From positions 192,001-256,000 of the forward strand of contig CAWKHF010000005.1 in NCBI GenBank assembly GCA_963849325.1: a DNA stretch of 64,000 nucleotides. Reading direction: 5' to 3'. Shown piece by piece: positions 1 to 64,000 of this stretch (positions within the stretch are counted from its first letter, which is position 1; every line of letters begins with the position of its first letter). The notes under the pieces are model-generated. The model was given only the letters and a program-made list of their open reading frames with translations, did not search any database and was not told the origin of the DNA. Source of the DNA: an uncultured Planctomycetota bacterium (GTDB lineage: Bacteria > Planctomycetota > Planctomycetia > Gemmatales > Gemmataceae). The translations under genes and the position numbers were made by a program.

Positions 1-668
1 TCGCCCCGCGCGCGTCTTTTCGCCCCAAACGGGGACGTCCTAACAAGTGCCACACACGAGCCGTCTCGGCGGAATCTTGCGGCAGCACCTCCCGGAACGT
101 CTCCAGTACCTCCGCCGCCTTGCGCTCCGCCTCCTCATACTTGCCCTGTTGGTTCAGACGGATCGCCTCCTGTTCCGTCCGCAACGCCCTGAGTATCTTG
201 GCCCGCTGCCCCGCTTCCAGACCGGCCATCTTCTCCGCGAAGGCCAGCGCTCGCCGGGCATCGCCGGTACGCCAGTGCTTCTCGCCGTCCAGCTTTTGCC
301 GCAGCGTCAGTGCCTCCTTGCGGTATTTCATGGTCGCGGAGAAGTCGCCCGATAGCTCTTGCAGCTCCGCAGCGCGTGCGAGGCTCTCGGCTACCTCGGC
401 GTGTTCCGCACCCCATACTTCGCGGGTCAATTGCAAGGCCCGAATCGCGTGGTCGAGCGCCTCAGCATACCTGCCTTGGCCAAGCAACTGCTCGGACTCA
501 CGACCAAGCCTCTCACGCTCTGTCAGCTTGGCCTTTTGCTCGGCCGTCAGCTGAGGAGGAGGACTTTTCCTCGCGGCCTCATCCGCGGCAGGAGGCGCTC
601 GAGGCACCCAGTATCAGCAGGCAACTGAGCAAAGCCGGAACGCCGAGGCGGTATGCGGTCTTCATCAT
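1..668 (-). CDS. Secreted TPR-repeat protein, 5' part (runs off window; frameshift near 580)
   Basis: Signal-like MMKTAYRLGVPALLSCLLILG, then after a shift LTAEQKAKL..QGRYAEALDHAIRALQLTREVWGAEHAEVAESL..EALTLRQKLDGEKHWRT..QGKYEEAE (kinesin-light-chain-like TPRs). Confidence 0.75.
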
Positions 669-723
669 CTCATCCTCGTGTGCCAACCCAATGCCTTCGA
701 GCCACCGGACCAAACGGGCGAGC

Positions 724-776
724 GGGGTTGCGTCAGCACCCCGAGAGACAGACCCTCGGGGCGCTGACGCAACCTC
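724..776. repeat. Inverted-repeat hairpin (REP-like or regulatory)
   Basis: ggggttgcgtcagcaccccgag ... ctcggggcgctgacgcaacctc. Confidence 0.6.
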
Positions 777-998
777 GCTCGCCAGGCTTGTCTGCCAGTT
801 CCAGGGGCTGGAAGCGCAAGACGGCCGGCGCCAAACAGACGAAGTTGGCGATTCGTGGGGGAATGCCTTGCCAGCGCCGTATCTCGAAGTGCGCGGCCAC
901 GAAATCAATTTGGCGTAGCGGCGAGGTCGGAAGGTTGCGCCGCTTCGGTGCGGTGGACATCGCAGCATCTCGCATCGGCCGACAAGGAGGAGACAAAC

Positions 999-1205
999 AT
1001 GGAAAGTAACTTACATCAGGGATCGATTCAAGTACCTATTTGTCCCGATGGACAGATAAGAAGACCTAACGATTTGCCGACAAGCCCGGAGCGTCCGCGA
1101 CGGGTGGGCATCGAGGAGCGTCACCACGCGTTCGTCCCGCACGCCGGCCGTACTCATCGACCTCACCCGTTTCGCCGGCTTGGGGCAAACGATGTGCCGG
1201 AATGA
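999..1205 (+). CDS. Possible small hypothetical protein (68 aa)
   Basis: Strong SD aaggaggag before ATG; no recognisable domain; contains a REP half-site. Confidence 0.25.
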   Translation: MESNLHQGSIQVPICPDGQIRRPNDLPTSPERPRRVGIEERHHAFVPHAGRTHRPHPFRRLGANDVPE

Positions 1206-1238
1206 GAAGCCGAAAGTGCGGGGAAGGGCCGCCCGCGT

Positions 1239-2557
1239 TCACAGTTCGGCGAGCGGCGCCGTGGCGTCGCCGAAGCGCTGGGCCGGCACTCCCATCCGCC
1301 GCAGCAACGACAGATACAGACTGCACAATTTGCGGTTGTCCTCGACGCGCTCCGTGTAATCGAGGACTCGGCCGGTAGCAAGTGTCCCGCCCAGGCCTCC
1401 CACCAGCAGCACCGGCAGCTTGCTCGAATCGTGCCGACTGCCCGACCACATGTTCGACAGGAACATCAGGCACGAATTGTCGAGTACGGTGGTCTCCCCT
1501 TCGCGCATCTCGGCCAGGCGTCCGGCGAGATACGCCAACTGGCTCACGTAGTAGCGCGTCACCCGTTCGTAGGCGTCGGAGTTGTCTTCGTGCGACGTTG
1601 GGTGGTGGGCCGTCCGCACGTCGAGGAACGGGTAGAAGAGGCCGGAGAGGTCTCGGCACAGCAGCAGCGTGGCGACGCGCGTCTTGTCGGTCTGGAAGGC
1701 CAGGGCAACGATGTCGCACATCAGCCGCATGTGCTCGCGGATGTCTTCGGGCAGGCCGTTGTCGGGCCGGCGCATGGCGAGGACGGGCCGACCGCGATCG
1801 CGCGCCCGCTCCTCGGCTCGATGGGTCGCGGCGCGGCTGCGCTTCACGCGCTTCTCCACTTCGCGCACGCTGGTTAGATATTCGTCGAGCTTGGCCCGAT
1901 CCGCGTGACTGACCTGGCGGCGCAGCGCCGCGGCCTGTTCCTGGACGCGGTCGAGAATGCCGATCGTCCGCCGGCTGCCCTGGTTGTCGAAGAGGCTGTC
2001 GAAGGCCAGCGACGGATAGACCTCCATCGGCACCGGCGAGTTGGCGTTCTGCCAGGAGATGTGCGAGCTGTAGGCCATCGAGAAATTCGTTTCGTGGTAG
2101 CCGGTGATCGGCTGCTCGCAGCCCAGCACGAGGCTCGGTTGCGCCGTTTCTTCTCCCAGGTGGCGGGCCAGCACCTGATCGACGCTGACGCCGCCGCGCA
2201 GCACGGCTCCCTTCTGCAGGGCGGCCCCCGACAGAATGTTGCCGGTCTGGCCAGGGTGGATGCCGACGCCCATCGCCGCCTTGTTGAACAAGCCGGAGAT
2301 GACATTCAACCGTGGCCGCAGGGCAGACAACGGTTCGAGGCTCTTGCTCAATTGCATGTCGGGGCCGGAACCTTTGGCCCACCAATTTTTGGGGCTGATG
2401 CCGTTGCCCATGAACAGGGCCGCGAACCGCCTGGGCGCGCGCCGGCCGTCGCTTCGCTGCCCCAGACCGGAATCGATTCCAGCCAGGGCAGGGCCATCGT
2501 CACGCCCACGCCCTTGAGCAAGGTACGCCGGCTGATTTTGTTCGACTGTTAGTTCAT
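1239..2557 (-). CDS. DUF1552 family protein (frameshifted 5' part)
   Basis: Tat-like ISRRTLLKGVGVTMALPWLES, FMGNG, SVDQVLA, YSSHISW, LAFQTDKTRVAT, TVLDNS. Confidence 0.9.
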
Positions 2558-2602
2558 TATCTCAATCCTCAAACAGGTGTCTGCAAACACCCATTCTTCC
2601 AT
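2549..2602 (-). pseudogene. Truncated PIN/VapC toxin N-terminus
   Basis: MEEWVFADTC (PIN-type hhhDT start motif) directly after a VapB-like gene; stop after 17 aa. Confidence 0.5.
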
Positions 2603-2615
2603 CGGGACTCACCCG

Positions 2616-2834
2616 TTATTGCGGGAAATCAGGCTCCGCTAATTCGAGTCTCTCCAGTTCTTGCCAGTTGACTTCAAACTCGACTTTACCGGAGACAGCC
2701 TTCAACTCACGCAGCCGGCCAAGCCGTAAAAACTCTCGTGCGGCCTTGGAGATGGCTTCAGCATCATTATCGAGCTTTGTAAGCTGCTTGAGGGCAGCGA
2801 TTTCTTGAGAAGTCAACTCGATGGTGATACTCAT
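2616..2834 (-). CDS. VapB-like antitoxin (DUF2191-like, RHH), 72 aa
   Basis: MSITIELTSQEIAALKQLTKLDNDAEAISKAAREFLRLGRLRELKAVSGKVEFEVNWQELE. Confidence 0.65.
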   Translation of the reverse strand: MSITIELTSQEIAALKQLTKLDNDAEAISKAAREFLRLGRLRELKAVSGKVEFEVNWQELERLELAEPDFPQ

Positions 2835-2874
2835 GGCCCGATCTCCGCAACCCAGTTTCGCTCCTTGAGCAGCC

Positions 2875-5800
2875 TTATCGCAAGGCAGTATTGATGACGG
2901 CGGCTCGGATGCGTAGATTCTCTTGGGAAAGGCCTTCTGCCTGGTCATCAAAGAACCGCTGAGCCTCCTCAAGCGTCCTCTTCGGTGTCTGGTTCCTCCG
3001 GTAGTCGTCTGCATCCCACTGTGGGCAGACAAACCACCCGATGAGATACAGCCCGTGACAGCACGGAGACTCGGTGAGGTAGCGATCGCGCAGTTGCCCT
3101 CTCATATCCTTCTCTACCCCCTGATTCCAGCAGCCTTTCACCTCGATAATGACGGTGATCCGGTCGTACTCCTCGGGGCGGCGCCCCGGCATTAAAGCGT
3201 CGATCTTGATGTCTGTCCGCTCTCCCTGCACGTCTCCCTCCCCCCGTCGGATCTCCACCTCTCGGTTCGCGACGATTCCCCGCTGCTGGATGTCCCGTCG
3301 AAGGTAGCCGCGTGATGTAGTCCGACAATTCATTCTCGTCCTTCGGTCGGTACACGTCTTTCTTTAGCTTGTTCCAGAGATCGGGGGCAGCGGGATTTTC
3401 CCCCTGTAGTTCCTGCTCCAGCCGCTGGAGCGATTCGATCACGACAACGAGGAGTTGGTCGCCACTTTCAACGAGCCGAAGGTCTCGATCGCGGACCATC
3501 TTGAGCAGTACGTTCGGCGAAGGTGGCACCCATGTCTGCCGGAGCGTGTGAGTCCGTGTCTCCACGACCGCCCATCGCAACCAGGAGAGTTCCGGAAGGG
3601 CTGTCGCCAAGCGCTCCATTGTCCGACAGGCGGTAGGCGTTCCTCGGGATTGTAGCTGCTGGAGCACGGCATCGCGGAAGTGCGCCACGCCCTCGCGCGG
3701 CCCAACGACGTGCGCCCCTGAATGCTGCGGATCCTCCGACGGCGGGTAGTGCTGAACGAGCCACAAGTAGAGGTCGCCGATCTGCTCCGCGGAGAGATGC
3801 TGTGTCATGAGGGCGGCGTGTTGTTGGTCGTGGCGGTCGGCGACGGCGGTGATTACCTCTCGACCAAAGTCCACATCCGCTTGGATCGCCGACCATACCG
3901 CCTCCCACCCCGCGTCTGCGGCATGGACGAGGAGCATCGTTGCCGCTACTACCGCCCTGCGCCGCGGTGGCCCATCGGCGGGAAAGGGGGGCGATACCAA
4001 GGAGGTTGCGAAGGCTCTCGCTTCGTCGCTGCCATGCTCGTGGAGCGATTCGAGGAGGTTGCCCATACTCTCGGGGGTAAGGGATGGGTCGCGCGCCTTT
4101 TCCACAAGCGCGGTGGCGAGCCGTGTATCCCAGCATAATGCTACTTTCCGGTGGACCGTGAGCCGTTCGTACTGCCGGTTCTCGCCATCGATCATAGTCA
4201 GCAACACTCGGATGACCTCCTCCGGTGCCTGCATGTACGCGCGCCGCACGAGATCCAGGTGCGGCTCCTCGCCAGAGCCGCCGAGGATGGTTGGGTAGCC
4301 AACAATAACCGGGGTCCACGCTCGCCATCGGTCGGCGTCCAGTAGATCGATCGTGCCCGGCTGCTCGCGTTCCAGGAGACGCAACGCTCGATAACCTGCC
4401 ATGTCCGGGCGATGAAAAGTGTTCGTGCCGAGCCAATCAGCGGCAGAAGGCTGAGCCCGTAGAAGGTACTGTCGTGCGGCATCAAGGATGCGTTGTCGGG
4501 TTGGGCTATCCGCCGCGTGCCACCCTGGGAGAGCCGTGAGATCGGACTCCCGTTCGTCGCCGTAGTGTGTACTCGTCGGTTCGAGCGTCAACTCACAGGT
4601 TGAGCACCCACCACGCATCGAGATTCCCGGCCTCCATGCGGTTGAGATGAATCGCAATCCGTTCTTGCGGTGGGGGCTGGAGCGGCCTGCGCTGCACCCT
4701 TAGCCTTTCCTGCCATTCCTGTTCCTTGCGGTATGTCGCCCGCATCGCATCCGCCTGGGGCGAATCGATTTCGACGGGCGCGAACAGCGGGCCGAATGCT
4801 GTTTTCAAGGCGGGGTAGCTGCGGATAGCTTCCAGGAGCGCATCGACGTGTCCAGGGTGTCCTATCCTGAAAGAGACCTCGAATAATCGCAATCCAGAAG
4901 TCTTGTTCGCCGCCGAGTTGCCGTTCTCACATTGCTCGATGAGCCAGGGCAGATCACCAGGTACCAACAGCGGGGTTTGGGTGAAGGCGAGCGTTAAAGG
5001 ATATTTCCCCCCTCTATCCAGCGGGGCATGATCGCCTCTGCAAGAGGCGGTAACGCTGCGCATTGAGAATCGCTCGCTCACCAGTTCGTTCCAGTCCAGG
5101 AACCGGGCGGTGTTCGGCTAGGCGGCAACCAACGGCCTCCGCAAACAGTTCGAGGATTTCGGGATTATCCAACTGGTTCCATACAGCGTTAAGCACATGC
5201 GTTATCACCTCCCGGAATGGATACTCTGGATCATCCCGCACTGGCTGCACCACAATCCAACGCAGAGCGACGGGCAGTTCCGTAGGAGGAAGGGATTCAA
5301 GGAGTGGCCCCAATAGAAATGATTTATAGGAGCCGAGAAGTCTAGGGTCCTTCGGCGGCGTGAGAGCGGCGAACACTTCCTCGACGCGTGAGTTGATCGG
5401 GCCACAAGGCACGGAGGGCAAAACCCTTCAATTCATCCTGTGGATCATCGCCAGCCTGACCTGTTACACAAGGGAGGAGACGCCGCAATATGGGTCTACG
5501 CATCCGCAATCCGAACCAAGGCGGCCGCAGCCTGTTCGCGGATGTGTTGGTTCTCGTTAGGGTCGAGGACTATGCCCGTGAGTAACTCCTGAAGCACCTG
5601 GAGGCGGCAAGATTCGGCGATGTCGATGGCGACTCGGCGGACGATGGTGTTCTTCGTGCGATCTCGGATGAAGGGGTCCAGCTGGGTATGGAGCCGGGGA
5701 CGGGCGAGTTTCCGGTACTTCCTGCGGCGATCCCACTGGCTATCGATGAGGGTTCCAGCGTCGAAGAGCCGGAGGAGCGACCCGACAAGCCGCTCGCGTG

Positions 5801-7099
5801 CCTCGGGACTCATTGTGGCCACGTCGCTGCTGAGAAGCACTTGCGGGTCGGATTCCACGATCCGGTCGTAGAGCAGGGGAACGAGACTGGCGAGCCACGC
5901 TGCGGTTTCTTGGAGTTGCGGCACTATCTTGCCCGCCTCATCACCGGGGTGCGCGATCAGGCTGAGCATCTGCGTGGCTTCCATGCGCCGGATGTAAAGA
6001 TACCATGCGGCGAGGAATTCGGCGTAGGTCTGGTGGGCGAACCCCAGCTGCTTCGGCCCGCGTGCCGAGAAAAGCCCCGTGTCGAATACCTCCCGCACGG
6101 CGGCGTCTGTGATGTTCACGGGCTGCCCGTCCATTAGTTCCATCCCGTCGCGGAGATACTGCGAGCGGAGGTCTCCCTCGGGGGCATCATTTCGAGCACC
6201 CGTCCAGATAGTCGGCCGGCCGCAAAAAATGGATAGGGCCGCAATCCGTGCGGCGATGTGCAAACGCTGACGCGAATGTGAGGTCTCCTGAACAGTTGTG
6301 CCGCCTGCCGGCTTTCACTGATCTCCTCACAGAGGCACTCGCATCCCTGCCGGTACAGCTCCACCTGCGACAGCGGGAAACTTATCAGCACGTTGGTATG
6401 ACTCAAGGAGGAAACGGAGTGTCACGGGCTTGCTTGCGAGTGCGGCGGCCTCTCAGACGGTCCACCTCGGCGAGGAACGCCACAGGATCGACTCCCGCAT
6501 GCCGCTGCCGCGTCGGCGACATCCCTCCGACGCAATGGCACCAACTCGTACACCCCGACCCCATCCTCACCCCAAAGCCTCGTCAGCTGCGTCTCCAGGA
6601 GCATCGGCCACACCGCCGTCCGGCAAGCGATGCGCAGTCGCAGGCGGTCGAGGGGACAGCGCCAGAGCTCCTCTCCAAGGAGGGCTGCGAGCGTATCGAT
6701 GCGGATGAGGCACTCGTCTAGACTATCGAGAAACAGGTGGAGGATGCCGCTACCGGCTCTCCAGGCAGTGAAAGAGGGATCCTCGAAAATGGAGCGAACG
6801 AGCAGGAGATCCGACTGGTAGGCGTTCAGGTTCCGCCAGAGGAGGACTTCCCCCGCGCGGCGGATCGCCGCCTCGGTCTCGCGGCGGTGGCACTCCAGCG
6901 CCGTCGTCTTGCCGATGCCTGGCTCGCCGAGCAGGATGAGGCAGAGCTTTGTGGCGATCTGCTCGAAGGCGACGACGTGAGGATTCGAATGGGGACCGTA
7001 CTCCGACTCGGGATTGAAGAGGAAGCCATCGCCGGTGAGGATGATCTCCTCGCCTCGCGGGCACCAGAATCGCTTCCAGTTGAAGGATTGGTCTGCCAT
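2875..7099 (-). CDS. Large NACHT/STAND NTPase with helical repeats and a C-terminal PD-(D/E)XK nuclease (~1400 aa; several frameshifts)
   Basis: Walker A LILLGEPGIGKT, Walker B LFLDSLDE, RLRIACR sensor, FAHQTYAEFLAAWYL winged helix; C-terminus ENELSDY..REVEI..RTDIKID..IIEVKG..QLRDRYL..GLYLIGWF. Confidence 0.85.
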
Positions 7100-7264
7100 G
7101 CTTCGCCTATTCAACCACAACAGTGGGGCGAACACCAGCAATCCGCGGCTACACCGCCGCGGCCCGCAAGAGGCGCCAGAGAGGGATGCCCGCGAGAGCG
7201 ATAGTCCCACTTCTCAACAGGCCGCTGATGTCCGCAGACGACGAAGGGGATACGTGCTTCCATT

Positions 7265-10200
7265 TTACTGTCCCTGCGGATCGTCGCGCCCTCTCTTGTT
7301 CAGAAACTGCGGACTCGTCACGATCGCTTCGACCAGGCTGCCGAACGCATACCCGTCGGCCGCCAGCCGGGTCCGCATCGCGTCGAGCGCTTTGCTGTCC
7401 GACAGCAGCAGGCTCGCGCCCAGCGCGTAGGAAAACAGCTTTCGGCACAGGTTATCGACAAAATCGTCCTGCCGTTTGTCGCGCAGATACGCGCGCAGGC
7501 CCGTCAAGCCCCGTGCGGTCCTTGCCGTCGGGGAAGGTCGCGTCGGTCTGGACCGGGCGGCCGCCCAGGTCCTTGGTGCGATGCTCGCCGACCGGGCCGA
7601 ATCCCTCGAAGACCAGGCCAACCGAATCGAAGCGGCGATGGCAGGCCGGCGCAGCTCTTGTTGTCGCGGTGCCGGGCGAGCACTTGCGGCAGCGTCAACT
7701 CGCCCAGTTTCGCCTCGTCCTTCGGCAACTCGGGAACGGTCGGCGGCGGCGGCGGAATCTGCTCGCCCAGCAGCCGGCGGACGACCCAGTAGCCGCGCTT
7801 GACGGGACTGGTGCGCAGGCCCGGCGCGTTCTTCGTGAGAAAGACCGCCATCGGCAGCAGGCCGCCGCGGCCGTAACGCCGCGCGTCCGCGACGTGGACC
7901 CATTCGTCCGGTCGCCTTGCGGCTCGGGCATGCCGTAGTGCCGGGCCAGCGGCCGATTCACGAACGTATCGTTGCCGTACAGCAGATCGAGGACGGAGCG
8001 ATTGCGCTGGGCCATGTCGAGGAAGTAGCGGATCGGCTCCTCAAACATCGCCTGCCGCAGCTCGTTGGTGAAGCTCGGGAAGCGTTGGCGATCGACGCTG
8101 TTGTGCTCCTCGAAGCGGCGGAAATCGAGCCAGTTGCCGGCAAACTCGGTCGCCAGGCCGCGCAGCGCGCGGGTCGCGCAGCATGCGCCGCGCCTGGGCC
8201 GTCAGCACGTCCGGCCGATGCAGGTCGCCCGCCGCGGCGTGGGCCAGCAGCTCGGCGTCGGGCATGCTCGACCAGAGGAAATAGCTCAACCGGCTGGCCA
8301 GCTCGTAGTCCGACAGCGGCCGCACGGCCGACCTCGCTTCCGCCAGGTCGAAGCGGTAGCAGAAATGGGGCGACAGCAGCACGGTGACGAGCGTGTCGCG
8401 CAGCGCCTCCTCGTGTCCCAGATCGTCGCTCGCGGCGGAGCGTGCGATAAAACGCCAGCAGATCGTCTCCGTTCGGCGGCCGACAGAGGCCGGCGGTAGG
8501 CCCGCTCGGCGAACTGCACCAGCGGCGTCAAGGTGGCTCGGCTCGGCGGCCAGCCGGGCGCGCTCGACCCGGCGAATTTCCGCCGACATGTCCGGCGAAA
8601 TAGGTCTTCGATCGCCTCCAGCGCCTCGTCGCCGGCCCCCTGCTCGCGCGCCTTGGCCAGGTACGCCTTCGCCAGCCGATCCATCTTCGCCTCGGACGTG
8701 GCATCCTTGTCCTCGGAGCGGGCGAAGTCGAACTCGGCCTCGCGCATGAAGCGCGGCGGCTCGGCCCGCTCGAAGAAGATGAAATCCTTGTACTGCCGCA
8801 TCGGCACCCGGGTGACGAAATTCAGCTCGTGCCACAGCGCTATCCAGCTCGCGCCGCTGCCGTTCGTCGAGAATCAACTCGCACAGCGGTTCGTCGTCGC
8901 GGAAATAGCCCTGCATGAGGTGGAAGCCGGCCGTGAGCGGCCGACCCTGGCCGGCCGCGTTGGGATCGAAATACGGGCCGCGGTCGGCGACGACAAAAGC
9001 GTCGGGAAACACCGCACAGAACCGCTCCAGCGCCCGGCGCAGCCGTCGTTCCGCCTCGGCGTCGGTTGCGTTCGCCGCGAACAACTTCGCCAGCCCGGCG
9101 TCCGCGTCCTGGAGCTGGTTCGGCCAGCTTGCGGAGGTCGGAGAAAACCTCTCCCGAATAACTGCGATGCCGGCTCGCCAGTTGGCGATTTCGCCACAGG
9201 ACGAACGGCTGGCTGCCGTCGGAAATCCCCGCGACGTGCAGCTTGCCGACCTTGGGCTTGAGCTGCCGGCGCAGACGCACGACCAGGTCGCGCATCCGCT
9301 CGCAGCCGGGACGAGCCGCGTCGGACGATGCGCTCGGGCGGCGGCAGTTCGCGCCACATCGTCCGGACGGCGGCCAGCGGTCCCGCTTCCGCTCTCGGCA
9401 TCGGTCAGGGCCGACCAGACCAGCGACAGGTACTTCGCGCTCAGCCCCGCCTCGGCCGCGAAACGGTCCAGCTCCGCGTCGGACCGGCCGAGCCGGTCGC
9501 GGTGGCGATACTTCCAGGCGGCCAGGAAGTAGTCGGCGTAATCGACCTTATGGCGCTCGTAAAAATCGACGATGCGCTGCACGCAATACTTGTCGCGGTC
9601 GGTGTCGGTCACGGCCGGATGCGGTGCGAAGACGAAGCCGTCCGGCTTCAGGACGACGTGGTCGGCGATCCGCCGGGCCGCCGCCAGGTACTTCTTGAGC
9701 AGGGCCGGAGACATGGCCAGGGATTCGCCCGAGTTGTCGAAGCCGGCTTCGTTGGCGGGATCGACCGGAAACTCTCGCGTCGGCCGAATGTCCACGCCGG
9801 TCAGGTCGCGGATGGTGTAGTCGAACTCGGCGTTGCTGAGACGGCGGGCCAGGACGGGCCCCGGATCGCCGGCGTTTCGCCGCGCTTCGCGGTCGCGCAG
9901 CTCACCAATCCAGGCGATCACCGCGGCCCGCTCGTCGGCCGTCGGCTGGCGCGGCGCGTCCTCCGGCGGCATCTCGCCCGCCTGGAGTCGTTCGAGTACC
10001 TGCTCCCAACGACGCGCGTTGTTCGCGACCGCCGTCACCGTCGTGTCGCGGCTGAGGTCGAGCTGGGCTTTCGGCTTCTTCGGGCCGTGACACGATACAC
10101 AATAGCGTTGGAGGAATGGCCGCACGCGGGTGGCGAATCGCGGTTCGAGCGGGTCGGCCGGCGACGCCGGATCGGCCCCCCGCGCCGGACGAAGGGTGTA

Positions 10201-10272
10201 CCGCGCTCCTCCGTCGGTCAGGCCCAGAGCGAGAACGGCGAAGACAATCGGTGTTCCGAATTTCCTGGACAT
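7265..10272 (-). CDS. Planctomycete cytochrome c / DUF1587-1595-1592-1588-1585 protein (frameshifted)
   Basis: Signal peptide, YCVSCHG heme motif, RRLSNAEFDYTIRDL, GFDN, YELASRLSYFLWSSMPD, RTSPVKRGYWV. Confidence 0.9.
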
Positions 10273-10352
10273 CGAACTCCCCTGCGGATGGCGACCCTGC
10301 GATTGTACTGCATCGGCCGGCCCTCTTCGTATGGTTTGTCCACAAATCTCTT

Positions 10353-10408
10353 CGTTTCGCCGCGACGCGCAGCGGAGCGCGCGCTCCGCTGCGCGTCGCG
10401 GCGAAACG
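10353..10408. repeat. Perfect palindrome, REP-like family A (also 32696-32762; half copy 23218-23237)
   Basis: cgtttcgccgcgacgcgcagcggagcgc|gcgctccgctgcgcgtcgcggcgaaacg. Confidence 0.85.
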
Positions 10409-10517
10409 CAATTCGGGAGAGTTTCGACGTGGACGATTGACTTTCGCGGCGGATCGGAGAAACTGAAAGACATTACCTCGCTCGCCAATGCACCCACACC
10501 CCAAGGGAGGAGATGTC

Positions 10518-11909
10518 GTGACGGATTCCCCGAAGCGCGGCTTGACCCGCCGCGAAGTGATGAAGGCGTCCGGTCAGGTCGCCGTGGCGACGGCCCTGGC
10601 CGGACTGGCCACCCCGCAAATCTACGCCGGCAGCAGCGACACCATTCAGATCGCCCTCGTCGGCTGCGGTGGCCGCGGCGGCGGCGCCGCCGAAGACGCC
10701 CTGCACAGCAAGAACGGCCCCACCAAGCTCGTCGCCCTCGCCGACGTCTTCCCCAACAAACTCAAAGACAAGCACGATCAATTCACGAAGAATTTCGCCA
10801 AGCAGTCCGACCTGCCCCAAGATCGTCAGTTTCTCGGCTTCGACGCCTACAAGCACGCGATGGACTGCCTCAAGCCCGGCGACGTGGTCATCCTGACGAC
10901 GCCGCCGGCCTTCCGCTGGGTCCACTTCACCTACGCCATCGCCAAGGGTCTGAACGTCTTCATGGAGAAGCCGATCACCGTGGACGGCCCGTCCACGCGA
11001 CGGATGCTCAAGCTCGGCGAGGAGGCCAAGAGCAAGAACCTCAAGGTCGGCGTCGGCCTGATGTGCCGTCACTGCCCCGCGCGCGGCGAGATGTTCAAGA
11101 AGATCCAGGACGGCATGATCGGCGACATCACCCTGCTGCGCGCCTATCGGCAGCACAATCCGGTCGGCTTCTTCGCGTCGCCGCCCAAGCCGGCGGGCAT
11201 CAGCGAGCTGCTCTACCAGGTGCAGCGCTTCCACTCGTTCTTGTGGGCCAGCGGCGGCTGCTACAGCGACTTCTACATCCACAACATCGATGAATGCTGC
11301 TGGATGAAGGATGCCTGGCCGGTCGAGGCCCGCGCCTCCGGCGGCCGGCACTATCGCGGCAACAACATCGATCAGAACTTCGACAGTTATTCCGTCGAGT
11401 ACACCTTCGGCGACGGCACCAAGCTGCTGCTCGAAGGCCGCTGCATGAACGGCTGCGATCAGCAATTCGCCAGCCTCGCTCACGGCACCAAAGGCTCGGC
11501 GATTATCTCGTCCAACAGCCATTGGCCGTCGCGCTGCCGGCTGCTCAAGAGCCAGCACAACAGCGGCGAGAAGAAATATCAGAAGGACGTTATCTGGCAG
11601 TGCGCGCAAGGAACCCAGCAGCGATAACCCCTACCGCGTGGAGTGGGACGATCTGCTCGCCGCCATCCGCCAGGACAAGCCGTACAACGAGGTCGAGCGC
11701 GGTGCCAAGCCAGCCTGGTCACGGCCATGGGCCGCATGGCCGCTCACACCGGCCAGGTCGTCACCTACGACGAGATGCTCAACTGCGAGCACGAGTTCGC
11801 GCCGGAGGTCGATAAGCTGGCGATGGATGCGCAGGCGCCGCTGCGGGCCGGGCCCGACGGCAAGTACCCCGTGCCCGAGCCGGGACGGAAGAAGAAGCGC
11901 GAATTCTAA
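10518..11909 (+). CDS. Gfo/Idh/MocA oxidoreductase with Tat signal (frameshifted 3' part)
   Basis: TRREVMK, IALVGCGGRG, TTPPAFR, VFMEKP, IHNIDEC. Confidence 0.9.
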
Positions 11910-11993
11910 ACGAGGAGGACGGAAGAAGACACGGTGAGGGGGCCGGTCCGGCCCCCTCGGGGCTTCTCAGCTCCGGGGTGGGGATTGATCGCG

Positions 11994-12565
11994 TTACTGG
12001 GCGACGCCCGTGGCGGGAATCGTCAGCTCGACACGGCTGACCTCACCGGGACGTACGGTCACCTGGGCCGTCGTCGTCTGCTTCTTGCCGTCGCGGACGA
12101 TCTGGGCCTTGAGGGTGTACTCGTATTCTGCCCGGCTCCAGGGCGGGCGACACGAACACGCGCTGCGCCGACGTTGAGGTAGTCGGCTCGTTATCGACGG
12201 TGAGCGTGGCGTCTTCGGGCAGGGAGACAACCAGGGTCGCCTCGTTCGCGGCGGCCTGAGCGACTGCGGCCCCCATGTTGGGGTTGATGGTGCAGACGCC
12301 GCCGAAGCAGGTGGCGCACGGGGCCGCTGCGTGGCCTCCGCCGCCCATGACGTAGCCGCCGCCACACGTCGCGCAGCCGCCCATCATCATGTAGCCGCCG
12401 CCGCAGCCACCGTAGCCGCAGCCGCCCATCATGTAGCCGCCGCCGCAGCCGCCGCCACCACAGCCGCCACCACCGCAGCCGCCCCGGCCTCGCGCCGCAG
12501 ACGCCCTGGCTGTCCGCCACCATCGCCACCGCGGCCACCGCCACGATCATCACGAACTTCTTCAT
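11994..12565 (-). CDS. TIGR03000-domain secreted protein with Gly/Cys/Met-rich N-terminus (frameshifted)
   Basis: MKKFVMIVAVAAVA signal; ATLVVSLPEDATLTVD..TTSTSAQRVFVSPALEPG..YEYTLKA..VTVRPG. Confidence 0.85.
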
Positions 12566-12845
12566 CTCCAAGATCCTTCCTCAAAAGGTGTGAAGAAAGT
12601 AACCACCCGCCACCCTGGAGGGTGGGGTTACTCTCGGCCCGCACATCTTAGCCAAGCTGTGCAAACTTCCGACGTAACCTAGTCAACCGAGATTAGACTG
12701 TCAACCCTGGTTGACTAATTCGAACTGGAAAATTTTTCAGGTTGCGAAAGAGGGGAAAGAGGGAGGAAATAGCGGAGGGTGGATAGCAGTGAGTCGGTCA
12801 GATAGGAAAGCTTAGGGAAATCGCGGAAATGGCAAGATAGGGAAT

Positions 12846-13373
12846 TTATTTCCGGAACTGCTGGCGCAGCTGGGTGAACTCGGCCAGGCGTTCGGGCCGG
12901 ACTTCGCCGCCGAAGGTGAGGAAGACTTTGAGGACCGCCGCCCCGCCGCGGTCGAAGAACTGGAAGGAGAGCGTGTTGACGCCGTCCATGTGGCCGGGCT
13001 TCTCGACGGCGAAGACGGCGGCGAGCTGGGCCGGACGGATGTGCAGATCCAGGGAGGGAGTCTGGACGTTGAAGAACTCGCCCCAGGTGCTGAAGCCGCC
13101 GAAGCGGCCGACGACCTCGCACGTCACGCCGCTGTTGGAGACGATGGCGTGGACGTCGCCGAGTTCCGGGAAGCTACGGAACAATTGTTCCCAGCGCGTG
13201 ATGTCCAGTTCGACGGCGCGGTTGTCGGGCAGGGCGCGGATGACCTCGACCTCCGGGACGCCGAGCTGCCGGGCCAGTACCAGCGTCATCTGGCTGGGAC
13301 CGCTCTTCAAGGCGGCGTCGATGCGCTGTCGCTGCTCCGGCGTGATGGGCGTGGCTGGTGTTTGCGGATTCAT
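12846..13373 (-). CDS. ChuX/HutX-family heme-utilization-like protein
   Basis: LARQLGVPEVEVIRALP, GDVHAIV, FFNV..LDLHIRP, AVFAVEKP, LSFQFFD..AVLKVFL. Confidence 0.75.
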   Translation of the reverse strand: MNPQTPATPITPEQRQRIDAALKSGPSQMTLVLARQLGVPEVEVIRALPDNRAVELDITRWEQLFRSFPELGDVHAIVSNSGVTCEVVGRFGGFSTWGEFFNVQTPSLDLHIRPAQLAAVFAVEKPGHMDGVNTLSFQFFDRGGAAVLKVFLTFGGEVRPERLAEFTQLRQQFRK

Positions 13374-13386
13374 CGTGGCCTCACGT

Positions 13387-13482
13387 ATCTCGGCGAACGG
13401 CCGGCGTCAGCCGGCTGGTGTAGCATCTCGATCACCTTCGTTATGTTATACCAGCCGGCTGACGCCGGCCGTTCGCCGAGAT
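13387..13482. repeat. Inverted repeat, REP-like family B (same hairpin at 23131-23197)
   Basis: atctcggcgaacggccggcgtcagccggctggt ... accagccggctgacgccggccgttcgccgagat. Confidence 0.85.
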
Positions 13483-13564
13483 TTTCTTCTTTGATCCCCA
13501 GCCGCGCCGGAGGTACGATGCGCGGAGTGGTCGTCAACTCGGTTTCCTTGCAAGGGGGGATGCC

Positions 13565-14841
13565 ATGTTCACGTTCTGGGGTTCCAGGCAGACGTTCTGC
13601 GACGGCCTGACGCGGCGGGGATTTCTCCGCGTCGGCGCCTTCGGGGCCGGACTGACGCTGGCCGAGATGCTGCGCCTCCGCGCCGGAGCGGGGACGTCCG
13701 CGCCGACCAAGTCCGCCATCATGATCTACCTGCCGGGCGGTCCGTCGCACATGGACATGTACGACCTCAAGCCGGAGGCGCCGGCGGAGTTCCGCGGCGA
13801 GTTCAAGCCGATCGCCACCAACGTGCCCGGCGTGCAGATCTGCGAGCACTTTCCGCTGCAGGCGAAGATGTGGGACAAGCTGGCCTGCGTCCGCTCGATC
13901 GTCTCGGTGGACGAGCACTCCGACACGCTGGTGATGACCGGCTACAGCGACCGCGAGAACCGCACGGCCGGCCATCCGTCGTTCGGCTCGGTGGTGTCGA
14001 AGACTGCGTGGCGGAACGCGACGTCGCTACCCCGCCGTTCGTCAGCCTGCGCGGCATGACGCGCGGCACCGAGCCGGGCTACCTCGGCATCGCGCATCGG
14101 CCGTTCACGCCCAACGGCCCCGGCCTGAACGACCTGCGCCTGGCCCGCGGCGTCAGCGCGGAACGACTGGGACGAGCGCAAGGACCTGCTGCAAGGCTTC
14201 GACGGCATTCGCCGCGACATCGACGCCTCCGGCACGCATGACCGGGCTGGACGCCTTCGCCGCCCGCGCCTTCGACATGGTTCCTCCGGCGCCGTCCGCA
14301 ACGCCCTCGATCTGAAGCAAGGAAGAGCCGAAGATCGCGCGACCGCTACAAGGGCGTCGAGCAGTTCCTGACGGCGCGCCGGCTGGTCGAGGCGGGCGTC
14401 GGCTGCGTCACGCTGTCGATCGGCGGCTGGGACACGCACGGCAACAACTTCAAGACGCTGGCCCGCCAACTGCCGCTGGTCGACCGCGGCATCGCCAACC
14501 TGATCCAGGATCTGCACGACCGCGGCATGGACAACGACGTGGTGACGGTGATGTGGGGCGAGTTCGGCCGCACGCCGCGCATCAACAAGGGGGCCGGCCG
14601 CGACCACTGGCCGCAGGTCATGTCGGCCCTGGTCGCCGGCGGCGGTCTGCGCATGGGCCAGGCCGTCGGCTCCAGCAGCGCGCGCGGCGAATATCCCAAG
14701 GACCGCCGCGTCACGGTGCCGCAGGTGCTCAGCACCCTCTACCGCGCCATCGGCATCGACCCGGGGCGGACCTTCCCCAACGGCAGCGGCCGGCCCATGT
14801 ACATCCTCGACGACCGCAGCCCGGTGACGGAATTGCTGTAA
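13565..14841 (+). CDS. DUF1501 family protein (frameshifted)
   Basis: CDGLTRRGFL, IYLPGGPSHMDMYDLKP, WGEFGRTPRINKGAGRDHW. Confidence 0.92.
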
Positions 14842-14918
14842 GGAACAGGGAACAGGGAATAGAGGCGAGGCTTCTTCTCTCTTTCTATTCCCTGTTCCCT
14901 ATTCCCTATTCCCTGTTC
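14842..14918. repeat. Heptamer tandem repeats (GGGAAYA / TRTTCCC) in inverted arrangement between convergent genes
   Basis: ggaacagggaacagggaatag ... ctattccctgttccctattccctattccctgttc. Confidence 0.75.
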
Positions 14919-14927
14919 GGAAGGTCG

Positions 14928-15125
14928 TCAATCGCCGCCGCCGGAGGGGCCGACGAAGCGAATGACGCAATCGCGTGCATGGAGGCGGTGCTCCTGCCGA
15001 ATTTTGCACGCCTCCTCGTAGCTGGAGCAGGCGATTACCGGCCATTCGCTGTCTTCGGGCGGATCTTGCCGGTCCCGCCGACTGCGGACGTACACCACAA
15101 AACGGTCGTCGTGCGCTTCTTCCAT
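14928..15125 (-). CDS. Small hypothetical protein (65 aa)
   Basis: Protein-like composition: RFVVYVR..EWPVIACSSYEEACKIRQE..CVIRFVGPSGGGD; gagagg SD-like upstream. Confidence 0.55.
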   Translation of the reverse strand: MEEAHDDRFVVYVRSRRDRQDPPEDSEWPVIACSSYEEACKIRQEHRLHARDCVIRFVGPSGGGD

Positions 15126-15364
15126 GGCGAGAACCCTCTCACAAGATAGGTCACCAGATACGTGGTTGAGTCCGGGTCCAGAGAGGAGATCGGCGTCGAT
15201 CCCGGATCGAGGTCTTAGATTACCAAAGATTCAGCAAATAGCAAGACCATTTTCTCGGATGCGCATTCTCCACATCTTGTTCGAGGGAAACGCATCGGAA
15301 TGCTGTCGTCGTTTCCGGTTGTGGTATAATCGCTGCCGCCCGACTCTTCCGCGAGGGACCGGCG

Positions 15365-16742
15365 ATGCTCCTGTTCGGCCGACTCCGCGCTCGCACCTGT
15401 CAGGGATCGGACGCGCCGCGCGCTTCTGCAGGTCGGCGCCAGTTCGGTACTCGGGCTGTCGCTGGCCGACCTTCTGCGTCTGCGGGCCGCCGGTTCGTCC
15501 ACGGACGGTTCGGCCCGCTCGGTCCTGTTGCTGTGGCTCTGGGGCGGCCCGGCCCACCTGGACACCTGGGACCCCAAGCCCGACGCTCCGCTCGAATATC
15601 GCGGCCCTTTCTCGGCCATCGCCACGTCGGTCCCCGGCGTCCGCGTCGGCGAGCTGTTCCCGCAAGATCGGCCCGGCGAGCGACTCGCTTCGCCCTCGTG
15701 CGCTCGCTGCACACCGGCTCCAACGACCACGGCGTCGCCGGCACCATCGGCCTGACCGGCAGCGCCGCCGGCGGCGTCGGCCTCGACGGCAAGCCGCTGC
15801 CCGGCTCGGCGCGGCCGGCGACCGGGCAGCGTGGTGGCGCGGGTGCGCGGCGCCGGCGTCGAAGCTGCCGCCGTTCCTCGTCGTCGGCGGCCGGCTGCAC
15901 CAGGGCAAGAAGGCCATCGTCGGCGAGGGCGGCGGCCCCCTCGGCGCCCTCGTACGACCCCTTCCGCCTCGAATACGACCCCGTCCACGGCACGCGCATC
16001 CCCGCCCTGCAACTGCCGCCCGACCTCACGCCGGAGCGCCTCGGCGACCGCCGCCGCCTGCTTGCAAGCCTTCGATCAGGCTGGCGCAGCGCGCCGAGGC
16101 TGCGCGGGCGGCGGAGCCCTGGACGACTACCGCCGTCAGGCGTTCGCCATGCTGACGTCGCCGGCCGCTCGGAAGATGTTCGACCTCGGCCGCGAACCGG
16201 CGTCGCTCAAGGACCGCTACGGCCGCACGCGCTTCGGCCAGTCGTGCCTGCTGGGCCGGCGGCTGATCGAGCACGGCGTGCCGTTCGTGCAGGTCAACTG
16301 GAGCGATCACGTCGAGGCGGAGGAGGACTCCGGCGACGGCGGCTGGGACCACCATTATCGGAATTTTCAGATCATGCAGGACCGTCATGCCCCCTGGCTC
16401 GACCAGGCGCTGTCGGCCCTGCTCGACGACCTGGCCGAGCGCGGCCTGCTGGAGCGAACGCTGGTGGTGGCGATGGGCGAGTTCGGCCGTTCGCCGAAGA
16501 TCAACGACAAGGCCGGCCGCGATCACTGGGAGCATTGCTACAGCGCCTTGTTGGCCGGCGGCGGCGTCCAGGGCGGCCGCGTCGTCGGCTCCAGCGACGC
16601 CCGCGGCGGACATCCGCACGACCGCGCCGTCACGCCCGCCGACATCGCCGCCACCGTGCAGCACGCCGTCGGCATCACCAGCGAGCAGGCCGCCACGCTC
16701 GGGCTGTCCGGGACGGGGAAGGTGATCGACGAGTTGTTCTGA
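15365..16742 (+). CDS. DUF1501 family protein (frameshifted)
   Basis: LWLWGGPAHLDTWDPKP, FGQSCLLGRRLIEHGVPFVQV, MGEFGRSPKIN..GRDHW. Confidence 0.92.
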
Positions 16743-16769
16743 CATCCCTTGTTCCTCGGAGGATGCGTC

Positions 16770-17240
16770 ATGTCCCGACTCTTGCACCTCGGTCTGTTCC
16801 TCGGTTTGTTCGCTCTCGGTGTGCGGCCGGTATTCTCGGCCCCGGCGCCGCCATCGAGAGTCCCCAAGGAACTCCTGGAAGTTCGGCTCAAGGCGGCCAG
16901 CGATACATATAAACAGAACTTCGAGCGATTGCGCGGCGGGCAAGGGCTGCCGACGGAGCTGTTTGGCTGGTCGCGTCGCTGGCTCGATGCCGAGTTGGCT
17001 CTGAGTAAGGACAAGGCTGCCCGGCTGGCCGCCCTGCAAGCTCACGTGAAACGAACAAGGGAAGTGGAACGACTCATGCACACCTTTGCGCGGACAGGCC
17101 AGGGCAGACAGGCGGACGCCAGCGCCGCGACCTACTACCGCGCCGAGGCCGAAATTATGCTGATCGAGGCTGGAGGAGAGTTACCCAAACCGGACAAAGC
17201 ACCTGTCCTGCCGAGGAGAGACGAGAAGAAATCGCCCTGA
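16770..17240 (+). CDS. Secreted alpha-helical hypothetical protein
   Basis: Signal peptide ending APAP; WSRRWLDAELAL..RLAALQAHVKR..YYRAEAEIML. Confidence 0.75.
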   Translation: MSRLLHLGLFLGLFALGVRPVFSAPAPPSRVPKELLEVRLKAASDTYKQNFERLRGGQGLPTELFGWSRRWLDAELALSKDKAARLAALQAHVKRTREVERLMHTFARTGQGRQADASAATYYRAEAEIMLIEAGGELPKPDKAPVLPRRDEKKSP

Positions 17241-17254
17241 GGAGGGAGCAAACC

Positions 17255-18001
17255 ATGCCCATGCACGACTGGACGCGCGTCGATGCGGGAATTTTCCACG
17301 CCTTCCATTTGGCCTGGCTCGGCATTCTCCAGAATGCCCTGAACTCCGGGCTGTTACCGCCAGGTTATTACGCCTTGGCGGAACAGATCGCCGGAGGGAT
17401 TGGGCCGGATGTCCTGACGCTGCAAACACCCAATCCGCCGGAAGGCGACAGCAGTGGAGACGTGCCAGGTGCCGTCGCCGTCGCCGTCGCTCCACCCAAG
17501 GTACGGCACACCCTTCGCCCGCCGATCGACGAGTACGTCTTTAAACAGCGGAGCCTTGTCCTTCGCCACGTCAGCAACCACCGGATGATTGCCCTCATCG
17601 AGATCCTCTCCTCGGGCAACAAGTCCAGCCGCCACGCCCTGCGCTCGTTCCTCGACAAGGCCGAGTCGGCCCTGGCGCACGGCATCCATCTTCTGCTGGC
17701 CGATCCGTACCCACCGGGGCCGCGCGATCCGCGCGGCATTCACGGGGCGTTGTGGGAACGCCTCTTCGGCGAGGCGGTCCCGACGCCGGAGAAGCCCTTG
17801 ACGCTGGTCGCTTACGCCGCCGGACGAGTGCCGACGGCCTACTTCGAGCCGCTGGCCGTCGGCGATGTCTTGCCGGACATGCCCCTGTTCCTCACCGCGG
17901 ACGAATACATCAACGTGCCGCTGGAGACGACCGATGGCGCCGCCTACGCAGGTGTCCCGCGCTACTACCGCACGATTCTCGAAACGCGGAACGCTCCATG
18001 A
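17255..18001 (+). CDS. DUF4058 family protein (Uma2-like nuclease fold)
   Basis: MPMHDWTRVDAGIFHAFH, LPPGYYALAEQ, IEILSSGNK, LAVGDVLPDMPLFL. Confidence 0.88.
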   Translation: MPMHDWTRVDAGIFHAFHLAWLGILQNALNSGLLPPGYYALAEQIAGGIGPDVLTLQTPNPPEGDSSGDVPGAVAVAVAPPKVRHTLRPPIDEYVFKQRSLVLRHVSNHRMIALIEILSSGNKSSRHALRSFLDKAESALAHGIHLLLADPYPPGPRDPRGIHGALWERLFGEAVPTPEKPLTLVAYAAGRVPTAYFEPLAVGDVLPDMPLFLTADEYINVPLETTDGAAYAGVPRYYRTILETRNAP

Positions 18002-18876
18002 ACCGCAACGTCCTCGCATTGGCCCTGCTGCTCGTGCTGTGCTCTTGGTGCCGCGGAGGAGAAGCGCCGGCCGTGGTCCGTCTCACCAAGGACGGCGATT
18101 TCAAACAACATCCGCAATGGGCGCCCGACGGCAAGAAACTGCTGCTGACGCGCATCCACGAGGGCAAGATGGGCCTGTGGCTGCTCAGCACGGACGGCTC
18201 CAGCCTCAAGCCGCTGCTGACGCCGCCGTCCGCCGCGCCGCACTTCGATGGCCACTGGGCGCCCGACAGCAAAAAGATCGCTTATGTCCACGACGTTCTG
18301 CAGGGCACCGACGGCAAACTGCAAATCAACACGGTCAACGCCGACGGTGGCGACGCGAAGGTGCTGATCCCGCACAAGGCGTTCGAGGAGTCGCCGCGCT
18401 GGTCGCCGGACGGCCGACGCCTCGCCTGGGTCAGCCTGCGCGACGGCAACCAGGAAATTTACACGGCCGACAACGACGGCAAGAACGTCCAGCGCCTGAC
18501 GCGCGCGACGGCGCCGGACAACAACCCAAGCTGGTCGCCCGACGGCAAGCGTCTTGCCTTCGCCAGTGCCCGCGCCGGCAATTTCGAGATTTACGTCATG
18601 AACGCCGACGGCACGGACGTTCGCCGTCTGACCAATCATCGCGCCCTCGATTCTTGGCCGACCTGGTCGCCCGACGGCCGGCGCCTCGCTTTCACGTCCA
18701 ACCGCGACGGCAATTACGAGATCTACGTCCTGAACGCCGACGGCGGCGGCCTGCGCAACCTGACTCGTCATCCGGGACAGGACAATTTCGCGGCGTGGTC
18801 GCCGGACGGCAAACGCCTCGCCTTCATCTCCAACCGCGATGGCGGACATGACGTGTACGTCATGGAAATGAAGTAA
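17998..18876 (+). CDS. TolB-like PD40-repeat beta-propeller, secreted
   Basis: Repeated PxWSPDGxRLAFxSxRDGNxEIYVMNADG. Confidence 0.9.
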   Translation: MNRNVLALALLLVLCSWCRGGEAPAVVRLTKDGDFKQHPQWAPDGKKLLLTRIHEGKMGLWLLSTDGSSLKPLLTPPSAAPHFDGHWAPDSKKIAYVHDVLQGTDGKLQINTVNADGGDAKVLIPHKAFEESPRWSPDGRRLAWVSLRDGNQEIYTADNDGKNVQRLTRATAPDNNPSWSPDGKRLAFASARAGNFEIYVMNADGTDVRRLTNHRALDSWPTWSPDGRRLAFTSNRDGNYEIYVLNADGGGLRNLTRHPGQDNFAAWSPDGKRLAFISNRDGGHDVYVMEMK

Positions 18877-19085
18877 GAGTGCCTTTCCTCTGGGCAGCGG
18901 CTGCTCAGTGCGTCATCTCCGCCAGAACGATGGTCCAGGCATCCCTTCCTCGACATTGGTCATCCTATCTCTTTTCTGAACAAGAACTTATTCACCGTGT
19001 CTCCCTCCTTGGGGCGCGGCGGTATCGGATTTGCTCAATGGGGGCTGGCCGGGTAAACGCAACCCAAGTTCGGGAGAGGCTGCTG

Positions 19086-22000
19086 GTGATCCGCAAACGA
19101 CGCAAGACCGTGGTGGTCATCGGCAACGGCATGGTGGGGCATCGCTTCTGCGAACGCCTCGTCGAGTTCGATGCCGCCCACGACTACCAGATCGTGACGT
19201 TTTGCGAGGAGCCGCGGCCGGCCTACGACCGCGTCAACCTCACCAAATACTTCGAGCATCGCCGGGCCGAAAAGCTCGCCCTGGCGACGCCGCAATGGTA
19301 CGACGGACAACGGCATCACGCCTGTTCGTCGGCGACCGGGCCACCGCGATCGACCGCGACAAGCGCGTGGTGCGCTCGGCCGGCGGCCGCGAGGTCCCCT
19401 ACGACTGCGTGGTGCTGGCGACCGGCTCGGCGCCGTTCGTGCCGCCGGTGCCGGGCATCGACAAGAAGGGCGTCTTCGTCTACCGCACCATCGAGGACCT
19501 GGAGCAGATCATCGCCTACGGCGGCGACCGTCAAGAAGGCGGCGGTCATCGGCGGCGGCCTGCTCGGCCTGGAGGCGGCCAAGGCGGCCTACGACCTCGG
19601 CCTGGAGACGCACGTCGTCGAGTTCGCCCCGCGCCTGATGCCGCGGCAGATCGACGACGCCGGCTCGCAAGGTGCTCGTCGGCAAGATCAACGCCCTGGG
19701 CGTCCAGGTCCACCTCAACAAGAACACCAAGGAAATCCTCGGCAACGGCAAGGTCGAGGGCATGGCCTTCGCCGACGGCGGCGAGCTGGACGTGAAGATG
19801 GTCGTCGTCTCGGCCGGCATCAAGCCGCGCGACGACCTGGCCCGCGCCTGCGGCCTGATGGTCGGCCAGCGCGGCGGCGTCGTCGTCGATGACCACCTGC
19901 GCACCTCCGACCCCGACATCTTCGCCATCGGCGAGGTCGCCCTGTACGGCGGCATGATCTACGGCCTGGTCGCGCCCGGCTACGAGATGGCCGAGATCGC
20001 CGCCGCCAACCTGACCGGCCAGGACGCGCGTCTTCAAGGGCGCCGACATGTCCACCAAGCTCAAGCTGATGGGCGTGGACGTGGCCAGCTTCGGCGACTG
20101 CTTCGCCGACGACAAGAAGGCCCGGCCGATCACCTATCGAAGACCCGTTCAAGGGATCGTACAAGAAGCTGCTGTTCAGCCTCGACGGCAGCCGGCTGCT
20201 GGGCGGCATCCTGGTCGGCGACGCCTCGGAATACGGGCAACTGTCGATGCTCGCCAAGAGCGACAAGCCGCTGGCGATGCCGCCGGGCGAGTTGCTGCTC
20301 GGCAAGAGCGACGGCAAGAGCGCCGGCGCGGCCCTGACCACCATCCCCAACGACACCCAGGTCTGCTCGTGCAACAACGTCAGCAAGGGCCAGATTTGCG
20401 ACGCCATCCGCGACAAGAACCTGACTTCGGTCGAGGAGATCAAGCTGTGCACGAAGGCCGGCACCGGCTGCGGCGGCTGTCTGCCGCTGGTCACCGACCT
20501 GTTCAAGGCCGCGATCAAGGCGTCCGGCAAGAAGGTCAACAACGCCCTGTGCGAGCACTTCGCCTGCACGCGGCAGGAGCTGTTCGAGATCGTCAAGATC
20601 AAGCGCATCCAGTCGTTCGACGAGCTGATCCGCGCCCACGGCCACGGCCAGGGCTGCGAGATCTGCAAGCCGGCCGTCGCCTCGATCCTGGCCAGCCTGT
20701 GGAACGAGAACGTCGTCGAACACACGACCATCCAGGACACCAACGACCGCTTCCTGGCCAACATCCAGCGCGGCGGCACGTACTCGGTGGTGCCGCGCGT
20801 GCCCGGCGGCGAGATCACGCCCGAGAAGCTCATCGTCCTCGGCCAGGTGGCCAAGAAGTACGGCCTGTACACGAAGATCACCGGCGGCCAGCGCATCGAC
20901 CTGTTCGGGGCGCGCGGTGCATCAGCTGCCGGACATCTGGGAGGAGCTGGTCGACGCCGGCTTCGAGAGCGGCCACGCCTACGGCAAGGCGCTGCGCACG
21001 GTCAAGAGCTGCGTCGGCACGACCTGGTGCCGCTACGGCGTGCAGGACTCGGTCGGCTTCGCCATCCGCGTCGAGAACCGCTACAAGGGCATCCGTGCGC
21101 CGCACAAGGTCAAGGCGGCCGTCTCCGGCTGCGTCCGCGAATGCGCCGAGGCCCAGAGCAAGGACTTCGGCATCATCGCCACCGAGAAGGGCTGGAACCT
21201 CTACGTCTGCGGCAACGGCGGCGCCAAGCCGCGCCACGCCGACCTGCTCGCCGCCGACCTCGACGCCGAGACGTGCATCCGGTACATCGACCGCTTCCTG
21301 ATGTACTACATCCAGACCGCCGACCGCCTGACGCGCACCTCGCGTCTGGCTGGAGAAGATGGAGGGCGGCATCGAGCTACCTGCGCGACGTCATCATCGA
21401 CGACTGCCTCGGCATCGGCGACGAGCTGGAGCGGCAGATGCAGTTCCTCGTCGGACACCTACAAGTGCGAGTGGGAGGAGGTCGTCAACGACCCGGAGAA
21501 GCGCCGCCTGTTCCAGCAGTTCGTCAACACCGACGAGACGGAGCCGACCATCGAGTTCGTCGACCGAGCGCGAGCAGCAGCGGCCGGCGGACTGGACCAC
21601 GTCGTTCGTCCCGGTCAATGAGTTGACGCTACGGACGGCGGTAAGCCAGGAGCGGACAGCCGGATCTGGGTCCAGGTCGGCAAGGTCTGGGACTTCCCGC
21701 ACGACGGCGGCGCGACGGTCAAGTACGGCAAGACGCAGATCGCCGTGTTCAACTTCGCCAGCCGCGGCGAGTGGTACGCCACGCCAGAACATGTGCCCGC
21801 ACCGGCGCGAGTTCGTCCTGTCGCGCGGCATGATCGGCGACCAGAACGGCAAGCCCAAGGTCGCCTGCCCGGTCCACAAGAAGACGTTTTCGCTGGAAAC
21901 CGGCGAGTGCCTCAGCGGCGAGGACTACTCGGTGCAGCGTCTTCCCGGTGAAGGTCGAGGGCGACGACGTGTATCTGCACCTGCCGCCGGCCGAAGAACT

Positions 22001-22136
22001 GGACGCCGTGCTGGCGACGGAGAAGACGTGCAACGGCTCGTGCCACTCTGTCGAGACCCAGCCGAAAAAAGTCTGGACCCATCGCAAGGCGAAGGTGCCC
22101 GAGCTGCTGCCGGCCGACCCCCACGCGGAAAATTAG
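19086..22136 (+). CDS. nirB: NAD(P)H nitrite reductase large subunit with C-terminal NirD Rieske domain (multiple frameshifts)
   Basis: VVIGNGMVGHRF, GGGLLGLEAA, CSCNNV..GCGGC, CEICKP, QDTNDRFLANIQ, KSCVGTTWCRYG, SGCVRECAEAQ; then NMCPH..VACPVHKKTFSLETG. Confidence 0.93.
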
Positions 22137-22234
22137 AGGCACTAACCCAATAGGCGAGCGGGGGGCGTAAGCCCCCTGTTGACGGCGAAAAACAGGGGGC
22201 TTACGCCCCCCGCTCGCCAAAAAGTTACAGCTTC
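22136..22234. mobile_element. 99-bp MITE-like element with imperfect 11-bp TIRs and TTA duplication, carrying REP-like hairpin family C
   Basis: TTA-GAGGCACTAAC...ggcgagcggggggcgtaagccccctgtt..aacagggggcttacgccccccgctcgcc...GTTACAGCTTC-TTA. Confidence 0.65.
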
Positions 22235-22236
22235 TT

Positions 22237-22316
22237 AACCACAGATCAACACAGATGAACACAGATAAACCTCTACAATAACGAGAGGAAGGGTTTATCT
22301 GTGTTCATCTGTGGTT
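22237..22316. repeat. (AACACAGATG)n inverted repeat, family D (also 43161-43292)
   Basis: aaccacagatcaacacagatgaacacagataaacc ... ggtttatctgtgttcatctgtggtt. Confidence 0.8.
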
Positions 22317-22331
22317 CATTTCGGGTCCATC

Positions 22332-23114
22332 ATGCGCAACGAGAGCGGCGGAGTCGGTCTGTTCGCCGGATGGGAGGCATTCGCCAACGGCATCGGCTTC
22401 CTCGTCGTCACGCCGCGCGTATGGGGTTATGCGCTGGTGCCGGTGACGATGCTGCTGCTGCTGTGTTGCGGCCTGTTCGGACTGGCCGTCTGGGGATCGA
22501 ATTGGCTGAGCGCATCCGTGTTCGGTCCCGACCCCGGCACGTGGGGGCGCGTCGGCTACTGGAGCATGACGATCGCCCTCTGGCTGGTGGGTCTCGTGGT
22601 GGCGGTGTTGCTGGCCCTGAGCCTGGCGCAGCCCTTGTCCGGCTGGGCCTTGGAGTCCATCTCGCACGCTCAGGAGGTCGCCCTGACCGGCACCGCCGCG
22701 CCGACGACGTCGTTTCTCGCCAATCTTCTCAGCACCGCCAAGGCCGTCGTCATCGCCCTGCTGGTAGGCGGGACGCTACTGGCGATCCTTTTTGTCATCA
22801 ACTTCTTCTTTCCACCGGCGATGATCGTCACGGTGCCGTTGAAGCTGATCGTCTGCGGCTGGATGCTGGCGTGGGACTTCCTCGATTATCCGTTGGCCAT
22901 GCGCGGCGTCGGGTTGGAGGGACGGTTCGCGTGGGTCGGGCGCAATTTCGGCGCCTTCACGCTGTTCGGCCTGCTGTGGGCGCTGCTGGTCGTGGTGCCG
23001 GGCGTGGTGCTGCTGGTGCTGCCGGCGGGCGTCGCCGGCGCCACGCGCCTCGTCGTGGCCGACGAGCGCCTCCGCCGCAATCCGCGCCATGCCGTTGACG
23101 TTCTTCCCGTTTAA
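22332..23114 (+). CDS. EI24/CysZ-like membrane protein
   Basis: GIGFLVVTPRVWGYALVP, several TM segments, LAWDFLDYPLAMRG, PAGVAGATRL. Confidence 0.8.
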   Translation: MRNESGGVGLFAGWEAFANGIGFLVVTPRVWGYALVPVTMLLLLCCGLFGLAVWGSNWLSASVFGPDPGTWGRVGYWSMTIALWLVGLVVAVLLALSLAQPLSGWALESISHAQEVALTGTAAPTTSFLANLLSTAKAVVIALLVGGTLLAILFVINFFFPPAMIVTVPLKLIVCGWMLAWDFLDYPLAMRGVGLEGRFAWVGRNFGAFTLFGLLWALLVVVPGVVLLVLPAGVAGATRLVVADERLRRNPRHAVDVLPV

Positions 23115-23214
23115 GAGGCACTAACAAAAAGGCGAACGGCCGGCGTCAGTCGGCTGGTTGCAGCCTTATACCAGCCGGCTGACGCCGGCCGTTCGCCCAT
23201 AAAGTTAGTGGCTC
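23115..23214. mobile_element. 100-bp MITE-like element with 11-bp TIRs and TAA duplication, carrying REP family B hairpin
   Basis: TAA-GAGGCACTAAC...GTTAGTGGCTC-TAA (TIRs match 10/11). Confidence 0.7.
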
Positions 23215-23230
23215 TAACTGCGCGTCGCGG

Positions 23231-23691
23231 CTAAACGGAGGGACTTCCGTCCAGCAGTTGAACCAACTTCTGCCGGCGGTACTCGAAGATCCACTTCAGC
23301 TCGCGCTCGACGGCGGCGGCGGTGACGACGAAGCCGAGCAGGCCGCCGGGCGTCTCGAAGTCGATGCGATCCGTCACGCGCGTACCGCCGTCGGCCAGCG
23401 CCTCGAAGCGATGCGTGTGCATCCACTTCTTGAACGGCCCTTCGCGCTGCTCATCGACGAAGTGATGCTCCGGCTCCCAGACCGTCACCTCGCTGACCAA
23501 CCGCTGCGACAGGCCCCAGCGTCGGCCTTGCAGCGTGACGCGAGCGCCCAACCGCAGCTGCTCGGGGCGCTGACGAGCTGGGCGTGCAGTTCCGGGGGAG
23601 ATATTTTCAGCAGGTTGGCGGGGCGGCTGAAGAAGTCGAAGACGCGCCCCAGAGGGGCGGGCAGGTCCTCGATCATCTCGAAACGCGGCAT
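23231..23691 (-). CDS. SRPBCC family protein (frameshifted)
   Basis: VFDFFSRPANLLKISPP, FVDEQREGPFKKWMHTHRF, IFEYRRQKL. Confidence 0.88.
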
Positions 23692-23786
23692 GACAGCGGT
23701 TCCTCGCGGGCCGGATGGACCTTGGCAAATGCGAATAGATTCATTGTAATTGACGGGGAGGGGGAATTTCCAAAGGAGTTGTGCCC

Positions 23787-24053
23787 ATGCGTTTGGAAGA
23801 TCTGCAAGATGTTCTGCGGCAAAGGCCTTTCCGACCCTTCCGTCTGGTGGTGAGCAGCGGTTCCGCCTTCGAGGTGCGGCACCCGGAGCTGTGCCTTCCG
23901 GGCCGTCGTTCCGTATTCGTCGGCGTGCCGGCTCCGGGCGAAGTTGAACCCGTCTACGACCGCTTTGCCATCCTGGATTTGGCCCACGTCACTCATGTTG
24001 AACCGCTCGAACCGCCCACAGCTTCCGCTCCCGGCACGGCCGCCAGCGGTTGA
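23787..24053 (+). CDS. Small conserved planctomycete-type hypothetical protein
   Basis: LRQRPFRPFRLVVSSGSAFEVRHPE..LAHVTHVEPL; SD aaggag. Confidence 0.75.
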   Translation: MRLEDLQDVLRQRPFRPFRLVVSSGSAFEVRHPELCLPGRRSVFVGVPAPGEVEPVYDRFAILDLAHVTHVEPLEPPTASAPGTAASG

Positions 24054-24058
24054 TATTC

Positions 24059-25027
24059 ATGCTTTTGGACACCTTTCCCCAGGTATTGATTCTCACCGGC
24101 CCGACCGGCTCCGGCAAGAGCGGCCTGGCCCTGGAGTTGGCCGGCCGGCTCGGCGCCGAGATCGTGTCGATGGATTCGATGGCGCTGTACCGCGGCATGG
24201 ACATCGGCACGGCCAAGCCGACGCCGGAGGAGCGCCGCCGTGTGCCGCACCACCTGATCGACGTGCTCGAACCGTGGGAGTCGGCCAGCGTCGCCTGGTG
24301 GCTGGAGCGCGCCGTCGCCTGCTGCCGCGACATCACCGGCCGCGGCAAGCGCCCCCTCTTCGTCGGCGGGACGCCTCTGTATCTGAAGGCGCTGCTGTAC
24401 GGCCTGTTCGAGGGTCCGCCCGCCGACGAGGCGATGCGCCGCCGCCTGGAGGAGGAGGCCGCCACGACCGGCGGGCCGTCCCTGCACGCCCGCCTCGCCG
24501 CCGTCGATCCCGTCAGCGCCGCCCGCCTGCATCCCAACGACGTGCGCCGCGTCATCCGCGCCCTCGAAGTCTGGGAGCTGACCGGCCGGCCCATCAGTGC
24601 CTGGCAAACGCAGTGGAACAGTGGCGAGTGGCTAGTGGCCAGTGGCGAGGGAAGAAGAAGTCTCTTCCCTCGCCACTGGCCACTAACCACTAACCACTGT
24701 TTATGGCTGGATCTGCCTCGTCCCGGAGCTGTACGCGCGGATCGATGCCCGCGTCGAGCGGATGATCGCCGCAGGGCTGGTGGACGAGGTGCGGGCGCTG
24801 CGGCGGTTGGAGCGCCCCTCAGCCGCGAGGCGGCGCAGGCGCTGGGCTACAAGGAGATGTTCGATTACCTCGACGGCCGGGCCGAACTGCACGAGACAGT
24901 TCGCCGCATCCAGACGCGCAGTCGTAACTTCGCCAAGCGGCAAATCACCTGGTTTCGCCATCTGCCGGCCTGCCGGCCGATCAGTCCCGAATTGACATTT
25001 GCCGCCTGGAGCTTGACAATGCTATAA
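24059..25027 (+). CDS. miaA: tRNA dimethylallyltransferase (frameshifted)
   Basis: LTGPTGSGKS, DSMALYRGMDIGTAKP, VPHHLID, VGGTPLY, RVIRALEV, QALGYKE, FAKRQITWF. Confidence 0.95.
   Translation: MLLDTFPQVLILTGPTGSGKSGLALELAGRLGAEIVSMDSMALYRGMDIGTAKPTPEERRRVPHHLIDVLEPWESASVAWWLERAVACCRDITGRGKRPLFVGGTPLYLKALLYGLFEGPPADEAMRRRLEEEAATTGGPSLHARLAAVDPVSAARLHPNDVRRVIRALEVWELTGRPISAWQTQWNSGEWLVASGEGRRSLFPRHWPLTTNHCLWLDLPRPGAVRADRCPRRADDRRRAGGRGAGAAAVGAPLSREAAQALGYKEMFDYLDGRAELHETVRRIQTRSRNFAKRQITWFRHLPACRPISPELTFAAWSLTML
24618..24700. repeat. Heptamer-based (AGTGGYN) 38-bp-arm hairpin inside miaA
   Basis: acagtggcgagtggctagtggccagtggcgagggaaga ... tcttccctcgccactggccactaaccactaaccactgt. Confidence 0.85.
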
Positions 25028-25096
25028 GTCGTGCAGCGAGCGTTGCGTCCTTCGTCGGGTTGTCGAGAGCGGCGTGCGTCGTGGAGGATCGTAGCC

Positions 25097-25815
25097 ATGC
25101 CGGTCGTGACGTTTCAAATCCTCGAAGGAATCGACAAGGGCCGCATCTTCCGCGAATTGCCCACGCCCGTCACCATCGGCCGCGAGGAAGGCAACAGCCT
25201 GCGCCTCAACGACGAGCGCGTCAGCCGCTTTCACGCCAAGGTCCAGTACGACAACGGCGAGATCATCCTGACCGACCTGGAAAGCACCAACGGCACGCGC
25301 GTCAACGGCAACGTCGTGCAGATCCGCCGGCTGCGCCCCGGCGACCGCATCGGCGTCGGCCGATCGCTGCTGCTGTTCGGCTCGCCGCAGGAGATCGAGG
25401 CGCGCAACGCCGCCCTGACCGGCCTCAGCACGCCCACGGCCGGCGACGCCGACCGCCGACCCGTTGCCGGCCACCGTCCAGGCCCAGACCCTCGCCGCGC
25501 AGTTCGACCACGACATCGATTTCGACCTCAACCTGCAGCGAGAAGATCACGGTGACGGCCGGCGCGCTGTTCCTGGGCAATCGGCCGTTGCCGCCGTTGC
25601 CGCAGAAAATGACGCCCTCGCAGGCCGCCCGCCTGGCCGAACTGCTCGACTTCCTGCACCGCCATCTGACCCTGGCCACCGAGAACATCAGCGCCAACGA
25701 GGACGGCACCCACGTCACCCTCCGTTACGCCGACTGGCAGCGCGTGCTGGCCGTGCAGATGGTGCTGGCCCGCTACGTCCGCGCCGTCGCCGAGCCGGAC
25801 GCGCTCGAGGAATGA
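25097..25815 (+). CDS. FHA domain protein (frameshifted)
   Basis: VTIGREEGN..VSRFHAK..DLESTNGTRVNG..LRPGDRIGVG. Confidence 0.9.
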
Positions 25816-25976
25816 TCTCAAGTCTGACCGCAGCCCTCCACACGAAGAACGAGGAGAGACGGTGCGCGGACGCTACTGTGCTTGTGCGCGCCGGGGTCCG
25901 CGATTTATGGTGCAGGAGCCGCTGGCGGCGTAGCGCAGAAGCGCTGAAGCCGCCAGCGGCCTGAGAGGATCGTCGT

Positions 25977-28900
25977 ATGCCGCAAAGTCCGTTCGTTCAT
26001 CTGCACTGCCACAGTCACTACAGCCTGCTCGACGGCGCCAACCGCGTGCCGGAACTGGTGGCCCACGTCAAGAAGCTGGGCATGAACGCCTGCGCCATCA
26101 CCGACCACGGCAACCTGTTCGGCGCCATCGAGTTTTATCAGGAATGCAAGGCCGCCGGCATCAATCCGATCATCGGCTACGAGGCCTACGTCGCCCCCGG
26201 CAAGCGCACCGAGCGCGAGGCCAAGAAACGCGGCGAGGCCGGCTATCACCTGACGCTGCTGGCCAAGAACGCCACCGGCTTCAGCAACCTCATCAAGATG
26301 GCCAGCGTCGCCTACCTGGAGGGCTACTACTACATCCCGCGCATCGACAAGGAACTGCTCGTCGATCATCACGAAGGACTGATCTGTCTGTCCGGCTGCG
26401 CCAGCTCCGAGTTCAGCGAATGGATCCTCAAGGACCAGATGGACGAGGCCGAGAAGGTCTGCGCCTGGTTCGCCAAACTGTTCGGCAAGGACTTTTACGT
26501 CGAGGTGCAGAACAACGGCATCGACGTGCAACGCCTGTGCGCGCAGGGGGCCATCGACATCGCCAACAAGCTCGGTCTGCCGCTGGTCGCCACCTCCGAC
26601 GCCCACTATCTGACGCGCGACGACGCTCCCGCCCATGACGTGCTGCTGTGCATCAACACCGGCAAGACGCTGAACGATCCCAACCGCCTGCGCTACGGCA
26701 ACGGCGATGGCCGCATGATCGATCAGTTCTACGTCTGCGCGCCCGACGAGATGTATCGCCGCTTTCCCCGACCTGCCGGACGCCGTCCGCCGCAGTCAGG
26801 AGATCGCCGACGGCGTGGACATTCAGCTCAACTTGAAGGCCCGCCATTTCCCGGTGTTCACGCCGCCCGCGGGCAAGAAGCCGGAGGAGTACCTGCGCGA
26901 GCTGTGCGAGAACGGCCTGCGCGAGCGCTACGGCGACAATCCGCCGCCGGCGGTGCGCGAGCGGCTGGAACACGAGCTGGGCATCATCTGCCGCATGGGC
27001 TTCGCCAGCTATTTCCTCATCGTCTGGGACTTCGTCAACTTCGCGGTCGAGAACGGCATTCCCGTGCAGTGCCCGCGGCTCCGGCTGCGGAGCACTGGTC
27101 AGCTACGTCCTGAAACTCAGCCACGTCGATCCGCTGGAGTACGATTTGCTGTTCGAGCGCTTCCTCGACCCCAACCGCTCCGAGGCACCCGACATCGACA
27201 TCGACTTTTGCCAGGATCGCCGCGAGGAAGTGATCGCCTACGTCAAGCGCAAGTACGGCGAGGAGAGCGTGGCGCAGATCGGCACCTTCGGCACGATGGC
27301 CGCCCGCGCCGCCATCAAGGACGTGGGCCGCGTCCTCGACGTGCCGCTGGATCGCGTCAACCAGCTGACGAACATGGTCCCCAAGACGCTGGGCATCACG
27401 CTCGACGAGGCGCTGCAGCAGAGCGGCGAGCTGAAGCAGGCGTACCAGTCCGACCCGGCGGTGCGCGAGCTGATCGACATCGCCCGGAAGCTGGAGGGCA
27501 CCAACCGCAACGCCGGCACCCACGCCGCCGGCGTCGTCATCGCCAACGGCCCGCTGAGCGATTACGTGCCGCTGCAGCGCGTCGTCCGCAAGGGCGAGGA
27601 CGCCGGCTCGCGCAGCGGCGAGGCCGTCGTCACGACGCAATGGGTCATGGGCGACCTGGAAAAGGTCGGCCTGCTCAAGATGGACTTTCTGGGTCTGCGC
27701 ACGTCTGACATTGCTGGACAAGGCGGTGCGGCTGATCGAGAAGACGCGCGGCGAAAAGATCGACGTGTACAAGCTGCCGCTGGACGACCCGGAGACGTAT
27801 CAGCTGTTGCAGCGCGGCGACGCCAAGGGCGTGTTCCAGTTCGAGTCCGACGGCATCCGCGAATTGCTCAAGCGGCTGCAGCCGGACAACATCCGCGACA
27901 TCATCGCCTGCACGGCGCTGTATCGTCCCGGCCCGCTCGGCGGCGGCATGGTGGACGCCTACATCAACTGCAAGCACGGCCGCGAGAAGCCGGTCTATCC
28001 GCACCCGGTCATGGAGGAAATCCTCGGGCGAAACCTACGGCGTCATGGTCTATCAAGAACAGGTAATGCGGATCTTAAATCGGCTGGGCGGCATCGAGCT
28101 GTCCAGCGCCTACGCCTGCATCAAGGCCATCAGCAAGAAGAAGCAGGAGATCATCGACGCGCGCCGAGTGGATTTCATCAGCGGGGCGCAGGAGCGCGGC
28201 GTGAGCAAGGAGGTCGCCGAGGACATCTTCGCCAAGATCGTCTATTTCGGAGGATACGGATTCAATAAGTCTCACTCTTGCGCCTACGCCTACGTCTCCT
28301 ACCAGACCGCCTACCTGAAAACGCACTACACGCCGGAGTTCATGGCGGCGCTGTTGTCCAGCGAGATCGAGGACGGCAACAAGCGCGACATCATGGTCGA
28401 TCACATCGCCGACGCCCGCAAGATGGGCGTCGAGGTGCTGCCGCCCAACGTCAACGCCAGCGACAGCGAGTTCACCGTGTACGACGGCAAGATCGTCTTC
28501 GGTCTGACGGCCATCAAGGGCGTCGGCCGCAGCTCCTCCGAGGAGATCGCCCGTGCCCGCGGCGAGGGCGGGCGCTTCAAGGACCTGTTCGACTTCTGCG
28601 AGCGCGTCGATGCCAAGGTCGTCAACAAGGCCACGATCGAGCGGCTCATCAAGGCGGGCGCGTTCGATCGCTTCGGCGGCCACCGGGCGCAGCTGACGGC
28701 ACGTGCTGCCGCGCGCCATGCAGGCGGCCGCCGATCGGCAGAACGACAAGCGGCTCGGCCAGCGCAACCTGTTCGACGTCCGCCGCCGGCGGAATCGGCC
28801 GCCGTCGTCAGCCGAGTCGAGGGAGACGCTGCCGGACGTGCCGCCGTGGTCGGAGACCGAGAAGCTGAAGTACGAGAAGGAAGTGCTCGACTTCTACCTG

Positions 28901-29499
28901 TCCAGCCATCCCGCTGGCCCAGAACGAGAAGGTGCTGCGCCGCTTCGCCAGCCACACCGCCGAGGAGATGAAGCACGCTGCCGGCCGATCAGGAAGTGAC
29001 GCTCGGCGGCATGTTCGCGCAGATCGCCTTGAAGAACACCCAGAAGGCGCGCAACGGCAACAGTCGTTATTTGCTGGCCCGCATCGAGGACATGACCGGC
29101 TCGGCCAAGTGCGTCATGTGGCCGGACGATTTCGCTCGCTTCAAGGAGGAGGTGCGCGACGATCAGCCTTACATCATCAAGGGCACGGTCGATCGCCGCC
29201 GCGAGGAGCCGACGCTGGTCATCAACCGCATTTTGACGCTGGAACAGGCGCAGCGCGAACTGGCCGCGGGCTGTACCTGCTGCTGCGGCTGGGGCGCAAT
29301 CAGCCGGAGGACATCGATCGCCTCGGAGCCGTGCTGCGGCAGGCGCCGGGGCCGTGCCCGGTGTTCCTGACGATCAAGGACGGGGCGGACAAGTTCTGCG
29401 TACTGAAGCTTGGCCGCGACTTCGCCATCAACCCCACGAACGTTCCCGCAGGAGGAACTGGAGGCGATTCTGGGACCGAACAGCGTGCGGCTGATGTGA
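25977..29499 (+). CDS. dnaE: DNA polymerase III alpha subunit (frameshifted)
   Basis: FVHLHCHSHYSLLDG, ITDHGN, FERFLDPNR..PDIDIDF, THAAGVVI, KMDFLGL, ALYRPGP, YGFNKSHS. Confidence 0.97.
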
Positions 29500-29533
29500 G
29501 GCGACGGGGGCGGTATCATGTTCCCCCACTCAT

Positions 29534-29580
29534 CCGGAGCGCTAGCGACAGGTTGCAAGAACCCGTCGCGGACGCTCCGG
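29534..29580. repeat. REP-like family E doublet (also 40133-40189; singles 1081-1105, 49875-49900, 59105-59130)
   Basis: ccggagcgc[ct]agcgac[ag]ggtt ... aacccgtcgcggacgctccgg. Confidence 0.8.
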
Positions 29581-29600
29581 GCGAGTGGTTTGGAAATGGT

Positions 29601-30942
29601 CTACTTGGGCGGGTTGACTTTTTCCTTGAGGCGCTCCAGGTCGATCTCCGCCTCCAGCCGGTTCAAGGTGGCATCCTGCACGATTTCCTCCGATGCCGCC
29701 CCGGTTTGATGGAGTCGGCGAACACGATCCTCCATCTCCTTCCACAAATCGACGATCTTCTTTTGCACGGCGACTCGCTCTTTGTCCGTCTCGCACAATT
29801 CCAGTTCCGCCTTGAGAACGCGGATCTCCGCCTGCCGCACGATCTCCGGACCTGCGGTCCCCATCTGTAGCCGCCGTCGCGCTCTCACCGCCCCGGCCCG
29901 CAGGATGTCCAGCCGTTCCTTCAGCAGGGCCCGAACCCTCGACTCTTTCGGCGCCGGAGCCGAGTCCGTCCCCTTTTTTTCTGTGGGTCCATGAGCCGAT
30001 TGCCTGTCCTCCTTCGGCCTAGGCGGAGGCGCCTTTTCCTCCCCGCTCGCCTTCGGCTTGGGCGTCAGGGCATGCGTCGAGACGGCCGCGCCGGCGAAGA
30101 CGAAGCCCGCCGTCAGGACACCCAGGGTCGCCAGTTTCAGTTTGTTCAGCAACATGGCTTTCAACACTCCTTCCGTCAAGGCGGCGACCGGAGCGGAAAT
30201 CACTCCGCCGGCCGCCGCCGGACCCGCGAGAACGATCATTGCACTTTGGACCGTGGACGAGACGAGCGGGGCCGGCACACACGCCGGCGCCGCCTTCTGG
30301 GTCAGGACCGTTGCCAGGACCGCGCCGGGCAGGACCAGGCCGCGCCGGCTCAGCCGTCCGGCCAGCTTCGCCCGTGCTCGGGTCAGTCGGCTCGACAGCG
30401 TCCCCTCGGGCAGACGCAGTTGTTGGGCCGCGTCCTTGCGCGATTTGCCCTCCAGGTCGCACAGGACGATGGGCAGCCGGTACTTCTCGGCCAGCCGGCT
30501 CAGCTCCCGATCGAGCAGGGGTTGCAAGTCATGCCACGGGGTTTCCTGCGACGCCGCTTCCGGCTCGGGCATGTGCCGTCATCTGCCTCTCCCGCGAGGC
30601 CCGCCTGGCATTGATCGCCCGCGCCTTGAGCGCCGTGTTGTGGGCCACGCCGTAGAGCCAGTTGGCGACCGTCGCGCGCGATTGGATCGAGGCGGCCTTG
30701 CGGACGAGGACGAGAAACGTCGCCTGGAAAGCGTCCTCGGCGTCCGCCAGTGTTCGCAACACCCGACGGCAGACGCCGAGGACCATCGGGCCGTGACGCC
30801 GGACCAGCGCCTCGAACGCGACTTCGTCCCGATGCTCGAGGAAGCACGTCAACAGTTGTTCGTCCGACAGGCTGGCCGCCTCCCCCGCCAGGACCACGCG
30901 GCGAAGATGGTCGATGACCCGCTTGCCCTGGCTCGCCGTCAT
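29601..30942 (-). CDS. ECF sigma-70 factor with TM segment and C-terminal extracytoplasmic extension (frameshifted)
   Basis: SDEQLL..AFEALVRRHGPMVLGVCRRVL..DAEDAFQATFLVLVRKA, YRLPIVLCDLEGKS, GTLSSRLTRAR, LTEGVLKAM+TM. Confidence 0.92.
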
Positions 30943-31066
30943 GTCGCGCTCTCCTTCACGGACCTCGATCCGCCTCTATCGATTACTTCCCGGTCGGGAC
31001 GCCTTTCATCCCTTTTTTTCGCCGAAAAATGGCGCAGAAGTGGACCCTGTTGGCGCGGATGTTGGG

Positions 31067-31137
31067 CGTAGGGTGGGCCGAGCTTGCGAGGCCCACCAGC
31101 GAGCGTGGTGGGCCTCGCAAGCTCGGCCCACCCTACG
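31067..31137. repeat. GTAG-type REP doublet (REPIN-like)
   Basis: Perfect 32-bp arms cgtagggtgggccgagcttgcgaggcccacca and reverse complement. Confidence 0.85.
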
Positions 31138-31155
31138 TCCCATGCCGCCAGCCGT

Positions 31156-31893
31156 TCAATCTAGGCCAAAAAACGCCGGCACGCCGATACGAAAGATCAT
31201 GGCGATGGAGCGCACCGCTTCGCGGACGTTGACCTTGGACTTGCCGGCACGGCGGTTCTCGAAGATGATGGGCGTCTCGCCGATCTTGCCGCCGGCGCGG
31301 CGGCAGCGATACAGCACTTCTTGCTGGAACGAGTAGCCGCGCGAGCGGACTTGCTCCAACCGCGCTTCGCGCAGCTTGGCGACGCGGTAACAGCGATAAC
31401 CGCCGCTGCAATCGCGCGCCGGGATGCGCATGAGCACGCCAACCAGGGTATTGATGCCTCGGCTCATCAGCCGACGGCGGAGCGGCCAATTCTCGCTGCC
31501 GCCGCCGGGAACGTAGCGCGAGCCGATCATAACGTCGTGCTGCTCCATGCCGGCCAACAGCGCCGGCAGGTAGCGCGGATGATGGCTGAAGTCGGCGTCC
31601 ATGTTGACGAACAGGTCGTAGTCGTGCTCCAGGGCGTAGCGCATGCCGTCGAGGATGGCGGTGCCCAGGCCGAGCTTGCCCGGCCGATGCAGCACGTGCA
31701 GGCGTGGGTTGTCGGCCGCCAGCTCGTCGGCCAACCGGCCGGTGCCGTCGGGCGAGTTGTCGTCGATGACCAGCAATTCCGCCGAGGGAACGGTCTTGTG
31801 GATCTCCGCCAGCAGCGGCGCCAGGTTGTCGCGCTCGTTGTAGGTGGCGAGGGATACCAGGATGCGGGGAGGCGCGGCGGACGGCACGACCAC
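31156..31893 (-). CDS. Polyprenol-phosphate mannose synthase-like GT2
   Basis: TYNERDNL, IDDNSPDGTG, GKLGLGTA, MDADFSH, IGSRYVPGG, GYSFQ. Confidence 0.92.
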   Translation of the reverse strand: MVVPSAAPPRILVSLATYNERDNLAPLLAEIHKTVPSAELLVIDDNSPDGTGRLADELAADNPRLHVLHRPGKLGLGTAILDGMRYALEHDYDLFVNMDADFSHHPRYLPALLAGMEQHDVMIGSRYVPGGGSENWPLRRRLMSRGINTLVGVLMRIPARDCSGGYRCYRVAKLREARLEQVRSRGYSFQQEVLYRCRRAGGKIGETPIIFENRRAGKSKVNVREAVRSIAMIFRIGVPAFFGLD

Positions 31894-32000
31894 TCCTTGA
31901 CAATTGCGGCTTGCACAATGCGTTCCAGGAATTATCCTACAAGATTAGGCATCGCCTCGGGAGACGCGGCCAGCCCATCCGCGAGGGGAGCACAACCGCA

Positions 32001-32690
32001 ATGGCCACCACCATCTCGATCGTCTGTCCGGAGTGCGGCAAGCAGGTCAAGGCTCCGGAGAACGTGCTGGGCAAGAAGGTCCGCTGCAAGTTTTGCCAGG
32101 CCGCTTTCGTCGCCAGCTCCGGAGCGTCCAAGCCACCCGCCGGCAAGTCCGGCAAGCCGGCGGCCGGCAAGTCCGGCAAGGTTACCCCACCGCCCAAGGC
32201 CGTTGCCAAGCCCGCCGACACCAAGCCGGCCAAGAAGCCGGTCATGGACGACGACGACGACGACCCCAACCCCTACGTCATGACCAACGTCAACCTGGCG
32301 CCGCGCTGCCCCAACTGCGCCAACGAGATGGAGAGCGAGGACGCCATCATCTGCCTGATTTGCGGCTACAACACCTCGACGCGCGAGCAGTTTCAGACGC
32401 GCAAGGTCCACGCCCTCACGTTCGGCGAACACTTTATGTGGCTGTTGCCGGGCATCGGCTGCGCCCTGGCCGTCTTGTCGGCGCTCGGCTTCGATGTCTG
32501 GTATCTGCTCAAAATCGACGATCTGGTAGGTCCTGTCGAAAAGGAGTTCTTCTGGGGGATATTGTCCCACGGAGGCATCAAGCTGTGGGTCGTCATCATG
32601 TCGTTGTTCGTCACCTACTTCGCGGGCAAATTCGCCATCAAACGTCTGATCCTCCATCCCAAGCCGCCCGAGGTCGAGAAGAAGAAGTGA
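32001..32690 (+). CDS. Zinc-ribbon membrane protein
   Basis: CPECGK..CKFCQ, Lys/Pro linker, CPNC..CLICG, two TM helices. Confidence 0.8.
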   Translation: MATTISIVCPECGKQVKAPENVLGKKVRCKFCQAAFVASSGASKPPAGKSGKPAAGKSGKVTPPPKAVAKPADTKPAKKPVMDDDDDDPNPYVMTNVNLAPRCPNCANEMESEDAIICLICGYNTSTREQFQTRKVHALTFGEHFMWLLPGIGCALAVLSALGFDVWYLLKIDDLVGPVEKEFFWGILSHGGIKLWVVIMSLFVTYFAGKFAIKRLILHPKPPEVEKKK

Positions 32691-32695
32691 TCGCT

Positions 32696-32762
32696 CTTCG
32701 TTTAGCCGCGACGCGCAGCGGAGCGCGACACGCGCTCCGCTGCGCGTCGCGGCTAAACGAAG
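32696..32762. repeat. REP-like family A hairpin between convergent genes
   Basis: cttcgtttagccgcgacgcgcagcggagcgcg-aca-reverse complement. Confidence 0.85.
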
Positions 32763-32784
32763 TTGGGCTCGAACAAGCGCTTGT

Positions 32785-34320
32785 CTACCGCGCCCACAGC
32801 TTGCGGTCGAGACTGCGATAGTTGATGGCCTCGGTCAGATGACCGGCCCGGATCGGTTCGCTTCCTTCGAGGTCGGCAATGGTTCGAGCCACGCGCAGGA
32901 TGCGGTCGTGGGCTCGCGCCGACAGGCCCAGTTCGTCCATGGCCGTCTGCAACAGACCGCGGCTATCGGCGTCCAGAAGACAGTAACGCCGCAGTTGCCG
33001 GCTGCTCATGCGGCTGTTGAGACGATGGCCGTCGCCGCCAAACCTCCGCGCCTGGACCGCCCGGGCCCGCAAGACCTGTTCGCGCATGTCGGCGCTGGAG
33101 GTGCCGTCGCGCGGAGCGGCCAGCTCCTGGTAGGGCACGGCCGGGACTTCGATGTGCATGTCAATGCGGTCCAGCAGCGGGCCGCTGATGCGGCCCATGT
33201 AGCGATCGATCTGCAGGGGGTTGCACTTGCAAGCATGTTTGGCGTCGCCCAGGTAGCCGCACGGGCACGGGTTCATGGCGGCGATGAGGACGAAGCGCGC
33301 CGGGAACGTGGTCGAGTGCAGCGCCCGCGCGATCGTCACCTTGCCCTCTTCGAGCGGCTGCCGCAGCACTTCCAGACTGCGACGATTGAACTCCGGTAAC
33401 TCGTCGAGAAAGAGGACGCCATGATGGGCGAGCGAGATTTCGCCGGGCGCCGGCGTGCTGCCGCCGCCGACCATGCCGGCGTCGCTGATGGTGTGGTGCG
33501 GCGAGCGGAACGGCCGCGTCGCCAGCAGCGCTTCGCCGGGACTGAGCCGGCCGGTGGCGCTGTAGATGCGCGTCGTCTCCAGGCTCTCGCCGGGCGTCAG
33601 CGGCGGCAGAATGCTGGGCAGACGACGCGACAGCATCGTCTTTCCCGATCCCGGACTGCCGATCATGAGGACGTTATGACCGCCGCTGGCGGCGACGACT
33701 AGCGCCCGCTTGGCGAACTCCTGGCCGCGCACGTCGGCGAAGTCGATGTCGTAGCTGTTGAGCCGGGCTGCCAGATCTTCCAGGCGAACCGCGACCGGCT
33801 CGGCGGCGAGCTGTCCGGACAGGATGCCGACCGCTTCGCTGAGGCTGTTGGCGCCGAAGACCTGCACCTCGGTGACGACGGCCGCCTCCCGAGCGTTGAC
33901 CGCCGGCACCAGCAGTTTGCGGAGGCCGCGATCGCGCGCCGCCATCGCCATCGACAACGCGCCCTTGATGGGTCTGACATTGCCGTCCAGGGCCAGTTCG
34001 CCGACCAGGGCGAAGTCGCGCAGCGGCTCCGGCCGCAGTTGGCCGGTGGCGACCAACATGCCCAGGGCGATGGGCAGGTCGAAGGCGCCGGCGTCTTTCT
34101 TCAGGTCCGCCGGCGCCAAATTGACGATGGTTCGTCCGGCCGGGCGCTGGTAGCCGAGGTTGGCCAAGGCCCGTTCGATGCGATGAACGCTCTCGCGCAC
34201 GGCCAACTCGGGCAGCCCGACCAGGATGGTCTTGGGCAGGCCCGCGGCCACGTCCACCTCGACTTCGACGGGCATCGCCTCGATGCCGACGAGCGCGAAG
34301 GCGCTCAGTTTTGCCAGCAT
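32785..34320 (-). CDS. comM: YifB/ComM Mg-chelatase-like AAA+ ATPase
   Basis: VNLAPADLKK, GELALDG, GSPGSGKT, RPFRSPHHT, LFLDELPEF, AAMNPCPCG, ISGPLLDRID. Confidence 0.93.
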   Translation of the reverse strand: MLAKLSAFALVGIEAMPVEVEVDVAAGLPKTILVGLPELAVRESVHRIERALANLGYQRPAGRTIVNLAPADLKKDAGAFDLPIALGMLVATGQLRPEPLRDFALVGELALDGNVRPIKGALSMAMAARDRGLRKLLVPAVNAREAAVVTEVQVFGANSLSEAVGILSGQLAAEPVAVRLEDLAARLNSYDIDFADVRGQEFAKRALVVAASGGHNVLMIGSPGSGKTMLSRRLPSILPPLTPGESLETTRIYSATGRLSPGEALLATRPFRSPHHTISDAGMVGGGSTPAPGEISLAHHGVLFLDELPEFNRRSLEVLRQPLEEGKVTIARALHSTTFPARFVLIAAMNPCPCGYLGDAKHACKCNPLQIDRYMGRISGPLLDRIDMHIEVPAVPYQELAAPRDGTSSADMREQVLRARAVQARRFGGDGHRLNSRMSSRQLRRYCLLDADSRGLLQTAMDELGLSARAHDRILRVARTIADLEGSEPIRAGHLTEAINYRSLDRKLWAR

Positions 34321-34520
34321 GATCGGACCACTCCGCGACGAACAGGCTTTTTCGAGCGCTGAGAAAGAGAACGTCCTCCCGTTGTATCCTCGATTTCGCG
34401 CCGCCGCAATTGTCTTCTTCTCGGAAGGACGTTCCTCCGGCGCAGGCGCGAGTCGAAGCGATTTGTTACACTCGTCGTTGTGCCCCGCCGCCATCCCTTC
34501 GTTCGCGTGAGGCTTCCGCC

Positions 34521-34847
34521 ATGAGCGCATCCATCGATGTCCCGGTGACGATCTCCCCCGAGGCCGCCGCTCGCATCGCCGAGTTGGGCATGCACCGGGA
34601 ACTGCAACAGATGATCGAGCACGTCCGCCAGGTCGTGCCGGAACTGGCGGCGATTGAGGTGGCGCGCGAGCCGGCGTATGACATGGATTGGGAGCCGGTC
34701 TGCATCACCGCCTACAGCGACCGGCCCTTTCAGGTCGGTGATGACACCTCGGCGAACTTGATCCGATGGCGAGTTGAGATGTTTCCGCCGCAAGTGCTCG
34801 ACAATCTATGCCTCCTGCTCAGCCCCGGGAGACCCCATGCAGGGTAG
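34521..34847 (+). CDS. Hypothetical protein, putative antitoxin partner of the HEPN gene
   Basis: 108 aa, overlaps the downstream HEPN ORF by 11 nt. Confidence 0.6.
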   Translation: MSASIDVPVTISPEAAARIAELGMHRELQQMIEHVRQVVPELAAIEVAREPAYDMDWEPVCITAYSDRPFQVGDDTSANLIRWRVEMFPPQVLDNLCLLLSPGRPHAG

Positions 34848-35247
34848 GGACTTTTTGGACGTGGCTCGCAAGGTGGTCCTCGGCTCCGATGAAGCCCACT
34901 GGCGGGCAACGGTGATCCACGCCTCTTATGCCCTCTTCCTCGAATGTCGCGACGCCCTGACGCACTGGGGCATCGTCATCCCGCCGCGCCACAATGTACA
35001 CTCCGCGGTTCGGCTGCGTTTCCTCTACGCGACCGATCCGGACCTGAAGATCATCGGCGACTTTCTGGACGCCTGGGGACCACGCCGTAATCGCGCCAGT
35101 TACAACCTGGGAACGCTGATGGACTTCGCTTCCGACCACCTAGCCCGACTGGCGATCCAGGACACAACCGCGGCGCTGGCTCGCCTCGATTCCATCAAGG
35201 CCAACCCCGTCCGACGTGCCGCCGCCATCGCCTCGTTTCCCCCGTGA
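34837..35247 (+). CDS. HEPN domain protein
   Basis: DFLDVARKV..EAHWRATVIHASYALFLECR..HSAV..RRNRASY. Confidence 0.7.
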   Translation: MQGRDFLDVARKVVLGSDEAHWRATVIHASYALFLECRDALTHWGIVIPPRHNVHSAVRLRFLYATDPDLKIIGDFLDAWGPRRNRASYNLGTLMDFASDHLARLAIQDTTAALARLDSIKANPVRRAAAIASFPP

Positions 35248-35268
35248 CCCTCCGAGGGAGAACCAAAC

Positions 35269-35309
35269 CGGGGACGCCGCTCGATTCCGCGGATCGAGCG
35301 GCGTCCCCG
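35269..35309. terminator. GC-rich hairpin between convergent genes
   Basis: cggggacgccgctcgat-loop-atcgagcggcgtccccg. Confidence 0.55.
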
Positions 35310-35326
35310 AGTCCCATCACACAGGC

Positions 35327-36541
35327 TCAATAGACAATCGTAAATCCGCCCTCCGCTCGGGAGAAGACGGCCACCAAGCTCCAAATCGGGACGCCGTTGG
35401 CTCGGCCCTTTTCGGCCGTCGGTTTGCCGCTGGCGTCAAAGACCTGCCAGGCCACGGAACCGCCCCGCTCCCAACCCACTCCTTCCGTCCAGGCCAGGAT
35501 CGTCTGACCGCGCTTGTCGCAGGCGACGACGGAGTGTTTGCGATCGCCGGTCGCGCCGGGAGCGGCGACCGGGTCCGACCTCGTTCCGGTCGTCGGGTCG
35601 ATGCGGGCGTAGTAGACCTGTCCCTTGGTTTCCCAGGCGGCCCGAACGTCCGTGGCTCCCTCGGCAAAGGCGAAGCTGCTCATCGGACACGCTTCCACCT
35701 TCCACGGATGGATGTCGGCCCCTCGGAAGCTCGCTCCGTGGTCCCGCGACGTCAGCAAGTACGTGTCCCGGTTGACGCGATCCGTCGCCGAGCGGTACAG
35801 CAGGTAGACGGTCCCCTTGTGGTCTGCGAAGGCCCGCAGACCGCAGCAGCCGCACGCCCCGGTGGGCTGCTCGTAGGCGGCCTTCTCGGGGGCGAACGTC
35901 GCGCCCTCGTCCGTCGAGCGGGCCAGCCACACACGCCGGTTCGCCTCGCCCTTTTCACCCGGTTGCGGCGCGTGCCAGGCCACGTAAACGTTTCCCGAAT
36001 CGTCGGCGGCCACGGAACCGCCGCCGTCGAGTCCGGCGGCGGCGCGAATCACGTTTCGCTGGGCTTCAAAAGCCGTACCGTCGTCCTGGAGGCGCGTGTA
36101 GAGCATCCCCTCGATGCCGGGAGCTTTCTTGCCGGAGGCATTCCAGGCCACGTGAACGCGGCCGTTCTTGCCCACGGCCACCTGAGCGCCGCGGATGTTG
36201 CCAATGGCGATGGCGCTGTCGCGCACGCTGTTGACGCGGAGGGGGCGGGAGAACGTGGCCCCCTCGTCCGCGGAGTGGACGTAGAAGAGATCACCGTGCC
36301 GCGGGTCACCGCGGAAGTAAACCAGGTGAAGGACGCCTTTGCCGTCCACGGCGACCTGCGGCTGGATGCCGCGATCGGGCACTCGCAATCGTTTCACCGG
36401 GCCGGATGGGCCCTCTTTTGGGGCGTCCGACCTGTCTGCCCTAGCCAGCGAGGACGCCGCCGGCTCGGAACAGGCAAGCAGCCCTCCGCCGGCAGCGATC
36501 AGCAACGCCGCCGTTACGATTTTGCGCTTGGTAAGTCTCAT
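35327..36541 (-). CDS. BNR/Asp-box (sialidase-like) beta-propeller lipoprotein
   Basis: Lipobox LLAC; Asp-boxes SADEGATF, STDEGATF, SRDHGASF; ACGCCG; EACPMS. Confidence 0.8.
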   Translation of the reverse strand: MRLTKRKIVTAALLIAAGGGLLACSEPAASSLARADRSDAPKEGPSGPVKRLRVPDRGIQPQVAVDGKGVLHLVYFRGDPRHGDLFYVHSADEGATFSRPLRVNSVRDSAIAIGNIRGAQVAVGKNGRVHVAWNASGKKAPGIEGMLYTRLQDDGTAFEAQRNVIRAAAGLDGGGSVAADDSGNVYVAWHAPQPGEKGEANRRVWLARSTDEGATFAPEKAAYEQPTGACGCCGLRAFADHKGTVYLLYRSATDRVNRDTYLLTSRDHGASFRGADIHPWKVEACPMSSFAFAEGATDVRAAWETKGQVYYARIDPTTGTRSDPVAAPGATGDRKHSVVACDKRGQTILAWTEGVGWERGGSVAWQVFDASGKPTAEKGRANGVPIWSLVAVFSRAEGGFTIVY

Positions 36542-36584
36542 GTCTTTCCGCACTCCTTCTCTTGGTGCCCAAACCGATGAACTC

Positions 36585-36639
36585 CTCTCCGAGCCTGAAG
36601 CGTAAGCGAAGCGCTTCGCTTACGCTTCAGCTCGGAGAG
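36585..36639. repeat. REP-like family F hairpin overlapping the ileS stop (also 63411-63485)
   Basis: ccgagcctgaagcgtaagcgaag..cttcgcttacgcttcag. Confidence 0.8.
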
Positions 36640-39600
36640 TTCGGCGCAATTCGATCGTCAGCGGCTGACCGTCCACCTTGACGCTGGCGCGATGGGTCTC
36701 GCCGCTGAGTGGCTGGGCGGACCACTCGACCGTCAGCGTTTCGCCGGCAATGTATTCGCGGTGCGCCGCGATGGCCTGACGCAGCTTATCGGATTCCGTG
36801 CCGAGGTACAGGGCGATGCGGTCCTCCATCTCCAGGCCGGCCTCCTTGCGCTGCTCCTGAACGTGGCGCACCACGTCGCGGGCCATGCCCTCGCCGGCCA
36901 GCTCCTCGGTGATGCGCGTGTCGAGGGCGAGCTGCGTGTCGCGGTCCACGATGCCGGCCCAGCCCTCGGGCGCCTTCTCCTGCACGATCACATCGTCCGG
37001 GCCGAGCGTGACCGTCTCGCCGCCGCAGGCAAGCTCGATCGGTTCGCCCGCCCGCACCTTCTGGGCCAGATCGAACGGGTCCGCCGCGGCCGATGGCGGC
37101 GGCGACCTCCTTCAAGCGTGGGCCGAACTTCGGACCCAGCGTCTTCATGTTCGGCTTCACTTCCGGCGTCAGCAGCGGTCCCCACTCCAGTTCGTGCAGG
37201 GACACCGCCTTGACATTCAACTCCTCGCGGATCTGATCGCCGAAGCGCTCGACGGCGCGCTCGTCGTCCTCGCCCGCCGGCTGCACCTTCAGCTCGGCCA
37301 GCGGCTGGCGCACCTTGATCTTGACGCGTTCCGCACCGCCAAGCCCAGCGACACCAGTTCCAGCAGCCGTCCATGTCGGTCGAGAGGTCCTCGTCGATCA
37401 GCGCCTCGTCCACCTCGGGGAAGTCGCACAGGTGGACGCTCTCAGGCTGGTCCGCCGTCTTGAGGTTGTGGTACATCGTCTCGGTCAAGAACGGCATGAC
37501 CGGCGCGAACAGCTTCGTCAGCGTCAGCAGCACCGTGTACAGCGTCTGGTAGGCGGCCAGCTTGTCCGGCCCTTGCTCGCTCTTCCAGAAGCGGCGGCGG
37601 TTGCGGCGGACGTACCAGTTGCTCAGCTTGTCATCGACGAACTTCTCCGCCTCCAGGCAGAAGGCCATGAGGTTGTAACTCTCGAACGCCGTCGCGGGCC
37701 GTGCCGATCAGGTGCTGCAAGTCCGACAGAATCCAGCGGTCGATGTCCGGCCGCTCCGGCAGCGGCACCGGCGGCGCGGCCGGGTCGAAGCCGTCGAGCC
37801 GGGCGTAGTTGCAGAAGAAGGCGTAGGTGTTCCACAGCTTCAGCGTGAACTTGCTGCGCAGCTCGTCGGCGGGCCGGGGCCGAAATTGAGGTTCGCGGCC
37901 GGGTTGTGCCGGCAGAACATCCAGCGGATCAGGTCGGCGCTCATCGGCGGATGATGTTCGACTTTGCCCTTGGGGTCTGTCAGGTCGTAACCCTCATCGG
38001 CCGCCCCCTCGAACGGGATGGAGTTGCCGGCCGACTTGTGCATCGGCCGGTCCCACTGGTCGCGCACCAGGCCGTGGCCGAGCAGCACCTTGAACGGCGG
38101 CCGGTTCTCCATCATCGTGCTCATGGCCAGGATGGCGTAGAACCAGTTGCGGAACTGGCCGGGGAAGCTCTCGGTGATGAAGTCGGCCGGGAACCACTTC
38201 TCCCACTCGGCGCGGTCCGTGTTGTAGCCCATCGTCGAGTACGGCACGATGCCGGCGTCGAGCCAGGGATTGCCGACGTCGGGGATACGCGACATCAGGT
38301 TGCCGGTCTTCGGATTGCGGATCTTCACCAGGTCGATCCACGGCCGATGCGGCGTGTGGCCGTCGAACTCGGTCCCAGCCCTCGACGGCGCGCTCCTTCA
38401 GCTCCTCGCGCGAGCCGATCACCTCGAAATCGCCGGTCTGCTCATCGACCCAGATCGGCAGGGCCAGGCCCCAGAAGCGTTTCTTCGAGATCATCCAGTC
38501 GCCCATGTTCGTCAGCCAGTCCAGCTCGCGGGCCTTGCCGTTGATCGACTCCGGCAGGAACGTCACCTGCTCGACGACGCGCATGATCTCGTCGCGCCAC
38601 TCCATGTTGATGAACCACTCGTCCACCAGGCGGAACAGCAGCTCCGTCTTGCAGCGCCAGCAGTGCGGATAGCTGTGCGGATACTTCTCCGACCGCCAGC
38701 AGCACGCCCTTCTGCTGCAGGTTGTCGAGGATCCAGTCGGTCGTGGCGGGATCGACGGCGGACTTGCCCGTCCAGCGGGCCGAAGCCGGGACAGAAAGAT
38801 GCCGTACTCGTCGAGCGGCGCGACCGGCGGCAGGCCCTCCTCCTTGCCGAGGTGGAAGTCCTCCTTGCCGCAGCCCGGCGCGATGTGGACGATGCCGGTG
38901 CCCTCGGTCTCGCCGACGTCCTTCCAGGCGATGACGCGATGAACGTCGCGGGCCGACGTCTCCGGCCGCCCACTTCTGCTGGCGAGCGATGCGCGGCCGT
39001 CTCCGCCGGATAGCCCGCCGGCGTGCTGCTGCGCCGGCAGCTCGTCGAACGGGCCGTCGTACTGCCAGCCGACCATGTCGGCGCCCGGTCACCTCGCCGA
39101 CGATCTCGTAGCCGCCCTTCTCCTTGAAGATCTGCTCCAGCGTCTTGAGCTTCGGCACGCCCGTCGACCCACTCCTTTCTCTTCAACTGCTCTTCGAGCC
39201 GCTGCGCCGTGAAGGCGCCCTTGGCGAGGTAGTAGACCTGCTCCTTGTGCCGCACCTTGAGGTAGGTCAGCTCCGGATTGACGGCGGCGGCGACGTTGCT
39301 GGTCAGCGTCCAGGGCGTCGTGGTCCAGACGAGCAGGTTTTCGCCGGGCCGGCCGCGCAGCGGGAAGCGGACGAAGACGGCGCGGTGGGCGACGAGCTGG
39401 TAGCCCTCGTGCCATCTCCATCTGGCTGAGGCCGACCCGCAGCGGCGGACACCACGGCATGGCGTCGTAGCCGCGGTAGACCAGGCCGCGGTCGTGGCAC
39501 TTCTTGAGGAAGCTCCAGATGGTGTAGTTGTTCTCCTCCGACATGGTGAAGTAGCTGCGCCGCTGGTCCGGCGGCTTGCTCCAGTCCTCGTCGCGGTCCC

Positions 39601-40057
39601 AGTCCATCCAGTAGCCCAGGCGGATCGACTGCTCGGTCTGCACGCGGGCGAACTTATCGACGCGCTCCTTGCACTGCTGGACGAAGCGGTCGATGCTGGC
39701 GAAGGGTCGCCGGGCACGAGGTTCTCGATGTCGCGCTTCGACTTGCAGTTTCAGCTCCTTCTCGACCTCGACCTCGACCCACAGACCCTGGCAGTCGAAG
39801 CCGTTCTGGTAGCGCAGCTCGCGGCCGGTCATGGCGTGGTAGCGCTGGAAGGCGTCCTTGTAGGTGCGGCCCCAGGCGTGATGGACGCCCATCGGGTTGT
39901 TGGCGGTGATCGGGCCGTCGAGGAAGGACCAGCGCGGCCCGCCGCGGTTCTTGGCCCGCAGTTTCTCGAACGCCTCGATGCGCTCCCAGAACTCCAGGAC
40001 GGCTCGCTCCTGGGCCGGGAAATCTACCTGCTGCGTCTCCACTTTCTCGAACGGCAT
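36620..40057 (-). CDS. ileS: Isoleucyl-tRNA synthetase, type 2 (frameshifted)
   Basis: [86 protein letters not shown]. Confidence 0.95.
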
Positions 40058-40397
40058 GACGACTCCTCGTGTAACGATGAATCTCCTTATCTTATCAGTT
40101 GACACGCGGGATCGGCAGGCGTTCGCGTCGGACAAGCCCGGAGCGCCAGCGACGGGTTGCTTCAACCCATCGCGGACGCTCCGGGCTTGCAGAGGGGAAA
40201 TCGATTTTACCTACCGACCTGGGACCACATCCTTCTTTTGGGCAAAATATGCTTGCCCTCGCATTCGGAGGAATCGATAATCTCGACATCTCCGGTGGAG
40301 GCGAAGCAAGCGATCCACTCATGTCCAAACGTGGAATGGCGGATGCGTTATCCGCATGGGCAACGATCTCGTTTCCGACAACCTAGCGAGACTTGTC

Positions 40398-43013
40398 ATG
40401 GCACGCCAACGCGCATCGTCCGGCAGCGGCAAACAGACTACCCAGACTCCGGCTCGGGCCAAAACCAGCCGCCCCCCGACCAGGAACAAGGAAGGTGCTC
40501 CCGGCGGCGGCTCGCCGCAAACCCTGCCGGCCGGCCTGCGCACCGACACGCGCTCCAAGTTCGTCCTCTACAACCTGCTCGGCAACGAACGCGCCTTCTA
40601 CCAGGTCGATCGCGTCGAGGTGGAGAAGCCGGCCAAGCCACCCAAGCAGAAAACGCTCGCTCACAGTGTCATCATCATCGATCGCTCCGGCTCGATGTAC
40701 TCCTACCTCGAAGACTTGAAGGACACCCTCATCAAGCTGCTGACCCTCGATGAGTACGGCCAATATGACTTGCTGGTGACGCTGATCTCCTACTCGTCGC
40801 AGGGCGATTGCCGCGTCCACTTCCAGCGCCGGCCGATCCAGGAGATTATGAAGCGCGACTCCAAGGAGTTAAAGGAGATCAAGCAAATCCACGTTACCGG
40901 CTTGACGTGCATCTCGCAGGCGGTGCAGCTGGCCGGCTCGCTGTGCAAGGACGAGGAGCTGACCTGCGTCACCCTGCACAGCGACGGCTACGCCAACCAC
41001 CCCAGTCCCAACATGGAGGCCAAGACGCTCGAAGCGCTGTGCGCCGAAATGCAGAAGCGGCCCATCTTCGTCAACACCATCGCCTATACCGATTACTCCG
41101 ACTTCCGCTTGCTGTCGAAGGTGGCTAACAGCGTGTCCGGCTCGTGCCTGAAGGCCGGCAACATCAAGCAGGTTTACGACGCGCTGTACAGCACCGAAAA
41201 GCTGCTGGGCAGCTCGGTGACGCCGCCCCTGGAAGTGCCGCTGGAGAAGGGCTACGACTATCAGGTGTTCGTGTCGCACCAGGGCGGCAAGGTCAACGGC
41301 GCGGCCGGCACGCTGATGATCCGCGGCCTCAAGGAAGACCACGACGCCGTCGTCTACAAGTACAAGAAACTGAGCGAGGCGGAATACAAAAAGCTCAAGG
41401 ACGTGCCGCAGGTGCAGACGAGCGAGGCGGTGCTGGCTTTCGCGCGGACGCAGCTGTCCGAAGGCGGCATCAACACCGCGAAATATGCTCTCGCCAGCAC
41501 CTATGACGCCACCCTGGTCGAGCGGCACGGCAAGGCGCTGACTAACCTGCAAGTGGCGGCGATGGCCCAGGATCTCGACACCGTGCTGTTCCAGCCCGGC
41601 ATCCTGCAAGAACATGACGTACTCGACCACGTCCCGGTCAACACGCGCATCAGCGTGCTGGCCCTAGCCCACCTGCTCGGCCAACACAAGGACGAGTTCG
41701 TCGTCAACCTCGAACATTTGAAGGCGAACTATGTTCGCCGCGGTCTGCGCCGCGTCCAGGGCACGCGCGGCGACGACGGTAAGCTGATCGAGCCGACCCT
41801 GAAAACGGAGTTCACCGACAAGGGCGATTACGCTCCGGTATCGTCGTTCGACATCAATCGCAACACGGCCAACCTGAACATGCTCATCGCTCGGCCGGTG
41901 CGGCTGGTGCCGCGCGGCGGTGGCAAGCCGATCCAGGAAGTGGCTGGCATCAAGCTCGACCAGCTGAGCACGTTCAATAATTACACCCTGATCGGCGACG
42001 GTGAACTGAACGTCCCGACCCTGCAAATCAAGATTCGCTCCAGGAAGCTGTTCGACCTGTTGAAAAACGAAGGCGCGTTGGAAGCGGACGGCCAGGCGGC
42101 GACGAAGTACGACGCCGACGCGGAGTACACGCTGCGGCTGGACGCGCTGCCCCTGGTGCCGCCCTTCGAGGGGGCCATCGATCTCGACGGCGTGTTCGAG
42201 GACCTCGCCGACAGCAAGGTGCTGTCGAGCATCCTCGCCGCCCACCTCAAAGAGGAGTCCGACCAGTTCACGCCGGAGCAGCTCGACGAGTTGAAAAAGC
42301 ACTACTTGTCCAAGAGCCTGTATCTCAACTTTCCGACCACCACGGAGTATACGGATCTGCAACAGGCTTTGGCCGAGGGCAGCGTCGATTCGCGCGTCAG
42401 CTACAAGATTGACATCGGCAACCGCCACATCCTCAACCTGGGCAAGCTGATGTCGGCCAACAAATTCCTCGACCGCCTCTATGAAGTGATCGGCAAGGAC
42501 GGCCAGAAGATCGACAAGCCGACCTTCGAGAACTTCCTCGACGGCGACGTGACAGTGCGGCACAAGCAGCTGTCGGCACGGACGAAGATCACCGCCGTCG
42601 ATGAATTCATGCGCCGCGTCTTCGACGACTTCCTCGGCCTGACGAACAACGGCGTGGTCAACGGCATCCTCAAGCGGGTCGGCGTGACGGACCTCCTCAA
42701 GGTGCTGCAAGAGAAGCACAAGGGCAAGAAGGTCACGCGCGCGGATTACGTCGCCGCCCTGACCGACGCCCGCCGCAAGCTGGATGCGTATGCGGAAGAC
42801 ATCTATCAGGAGAAGGTGTCGCCGCTGGTGTTTTACATCGGCTCGACCGGCGTGCTGCCCGACGAGATGGATACCAAGGCGCTGACGACCGAGCAGCTGA
42901 CGGCCAAGTATCCCGAGCTGGCGCTGTCCAAGGACGAACAGGAAGGCATGTTCTTCGAGATCGGCGAGACGATCCTGACGGTATATGCCAAGAACGAATA
43001 TTTCTCGCGGTGA
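40398..43013 (+). CDS. vWA-domain protein with large uncharacterised C-terminal region (~870 aa)
   Basis: MIDAS IIIDRSGSM..GLTCISQA..LHSDGYAN; intact ORF. Confidence 0.85.
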   Translation: MARQRASSGSGKQTTQTPARAKTSRPPTRNKEGAPGGGSPQTLPAGLRTDTRSKFVLYNLLGNERAFYQVDRVEVEKPAKPPKQKTLAHSVIIIDRSGSMYSYLEDLKDTLIKLLTLDEYGQYDLLVTLISYSSQGDCRVHFQRRPIQEIMKRDSKELKEIKQIHVTGLTCISQAVQLAGSLCKDEELTCVTLHSDGYANHPSPNMEAKTLEALCAEMQKRPIFVNTIAYTDYSDFRLLSKVANSVSGSCLKAGNIKQVYDALYSTEKLLGSSVTPPLEVPLEKGYDYQVFVSHQGGKVNGAAGTLMIRGLKEDHDAVVYKYKKLSEAEYKKLKDVPQVQTSEAVLAFARTQLSEGGINTAKYALASTYDATLVERHGKALTNLQVAAMAQDLDTVLFQPGILQEHDVLDHVPVNTRISVLALAHLLGQHKDEFVVNLEHLKANYVRRGLRRVQGTRGDDGKLIEPTLKTEFTDKGDYAPVSSFDINRNTANLNMLIARPVRLVPRGGGKPIQEVAGIKLDQLSTFNNYTLIGDGELNVPTLQIKIRSRKLFDLLKNEGALEADGQAATKYDADAEYTLRLDALPLVPPFEGAIDLDGVFEDLADSKVLSSILAAHLKEESDQFTPEQLDELKKHYLSKSLYLNFPTTTEYTDLQQALAEGSVDSRVSYKIDIGNRHILNLGKLMSANKFLDRLYEVIGKDGQKIDKPTFENFLDGDVTVRHKQLSARTKITAVDEFMRRVFDDFLGLTNNGVVNGILKRVGVTDLLKVLQEKHKGKKVTRADYVAALTDARRKLDAYAEDIYQEKVSPLVFYIGSTGVLPDEMDTKALTTEQLTAKYPELALSKDEQEGMFFEIGETILTVYAKNEYFSR

Positions 43014-43022
43014 GTGGGATAA

Positions 43023-43292
43023 GAAGCTCTAACAAAAAGAGCCTCACGCAAAGACGCAAAGGACGCAAAGAAAGACAAAAAATAGGCGTGAGTCGCTTGG
43101 ATCTTCTTCTCTTTTCCTTTGCGTCCTTTGCGCCTTTGCGTGAGGCTCTTTATAACTTGTAAAAAATGAACCACGGATGAACACGTATAAAAGATAAAAA
43201 GATGTAAATACACCGAAATGCGCGTTCCTCGCGATTGTCTTTCATTTTGTTTTGATCCGTGTTTATCTGTGTTCATCTGTGGTTCATTTTTT
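43023..43292. repeat. Composite repeat cluster: GAAGCTCTAAC end, (CGCAAAG)n hairpin and family D hairpin
   Basis: gagcctcacgcaaagacgcaaaggacgcaaag..ctttgcgtcctttgcgcctttgcgtgaggctc; aaccacggatgaacac..gtgttcatctgtggtt. Confidence 0.8.
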
Positions 43293-43338
43293 GTGGTGTT
43301 ATAAGCTCGGTCCTTCCCGCCGAGGGGAGAGCATTCGC

Positions 43339-43923
43339 ATGTCAGCCACGTCGGCGACGCTTCTGGAGCGGCTGCGCGATCGGGCGGACGCCGAAGCGTG
43401 GCAGCGCCTCGTCGAACTGTACACGCCGCTGTTGACCGGCTGGCTGCGCCGTCACGCCCTGCAACCCTCCGACGTGGACGATCTCGTGCAGGAAGTGCTC
43501 GCCGCCGTGGCGCGGGACATTGGACGGTTCGAGCACAATCGCCGGGTCGGAGCGTTTCGGCACTGGCTGCGCACCATTCTCGCCAACCGCCTGCGCGAGT
43601 TCTGGCGTGCGCAACGAGCCAGGCCGACGGCCACCGGCGAGAGCGATTTCGCCGACATTCTCGCTCAGCTCGAAGACTCCGGCAGCGGTCTCAGCCGGCT
43701 GTGGGACCGCGAACACGACGAACACGTCGTCCGCCGTCTGCTGGCGATGATCGAGCCGCAGTTCACGCCGTCCACCTGGCAGGCGTTCCGCCGTCTCGTC
43801 CTTGACGGAGAGCGGCCGGACGCTGTCGCCGCGGAACTCGGTCTGTCGGTCAACGCTGTCTTCATCGCCAAGTCGCGCGTGCTCCAGCGCCTCCGCCAGG
43901 AGGGACGCGACCTGCTCGACTGA
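43339..43923 (+). CDS. ECF sigma factor (kinase-associated type)
   Basis: TSATLLERLR..AWQRLVELYTPLL, DVDDLVQEV, GAFRHWLRTI, TWQAF, VFIAKSRVLQRLR. Confidence 0.92.
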   Translation: MSATSATLLERLRDRADAEAWQRLVELYTPLLTGWLRRHALQPSDVDDLVQEVLAAVARDIGRFEHNRRVGAFRHWLRTILANRLREFWRAQRARPTATGESDFADILAQLEDSGSGLSRLWDREHDEHVVRRLLAMIEPQFTPSTWQAFRRLVLDGERPDAVAAELGLSVNAVFIAKSRVLQRLRQEGRDLLD

Positions 43924-44017
43924 CATTTTTCTGAAAGAACCTCCGCACGTCTGTCCTTCTACAGAAGAGGGTCGGCGTTCGTCCGCCGCTTCTCTCATCG
44001 CGGAGGAGGAAGACGAT

Positions 44018-44359
44018 ATGATCGAACCGTGGTTTGATCCCAATCATTGGGCGTGGCTGCCGGGGACCGCTCTGGGATGTCTCGGCGGTCTGTGGGGAGG
44101 GCTGGCCGGTGTCCTCGTGCCGCTGCGGAGAGGACGGGTGTTGGTTTTCGGGCTGGGCCTGCTGCTGGTCGTGCTGGCGGCGGCGTCGGTGGTCGTGGGA
44201 TTGACGGCGTTGGTGAGCGGGCAGCCCTTTGGCGTGTGGTTCTTCCTGGTCGTGCCGATCCTGCCGTGCGCTGTGCTCCTCCTCGTCTTTCTTTGCCTGC
44301 TCCCGAAGCTCTATCGAAGGGCGGAAGAGGATCGTGCGGGGAACAGAGGTATATCTTAA
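44018..44359 (+). CDS. Small membrane protein (about 3 TM)
   Basis: SD ggaggagg; MIEPWFDP..LGCLGGLWGGLAG..GQPFGVWF. Confidence 0.75.
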   Translation: MIEPWFDPNHWAWLPGTALGCLGGLWGGLAGVLVPLRRGRVLVFGLGLLLVVLAAASVVVGLTALVSGQPFGVWFFLVVPILPCAVLLLVFLCLLPKLYRRAEEDRAGNRGIS

Positions 44360-44383
44360 TTTTCCTTGCGAGGAGACGGTCCC

Positions 44384-46258
44384 ATGAGTAACGGCAAGCT
44401 CGATCATCCCGACGCCGCGCGGTTGAACGCCTTCGGCCTGGGTCAGCTTGACCCCGCCGAGGCGGGCGAGGTCGAACGCCACGTGTCGGCCTGCACGGTT
44501 TGCTGCCAGACGCTCTGGTCGCTGCCCGACGATCAACTGGTGGAGCTGCTGCGACAATCCTTCCGTCGTCTGCCCGACGACGTGCATCCGCCGGACTCCG
44601 GAGCGACGGTCCTGCTGCCGGCCGAGTTGGCCGATCACTCGCGCTACCGCATCGTCGCGGTGCTGGGGCGCGGCGGTATGGGCGTCGTCTACAAGGCGGA
44701 GCATCGCCTCATGGAGCGGCCGGTCGCCTTGAAGGTGATCGACCGCGGCCTGACCGACAAGCCGGAGGTGGTCGAGCGCTTTCGCCGCGAGGTCAAGGCG
44801 GCAGCCCAGCTGACGCACCCCAACATCGTCCACGCCTACGACGCCGAGCAAGCCGGCGACAGTCATTTCCTGGTCATGGAGTTCGTGGAGGGAACGACAT
44901 TGGCCCGGCGGGTCGAGGAGAACGGGCCGCTGCCGATCCAGGAAGCCTGCGATTCCATCCGGCAGGCGGCCCTGGGTCTGCAACGCGCCTGGGAGCACGG
45001 CCTGGTCCACCGCGACATCAAACCGCACAATTTGATGCTCACTCCGCAAGGCGTGGTCAAGGTGCTCGATTTCGGCCTGGCCCGGTTGGCGGGAGAGTCC
45101 CGGCCGTCCCTTCCCTCGCCGGCAGATGCGGCCGCTCCCGCCGGGCACCTGCTGACGCAGATGGGCATGGTCATGGGCACGGCCGATTACATGGCCCCGG
45201 AACAGGCGACCGACCCGCACGCCGCCGACATCCGCGCCGATGTCTACAGTCTCGGCTGCACGCTGTACTATCTGCTGACCGGCCGACCGCCGTTCCCGGA
45301 GGGCACCATCCTCGACAAACTGCTGGCGCACGGTCAACGTACTCCCGCGCCGCCGTCCGGCGTTCCCGCCGCCCTGGTCCGCGTCCTCGAACGGATGATG
45401 GCCAAGGAGCCGGCCCACCGCTATCAGACGCCGGCGGAAGTGGCCGAGGCGCTGCGGCCCTTCACCGCCGCCGCGCCGCGCCGTCGCTGGGCCTGGCCGT
45501 GGCGCTGGGCGGCCGCGCTGCTGGTCGCCGGCGTCGTGGCCATCGCCGCTGCCGTCATTACCGTGCAGATCGACAAGGGAGAATTCGTCATCGAAACCGA
45601 CAGCAACGACGTTGCCGTCCGGATCGACAAGGAAGGCGTGAAGGTCCACGATCGCGGCTCCAACCGCGAATATCTGCTGAAGCATGGCAGGCATCGTCTG
45701 CCGTCGGGCGAATACGAGATCGACGTTTCCGAACTGCCCGCCGGGATCGAGATGAGCGGCACCACCTTCCGGCTGAAGCGCGGCGAGACCACGATTGTCA
45801 CCGCGCGCGTCCGAGCGCCGGCGCGCATTCTCAAACGATTTGGCCCCGACGAGAAACTTATCAGCATGGACGACGTCACGGCGGAGGAGGGCGGGTGGCG
45901 CATCAAGGCCATTGCACCCCGCAGCGTCGGTCTCTACGAATTTGTCGTTCCCGAGGGGAACCTGGACGATTGCCGCGTGTTTTTCGAGGCGAAGATGAAG
46001 TCGGAGAAGCTCAAGGGGAAAGCGTACCTGGAGATGTGGTGCCACTTCCCGGAGCAGGGCGAGTCCTTCTCGAAAGGGATCGAGAACCCGGTGAGCGGAA
46101 CGACAAACTGGGCGTCCTACGAAACGCCGTTCTTCCTCCAGAAAGGGGAGCGGCCGGATCGGATCAAACTGAGGGTGATGATCGAGGGCACCGGCACGCT
46201 CTGGATCAAGGACATCGCCTTGCTCAAAGGCCCCTTCCCTGCCGAGATGCGGAAGTAG
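44384..46258 (+). CDS. Ser/Thr kinase with N-terminal zf-HC2, TM and extracytoplasmic domain
   Basis: HVSACTVC; LGRGGMGVVY, VALK, HRDIKPHN, DFGLA, GTADYMAPEQ. Confidence 0.95.
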   Translation: MSNGKLDHPDAARLNAFGLGQLDPAEAGEVERHVSACTVCCQTLWSLPDDQLVELLRQSFRRLPDDVHPPDSGATVLLPAELADHSRYRIVAVLGRGGMGVVYKAEHRLMERPVALKVIDRGLTDKPEVVERFRREVKAAAQLTHPNIVHAYDAEQAGDSHFLVMEFVEGTTLARRVEENGPLPIQEACDSIRQAALGLQRAWEHGLVHRDIKPHNLMLTPQGVVKVLDFGLARLAGESRPSLPSPADAAAPAGHLLTQMGMVMGTADYMAPEQATDPHAADIRADVYSLGCTLYYLLTGRPPFPEGTILDKLLAHGQRTPAPPSGVPAALVRVLERMMAKEPAHRYQTPAEVAEALRPFTAAAPRRRWAWPWRWAAALLVAGVVAIAAAVITVQIDKGEFVIETDSNDVAVRIDKEGVKVHDRGSNREYLLKHGRHRLPSGEYEIDVSELPAGIEMSGTTFRLKRGETTIVTARVRAPARILKRFGPDEKLISMDDVTAEEGGWRIKAIAPRSVGLYEFVVPEGNLDDCRVFFEAKMKSEKLKGKAYLEMWCHFPEQGESFSKGIENPVSGTTNWASYETPFFLQKGERPDRIKLRVMIEGTGTLWIKDIALLKGPFPAEMRK

Positions 46259-46389
46259 CGAGCGCCTTGAGTTCCGCCAAGGGTTGGAGCGTGCCGGACG
46301 CACCGAGGACAGCGGCGTCGGTCGCTCCTTCCGCCGCCGGCGCGGGACGCCGGATGGACAGGGCGAAGCGGTGGGGTACAGTCCAAGCA

Positions 46390-46444
46390 GAGCCGCGACC
46401 GTAAGGGAGCGGGAGAACGCACCGCTCCCTTACGGTCGCGGCTC
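46390..46444. repeat. REP-like hairpin family G
   Basis: gagccgcgaccgtaagggagcgg ... ccgctcccttacggtcgcggctc. Confidence 0.8.
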
Positions 46445-46459
46445 CGACAAGGAGTTTGG

Positions 46460-47378
46460 ATGTCGCCGTCCGCCGTTCTGCTGCGCGCCCTCACCCTGGT
46501 CGCCGGTGCGTCGCTCCTCGGTTGCGCCTCCACTCACCCCCGGCCGACCGACCGCACTTCTCCCCCCGCACCAATCCCCGTCCGCGAAAAGCTCGACGTG
46601 GTCTACGGCAAGGGCGGACTCGGAAACATGATGCTCGACCTGTACGCGCCAAAGGATCCGCCCGGCCCACTGCCGGCGATCGTCCTGCTCCACGGCGGCG
46701 GCTGGTGTCAAGGCTCCCGGCAGGGTCTGCGCAATACCGCTCACACCTTCGCGGAACACGGCTACGTCGCCGTCACGGTCGATTATCGGCTGGCCCCCAG
46801 CCACAAGTTCCCGGCCCAGATCGAAGACGCCAAGTGCGCCGTGCGCTGGCTGCGCGCGCAACGCGCGCCGCTATCACGTCGATCCCGAGCGCATCGGGGC
46901 CGTCGGTGTCTCGGCTGGAGCACACCTGGCCCTCCTTCTGGGCCTGACGGAGGCGAAGGACGGCTTGGAGGGACAGGGCGGCCACGCCGAGCAGTCCAGC
47001 AGGGTACAGGCCGTGGTCAACGTGATGGGTCCGACCGACCTGGCTCGTCCCGGTTGGCCGGCGGAGACGGAGAAACTGATCGCCGATGTGCTGGGCGGCG
47101 GCCGGGACAAGTTCCCCGCCGCTTATGTGGCGGCCTCGCCGCTGACCTACGTTCGCCCCGGAGCGCCGCCGGTGCTGACCATCCACGGCACGGCGGACCA
47201 CCTGGTCCCTTACGAGCAGGCCCAACTGCTGGACGCAGCGCTGCGCCAGGCGGGTTCGATTTCATTGCTGGAGACGATGACGAACAAGGGACACGGCCTC
47301 GGCTGGACCCCCGACGATCTGCAACACACCACCTCGATCATCTTCGAGTTCACGGATCGGCAGCTCAAGCAGCGCTGA
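46460..47378 (+). CDS. Alpha/beta hydrolase (HSL/BD-FAE-like) lipoprotein (frameshifted)
   Basis: LLGC lipobox, HGGGW, DYRLAP, GVSAGAHLA, IHGTADHLVP, GHG. Confidence 0.9.
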
Positions 47379-47393
47379 CGCTGCACCAGGGCT

Positions 47394-49877
47394 TTAGCCC
47401 TTGGCTCCGCAAGTGTGGAGAAGAGAGATCGAGAAAGACGCCGCATAGAGCATCAAGGCGATCCAGTACAGCGACGACAAGCCGAAGTACATGGAATTGT
47501 ATTCCAGCAGCCCGCCGCAAATGGCGCCGACCAGGTTGGCCGCCATCGCCCCGGAGACGTCCTGGCTCCGTTGGAGCAAGGACGAGAAGACCAGGCCCGA
47601 AAAAAACAGGGGACAGGTCAGCACGGCCACGGCGCCGAGCCGGCCCGCTGGCGTCGGCGCGAAGCCGGCCTTGGTGACGAACAGCCCCAGGAGCAGGCTG
47701 GCCGACAGCAGCAGGTAGGTCGGGACGAGGCTGTTCCAGCGCATCCATCCCACCAGCGCATTGGCGAGGAACGCCATGACCAGAATGCTGGCCAGGACGA
47801 TGCTGAGGACCTGCCAGGTGTTGCCGAACGTCAAGCCCAGCTCGGTGATGCCCTTGGTCTCGACGAGCATGAAGCCGGCGCCCAGGAAGAAAAAATCGCC
47901 TCGGCCCCACGGCGTTTGGCCCTGGAAAAAGGGCCAGACCAGGACGACGGAAACGACAAGGAGGATGCCGAGGACGAGGACATACGAGGTCGGATAGACG
48001 CGGCGGGGCATGTAAAAGAACGGCCAATCGTCGGTCGAGACGTCGGCGTGCAGAGTGGGGTCGGCGAAGGACGCGGCCGCGTCCTCCAGCTCGCCGCCGC
48101 CGAGAAGACCGGCCGGCAACTCGACGGCCCCACCCTGGCGCTGGAGGAAGACGACGGCGCCATCGTAGTGGCCGCGCACGCACGCCGGCGCTTGGCCGTC
48201 GAAGGCTTCCTGAAGCATCCGGTAGATCTTACGGCCCTGCTCCGGCGCCAGCACGGTAAAGGCCAGGCTCAACGTCCCGTCCGGGGCCAATCGCCGCCGC
48301 GCCTCGCGGAACGCCTCCACCGTGTAGACGAAGGAATCGAGGCGCACGTTCGTCCCCGGCCCGAGCAGCGTGTGCGAATCGAGCAGGCCATACACTATCA
48401 GGTCGTAACTATCGCGGCCGCGGCGCAGGAACGAGCGGGCATCCTCGACGATGGCCCGAACGCGCGGGTCCTGGTACGGCCGGTGCGGGTGATAAGCGAT
48501 GCCGATGTCCAGGATGGCCGGGTCGATCTCGATGGCGTCCACCTGGCTCGCCCCCATTCGCAGGGCCATCGCCGCGTCGTTGCCGGTGCCCGCCCCGACG
48601 ACGGCCACCCGGCCGGGATGACCGTGGACCTGGTACGGCAGCGCATAATAGGCGACGCTGGCGTGCAGGGCCGGGTCGCGCAGGGCGGCGTCGAAATCGA
48701 GGATGCGCTGATAGTAGTGGCCGGCCGCCCGGATGGTGCATAGTCCGCGCTCGCCCGGGCCGCGCTCGATCAGCTGATAAGGCGAGTACACCTGCTCCCA
48801 CAGAAACGTCGTCGGCCAGGCCAGGGCCAGTAGTCCGAGCAGGCAGCCGGCGCCGCCAAAGAGCAGCAGGCGGCGATGGAACGCCTGGAAGGCGAGCATG
48901 GCCGCGAAACACAGGCCGAGCCAGATCAGCGGCGGCGTCCGCGCGGCACTCAGGCCGTGCATCAGTACGACGCCGCCGAGACTGCCGAGCAAGTTCAGCC
49001 CATAAGCCCGCAGCTTGGGACGCCGATTCATCAGGCAGCCGCACAGCTGCCCGATGGGAACAAAAGCCAGGGCGGTGAGGACGAACACGACGACCAGCAG
49101 CAGCATCACCGAGGCATACTGGGAGCTGCGGACGTGCCCCAGTCCCATGTGGAACTGCTCCGCGAACGGCGTGGCCCGCAGCAGGCCGGTGTTCCAGCCC
49201 GGCGGCCCGTAGCGCGTTATCGTGAGCAGCACGATTTGCCACGATAGCAGCGGCACGGACATCAACAGGGGGATGTGCGAACGATTCGCCAGGGCGTAGC
49301 CGAGGCCGAGACCGAGGAAGCAGGCGAGCAGAGTGAAGTTCTTGTAGAAGGCGAACAGCTCAAAGATGGCGCCCTGCCAGCGGATGACGGCCAGCTCCAG
49401 GACCAGGCTCAGTCCGGCGGAGAGCACAATGCAGCCGTCGATCCAGCGCGGAGAGAACGTGTCCAGGTAATTGCGCTGTCGGGCCGACAAGCCGTCAATC
49501 GTTCGAGCGAACCGTCGCGGCAGGTAAATGGCGGCGACGACGGCGAGTCCCACGAGGGCCGTGACGCTGACAAACTTCAGGGCCAGCACGCCCCATCCAC
49601 CCGCCGCGTAAGGAGAGTGTTTTCGGGTGCAGTTGGAAACCAACAGGAGAAGGGGAATCAGACTGCTGAGCGCGACACTGCGCGGAGGAAAAAAAGATAC
49701 GGCCCGAGTACGCCCCCGCCGGCGCCTCGGGCGTCTTCGTCGATCCTGCCCTTCACGAGAACATCCTCCCTGACGTTTCACCGACCCTCCAAACGGCGAG
49801 CGGCTTGGCGTAGTGTCGCAAATCGGGCCAGAGTGTGCCAGAGCAGAGAGAAAGCGACGAGCGCTATCTCGAAGCAA
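47394..49877 (-). CDS. Multi-TM spermidine-synthase-like SAM-dependent protein (start uncertain)
   Basis: AYGLNLLGS, YSPYQ, VVGAGTGND, AIEIDP, EDARSFL, STDDWPFFY, FFLGAGFMLVETK. Confidence 0.85.
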   Translation of the reverse strand: MLRDSARRFLSALAHSGPICDTTPSRSPFGGSVKRQGGCSREGQDRRRRPRRRRGRTRAVSFFPPRSVALSSLIPLLLLVSNCTRKHSPYAAGGWGVLALKFVSVTALVGLAVVAAIYLPRRFARTIDGLSARQRNYLDTFSPRWIDGCIVLSAGLSLVLELAVIRWQGAIFELFAFYKNFTLLACFLGLGLGYALANRSHIPLLMSVPLLSWQIVLLTITRYGPPGWNTGLLRATPFAEQFHMGLGHVRSSQYASVMLLLVVVFVLTALAFVPIGQLCGCLMNRRPKLRAYGLNLLGSLGGVVLMHGLSAARTPPLIWLGLCFAAMLAFQAFHRRLLLFGGAGCLLGLLALAWPTTFLWEQVYSPYQLIERGPGERGLCTIRAAGHYYQRILDFDAALRDPALHASVAYYALPYQVHGHPGRVAVVGAGTGNDAAMALRMGASQVDAIEIDPAILDIGIAYHPHRPYQDPRVRAIVEDARSFLRRGRDSYDLIVYGLLDSHTLLGPGTNVRLDSFVYTVEAFREARRRLAPDGTLSLAFTVLAPEQGRKIYRMLQEAFDGQAPACVRGHYDGAVVFLQRQGGAVELPAGLLGGGELEDAAASFADPTLHADVSTDDWPFFYMPRRVYPTSYVLVLGILLVVSVVLVWPFFQGQTPWGRGDFFFLGAGFMLVETKGITELGLTFGNTWQVLSIVLASILVMAFLANALVGWMRWNSLVPTYLLLSASLLLGLFVTKAGFAPTPAGRLGAVAVLTCPLFFSGLVFSSLLQRSQDVSGAMAANLVGAICGGLLEYNSMYFGLSSLYWIALMLYAASFSISLLHTCGAKG

Positions 49878-49940
49878 GCCCGGAGCGCTAGCGACGGGTT
49901 AGGGTTAGGTAGATTAGAGATACTTAGGAAGGGACATCAG

Positions 49941-50014
49941 TGGACAGGGTCGGATTCGAACCGACGACCTACGCCTTTTCAGGGCGCCGCTCATACCAGC
50001 TGAGCTACCTGTCC
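49941..50014 (-). tRNA. tRNA-Phe(GAA)
   Basis: GGACAGG acceptor, TAGCTCAG D arm, anticodon loop CTGAAAA, GGTTCGAATCC. Confidence 0.93.
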
Positions 50015-50110
50015 TCGCCAACACATAGAATAGGCAAATTCACTGGAGTCGTCAACGCTCTCGACCGGGACGTTCCGCGCGGGAGCGTGGATTGTGGAAG
50101 TGCGTTGTCT

Positions 50111-50274
50111 TTTTCGTTAGCCCAGCCCTTCAGGGCTGGGAAAGTCGGCGAATGAGGAGGGGTTTTGGGGCTTTAGCCCCTCCGCCGCCTCGGACAGGCA
50201 TGGGGAGGGCCTAAAGGCCCGACGCTCCTCCCAATCCGCGCCCTTCCCAGCCCTGAAGGGCTGGGCTAACGAAA
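50111..50274. repeat. ~165-bp nested inverted-repeat element downstream of glmS
   Basis: tttcgttagcccagcccttcagggctgggaa ... ttcccagccctgaagggctgggctaacgaaa with internal hairpins. Confidence 0.8.
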
Positions 50275-50313
50275 CAACACCAGAAACGATTCACGCACCC
50301 CCGCACGCGAGAC

Positions 50314-52162
<1,849 letters not shown>

Positions 52163-52373
52163 GCCTGTTCCTCCGTGAACGGCGACGATCGAGGTCTTCC
52201 GTGACGGACGCCGAAGTTCCCGAGTTTACCGGGACGCCCCCCGTCTCACAAGACCACCTCCCGCATGAGGTCGTTCCCTCTCGACGAAGCCGGGATGAAC
52301 TTTTGTCCGTAGCCGCCGGCTCGCTAAAATACGTGCTGGAGTGCGAATAGGCCCCTTTCTCGGAGTTCCCCTC

Positions 52374-54033
52374 ATGCGCCGCATCCGTTGCCCCGCTTGC
52401 GAGCGGACCCTGAAGGTGTCCGAAGACAACGACCGCGCCACCGTCTGTTGCGCCGCGTGCGGTCACCAGATTGTCCTCGACGAGCCAGACGAAGAAGCCG
52501 AGCAAGAGCGGCGCCGCTCTTCCTCGAAGAAGGGCCCTTCCCCGCGTGCCGCGCAGGACTGGGTCGGGAGGTCTTTTCGGAAAGATTTATGGCCAGATCG
52601 TCGAGGTCGAAACGGGGACCGTTATTCCCCGCTCCACGGGGAAAATCGCGCTGGTGATGGCGTCGTTGGGGATCGCGGTCGTGACCGGCTTGTTCAGTGC
52701 CGTCGGCGGCGGCTGGGCCGTGCTCGCCGGCCTGGGGTTTTTCAAGAACAACCAGAACCCGGTCCTGGTCGTGGCGGCGGGGGTCGTTGTTTTTCTGCTG
52801 GGCCTGTTCCTGCTGCTTCTGGGAGGGTACTACTTCACCTTTTACATCGTGCGGCTGCGCCACAAGGAGCGCGTCATCATTGGCCGAAAATACCTGCAAA
52901 GCCTTTTCGACGAGGCCAAGGCCAACATGCAGCTCCCCTTCGACAACATCGCGGCCATTCGCCTGGGCACGAAAGTGGAGGGCGACAACAAGTATCAATA
53001 CATCGGCATCGATCTGCTCGACCTCCAGCGCGAAGACACGATTCTCAGCCCGGCCGGTCACCAGTCGTTTCGCAAAGATTTCGACGCGGATGCGGTCCTC
53101 TTCGATGAGTACGTGTTGCCCATCGAGACGTTCTACCACAAGCTCGTGGCGCGCTGGCGAAAGGTTGCCGGGGTGGACGCCGAGGCCGCGGCCGGGACGG
53201 CGCGGCGGCGCCGACAATCCCGCGACGAGGACGAGGACGATCGAGACGTGGATTATACGGGTTATCGTCCGCCCCTGAAGCGATCCACGCGGATCGTGCT
53301 CGGTCTGATGGCCGGGGGGATGGTGCTTCTGACCGTGCTGGTCGGCCTGGCCTGGGTGGCGAAGCAGAGGAACATGGTCCCGCCGCGGGCGAACGTCAAC
53401 GGAAACCCCGTGCCCCCGAACCCGAACGAACCGCAGACGACCCTTCCTCCCCGGATTACCGGCGACGCCGCCCTGGACAAAACGCTTGCGGACATCAACA
53501 GCAACAACCCGTTTGTCCGTCAGACCGCCCTCACCAGCCTGGCCCAGATGCCGCCCAACGAACACCGGCCGCTGGTCGCGGCGAAATTGGCCGTTTTGGC
53601 CGACAGTCCGGACGCCAACACGCGCCAGGCCGTCCTGCCGGCGCTGGGCACGTGGGCAACGCCGGCGGAGGTGCCGATCCTGATCAAGACCCTCAACGAC
53701 CCCAACCCGTTCGTGCGCGAGGAAGCGCTCAAAGTTGTCGGCCCATTCAAGGACGAGCGTGCCTTGGCGCCGGTGATGCGTTGTTTTCGCAACCTTTCCA
53801 CGCGCGATCCGGCCAGCAAGGCCTTGCGGGAGATGGGGCCGATGGCGGAGAAAGATGTGCTGGCGCTGCTGCGCGACCGGGACGTGCTACTGCGGCAGGC
53901 CGCCATCAAGGTCCTCAAGGACGTTGGCACCCCGCGAAGCGTGCCGGCCCTGGAACAGGCGGCGGCCGACGCCTTCCTGCGGCCATCGGCCCGCGAAGCG
54001 CTGGCGGCCATCGCTGCCCGGAACAAGCCGTAA
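52374..54033 (+). CDS. Zinc-ribbon + TM + HEAT-repeat protein (frameshifted near 5' end)
   Basis: CPACERTL..CAACG; TM helices; repeats DPNPFVREEALKVVG, DRDVLLRQAAIKVL. Confidence 0.8.
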
Positions 54034-54172
54034 GGATGCGCCGCGGGCGGCGGTACGGCAGAGAATGGGTTGGCGCCGCGAATTCTCCTCAAGTCCCTCG
54101 GCGGAAAATCCGAAAGAATCGTTAGGTCTTCACCAGGTCTCCCTTTCGGAAAAGTTCGCAGGAGGACACGGC

Positions 54173-54763
54173 GTGTCATCCCCCGGGACCATCCCGATCG
54201 CGGGCCATCCCTTGTCCCGCTGGCTGATAAACGCCGGAGCAGGAGTGGGTGCGCTGCTGCTGGGATTGCTCACGGGAGAGGTGATGGCTTCGGTTTCCTT
54301 GCGGGCCTTGCGCTCGCCGGCGGTCGTGCGGGTCTGGTCGGCCGTGCCGCGATGGGCCGAGTCCGTGGATTTCGGGACGATGGAACAGAAGTTGGCGGGT
54401 GGGACCGTCATCCTCGTCGCTGGCAATTCCGTCATCGTCCTGGGATTCGCCATCCTTTTGTTCCGCCGCCGTCGCGCGAAACCAGGAGGGACCGACAAGG
54501 GGGGCGAACGCGCTCGGCCGATGGAAGTCGGCCCCCAACAACCTTGTGCTCCTCCGGCTCGGGCCGTCGTGTTGACCGGCCGGGAGTGGAGTCCGCCCTT
54601 GGAGGCCGCCGAGCGTCCGCCCGAGCCGGTTCGCCCCCAAGAGAAAAACGATGCGATGCTTCGACAGATTTTCGAGCAGAATCGGTTGCTGAGGGAACAA
54701 TTCGTCCGCCGAAACCCCCAGCCCACGGGAGCCCGTAAGTCGGGTGTGGCGGTCAGACCGTGA
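54173..54763 (+). CDS. Membrane protein upstream of MamK-like actin
   Basis: SD aggagg + GTG; two hydrophobic segments, RRRR stop-transfer, Pro linker, MLRQIFEQNRLLREQ helix. Confidence 0.6.
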   Translation: MSSPGTIPIAGHPLSRWLINAGAGVGALLLGLLTGEVMASVSLRALRSPAVVRVWSAVPRWAESVDFGTMEQKLAGGTVILVAGNSVIVLGFAILLFRRRRAKPGGTDKGGERARPMEVGPQQPCAPPARAVVLTGREWSPPLEAAERPPEPVRPQEKNDAMLRQIFEQNRLLREQFVRRNPQPTGARKSGVAVRP

Positions 54764-54783
54764 ATGCCAGGGGAGGACGTGAA

Positions 54784-55866
54784 ATGAGCAAGGAAATCGT
54801 GTTTGTCGGCATGGACCTGGGGGCGTTCAAAACGTCCATCACCTCCTCGAACGGGGCGCGCGAAGTCGTCTATACCGCCGTCGGCTGGCCGCGCGATCAG
54901 GTGGCCCGCAACCTGCTGGGCCGCGACGTGGTTTTCGGCGCGGAGATCGTCGAGCATCGCTTGGCCTTGAACGTGGTCCGTCCCTTCCAGAAGGGGCTGC
55001 TGAAGTACCTCGGCCACGTCGAGGCGGGCGTGCCCGAGGCGGAAGTGGAGAGACACCGGGAGGCGGCGCGGCTGATCGTGTCGCACGCTATGTCGCTGGC
55101 CAATCCGCCGGCCGGCGCCGCCATCTACGGCGTCATCGGCGCTCCCGCTCGGGCCAGTACGGCCAACAAGCAGTACCTCGTCGAGGCGGCGCGAGGGGCC
55201 TTCAACGCCGTCGCGGTCGTGTCCGAACCGTTCGCGGTGGCCTACGGCATGAACAGCCTCACCGATACGCTGGTGGTGGACATCGGGGCCGGCACCGTGG
55301 ATCTGTGCCCGATGTGCGGCGCCTACCCCGCCGACGAGGACCAGCTCACCCTGCCGGTGGGCGGCGACTACATCGACGAGGAGTTCCTGGATCGTCTGCA
55401 ACAGGTCTATCCCGATGTCCAGCTCAACGCCAAAATGGCCCGCGAGATCAAGGAGAAGTACGGCTTCGTTCACAACGTCGCCGACAAGGTGATGGTCGCC
55501 CTTCCGGTCAACGGCAAGATGAAAGAGCTGAACATCACTACGCCGCTGAAGGAGGCGTGTCAGAAGATGGCCCGCCCCGTGGTAACGGGCATTCAAACGC
55601 TGATCGCCCGCTACGACCCGGAGTACCAGGAGCGCTTGCTCAAGAACATTTTGCTCTGCGGCGGCGGCAGCCAGTTGAGGGGCTTCGACCTCTATCTGGA
55701 AGAGGGCTTGAAGGAATACGGAAGGGTCCGCGTCCATCGGGCTCCGGACTGCGTCTTCGCCGGGGCCTTCGGCGCCCTCAAGCTGGCGCGAAGCATGCGC
55801 AAGGAATACTGGGACGAGATGCGCAGCCGCGACACGCCTCGGGAGACGATGCGGGCCGCTGCCTGA
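54784..55866 (+). CDS. MamK-like bacterial actin
   Basis: GMDLG, VIGAPARASTANK, VVSEPFAVAYG, VVDIGAGTVDLC..PADEDQLTL, IKEKYGFV, DPEYQ..NILLCGGGSQ, GALKLA..YW. Confidence 0.88.
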   Translation: MSKEIVFVGMDLGAFKTSITSSNGAREVVYTAVGWPRDQVARNLLGRDVVFGAEIVEHRLALNVVRPFQKGLLKYLGHVEAGVPEAEVERHREAARLIVSHAMSLANPPAGAAIYGVIGAPARASTANKQYLVEAARGAFNAVAVVSEPFAVAYGMNSLTDTLVVDIGAGTVDLCPMCGAYPADEDQLTLPVGGDYIDEEFLDRLQQVYPDVQLNAKMAREIKEKYGFVHNVADKVMVALPVNGKMKELNITTPLKEACQKMARPVVTGIQTLIARYDPEYQERLLKNILLCGGGSQLRGFDLYLEEGLKEYGRVRVHRAPDCVFAGAFGALKLARSMRKEYWDEMRSRDTPRETMRAAA

Positions 55867-55891
55867 GACCGCATCCACGCGGAGTAGAGAG

Positions 55892-55962
55892 CTACCCCGC
55901 CTGGACTCGAACCAGGAAATGCAGAGCCAAAATCTGCTGTGTTACCATTACACCACGGGGTA
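55892..55962 (-). tRNA. tRNA-Gln(TTG)
   Basis: TACCCCG TGGTGTAATGGTAACAC, anticodon arm gcaga-TTTTGGC-tctgc, GGTTCGAGTCC. Confidence 0.93.
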
Positions 55963-56150
55963 GTGGTTGAGATCGGTCCAAACATTTTATCACAGGGCCG
56001 CTCGGCGGGATACGGTGCAAGCGTTCATGTGATGGCGGACGTCGGTCTTCACCGGCGCGGACGCCTTCGAGTCGCTTCTCCCCTTGTCTGCGGAGGCTCG
56101 AATCCGGTCGCTGCTTGACGAAATAACCCCCTTGGGTGTAGTATTTGGTC

Positions 56151-56678
56151 ATGGGGCTCTTCAGGCACGCCGTCTATACCGGGACCATCTGGCTGACAGC
56201 GGTCATGACGTTGATCGCCGGCGCCCCTCATTTTGATTGCCGCTGCGCGAACGGCCACGTCAAACCGTACTGCCTGGGTCTTGCCGCCAAAAAGGGTTGC
56301 TGTTGCGCCGGCTCGTGCTGCTCTTCGCCGCCGCGCGCGGAGGAAGAGAACGCCACGTCTCCGGATCCCTCTTCAGCCCCCGCAGGCGAGAAAAGCTGCT
56401 GCTGCCATGAGCAACGACAGTCCGACGCCGGGAGGAACCCAGCGGAGAGCACGTTCGAGAAGACGGGTTGCCAGAAGACCTTCGTGGAGGCGGCCGACGC
56501 CGTGCCTAGTGCCGCCAAGGTCGTCGTGCCGGATCTGCTAACTCCGCTGTTCCTTCTTTTCCCCGCATCCGTTTTCCCTCCTTTCGAGATCCGCCTCTAC
56601 GCTGATTCGTTTGCCTCCAATCAAGGCCTCTCCCCCCCTACGGACCTCGTCATCGTTCTTCAGCGCTTCCTCATTTAA
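56151..56678 (+). CDS. Cys-rich exported protein upstream of cusBA (putative metal binding)
   Basis: N-terminal hydrophobic segment, CRC..C..GCCCAGSCC..SCCCH..C; ends PPTDLVIVLQRFLI. Confidence 0.65.
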   Translation: MGLFRHAVYTGTIWLTAVMTLIAGAPHFDCRCANGHVKPYCLGLAAKKGCCCAGSCCSSPPRAEEENATSPDPSSAPAGEKSCCCHEQRQSDAGRNPAESTFEKTGCQKTFVEAADAVPSAAKVVVPDLLTPLFLLFPASVFPPFEIRLYADSFASNQGLSPPTDLVIVLQRFLI

Positions 56679-56769
56679 TCGGCTCCATTCTCTTTCGCCG
56701 CCAATCGTCGAACGCAACCTTCCGGCCGGCCGAGGTCCTACCTACCCGGTTCGGCCCCAGGACCATTTG

Positions 56770-56824
56770 TCGGAGCCCGCAGCGTCAGCGAGGAGAGTTT
56801 CCTCGCTGACGCTGCGGGCTCCGA
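56770..56824. repeat. REP-like hairpin family H
   Basis: tcggagcccgcagcgtcagcgagga ... tcctcgctgacgctgcgggctccga. Confidence 0.8.
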
Positions 56825-56848
56825 GAAGGCCTTGCTGGAGATGATCTC

Positions 56849-59006
56849 ATGTCCGAACGAAATGATTCTCACCGCCTTGGAGCCATCGAGAACGGAGACC
56901 TGCGGAACGACGAGGGCGGCTTGCACGCGCCGCCGGGGTTGGGGCCGCTGGGCAAGGCGTGGTGGTGGTTCCACTTCGTCATTCTGGTCAAGTTGGCCCG
57001 GCTGCGCTTCCTCGCCGTCCTCGCGGCCATCGGCGGCGTCATCGCCTACTGGGACACGCTCAACGCCTATTACGAGAAGTGGACGCGGCCTCTCTTGGGT
57101 GCCGAAACCGCCGTCAGCTCTGGCACCGAATACTGGTGTCCCATGCACCCCACCGTCGTCCGCGATCACCCGGACAAGTGCCCTATCTGCGCCATGCCGC
57201 TGTCGCAGCGCAAGAAGGGCGACAAGGACGAGGGCGAAGCGCTGCCGCCGGGAGTCCGCCAGCGCGTGCAGATCACGCCGTACAAGGTCGCCGTCGCCGG
57301 CATCGAGACGGCCGAGGTCGGCTATCGACCGCTGACCCGGGACATCGCCGCCGTCGGCTTTGTGGAGTTTGACGAGCGCAAATTGGCTCGCATCTCGGTC
57401 CGCGTCACCGGCAAGACGCGGATCGACAAGCTCTACGTCAACGTCACCGGCCAACACGTCAAGAAGGGCGAGCCGCTGGCGGAACTGTATAGCCCCGATT
57501 TGGTTGTCGCCGTGCAGAACCTGCTTGATGCGCGCCAGGACCGCAACCGCCGATTGGAGGAGATGACCCGAGAGAAGCTGCGGCGATGGGGCATCGAGGA
57601 CGATCAGATCGACCGCATCGTCAAGAGCCGGCCAGCCGATCACCCACTTAATCATCCGTTCGCCGATCCACGGCCACATCATCAAGAAATATCCGGTCGA
57701 GGGCGAGTACGTCGAGGAGGGCACCCGCCTGTACGACGTGGCCGACCTGTCCACCGTGTGGATCGAGGCGCAGGTCTACGAGGACGAGCTGGCCTTCCTC
57801 AAGCTGGACCTACCCGTCGCCGCCACGACCAAGTCCTTCCCCAACCGCGAATTCAAAGGCAAGATCGCCTTCATCCACCCGCACCTGGACGCGGCAACGC
57901 GGACGCTGAAGGTGCGCTTCGACATGGACAATCCGGAACACGAACTGCGTCCGGGTATGTACGCCACCGTTCGCTTCCAGTCGTCCATCGCTCGCCTGGC
58001 GATGCTGCGCGAGCAGCGCCAACGGATGTGGAGTGAGCAGACGGCGTCGGAGCTGACGATGGCGGCGCTGTGGTCTCCGGGACTGCCGGCGGCGGGCGGC
58101 GGTCTGGCCTCGTTGCTGACAGCGGCGACGCGCGAAGCCATCGCCGAGCGCGACCTGGTGCTGGCCGTGCCCGAGTCAGCGGTGATCGACACCGGCAGCC
58201 GGCAGTTCGTCTACCGCGAGGCCGAGCCGGACGTTTACGACCAACTGGAAGTACAGCTGGGGCCGCGCAGCGGCGCGTTCTATCCCGTGATGGGCGGCCT
58301 GCGGCCCGGCGACCGCGTGGCGACGACCGGCTCGTTCCTCATCGACGCCGAGACGCGACTGACCGCCGGGGCCGCCTCCACCTACTTCGGCGCCAGCGGT
58401 GGGCCGCAGAGCGATCACCACGCCTCCACGACTGCCGCCCGCCCGTCGATGACGCGCGACGAGGACGCCAAGTATCAGGCGATGCTGGCCAAGCTCGGCC
58501 CGGAAGATCGGCCGCTCGTCGAGTCGCAGGGATATTGCCCGGTGCTGGGCAACCGGCTCGGCTCGATGGGTCCGCCGGTGCCGGTCGTGCTCCAGGGGCA
58601 AAAGGTCTTCCTGTGCTGCAAATTGTGCGTCAAGAAGGCGAAGGCCAACGCGAAAAAGACACTCGCCAAGGCGGCGGACCTGACGGCTCGGGCCAAGACC
58701 GGCGCGCCACGTCCCGCCCCAAGTCCGTCGCCCGCGCCGGGTCCGGGCGGAAAGTTGGAGGCCAAGGTGAGGGCCAACCTCGCCAAGCTCAGTGCCGAAG
58801 ACCGCCGTCTCGCCGAGGAGCAGAAATACTGCCCGATTGAGCCGGACAATCTCCTCGGTTCGATGGGAGTGCCGATCATCCTCGACATCAAGGGACAGAA
58901 GGTTTTCCTCTGCTGCTCCGGCTGTAAGGACGACGCCCTGGAGAAGCCGGACCAGACGTTGGCCAAGGTGAAGGAGCTGAAGGCCAAGGCGAAGAAACAC
59001 GAATAG
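56849..59006 (+). CDS. cusB: CusB-like RND adaptor with heavy-metal-binding domain and two C-terminal YHS/TRASH-like domains (frameshifted)
   Basis: YWCPMHP..CPICAMPL, LYSPDL, ADLSTVWIEA, TRTLKVRF, LRPGMYA, FLIDAE. Confidence 0.88.
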
Positions 59007-59143
59007 GCGCGGCAGAGACGGGGGCGGCGGCCGGCTTGGCGGAGAAGCAATCGGGTCGCGCTGATGCTTCGAGTTGAGTCCGGCCGTCCGCTCCCACCCG
59101 CGGCAACCCGTCGCTGGCGCTCCGGGCTGGTTGGAGGTAAACC

Positions 59144-62100
59144 ATGATCGAAAAACTCATCGAATACTCGATCCGCAATCGCTTTCTGGTCCTGATCGTG
59201 GCGGCCGCCCTGGCGATGTTCGCCGTCTACGCGGTGCTCAACACGCCCATGGACGCCGTGCCCGACCTGAGCGAGAACCAGGTCATCGTCTTCACCGACT
59301 GGATGGGCCGCAGTCCGCGCGAGATCGAGGATCAAATAACCTATCCTCTTTCTCTGAAGTTGCAAGGATTGGCTGGCGTCAAGACGGTGCGTTCGTCCTC
59401 GGAGTTCAACTTCTCGATGATTACGCTGATCTTCGAGGACAACATCGATTTCTACTTCGCCCGCCAGCGCGTGCTGGAACGCCTCACGCTGGCGAGCACG
59501 TTCCTGCCCGAAGGGGTGGTGCCCTACCTCGCCGCCGACACCACGGCGGTCGGACAAATCTTCTGGTACACGCTGGAGGGCGGCGAACTGGAGCCGGGCC
59601 GGCGCTGGGCCTTGCAGAAGTATTACGTCGGGCCGGAGATCAATTCGGTGCCCGGCGTGGCCGAGGTCGGCACCGTCGGCGGCGCGCCGCTGGAATATCA
59701 GATCGACGTCGATCCCAACGCCCTGCGCGCCTACAACATCACGCTCGGCGAACTGTATGAAGCGGTGGCCCGCAGCAACTCGGCCGTCGGCGGCCGCGTC
59801 GTGCAGAAGAACAACGCCGAGTACCTCATCCGCGGCGTCGGCTGGATCGAGAACACACGCGACATCGAAAACACGGTCATCACGCAGCGCGGCGGGACGC
59901 CGATCTACGTCAAGAACGTTGCGGTCGTGCAGAGGGGCACGCAGTTTCGCCGCAGTGTCTTCATCAAGGGCGGCAACGAAGTGGTCGGCGCCGCCGTCAT
60001 GATGCGCCACGGTGAGAACCCGTTGGCCGTCACCAATCGCATCAAGCAAAAGATCCAGGAGCTGCAATCGGCCCTGCCGCCCGGCGTTCACATCGTCCCC
60101 GCCTACGACCGCACGCGCCTGATTCACGGGGCGATTCACAACGTCACCGAAGTGATGGGACATGAAATGCTCATCGCCAGTGTCGCCATTTTGCTTATCC
60201 TCATGCACTTCCGCAGCGTCTTCGTCATCTGCGTGACGCTGCCGTTGGCGGTGCTGTTCTCGTTCCTGATGATGTGGGTGCTGCGCGTCCTGCACATTCT
60301 CGACGTACAGGCCAACATCATGTCGCTGGCCGGCATCACCATCTCCATCGGCATTCTCGTCGATCAGGCCATCGTCATGGTCGAGAACGCCACGCATCAT
60401 CTCAAGGAGCACTTCGGCGACAAGCCGGTGCGGGGCAATAACACGGAGATCATCGTCCGTGCCTGCCGCACGGTCGGCCGGCCGATCTTCTTCTCGGTGA
60501 TGATTATCTTGATCTCTTTTATCCCCGTTTTCGCCATGAGCGGCCGCGAGGGCAAGTACTTTCACCCGATGGCCTTCACGAAAAGTTTGGCGATGGTCGG
60601 TGTCGCCCTCATCTCGGTGACGGTGGTGCCGGCCTTGATTCCGATGTTCATTCGAGGACGCATCCGCGGCGAGGAGGAAAACCCGATCGTCCGCAGTTTC
60701 ATCCACATCTACAAACCGCTTTTGACTTGGGCGCTGCCGCGACGCAACCTCGTCATGGGAATGTTCGCCGTCCTGCTGATCCTGGCCGCCGGCATGTTCC
60801 CCTTGCAGGCCGTGCTCGGCCTAGGGGCGGCGCATCACGACTGGGAGATGTGCTTTTTCGCCACCGTGGCCGTGGTGACGTTCCTGACCGTGATCTTCAT
60901 TCGCGGCTGGCACTGGCAGCTTTTGAGCTTCGCCACCCTGGTGGCGATCAGTTTGGCGGCCTATCACTTTCCGAAGATCGGCGTCGAGTTCATGCCGGCG
61001 CTCAACGAACAGACCGCGATGTACATGCCCATCACGGTGCCGCGCGCCAGCGTGACGCAGGTGGCCGACGATCTCAAAATCCAGGACGCACTGTTGCGTC
61101 AGTTTCCCGAGGTCGAGTCGGCGGTCAACAAGGCGGGCCGGGCGGACACGCCGACCGACCCGGCGCCGCTGGAAATGGTCGAGACGTTCGTGAACTTCCG
61201 GCCCGAGGAACTGTGGCCGCGGCGAGCGATGGCCTTCGACGATGCCGCCCGACAGACTCGGCTCCTTCTGGCCGCCCTGGAGCAGCGCGGCTACGTCCAG
61301 CCGGCCGCCGCCGACGAGCGCGACGCGCTCGTCAACGACGCCACGATGGGCGCCCTGACCAAGTTCGACGAAGTGATGCGCGATCTGGCCCTCGAACGCT
61401 ACCGCGCCTTCGAGCGCGAACTGATGCCGATGATGACGCGCTTCGTCGTCGAAGACACGGTGCGGCGTTTCCGCGCCGCCGACCTGCTGCGCTGGCCTGT
61501 CGGCACGAGTGAGCAAACGGAGATCGACCAGCTGGTCGAGGATTTGACGCCGCTGTACGGCGCCTGGTTGTCGCGCCATCCCGCTCTGGAGGACGTGACC
61601 GGGGTGACGCAGGCCGTCGCGCAGCGGTTGTCCGAGCGCCAGGCGTTAACGGTGACGCCTGCCAACGCCTTGGAACTGCGCGAAGCGGTGCCGCTGCGCG
61701 TCTTCGAACGCCGTCGCCGAATCGCTGGGGGTCGAGAGGAAGACGTTCGCCGGCGAGATACGGAAAGCGATGGAGAAACGCCGCCACGAATGGTGGATCG
61801 AGCGTATCCATAAAAAGATCAATTGGGAACTGTTCGACCGGGGCGTCGAGGCGTTCACCTGGTCGGCGTTGGAGGAAATTGGCAATTCCGCCAAGCAGCG
61901 CGACCTGCTCGGCGCCGCGCCACACGGCGAGGAATATGGCCGCTTCGTCGAGGAATCCAATCGCGCCCGCAACGGCAAGGAACACGACACGGACGCCCTG
62001 ACGCCCTTCATCGCCTTGCGGGAGGAGTTGGAGAAACCTTTCGCCAAGAAGCTGATTCTCTGGCAGCGCAAGGGCGGCCCCAAGGGCGACCTGGCCCAGG

Positions 62101-63428
62101 AGATGAACGACGTGGTGCAGATGCCCGGTTGGAGCAACATCTGGACCATGCCCATTCAGAATCGCGTGGACATGCTGTCCACCGGCGTGCGCACGCAAAT
62201 CGGCGTCAAGGTGTTCGGCCCCGACCTGGATACGATCAACGACGTGTGCAAGCGGGTCGAGCAGGTCATCAAGCCCATCCCCGGCGCGATGTATGTAACT
62301 GCCGAGGAGTTCATGGGCAAGGGCTATATCGAGATCAAGATAGACCGGGAAAAGGCGGCGCGCTACGGCGTGCGCGTCGGCGACATCCAGGACACCATCG
62401 AGGTGGCCCTGGGCGGCAAGGTCATCACGCAGACGGTCGAGGGCCGTGATCGCTTCCCGGTGCGCGTCCGCTATGCCCGCGATTTCCGAGAGGACGAGCA
62501 GGCCGTCAAGCGTCTGCTCGTCAGTCGCGGCAGCATGGCCCGCTCCTCCGCGATGGGTGGCGCGGATACGCACGAGGTCGCCCCGTGGCACGCCGCCGAC
62601 GGCAATGTTCCGCTGCAAATTCCCCTCGCCGAGTTGGCCGAGGTGCGCGTCGTCGAGGGGCCGGCCATGATTAAAAGCGAGAATGGGCGGTTGCGCAACT
62701 ACGTCACCCTGAACGTGCGCGGCGACCGCGACATCGTTGGTTTCGTCGAGGAGGCCCAGCGCGTCGTGGCCGAGAAGGTCCAGCTGCCGGAGGGCGTTCA
62801 TCTGGAATGGTCCGGCGAGTTCGAGCATCAGGTTCGCGCCGCCAAGACGCTGCGCATCATCCTGCCGATGGTGCTGGTGCTGATCTTCGTCATCCTGTAT
62901 CTGACGTACAAGGACTGGATGGACGCCTGTTTGATGATGCTGGCGGTGCCGGAGGCGTTGGCTGGCGGCGTCTTCTTCCAGTTCTTCTTCCCCAAGCTGA
63001 CGCACGGCTGGTCCAGTCCGCCCGAGCCGTTCACCTTGGCGATGTGGGTCGGCTACATCGCCGCCTTCGGCATGGCCACCGAGACCGGCATCATCATGCT
63101 CGTTTATCTCCGCGAGGCCATCGACAAGCGCGGCGGCCTGGAGAAGATCGAGTCGCTGGAGGAGCTGCGTCAGGCGGTGATCGAGGGGGCGGTGCATCGA
63201 CTGCGGCCAAAGTTGTTGACCGAGGGCGTGGCCATCGTCGCCATCGCGCCGATGCTCTTTTCCACCGGCGTCGGCAGCGAGATCATCTCGGCGATGGCCC
63301 TGCCGGTGCTGGGCGGTTTGCTCATCGCCGATGAGGTGGTCGATGTGTTTCTGCCGGTGCGTTTCTACTGGGTGCGGCGGGCGCGCTGGCTGAAGATCCA
63401 CCAGCAGCGCTCCGAGCCTGAAGCGTAA
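59144..63428 (+). CDS. cusA: CusA-family heavy-metal RND permease with large insertion (frameshifted)
   Basis: DAVPDLSENQVIVFT, NIMSLAG, YMP, DPAPLEMVET, IQNRVDMLSTG, MIKSENG, FGMATETG, RLRPKL. Confidence 0.93.
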
Positions 63429-63493
63429 GCGAAGAGAACGACAACCGAAGGTTGCCGCGCTCTTCGCTTACGCTTCAGGCTCGGAAAGAAGCG

Positions 63494-64000
63494 TCAGCGC
63501 GCTCCGATCCCCATCCCGGTGGGATAGCCGGGTTGTCCAGGACCAGGCCGTTCCGCCGGCATGGGGATGGGCGTTGTCGCGGGCGTTCCGGTGAGGGAGC
63601 GTTGCAGCGCGGTTCGACGGCGGAAGAACTCGGCCGTGGCCTGGTAATAACGATCTTGCAAGTTCACCAGGTTGCGCTGCACCTCGATCAGAGTCGAGAG
63701 CGGGATGTTCCCGTTCACATAGGCCGGTTGCGCCGCCTTCACGTTCTGCCGGGCCGCGGGCAATACATCCTTCTCCAGTAGCCGAATGGTCCGCAAGCTC
63801 TCGCGCCACTGTTCGTAAGCTTGCTGCACCTCAAAGCCGGCTTGGCTGGTCTGGCGAGCATACTGCGCCTGGAGTTCCGCAAGCCGAGACTCGGCCTCGA
63901 CGACGGCACCGTGGCGCTTCCCCAGGCGAACCGGCAGGTTGACGCGCATGGCGAGCTGCGCCCGCTGCAACGGGTTGTCCCAGAAGGAATCGTAGGCCGC
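63494..64000 (-). CDS. TolC/CusC-family outer membrane protein, 3' part
   Basis: VNLPV, EVQQAYEQ, VLPAARQNVKAAQPAYVNG..LIEVQRNL. Confidence 0.85.
   Translation of the reverse strand, partial: AAYDSFWDNPLQRAQLAMRVNLPVRLGKRHGAVVEAESRLAELQAQYARQTSQAGFEVQQAYEQWRESLRTIRLLEKDVLPAARQNVKAAQPAYVNGNIPLSTLIEVQRNLVNLQDRYYQATAEFFRRRTALQRSLTGTPATTPIPMPAERPGPGQPGYPTGMGIGAR

Follow-up and report, generated by a model that had tools for sequence, protein, structure and literature searches.

The locus at positions 54173–55866 of the 64,000-nucleotide stretch of planctomycete DNA analysed here (the window) is a conserved two-gene unit, in which a gene for a MamK-type actin directly follows the gene for a membrane protein. 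MamK-like actins per se were already known, and what the locus adds as new is a clade of membrane-anchored partners. Sequence comparisons make it probable, in our judgement, that a portable helix docks MamK-type actin, in this case at the inner membrane. Few accessory factors are known for bacterial actins, and with a helix this short and transplantable, peptide binding can be tested directly on MamKs of the planctomycete, amidase-linked and magnetosome kinds. Adaptors of MamK outside Magnetospirillum are treated as an open question in the available text of PMC10653835. A literature search returned no account of the partner or of the helix, including in the portions available of PMC12748827, PMC9840458, PMC12713370, PMC11032199, PMC6952346 and PMC7203096; such actins may be listed in subscription papers, in supplementary files to the saltatorellin preprint or further on in PMC7203096.

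Both genes lie on the forward strand. The partner gene (54173–54763; 196 aa) starts at GTG 54173, preceded at 7 nt by a ribosome-binding site, AGGAGG (54160–54165), and ends with a TGA at 54763; the actin gene (54784–55866; 360 aa) runs from ATG 54784 to a TGA at 55866. A first-pass annotation had the upstream reading frame ending 20 nt before this ATG and overlapping an alternative GTG, and so it does: the spacing is 20 nt and the partner stop overlaps GTG 54760, over which ATG 54784 is favoured as the actin start because of a ribosome-binding site, GGAGG, at 54772–54776 (forward strand). Third-position GC is 0.74 in the partner gene and 0.87 in the actin gene, and a promoter and terminator scan of the locus gave no signal exceeding that of shuffled sequences. 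A tRNA-Gln gene lies 3′ of the actin gene on the opposite strand (55891–55962), and a tRNA stands beside the actin at one of 33 family loci. On the 5′ side of the pair is a gene for a HEAT-repeat membrane protein (52471–54033). Neither this gene nor the downstream ORF had a counterpart elsewhere when 202 loci were compared, and the HEAT-repeat neighbour was rejected as a counterpart of Mad23, having no match at other loci. Further out, what we take from the sequence to be a glmS-like gene (50291–52162) and a CusB/CusA-like efflux operon (56849–63428) are each broken across several frames, most likely by assembly errors.

The actin belongs with the MamK-like actins of planctomycetes and is not a magnetosome MamK, BeeR or MreB. 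All of the motifs on which the first-pass annotation had called it MamK-like rather than MreB-like are present, and the profile scores agree: 379 bits on the NCBIfam MamK model NF040964 (just below its cut-off of 400), 216 bits on the BeeR model NF053558 (cut-off 530) and 50–53 bits on the MreB models (cut-offs 293–366). Because 86 of 351 genomes of the phylum exceed the NF040964 cut-off, a score on this model is not by itself a marker of magnetosome genes. The nearest sequences with solved structures are those of MamK (247 bits, 36–37% identity), followed by BeeR (150 bits). The AF2 model of the actin (pLDDT 88) has MamK as its top Foldseek matches, with a TM score of 0.87 to 5ljv, and its first strand starts at residue 5, leaving no BeeR-type N-terminal extension of 30–50 aa. 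Residues D11, G13, D166, G168, T171 and D173, which bind nucleotide, are invariant in 93/93 aligned rows, and E148 is kept in 92/93. A glutamate occupies the site of the non-polymerising MamK change A278D; an acidic residue is also found there in six of the nine rows of the magnetosome-cluster MamK clade. The gene is single-copy in the genome, and its nearest named homologs are labelled Gemmataceae, Pirellulales or Planctomycetota, from which the family is taken to be Gemmataceae.

The actin was also placed in an MreB-rooted tree of 75 rows, built without ParM, Magnetospirillum MamK, BeeR or saltatorellin sequences and leaving out 40 of the 59 loci of one set, the frameshifted loci L070 and L071, 12 of 30 phylum-search loci, 10 of 20 loci from the phylum of genome G444 and all 21 new family-search loci. 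Here the actin falls within a 13-row clade (100/100) nested in an 18-row planctomycete clade (100/98), the MreB rows stand apart on a long branch, and the magnetosome-cluster MamKs form a separate 9-row clade (100/100), two members of which are shown about 3 kb from a mamM gene over cut-off. The phylogeny that had been called for as a check of the family assignment thus places the protein with MamK-type proteins and apart from MreB, ParM lying outside the tree.

The partner contains, in order, a hydrophobic N-terminal segment, a short predicted periplasmic stretch, a transmembrane helix, a proline-rich linker and a conserved tail helix. The first of these (residues 23–41; 54239–54295, forward strand) has a Kyte–Doolittle peak of 1.7 and may act as a signal-like segment or signal anchor. 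The predicted transmembrane helix (residues 79–97; 54407–54463, forward strand) peaks at 2.6 and is followed by RRRRAK, on account of which the positive-inside rule, the basis for the topology, predicts a cytoplasmic tail. This tail carries a 13-residue conserved amphipathic helix, MLRQIFEQNRLLR (residues 162–174; 54656–54694, forward strand), which profile comparisons make a candidate actin-docking element. A single-sequence AF2 model with a mean pLDDT of 55.5 places a helix at residues 155–180, with pLDDT 80–86 at residues 161–180. From the earlier description of the protein as one transmembrane segment, a proline linker and a C-terminal helix, the linker and the helix stand, and the single membrane segment gives way to two hydrophobic segments. 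The partner has no Pfam family and no meaningful NCBIfam match, and a search of a protein atlas gave no usable match, an outcome that carries no weight.

The window's partner is a short form of a protein that usually measures 300–450 aa in its relatives. A full-length relative adjoins the actin gene in genome G045 (29% identity over 167 columns, E 1e-7); the two proteins are shortened and lack both the periplasmic arm motif and the FDLGP motif, and a 50-column model of the long tail fails to detect the window's own partner. That long-tail model finds 366 representatives at 50% identity among 1.84 billion proteins. Among the best 150 of these, the asparagine of the helix is kept in 149, and 92 are long, of which 90 have a hydrophobic segment 27–74 residues before the tail. 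From the long representatives, the usual partner consists of a signal-like segment, a low-complexity arm, one transmembrane helix, a linker, FDLGP and the helix. A second short motif, approximately [VI]E[IQM][YW][YHR]G.[KR][RK]V, lies in the predicted periplasmic part, a short way past the signal-like segment (L063-L069, L071, L171-L190; P0159-P0308). It occurs in 42 of the 92 long partners and in none of the reversed sequences, and in 20 of 35 upstream regions with none on the reverse strand; the pattern, for which 8 loci had served as the basis of a fit by eye, matched 12 of 23 further loci. It is absent from the window's partner. A supposed likeness of this motif to the tail of a pilus protein (CpaB) was discarded; of the two candidates in the same genome, one was a TIM barrel and the other a VWA protein. 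In one genus, three genomes (G1226, G1224 and G1227) have two tail-bearing genes each, arranged in tandem before the actin in G1226:C1:6444-7556.

Adjacency and conservation of the upstream gene, the latter a test set by the first-pass annotation, are borne out across the family. The tail motif (50-column model) is present in 46 of 252 family genomes, 44 of which also carry the actin, out of 49 actin genomes in all; in all 44 the tail precedes the actin match by no more than 450 nt and shares its strand, and 10 of the 44 contributed to the tail model. Of the two tail genomes without an actin match, one is 81% complete and the other stands at E 8.7e-4, and the five actin genomes without a tail match include the window's short form, another short form (G1244) and a contig end (G1116). 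In 11/11 relatives the gene upstream of the actin ends in a similar helix, with 10/11 over the hydrophobic-segment threshold and three loci frameshifted. Among 21 further family loci examined, all 20 with room upstream have a hydrophobic segment and helix in that position, compared with 0/17 downstream genes. Every actin of the window's clade (13/13) has a membrane-type partner, that of L069 lying marginally below the hydropathy threshold, and the partners at sister-group loci L001, L002, L004 and L006 are soluble coiled-coil proteins.

The helix can be traced with a profile built from 17 other planctomycete helices, the window's own being excluded. These training helices were chosen by a pattern requiring the asparagine and hydrophobic residues at five positions, so that for the training set, and for it alone, conservation at those columns is circular. 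Against six-frame translations of the genome the window's ORF ranks first of 107,907 segments (E 0.014, the next at 0.9), and no convincing further copies that could serve as cargo tags were found in the same genome. In the blind planctomycete set, the upstream gene scored above all 60 of its shuffles at 27 of 28 loci, one of these genes duplicating a training sequence; 7 of 28 downstream genes did so too, and these carry recombinase domains without the asparagine. A resolvase and recombinase-domain gene lies 3′ of the actin in one planctomycete family (L076, L078, L079, L081, L085, L089 and L098). The helix is absent upstream in L005 and L008 and degenerate in L006. A search for natural helix–actin fusions among 21 longer homologs found no true case: the sole strong match, P0138, is a read-through of the frameshifted G058, and four weaker candidates (scores 7–11) carry by eye a different motif.

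The helix also recurs on other neighbours of MamK-like genes. Among 13,853 locus segments, the best non-training match after the window was the N-terminus of an amidase (E 0.0045), and most of the non-training matches that came next were also N-terminal, in Amidase_3 proteins whose genes stand immediately ahead of MamK-like genes in Nitrospirota, Aminicenantes and others. Shuffle tests were run on mechanically picked upstream and downstream genes, in sets that share a few genomes and contain kin that are not independent. The first non-planctomycete, amidase-type set beat 60 shuffles at 37/47 upstream and 0/46 downstream genes, counts that are not independent because the amidases are one family; the corresponding figures were 11/20 and 0/18 for Nitrospirota loci and 4/22 and 0/17 for MamK-like loci of Desulfobacterota. 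The low upstream count in the last group indicates that many MamK-type actins work without an adjacent helix. The reverse test was weaker: a matrix built from the amidase helices alone places the window's helix 69th of 107,907 segments; with it, 3 of 19 planctomycete helices outscore all of the background segments, and several relatives are missed. In genomes G934 and G954, where a mamM gene over cut-off lies about 3 kb from mamK, the latter is immediately preceded by a gene whose product ends in a comparable helix, FLKSIVMENVELR, with a weak motif score of 10.8. The order man1-mamK-man2-mad10-man3-mamP-mamM is given for Nitrospirota magnetosome clusters in the part of PMC8353452 available to us, and position in this order suggests that the gene before mamK in G934 and G954 is man1, from which the name is taken. 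A supposed occurrence of the helix in Mad-type clusters of Desulfobacterota was not upheld, the 20 regions compared showing man1-like and amidase cases only. The amidase–actin pair is itself conserved in Nitrospirota, Aminicenantes and others, often with a receiver and SPOR-domain gene after it (L009-L059, L154-L166), and in the phylum of G445 the MamK-like loci L110-L114, L116 and L120 have a conserved 117-aa upstream gene without the helix.

These observations suggest a mechanism in which the helix of the partner's cytoplasmic tail likely binds the actin, and the tail-bound filament, predicted to be ATP-driven, would be held at the inner membrane. That the actin forms dynamic filaments is expected by analogy with MamK and saltatorellin. 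The helix, with its broad hydrophobic face and nearly invariant asparagine, would be a portable docking tag, since it recurs on unrelated neighbours of MamK-like genes, namely coiled-coil proteins, membrane-anchored cell-wall amidases and the product of the gene before mamK in Nitrospirota magnetosome clusters. Docking to actin is the simplest reading because the motif shifts between the C-terminus, in coiled-coil and membrane proteins, and the N-terminus, in amidases, while the actin is the sole constant neighbour. In the longer relatives, the low-complexity periplasmic arm with its second short motif may reach a partner in the envelope, in which case the unit would serve to place some feature of the envelope or membrane along the filament. 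Its patchy distribution points to an accessory job and not to division. The first-pass reading, in which a filament with a membrane adaptor positions some structure other than a magnetosome, is supported in part. No other filament-type actin system was found in the tested family genomes, and the pair is therefore a candidate organiser of membranes in cells whose internal membranes are complex. More tentatively, and with the balance of probability against it, the 13-residue helix may be a universal, swappable docking element for MamK-type actins, a counterpart of eukaryotic actin-binding tags. The planctomycete family would then have put it on a trans-envelope anchor to give a membrane-attached actin cytoskeleton without MreB or FtsZ, and in deep-branching magnetotactic bacteria the tag on the man1-position protein would provide the MamJ equivalent that is missing there.

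The helix might instead bind the actin as a regulator (a nucleator, a capper or a factor in turnover) and determine the sites at which filaments begin or stop, and not act as a cargo tether. The short amphipathic helices of WH2 type that bind eukaryotic actin do regulate assembly and offer a parallel, and there is hardly any periplasmic portion in the window's partner with which to hold cargo. MamJ/LimJ and McaA/B are likewise described, in the passages available of PMC10653835 and PMC13170167, as altering MamK dynamics. We nevertheless regard regulation as an unlikely explanation, because tethering better fits a helix that is also carried by Amidase_3 enzymes and by proteins with long periplasmic arms bearing a conserved motif of their own.

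Improbable to a similar degree is that the helix is a short coiled coil for self-association, or that its target is a third conserved protein or the membrane surface, so that adjacency to the actin gene would reflect co-regulation with any actin contact made elsewhere. Helix positions 2, 5, 9 (the asparagine) and 12 fit an a-d-a-d heptad, the pattern of asparagine-containing dimeric zippers, and similar-looking windows arise by chance, with 81 of 107,907 genome segments scoring at least 12. Against a plain dimer, positions 1, 6 and 10 are hydrophobic too and widen the face beyond what it would need. Against a third partner, the actin is the sole conserved neighbour, the HEAT-repeat gene and downstream ORF being unmatched in the 202 loci and the tRNA recurring at the one locus in 33.

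Docking of the helix to the actin therefore remains our preferred reading, and the genome and its relatives bear on what such a unit might do. In the 84.7%-complete genome FtsZ was not found, in keeping with the earlier statement that the group divides without it. Full-length MreB was not found either: the best match to MreB_Mbl is the MamK-like actin gene itself and the other seven matches span only the N-terminal part of the model. Nor was MreB found in any of three tested family genomes that carry the actin, two control genomes being positive. The MamK-like actin was detected in 129 of 351 genomes of the phylum, so that an orphan of this kind, described before as saltatorellin, is not unusual there. 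Elsewhere, 20 of 251 genomes carry it in the phylum to which G444 belongs, and 17 of 401 in the phylum of G445. The missing FtsZ and MreB might be taken to place the pair in the budding or division machinery of planctomycetes that have neither, the more so as planctomycete budding is mechanistically unexplained in the text seen of PMC6952346. This is very unlikely to be so: across the family the actin was found in just 49 of 252 genomes (24 of the 135 that are of high quality), and within the genus in 1 of 10 others, which makes a core division role unlikely.

The first-pass annotation had also placed the actin outside any magnetosome cluster, and this holds in the 84.7%-complete genome, where none of mamA, mamB, mamE, mamM or mamP is over cut-off (best scores against cut-offs: MamA 84/200, MamB 109/350, MamE 173/800, MamM 107/350, MamP 34/300). 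A relic or outpost of a magnetosome cluster hidden in the unassembled part of the genome is scarcely credible, for although the genome is incomplete, the search spanned MamA/B/E/M/P, and curated cut-offs miss deep-branching mam genes (238 bits in G445 and 226 in G498 against 350), the genome's one CDF reaches 107–109 bits only and lies on another contig, the magnetosome-cluster MamKs form their own 9-row clade, and dozens of relatives retain both genes intact.

Among known systems, saltatorellin of Saltatorellus ferox Poly30, for which filaments are described in both E. coli and M. gryphiswaldense (bioRxiv 10.1101/817700), resembles the window's actin and may be its counterpart: it too is MamK-like, comes from a bacterium of the planctomycete radiation that is not magnetic, and has a function that is open. 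The saltatorellin strains differ in also encoding MreB, which was not found in the window's genome, and the available text of the preprint (10.1101/817700) names no partner gene. Magnetosome MamK (PDB 5ljv, 5ljw, 5jyg) is the nearest solved structure and shares the placement of an adaptor gene directly upstream of the actin gene, as given for MamJ and Mg-1g50 in the excerpts available of PMC10653835. The window's actin is set apart from it by a score under the NF040964 cut-off, by a genome in which no mam genes were found and by its separate clade. The partner is a membrane protein without a Pfam family, a putative point of difference from MamJ; McaA is a membrane-spanning regulator of MamK, according to the part seen of PMC13170167. 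BeeR of Verrucomicrobiota (PDB 8r2n) is likewise a non-magnetosome MamK relative of unknown function in the accessible text of PMC11929497, but it is 30% identical and has a disordered N-terminal extension of 30–50 aa that the window's actin lacks. The Man1-position protein (about 170 aa) shares with the window's partner a place immediately ahead of the actin gene and a helix of comparable kind at its end; the role suggested for Man1 in the portions available of PMC8353452 and PMC9840458 is in crystal size or shape and not in actin binding.

The set of longer homologs also contained extended, fused and intein-bearing forms (P0139-P0156). Some MamK-like actins have N-terminal extensions of 350–990 aa, some of these being labelled KSB1 (P0139-P0152, P0156), P0154 and P0155 are intein-containing MamK-like proteins, and P0153 is a fusion of FtsZ with MamK.
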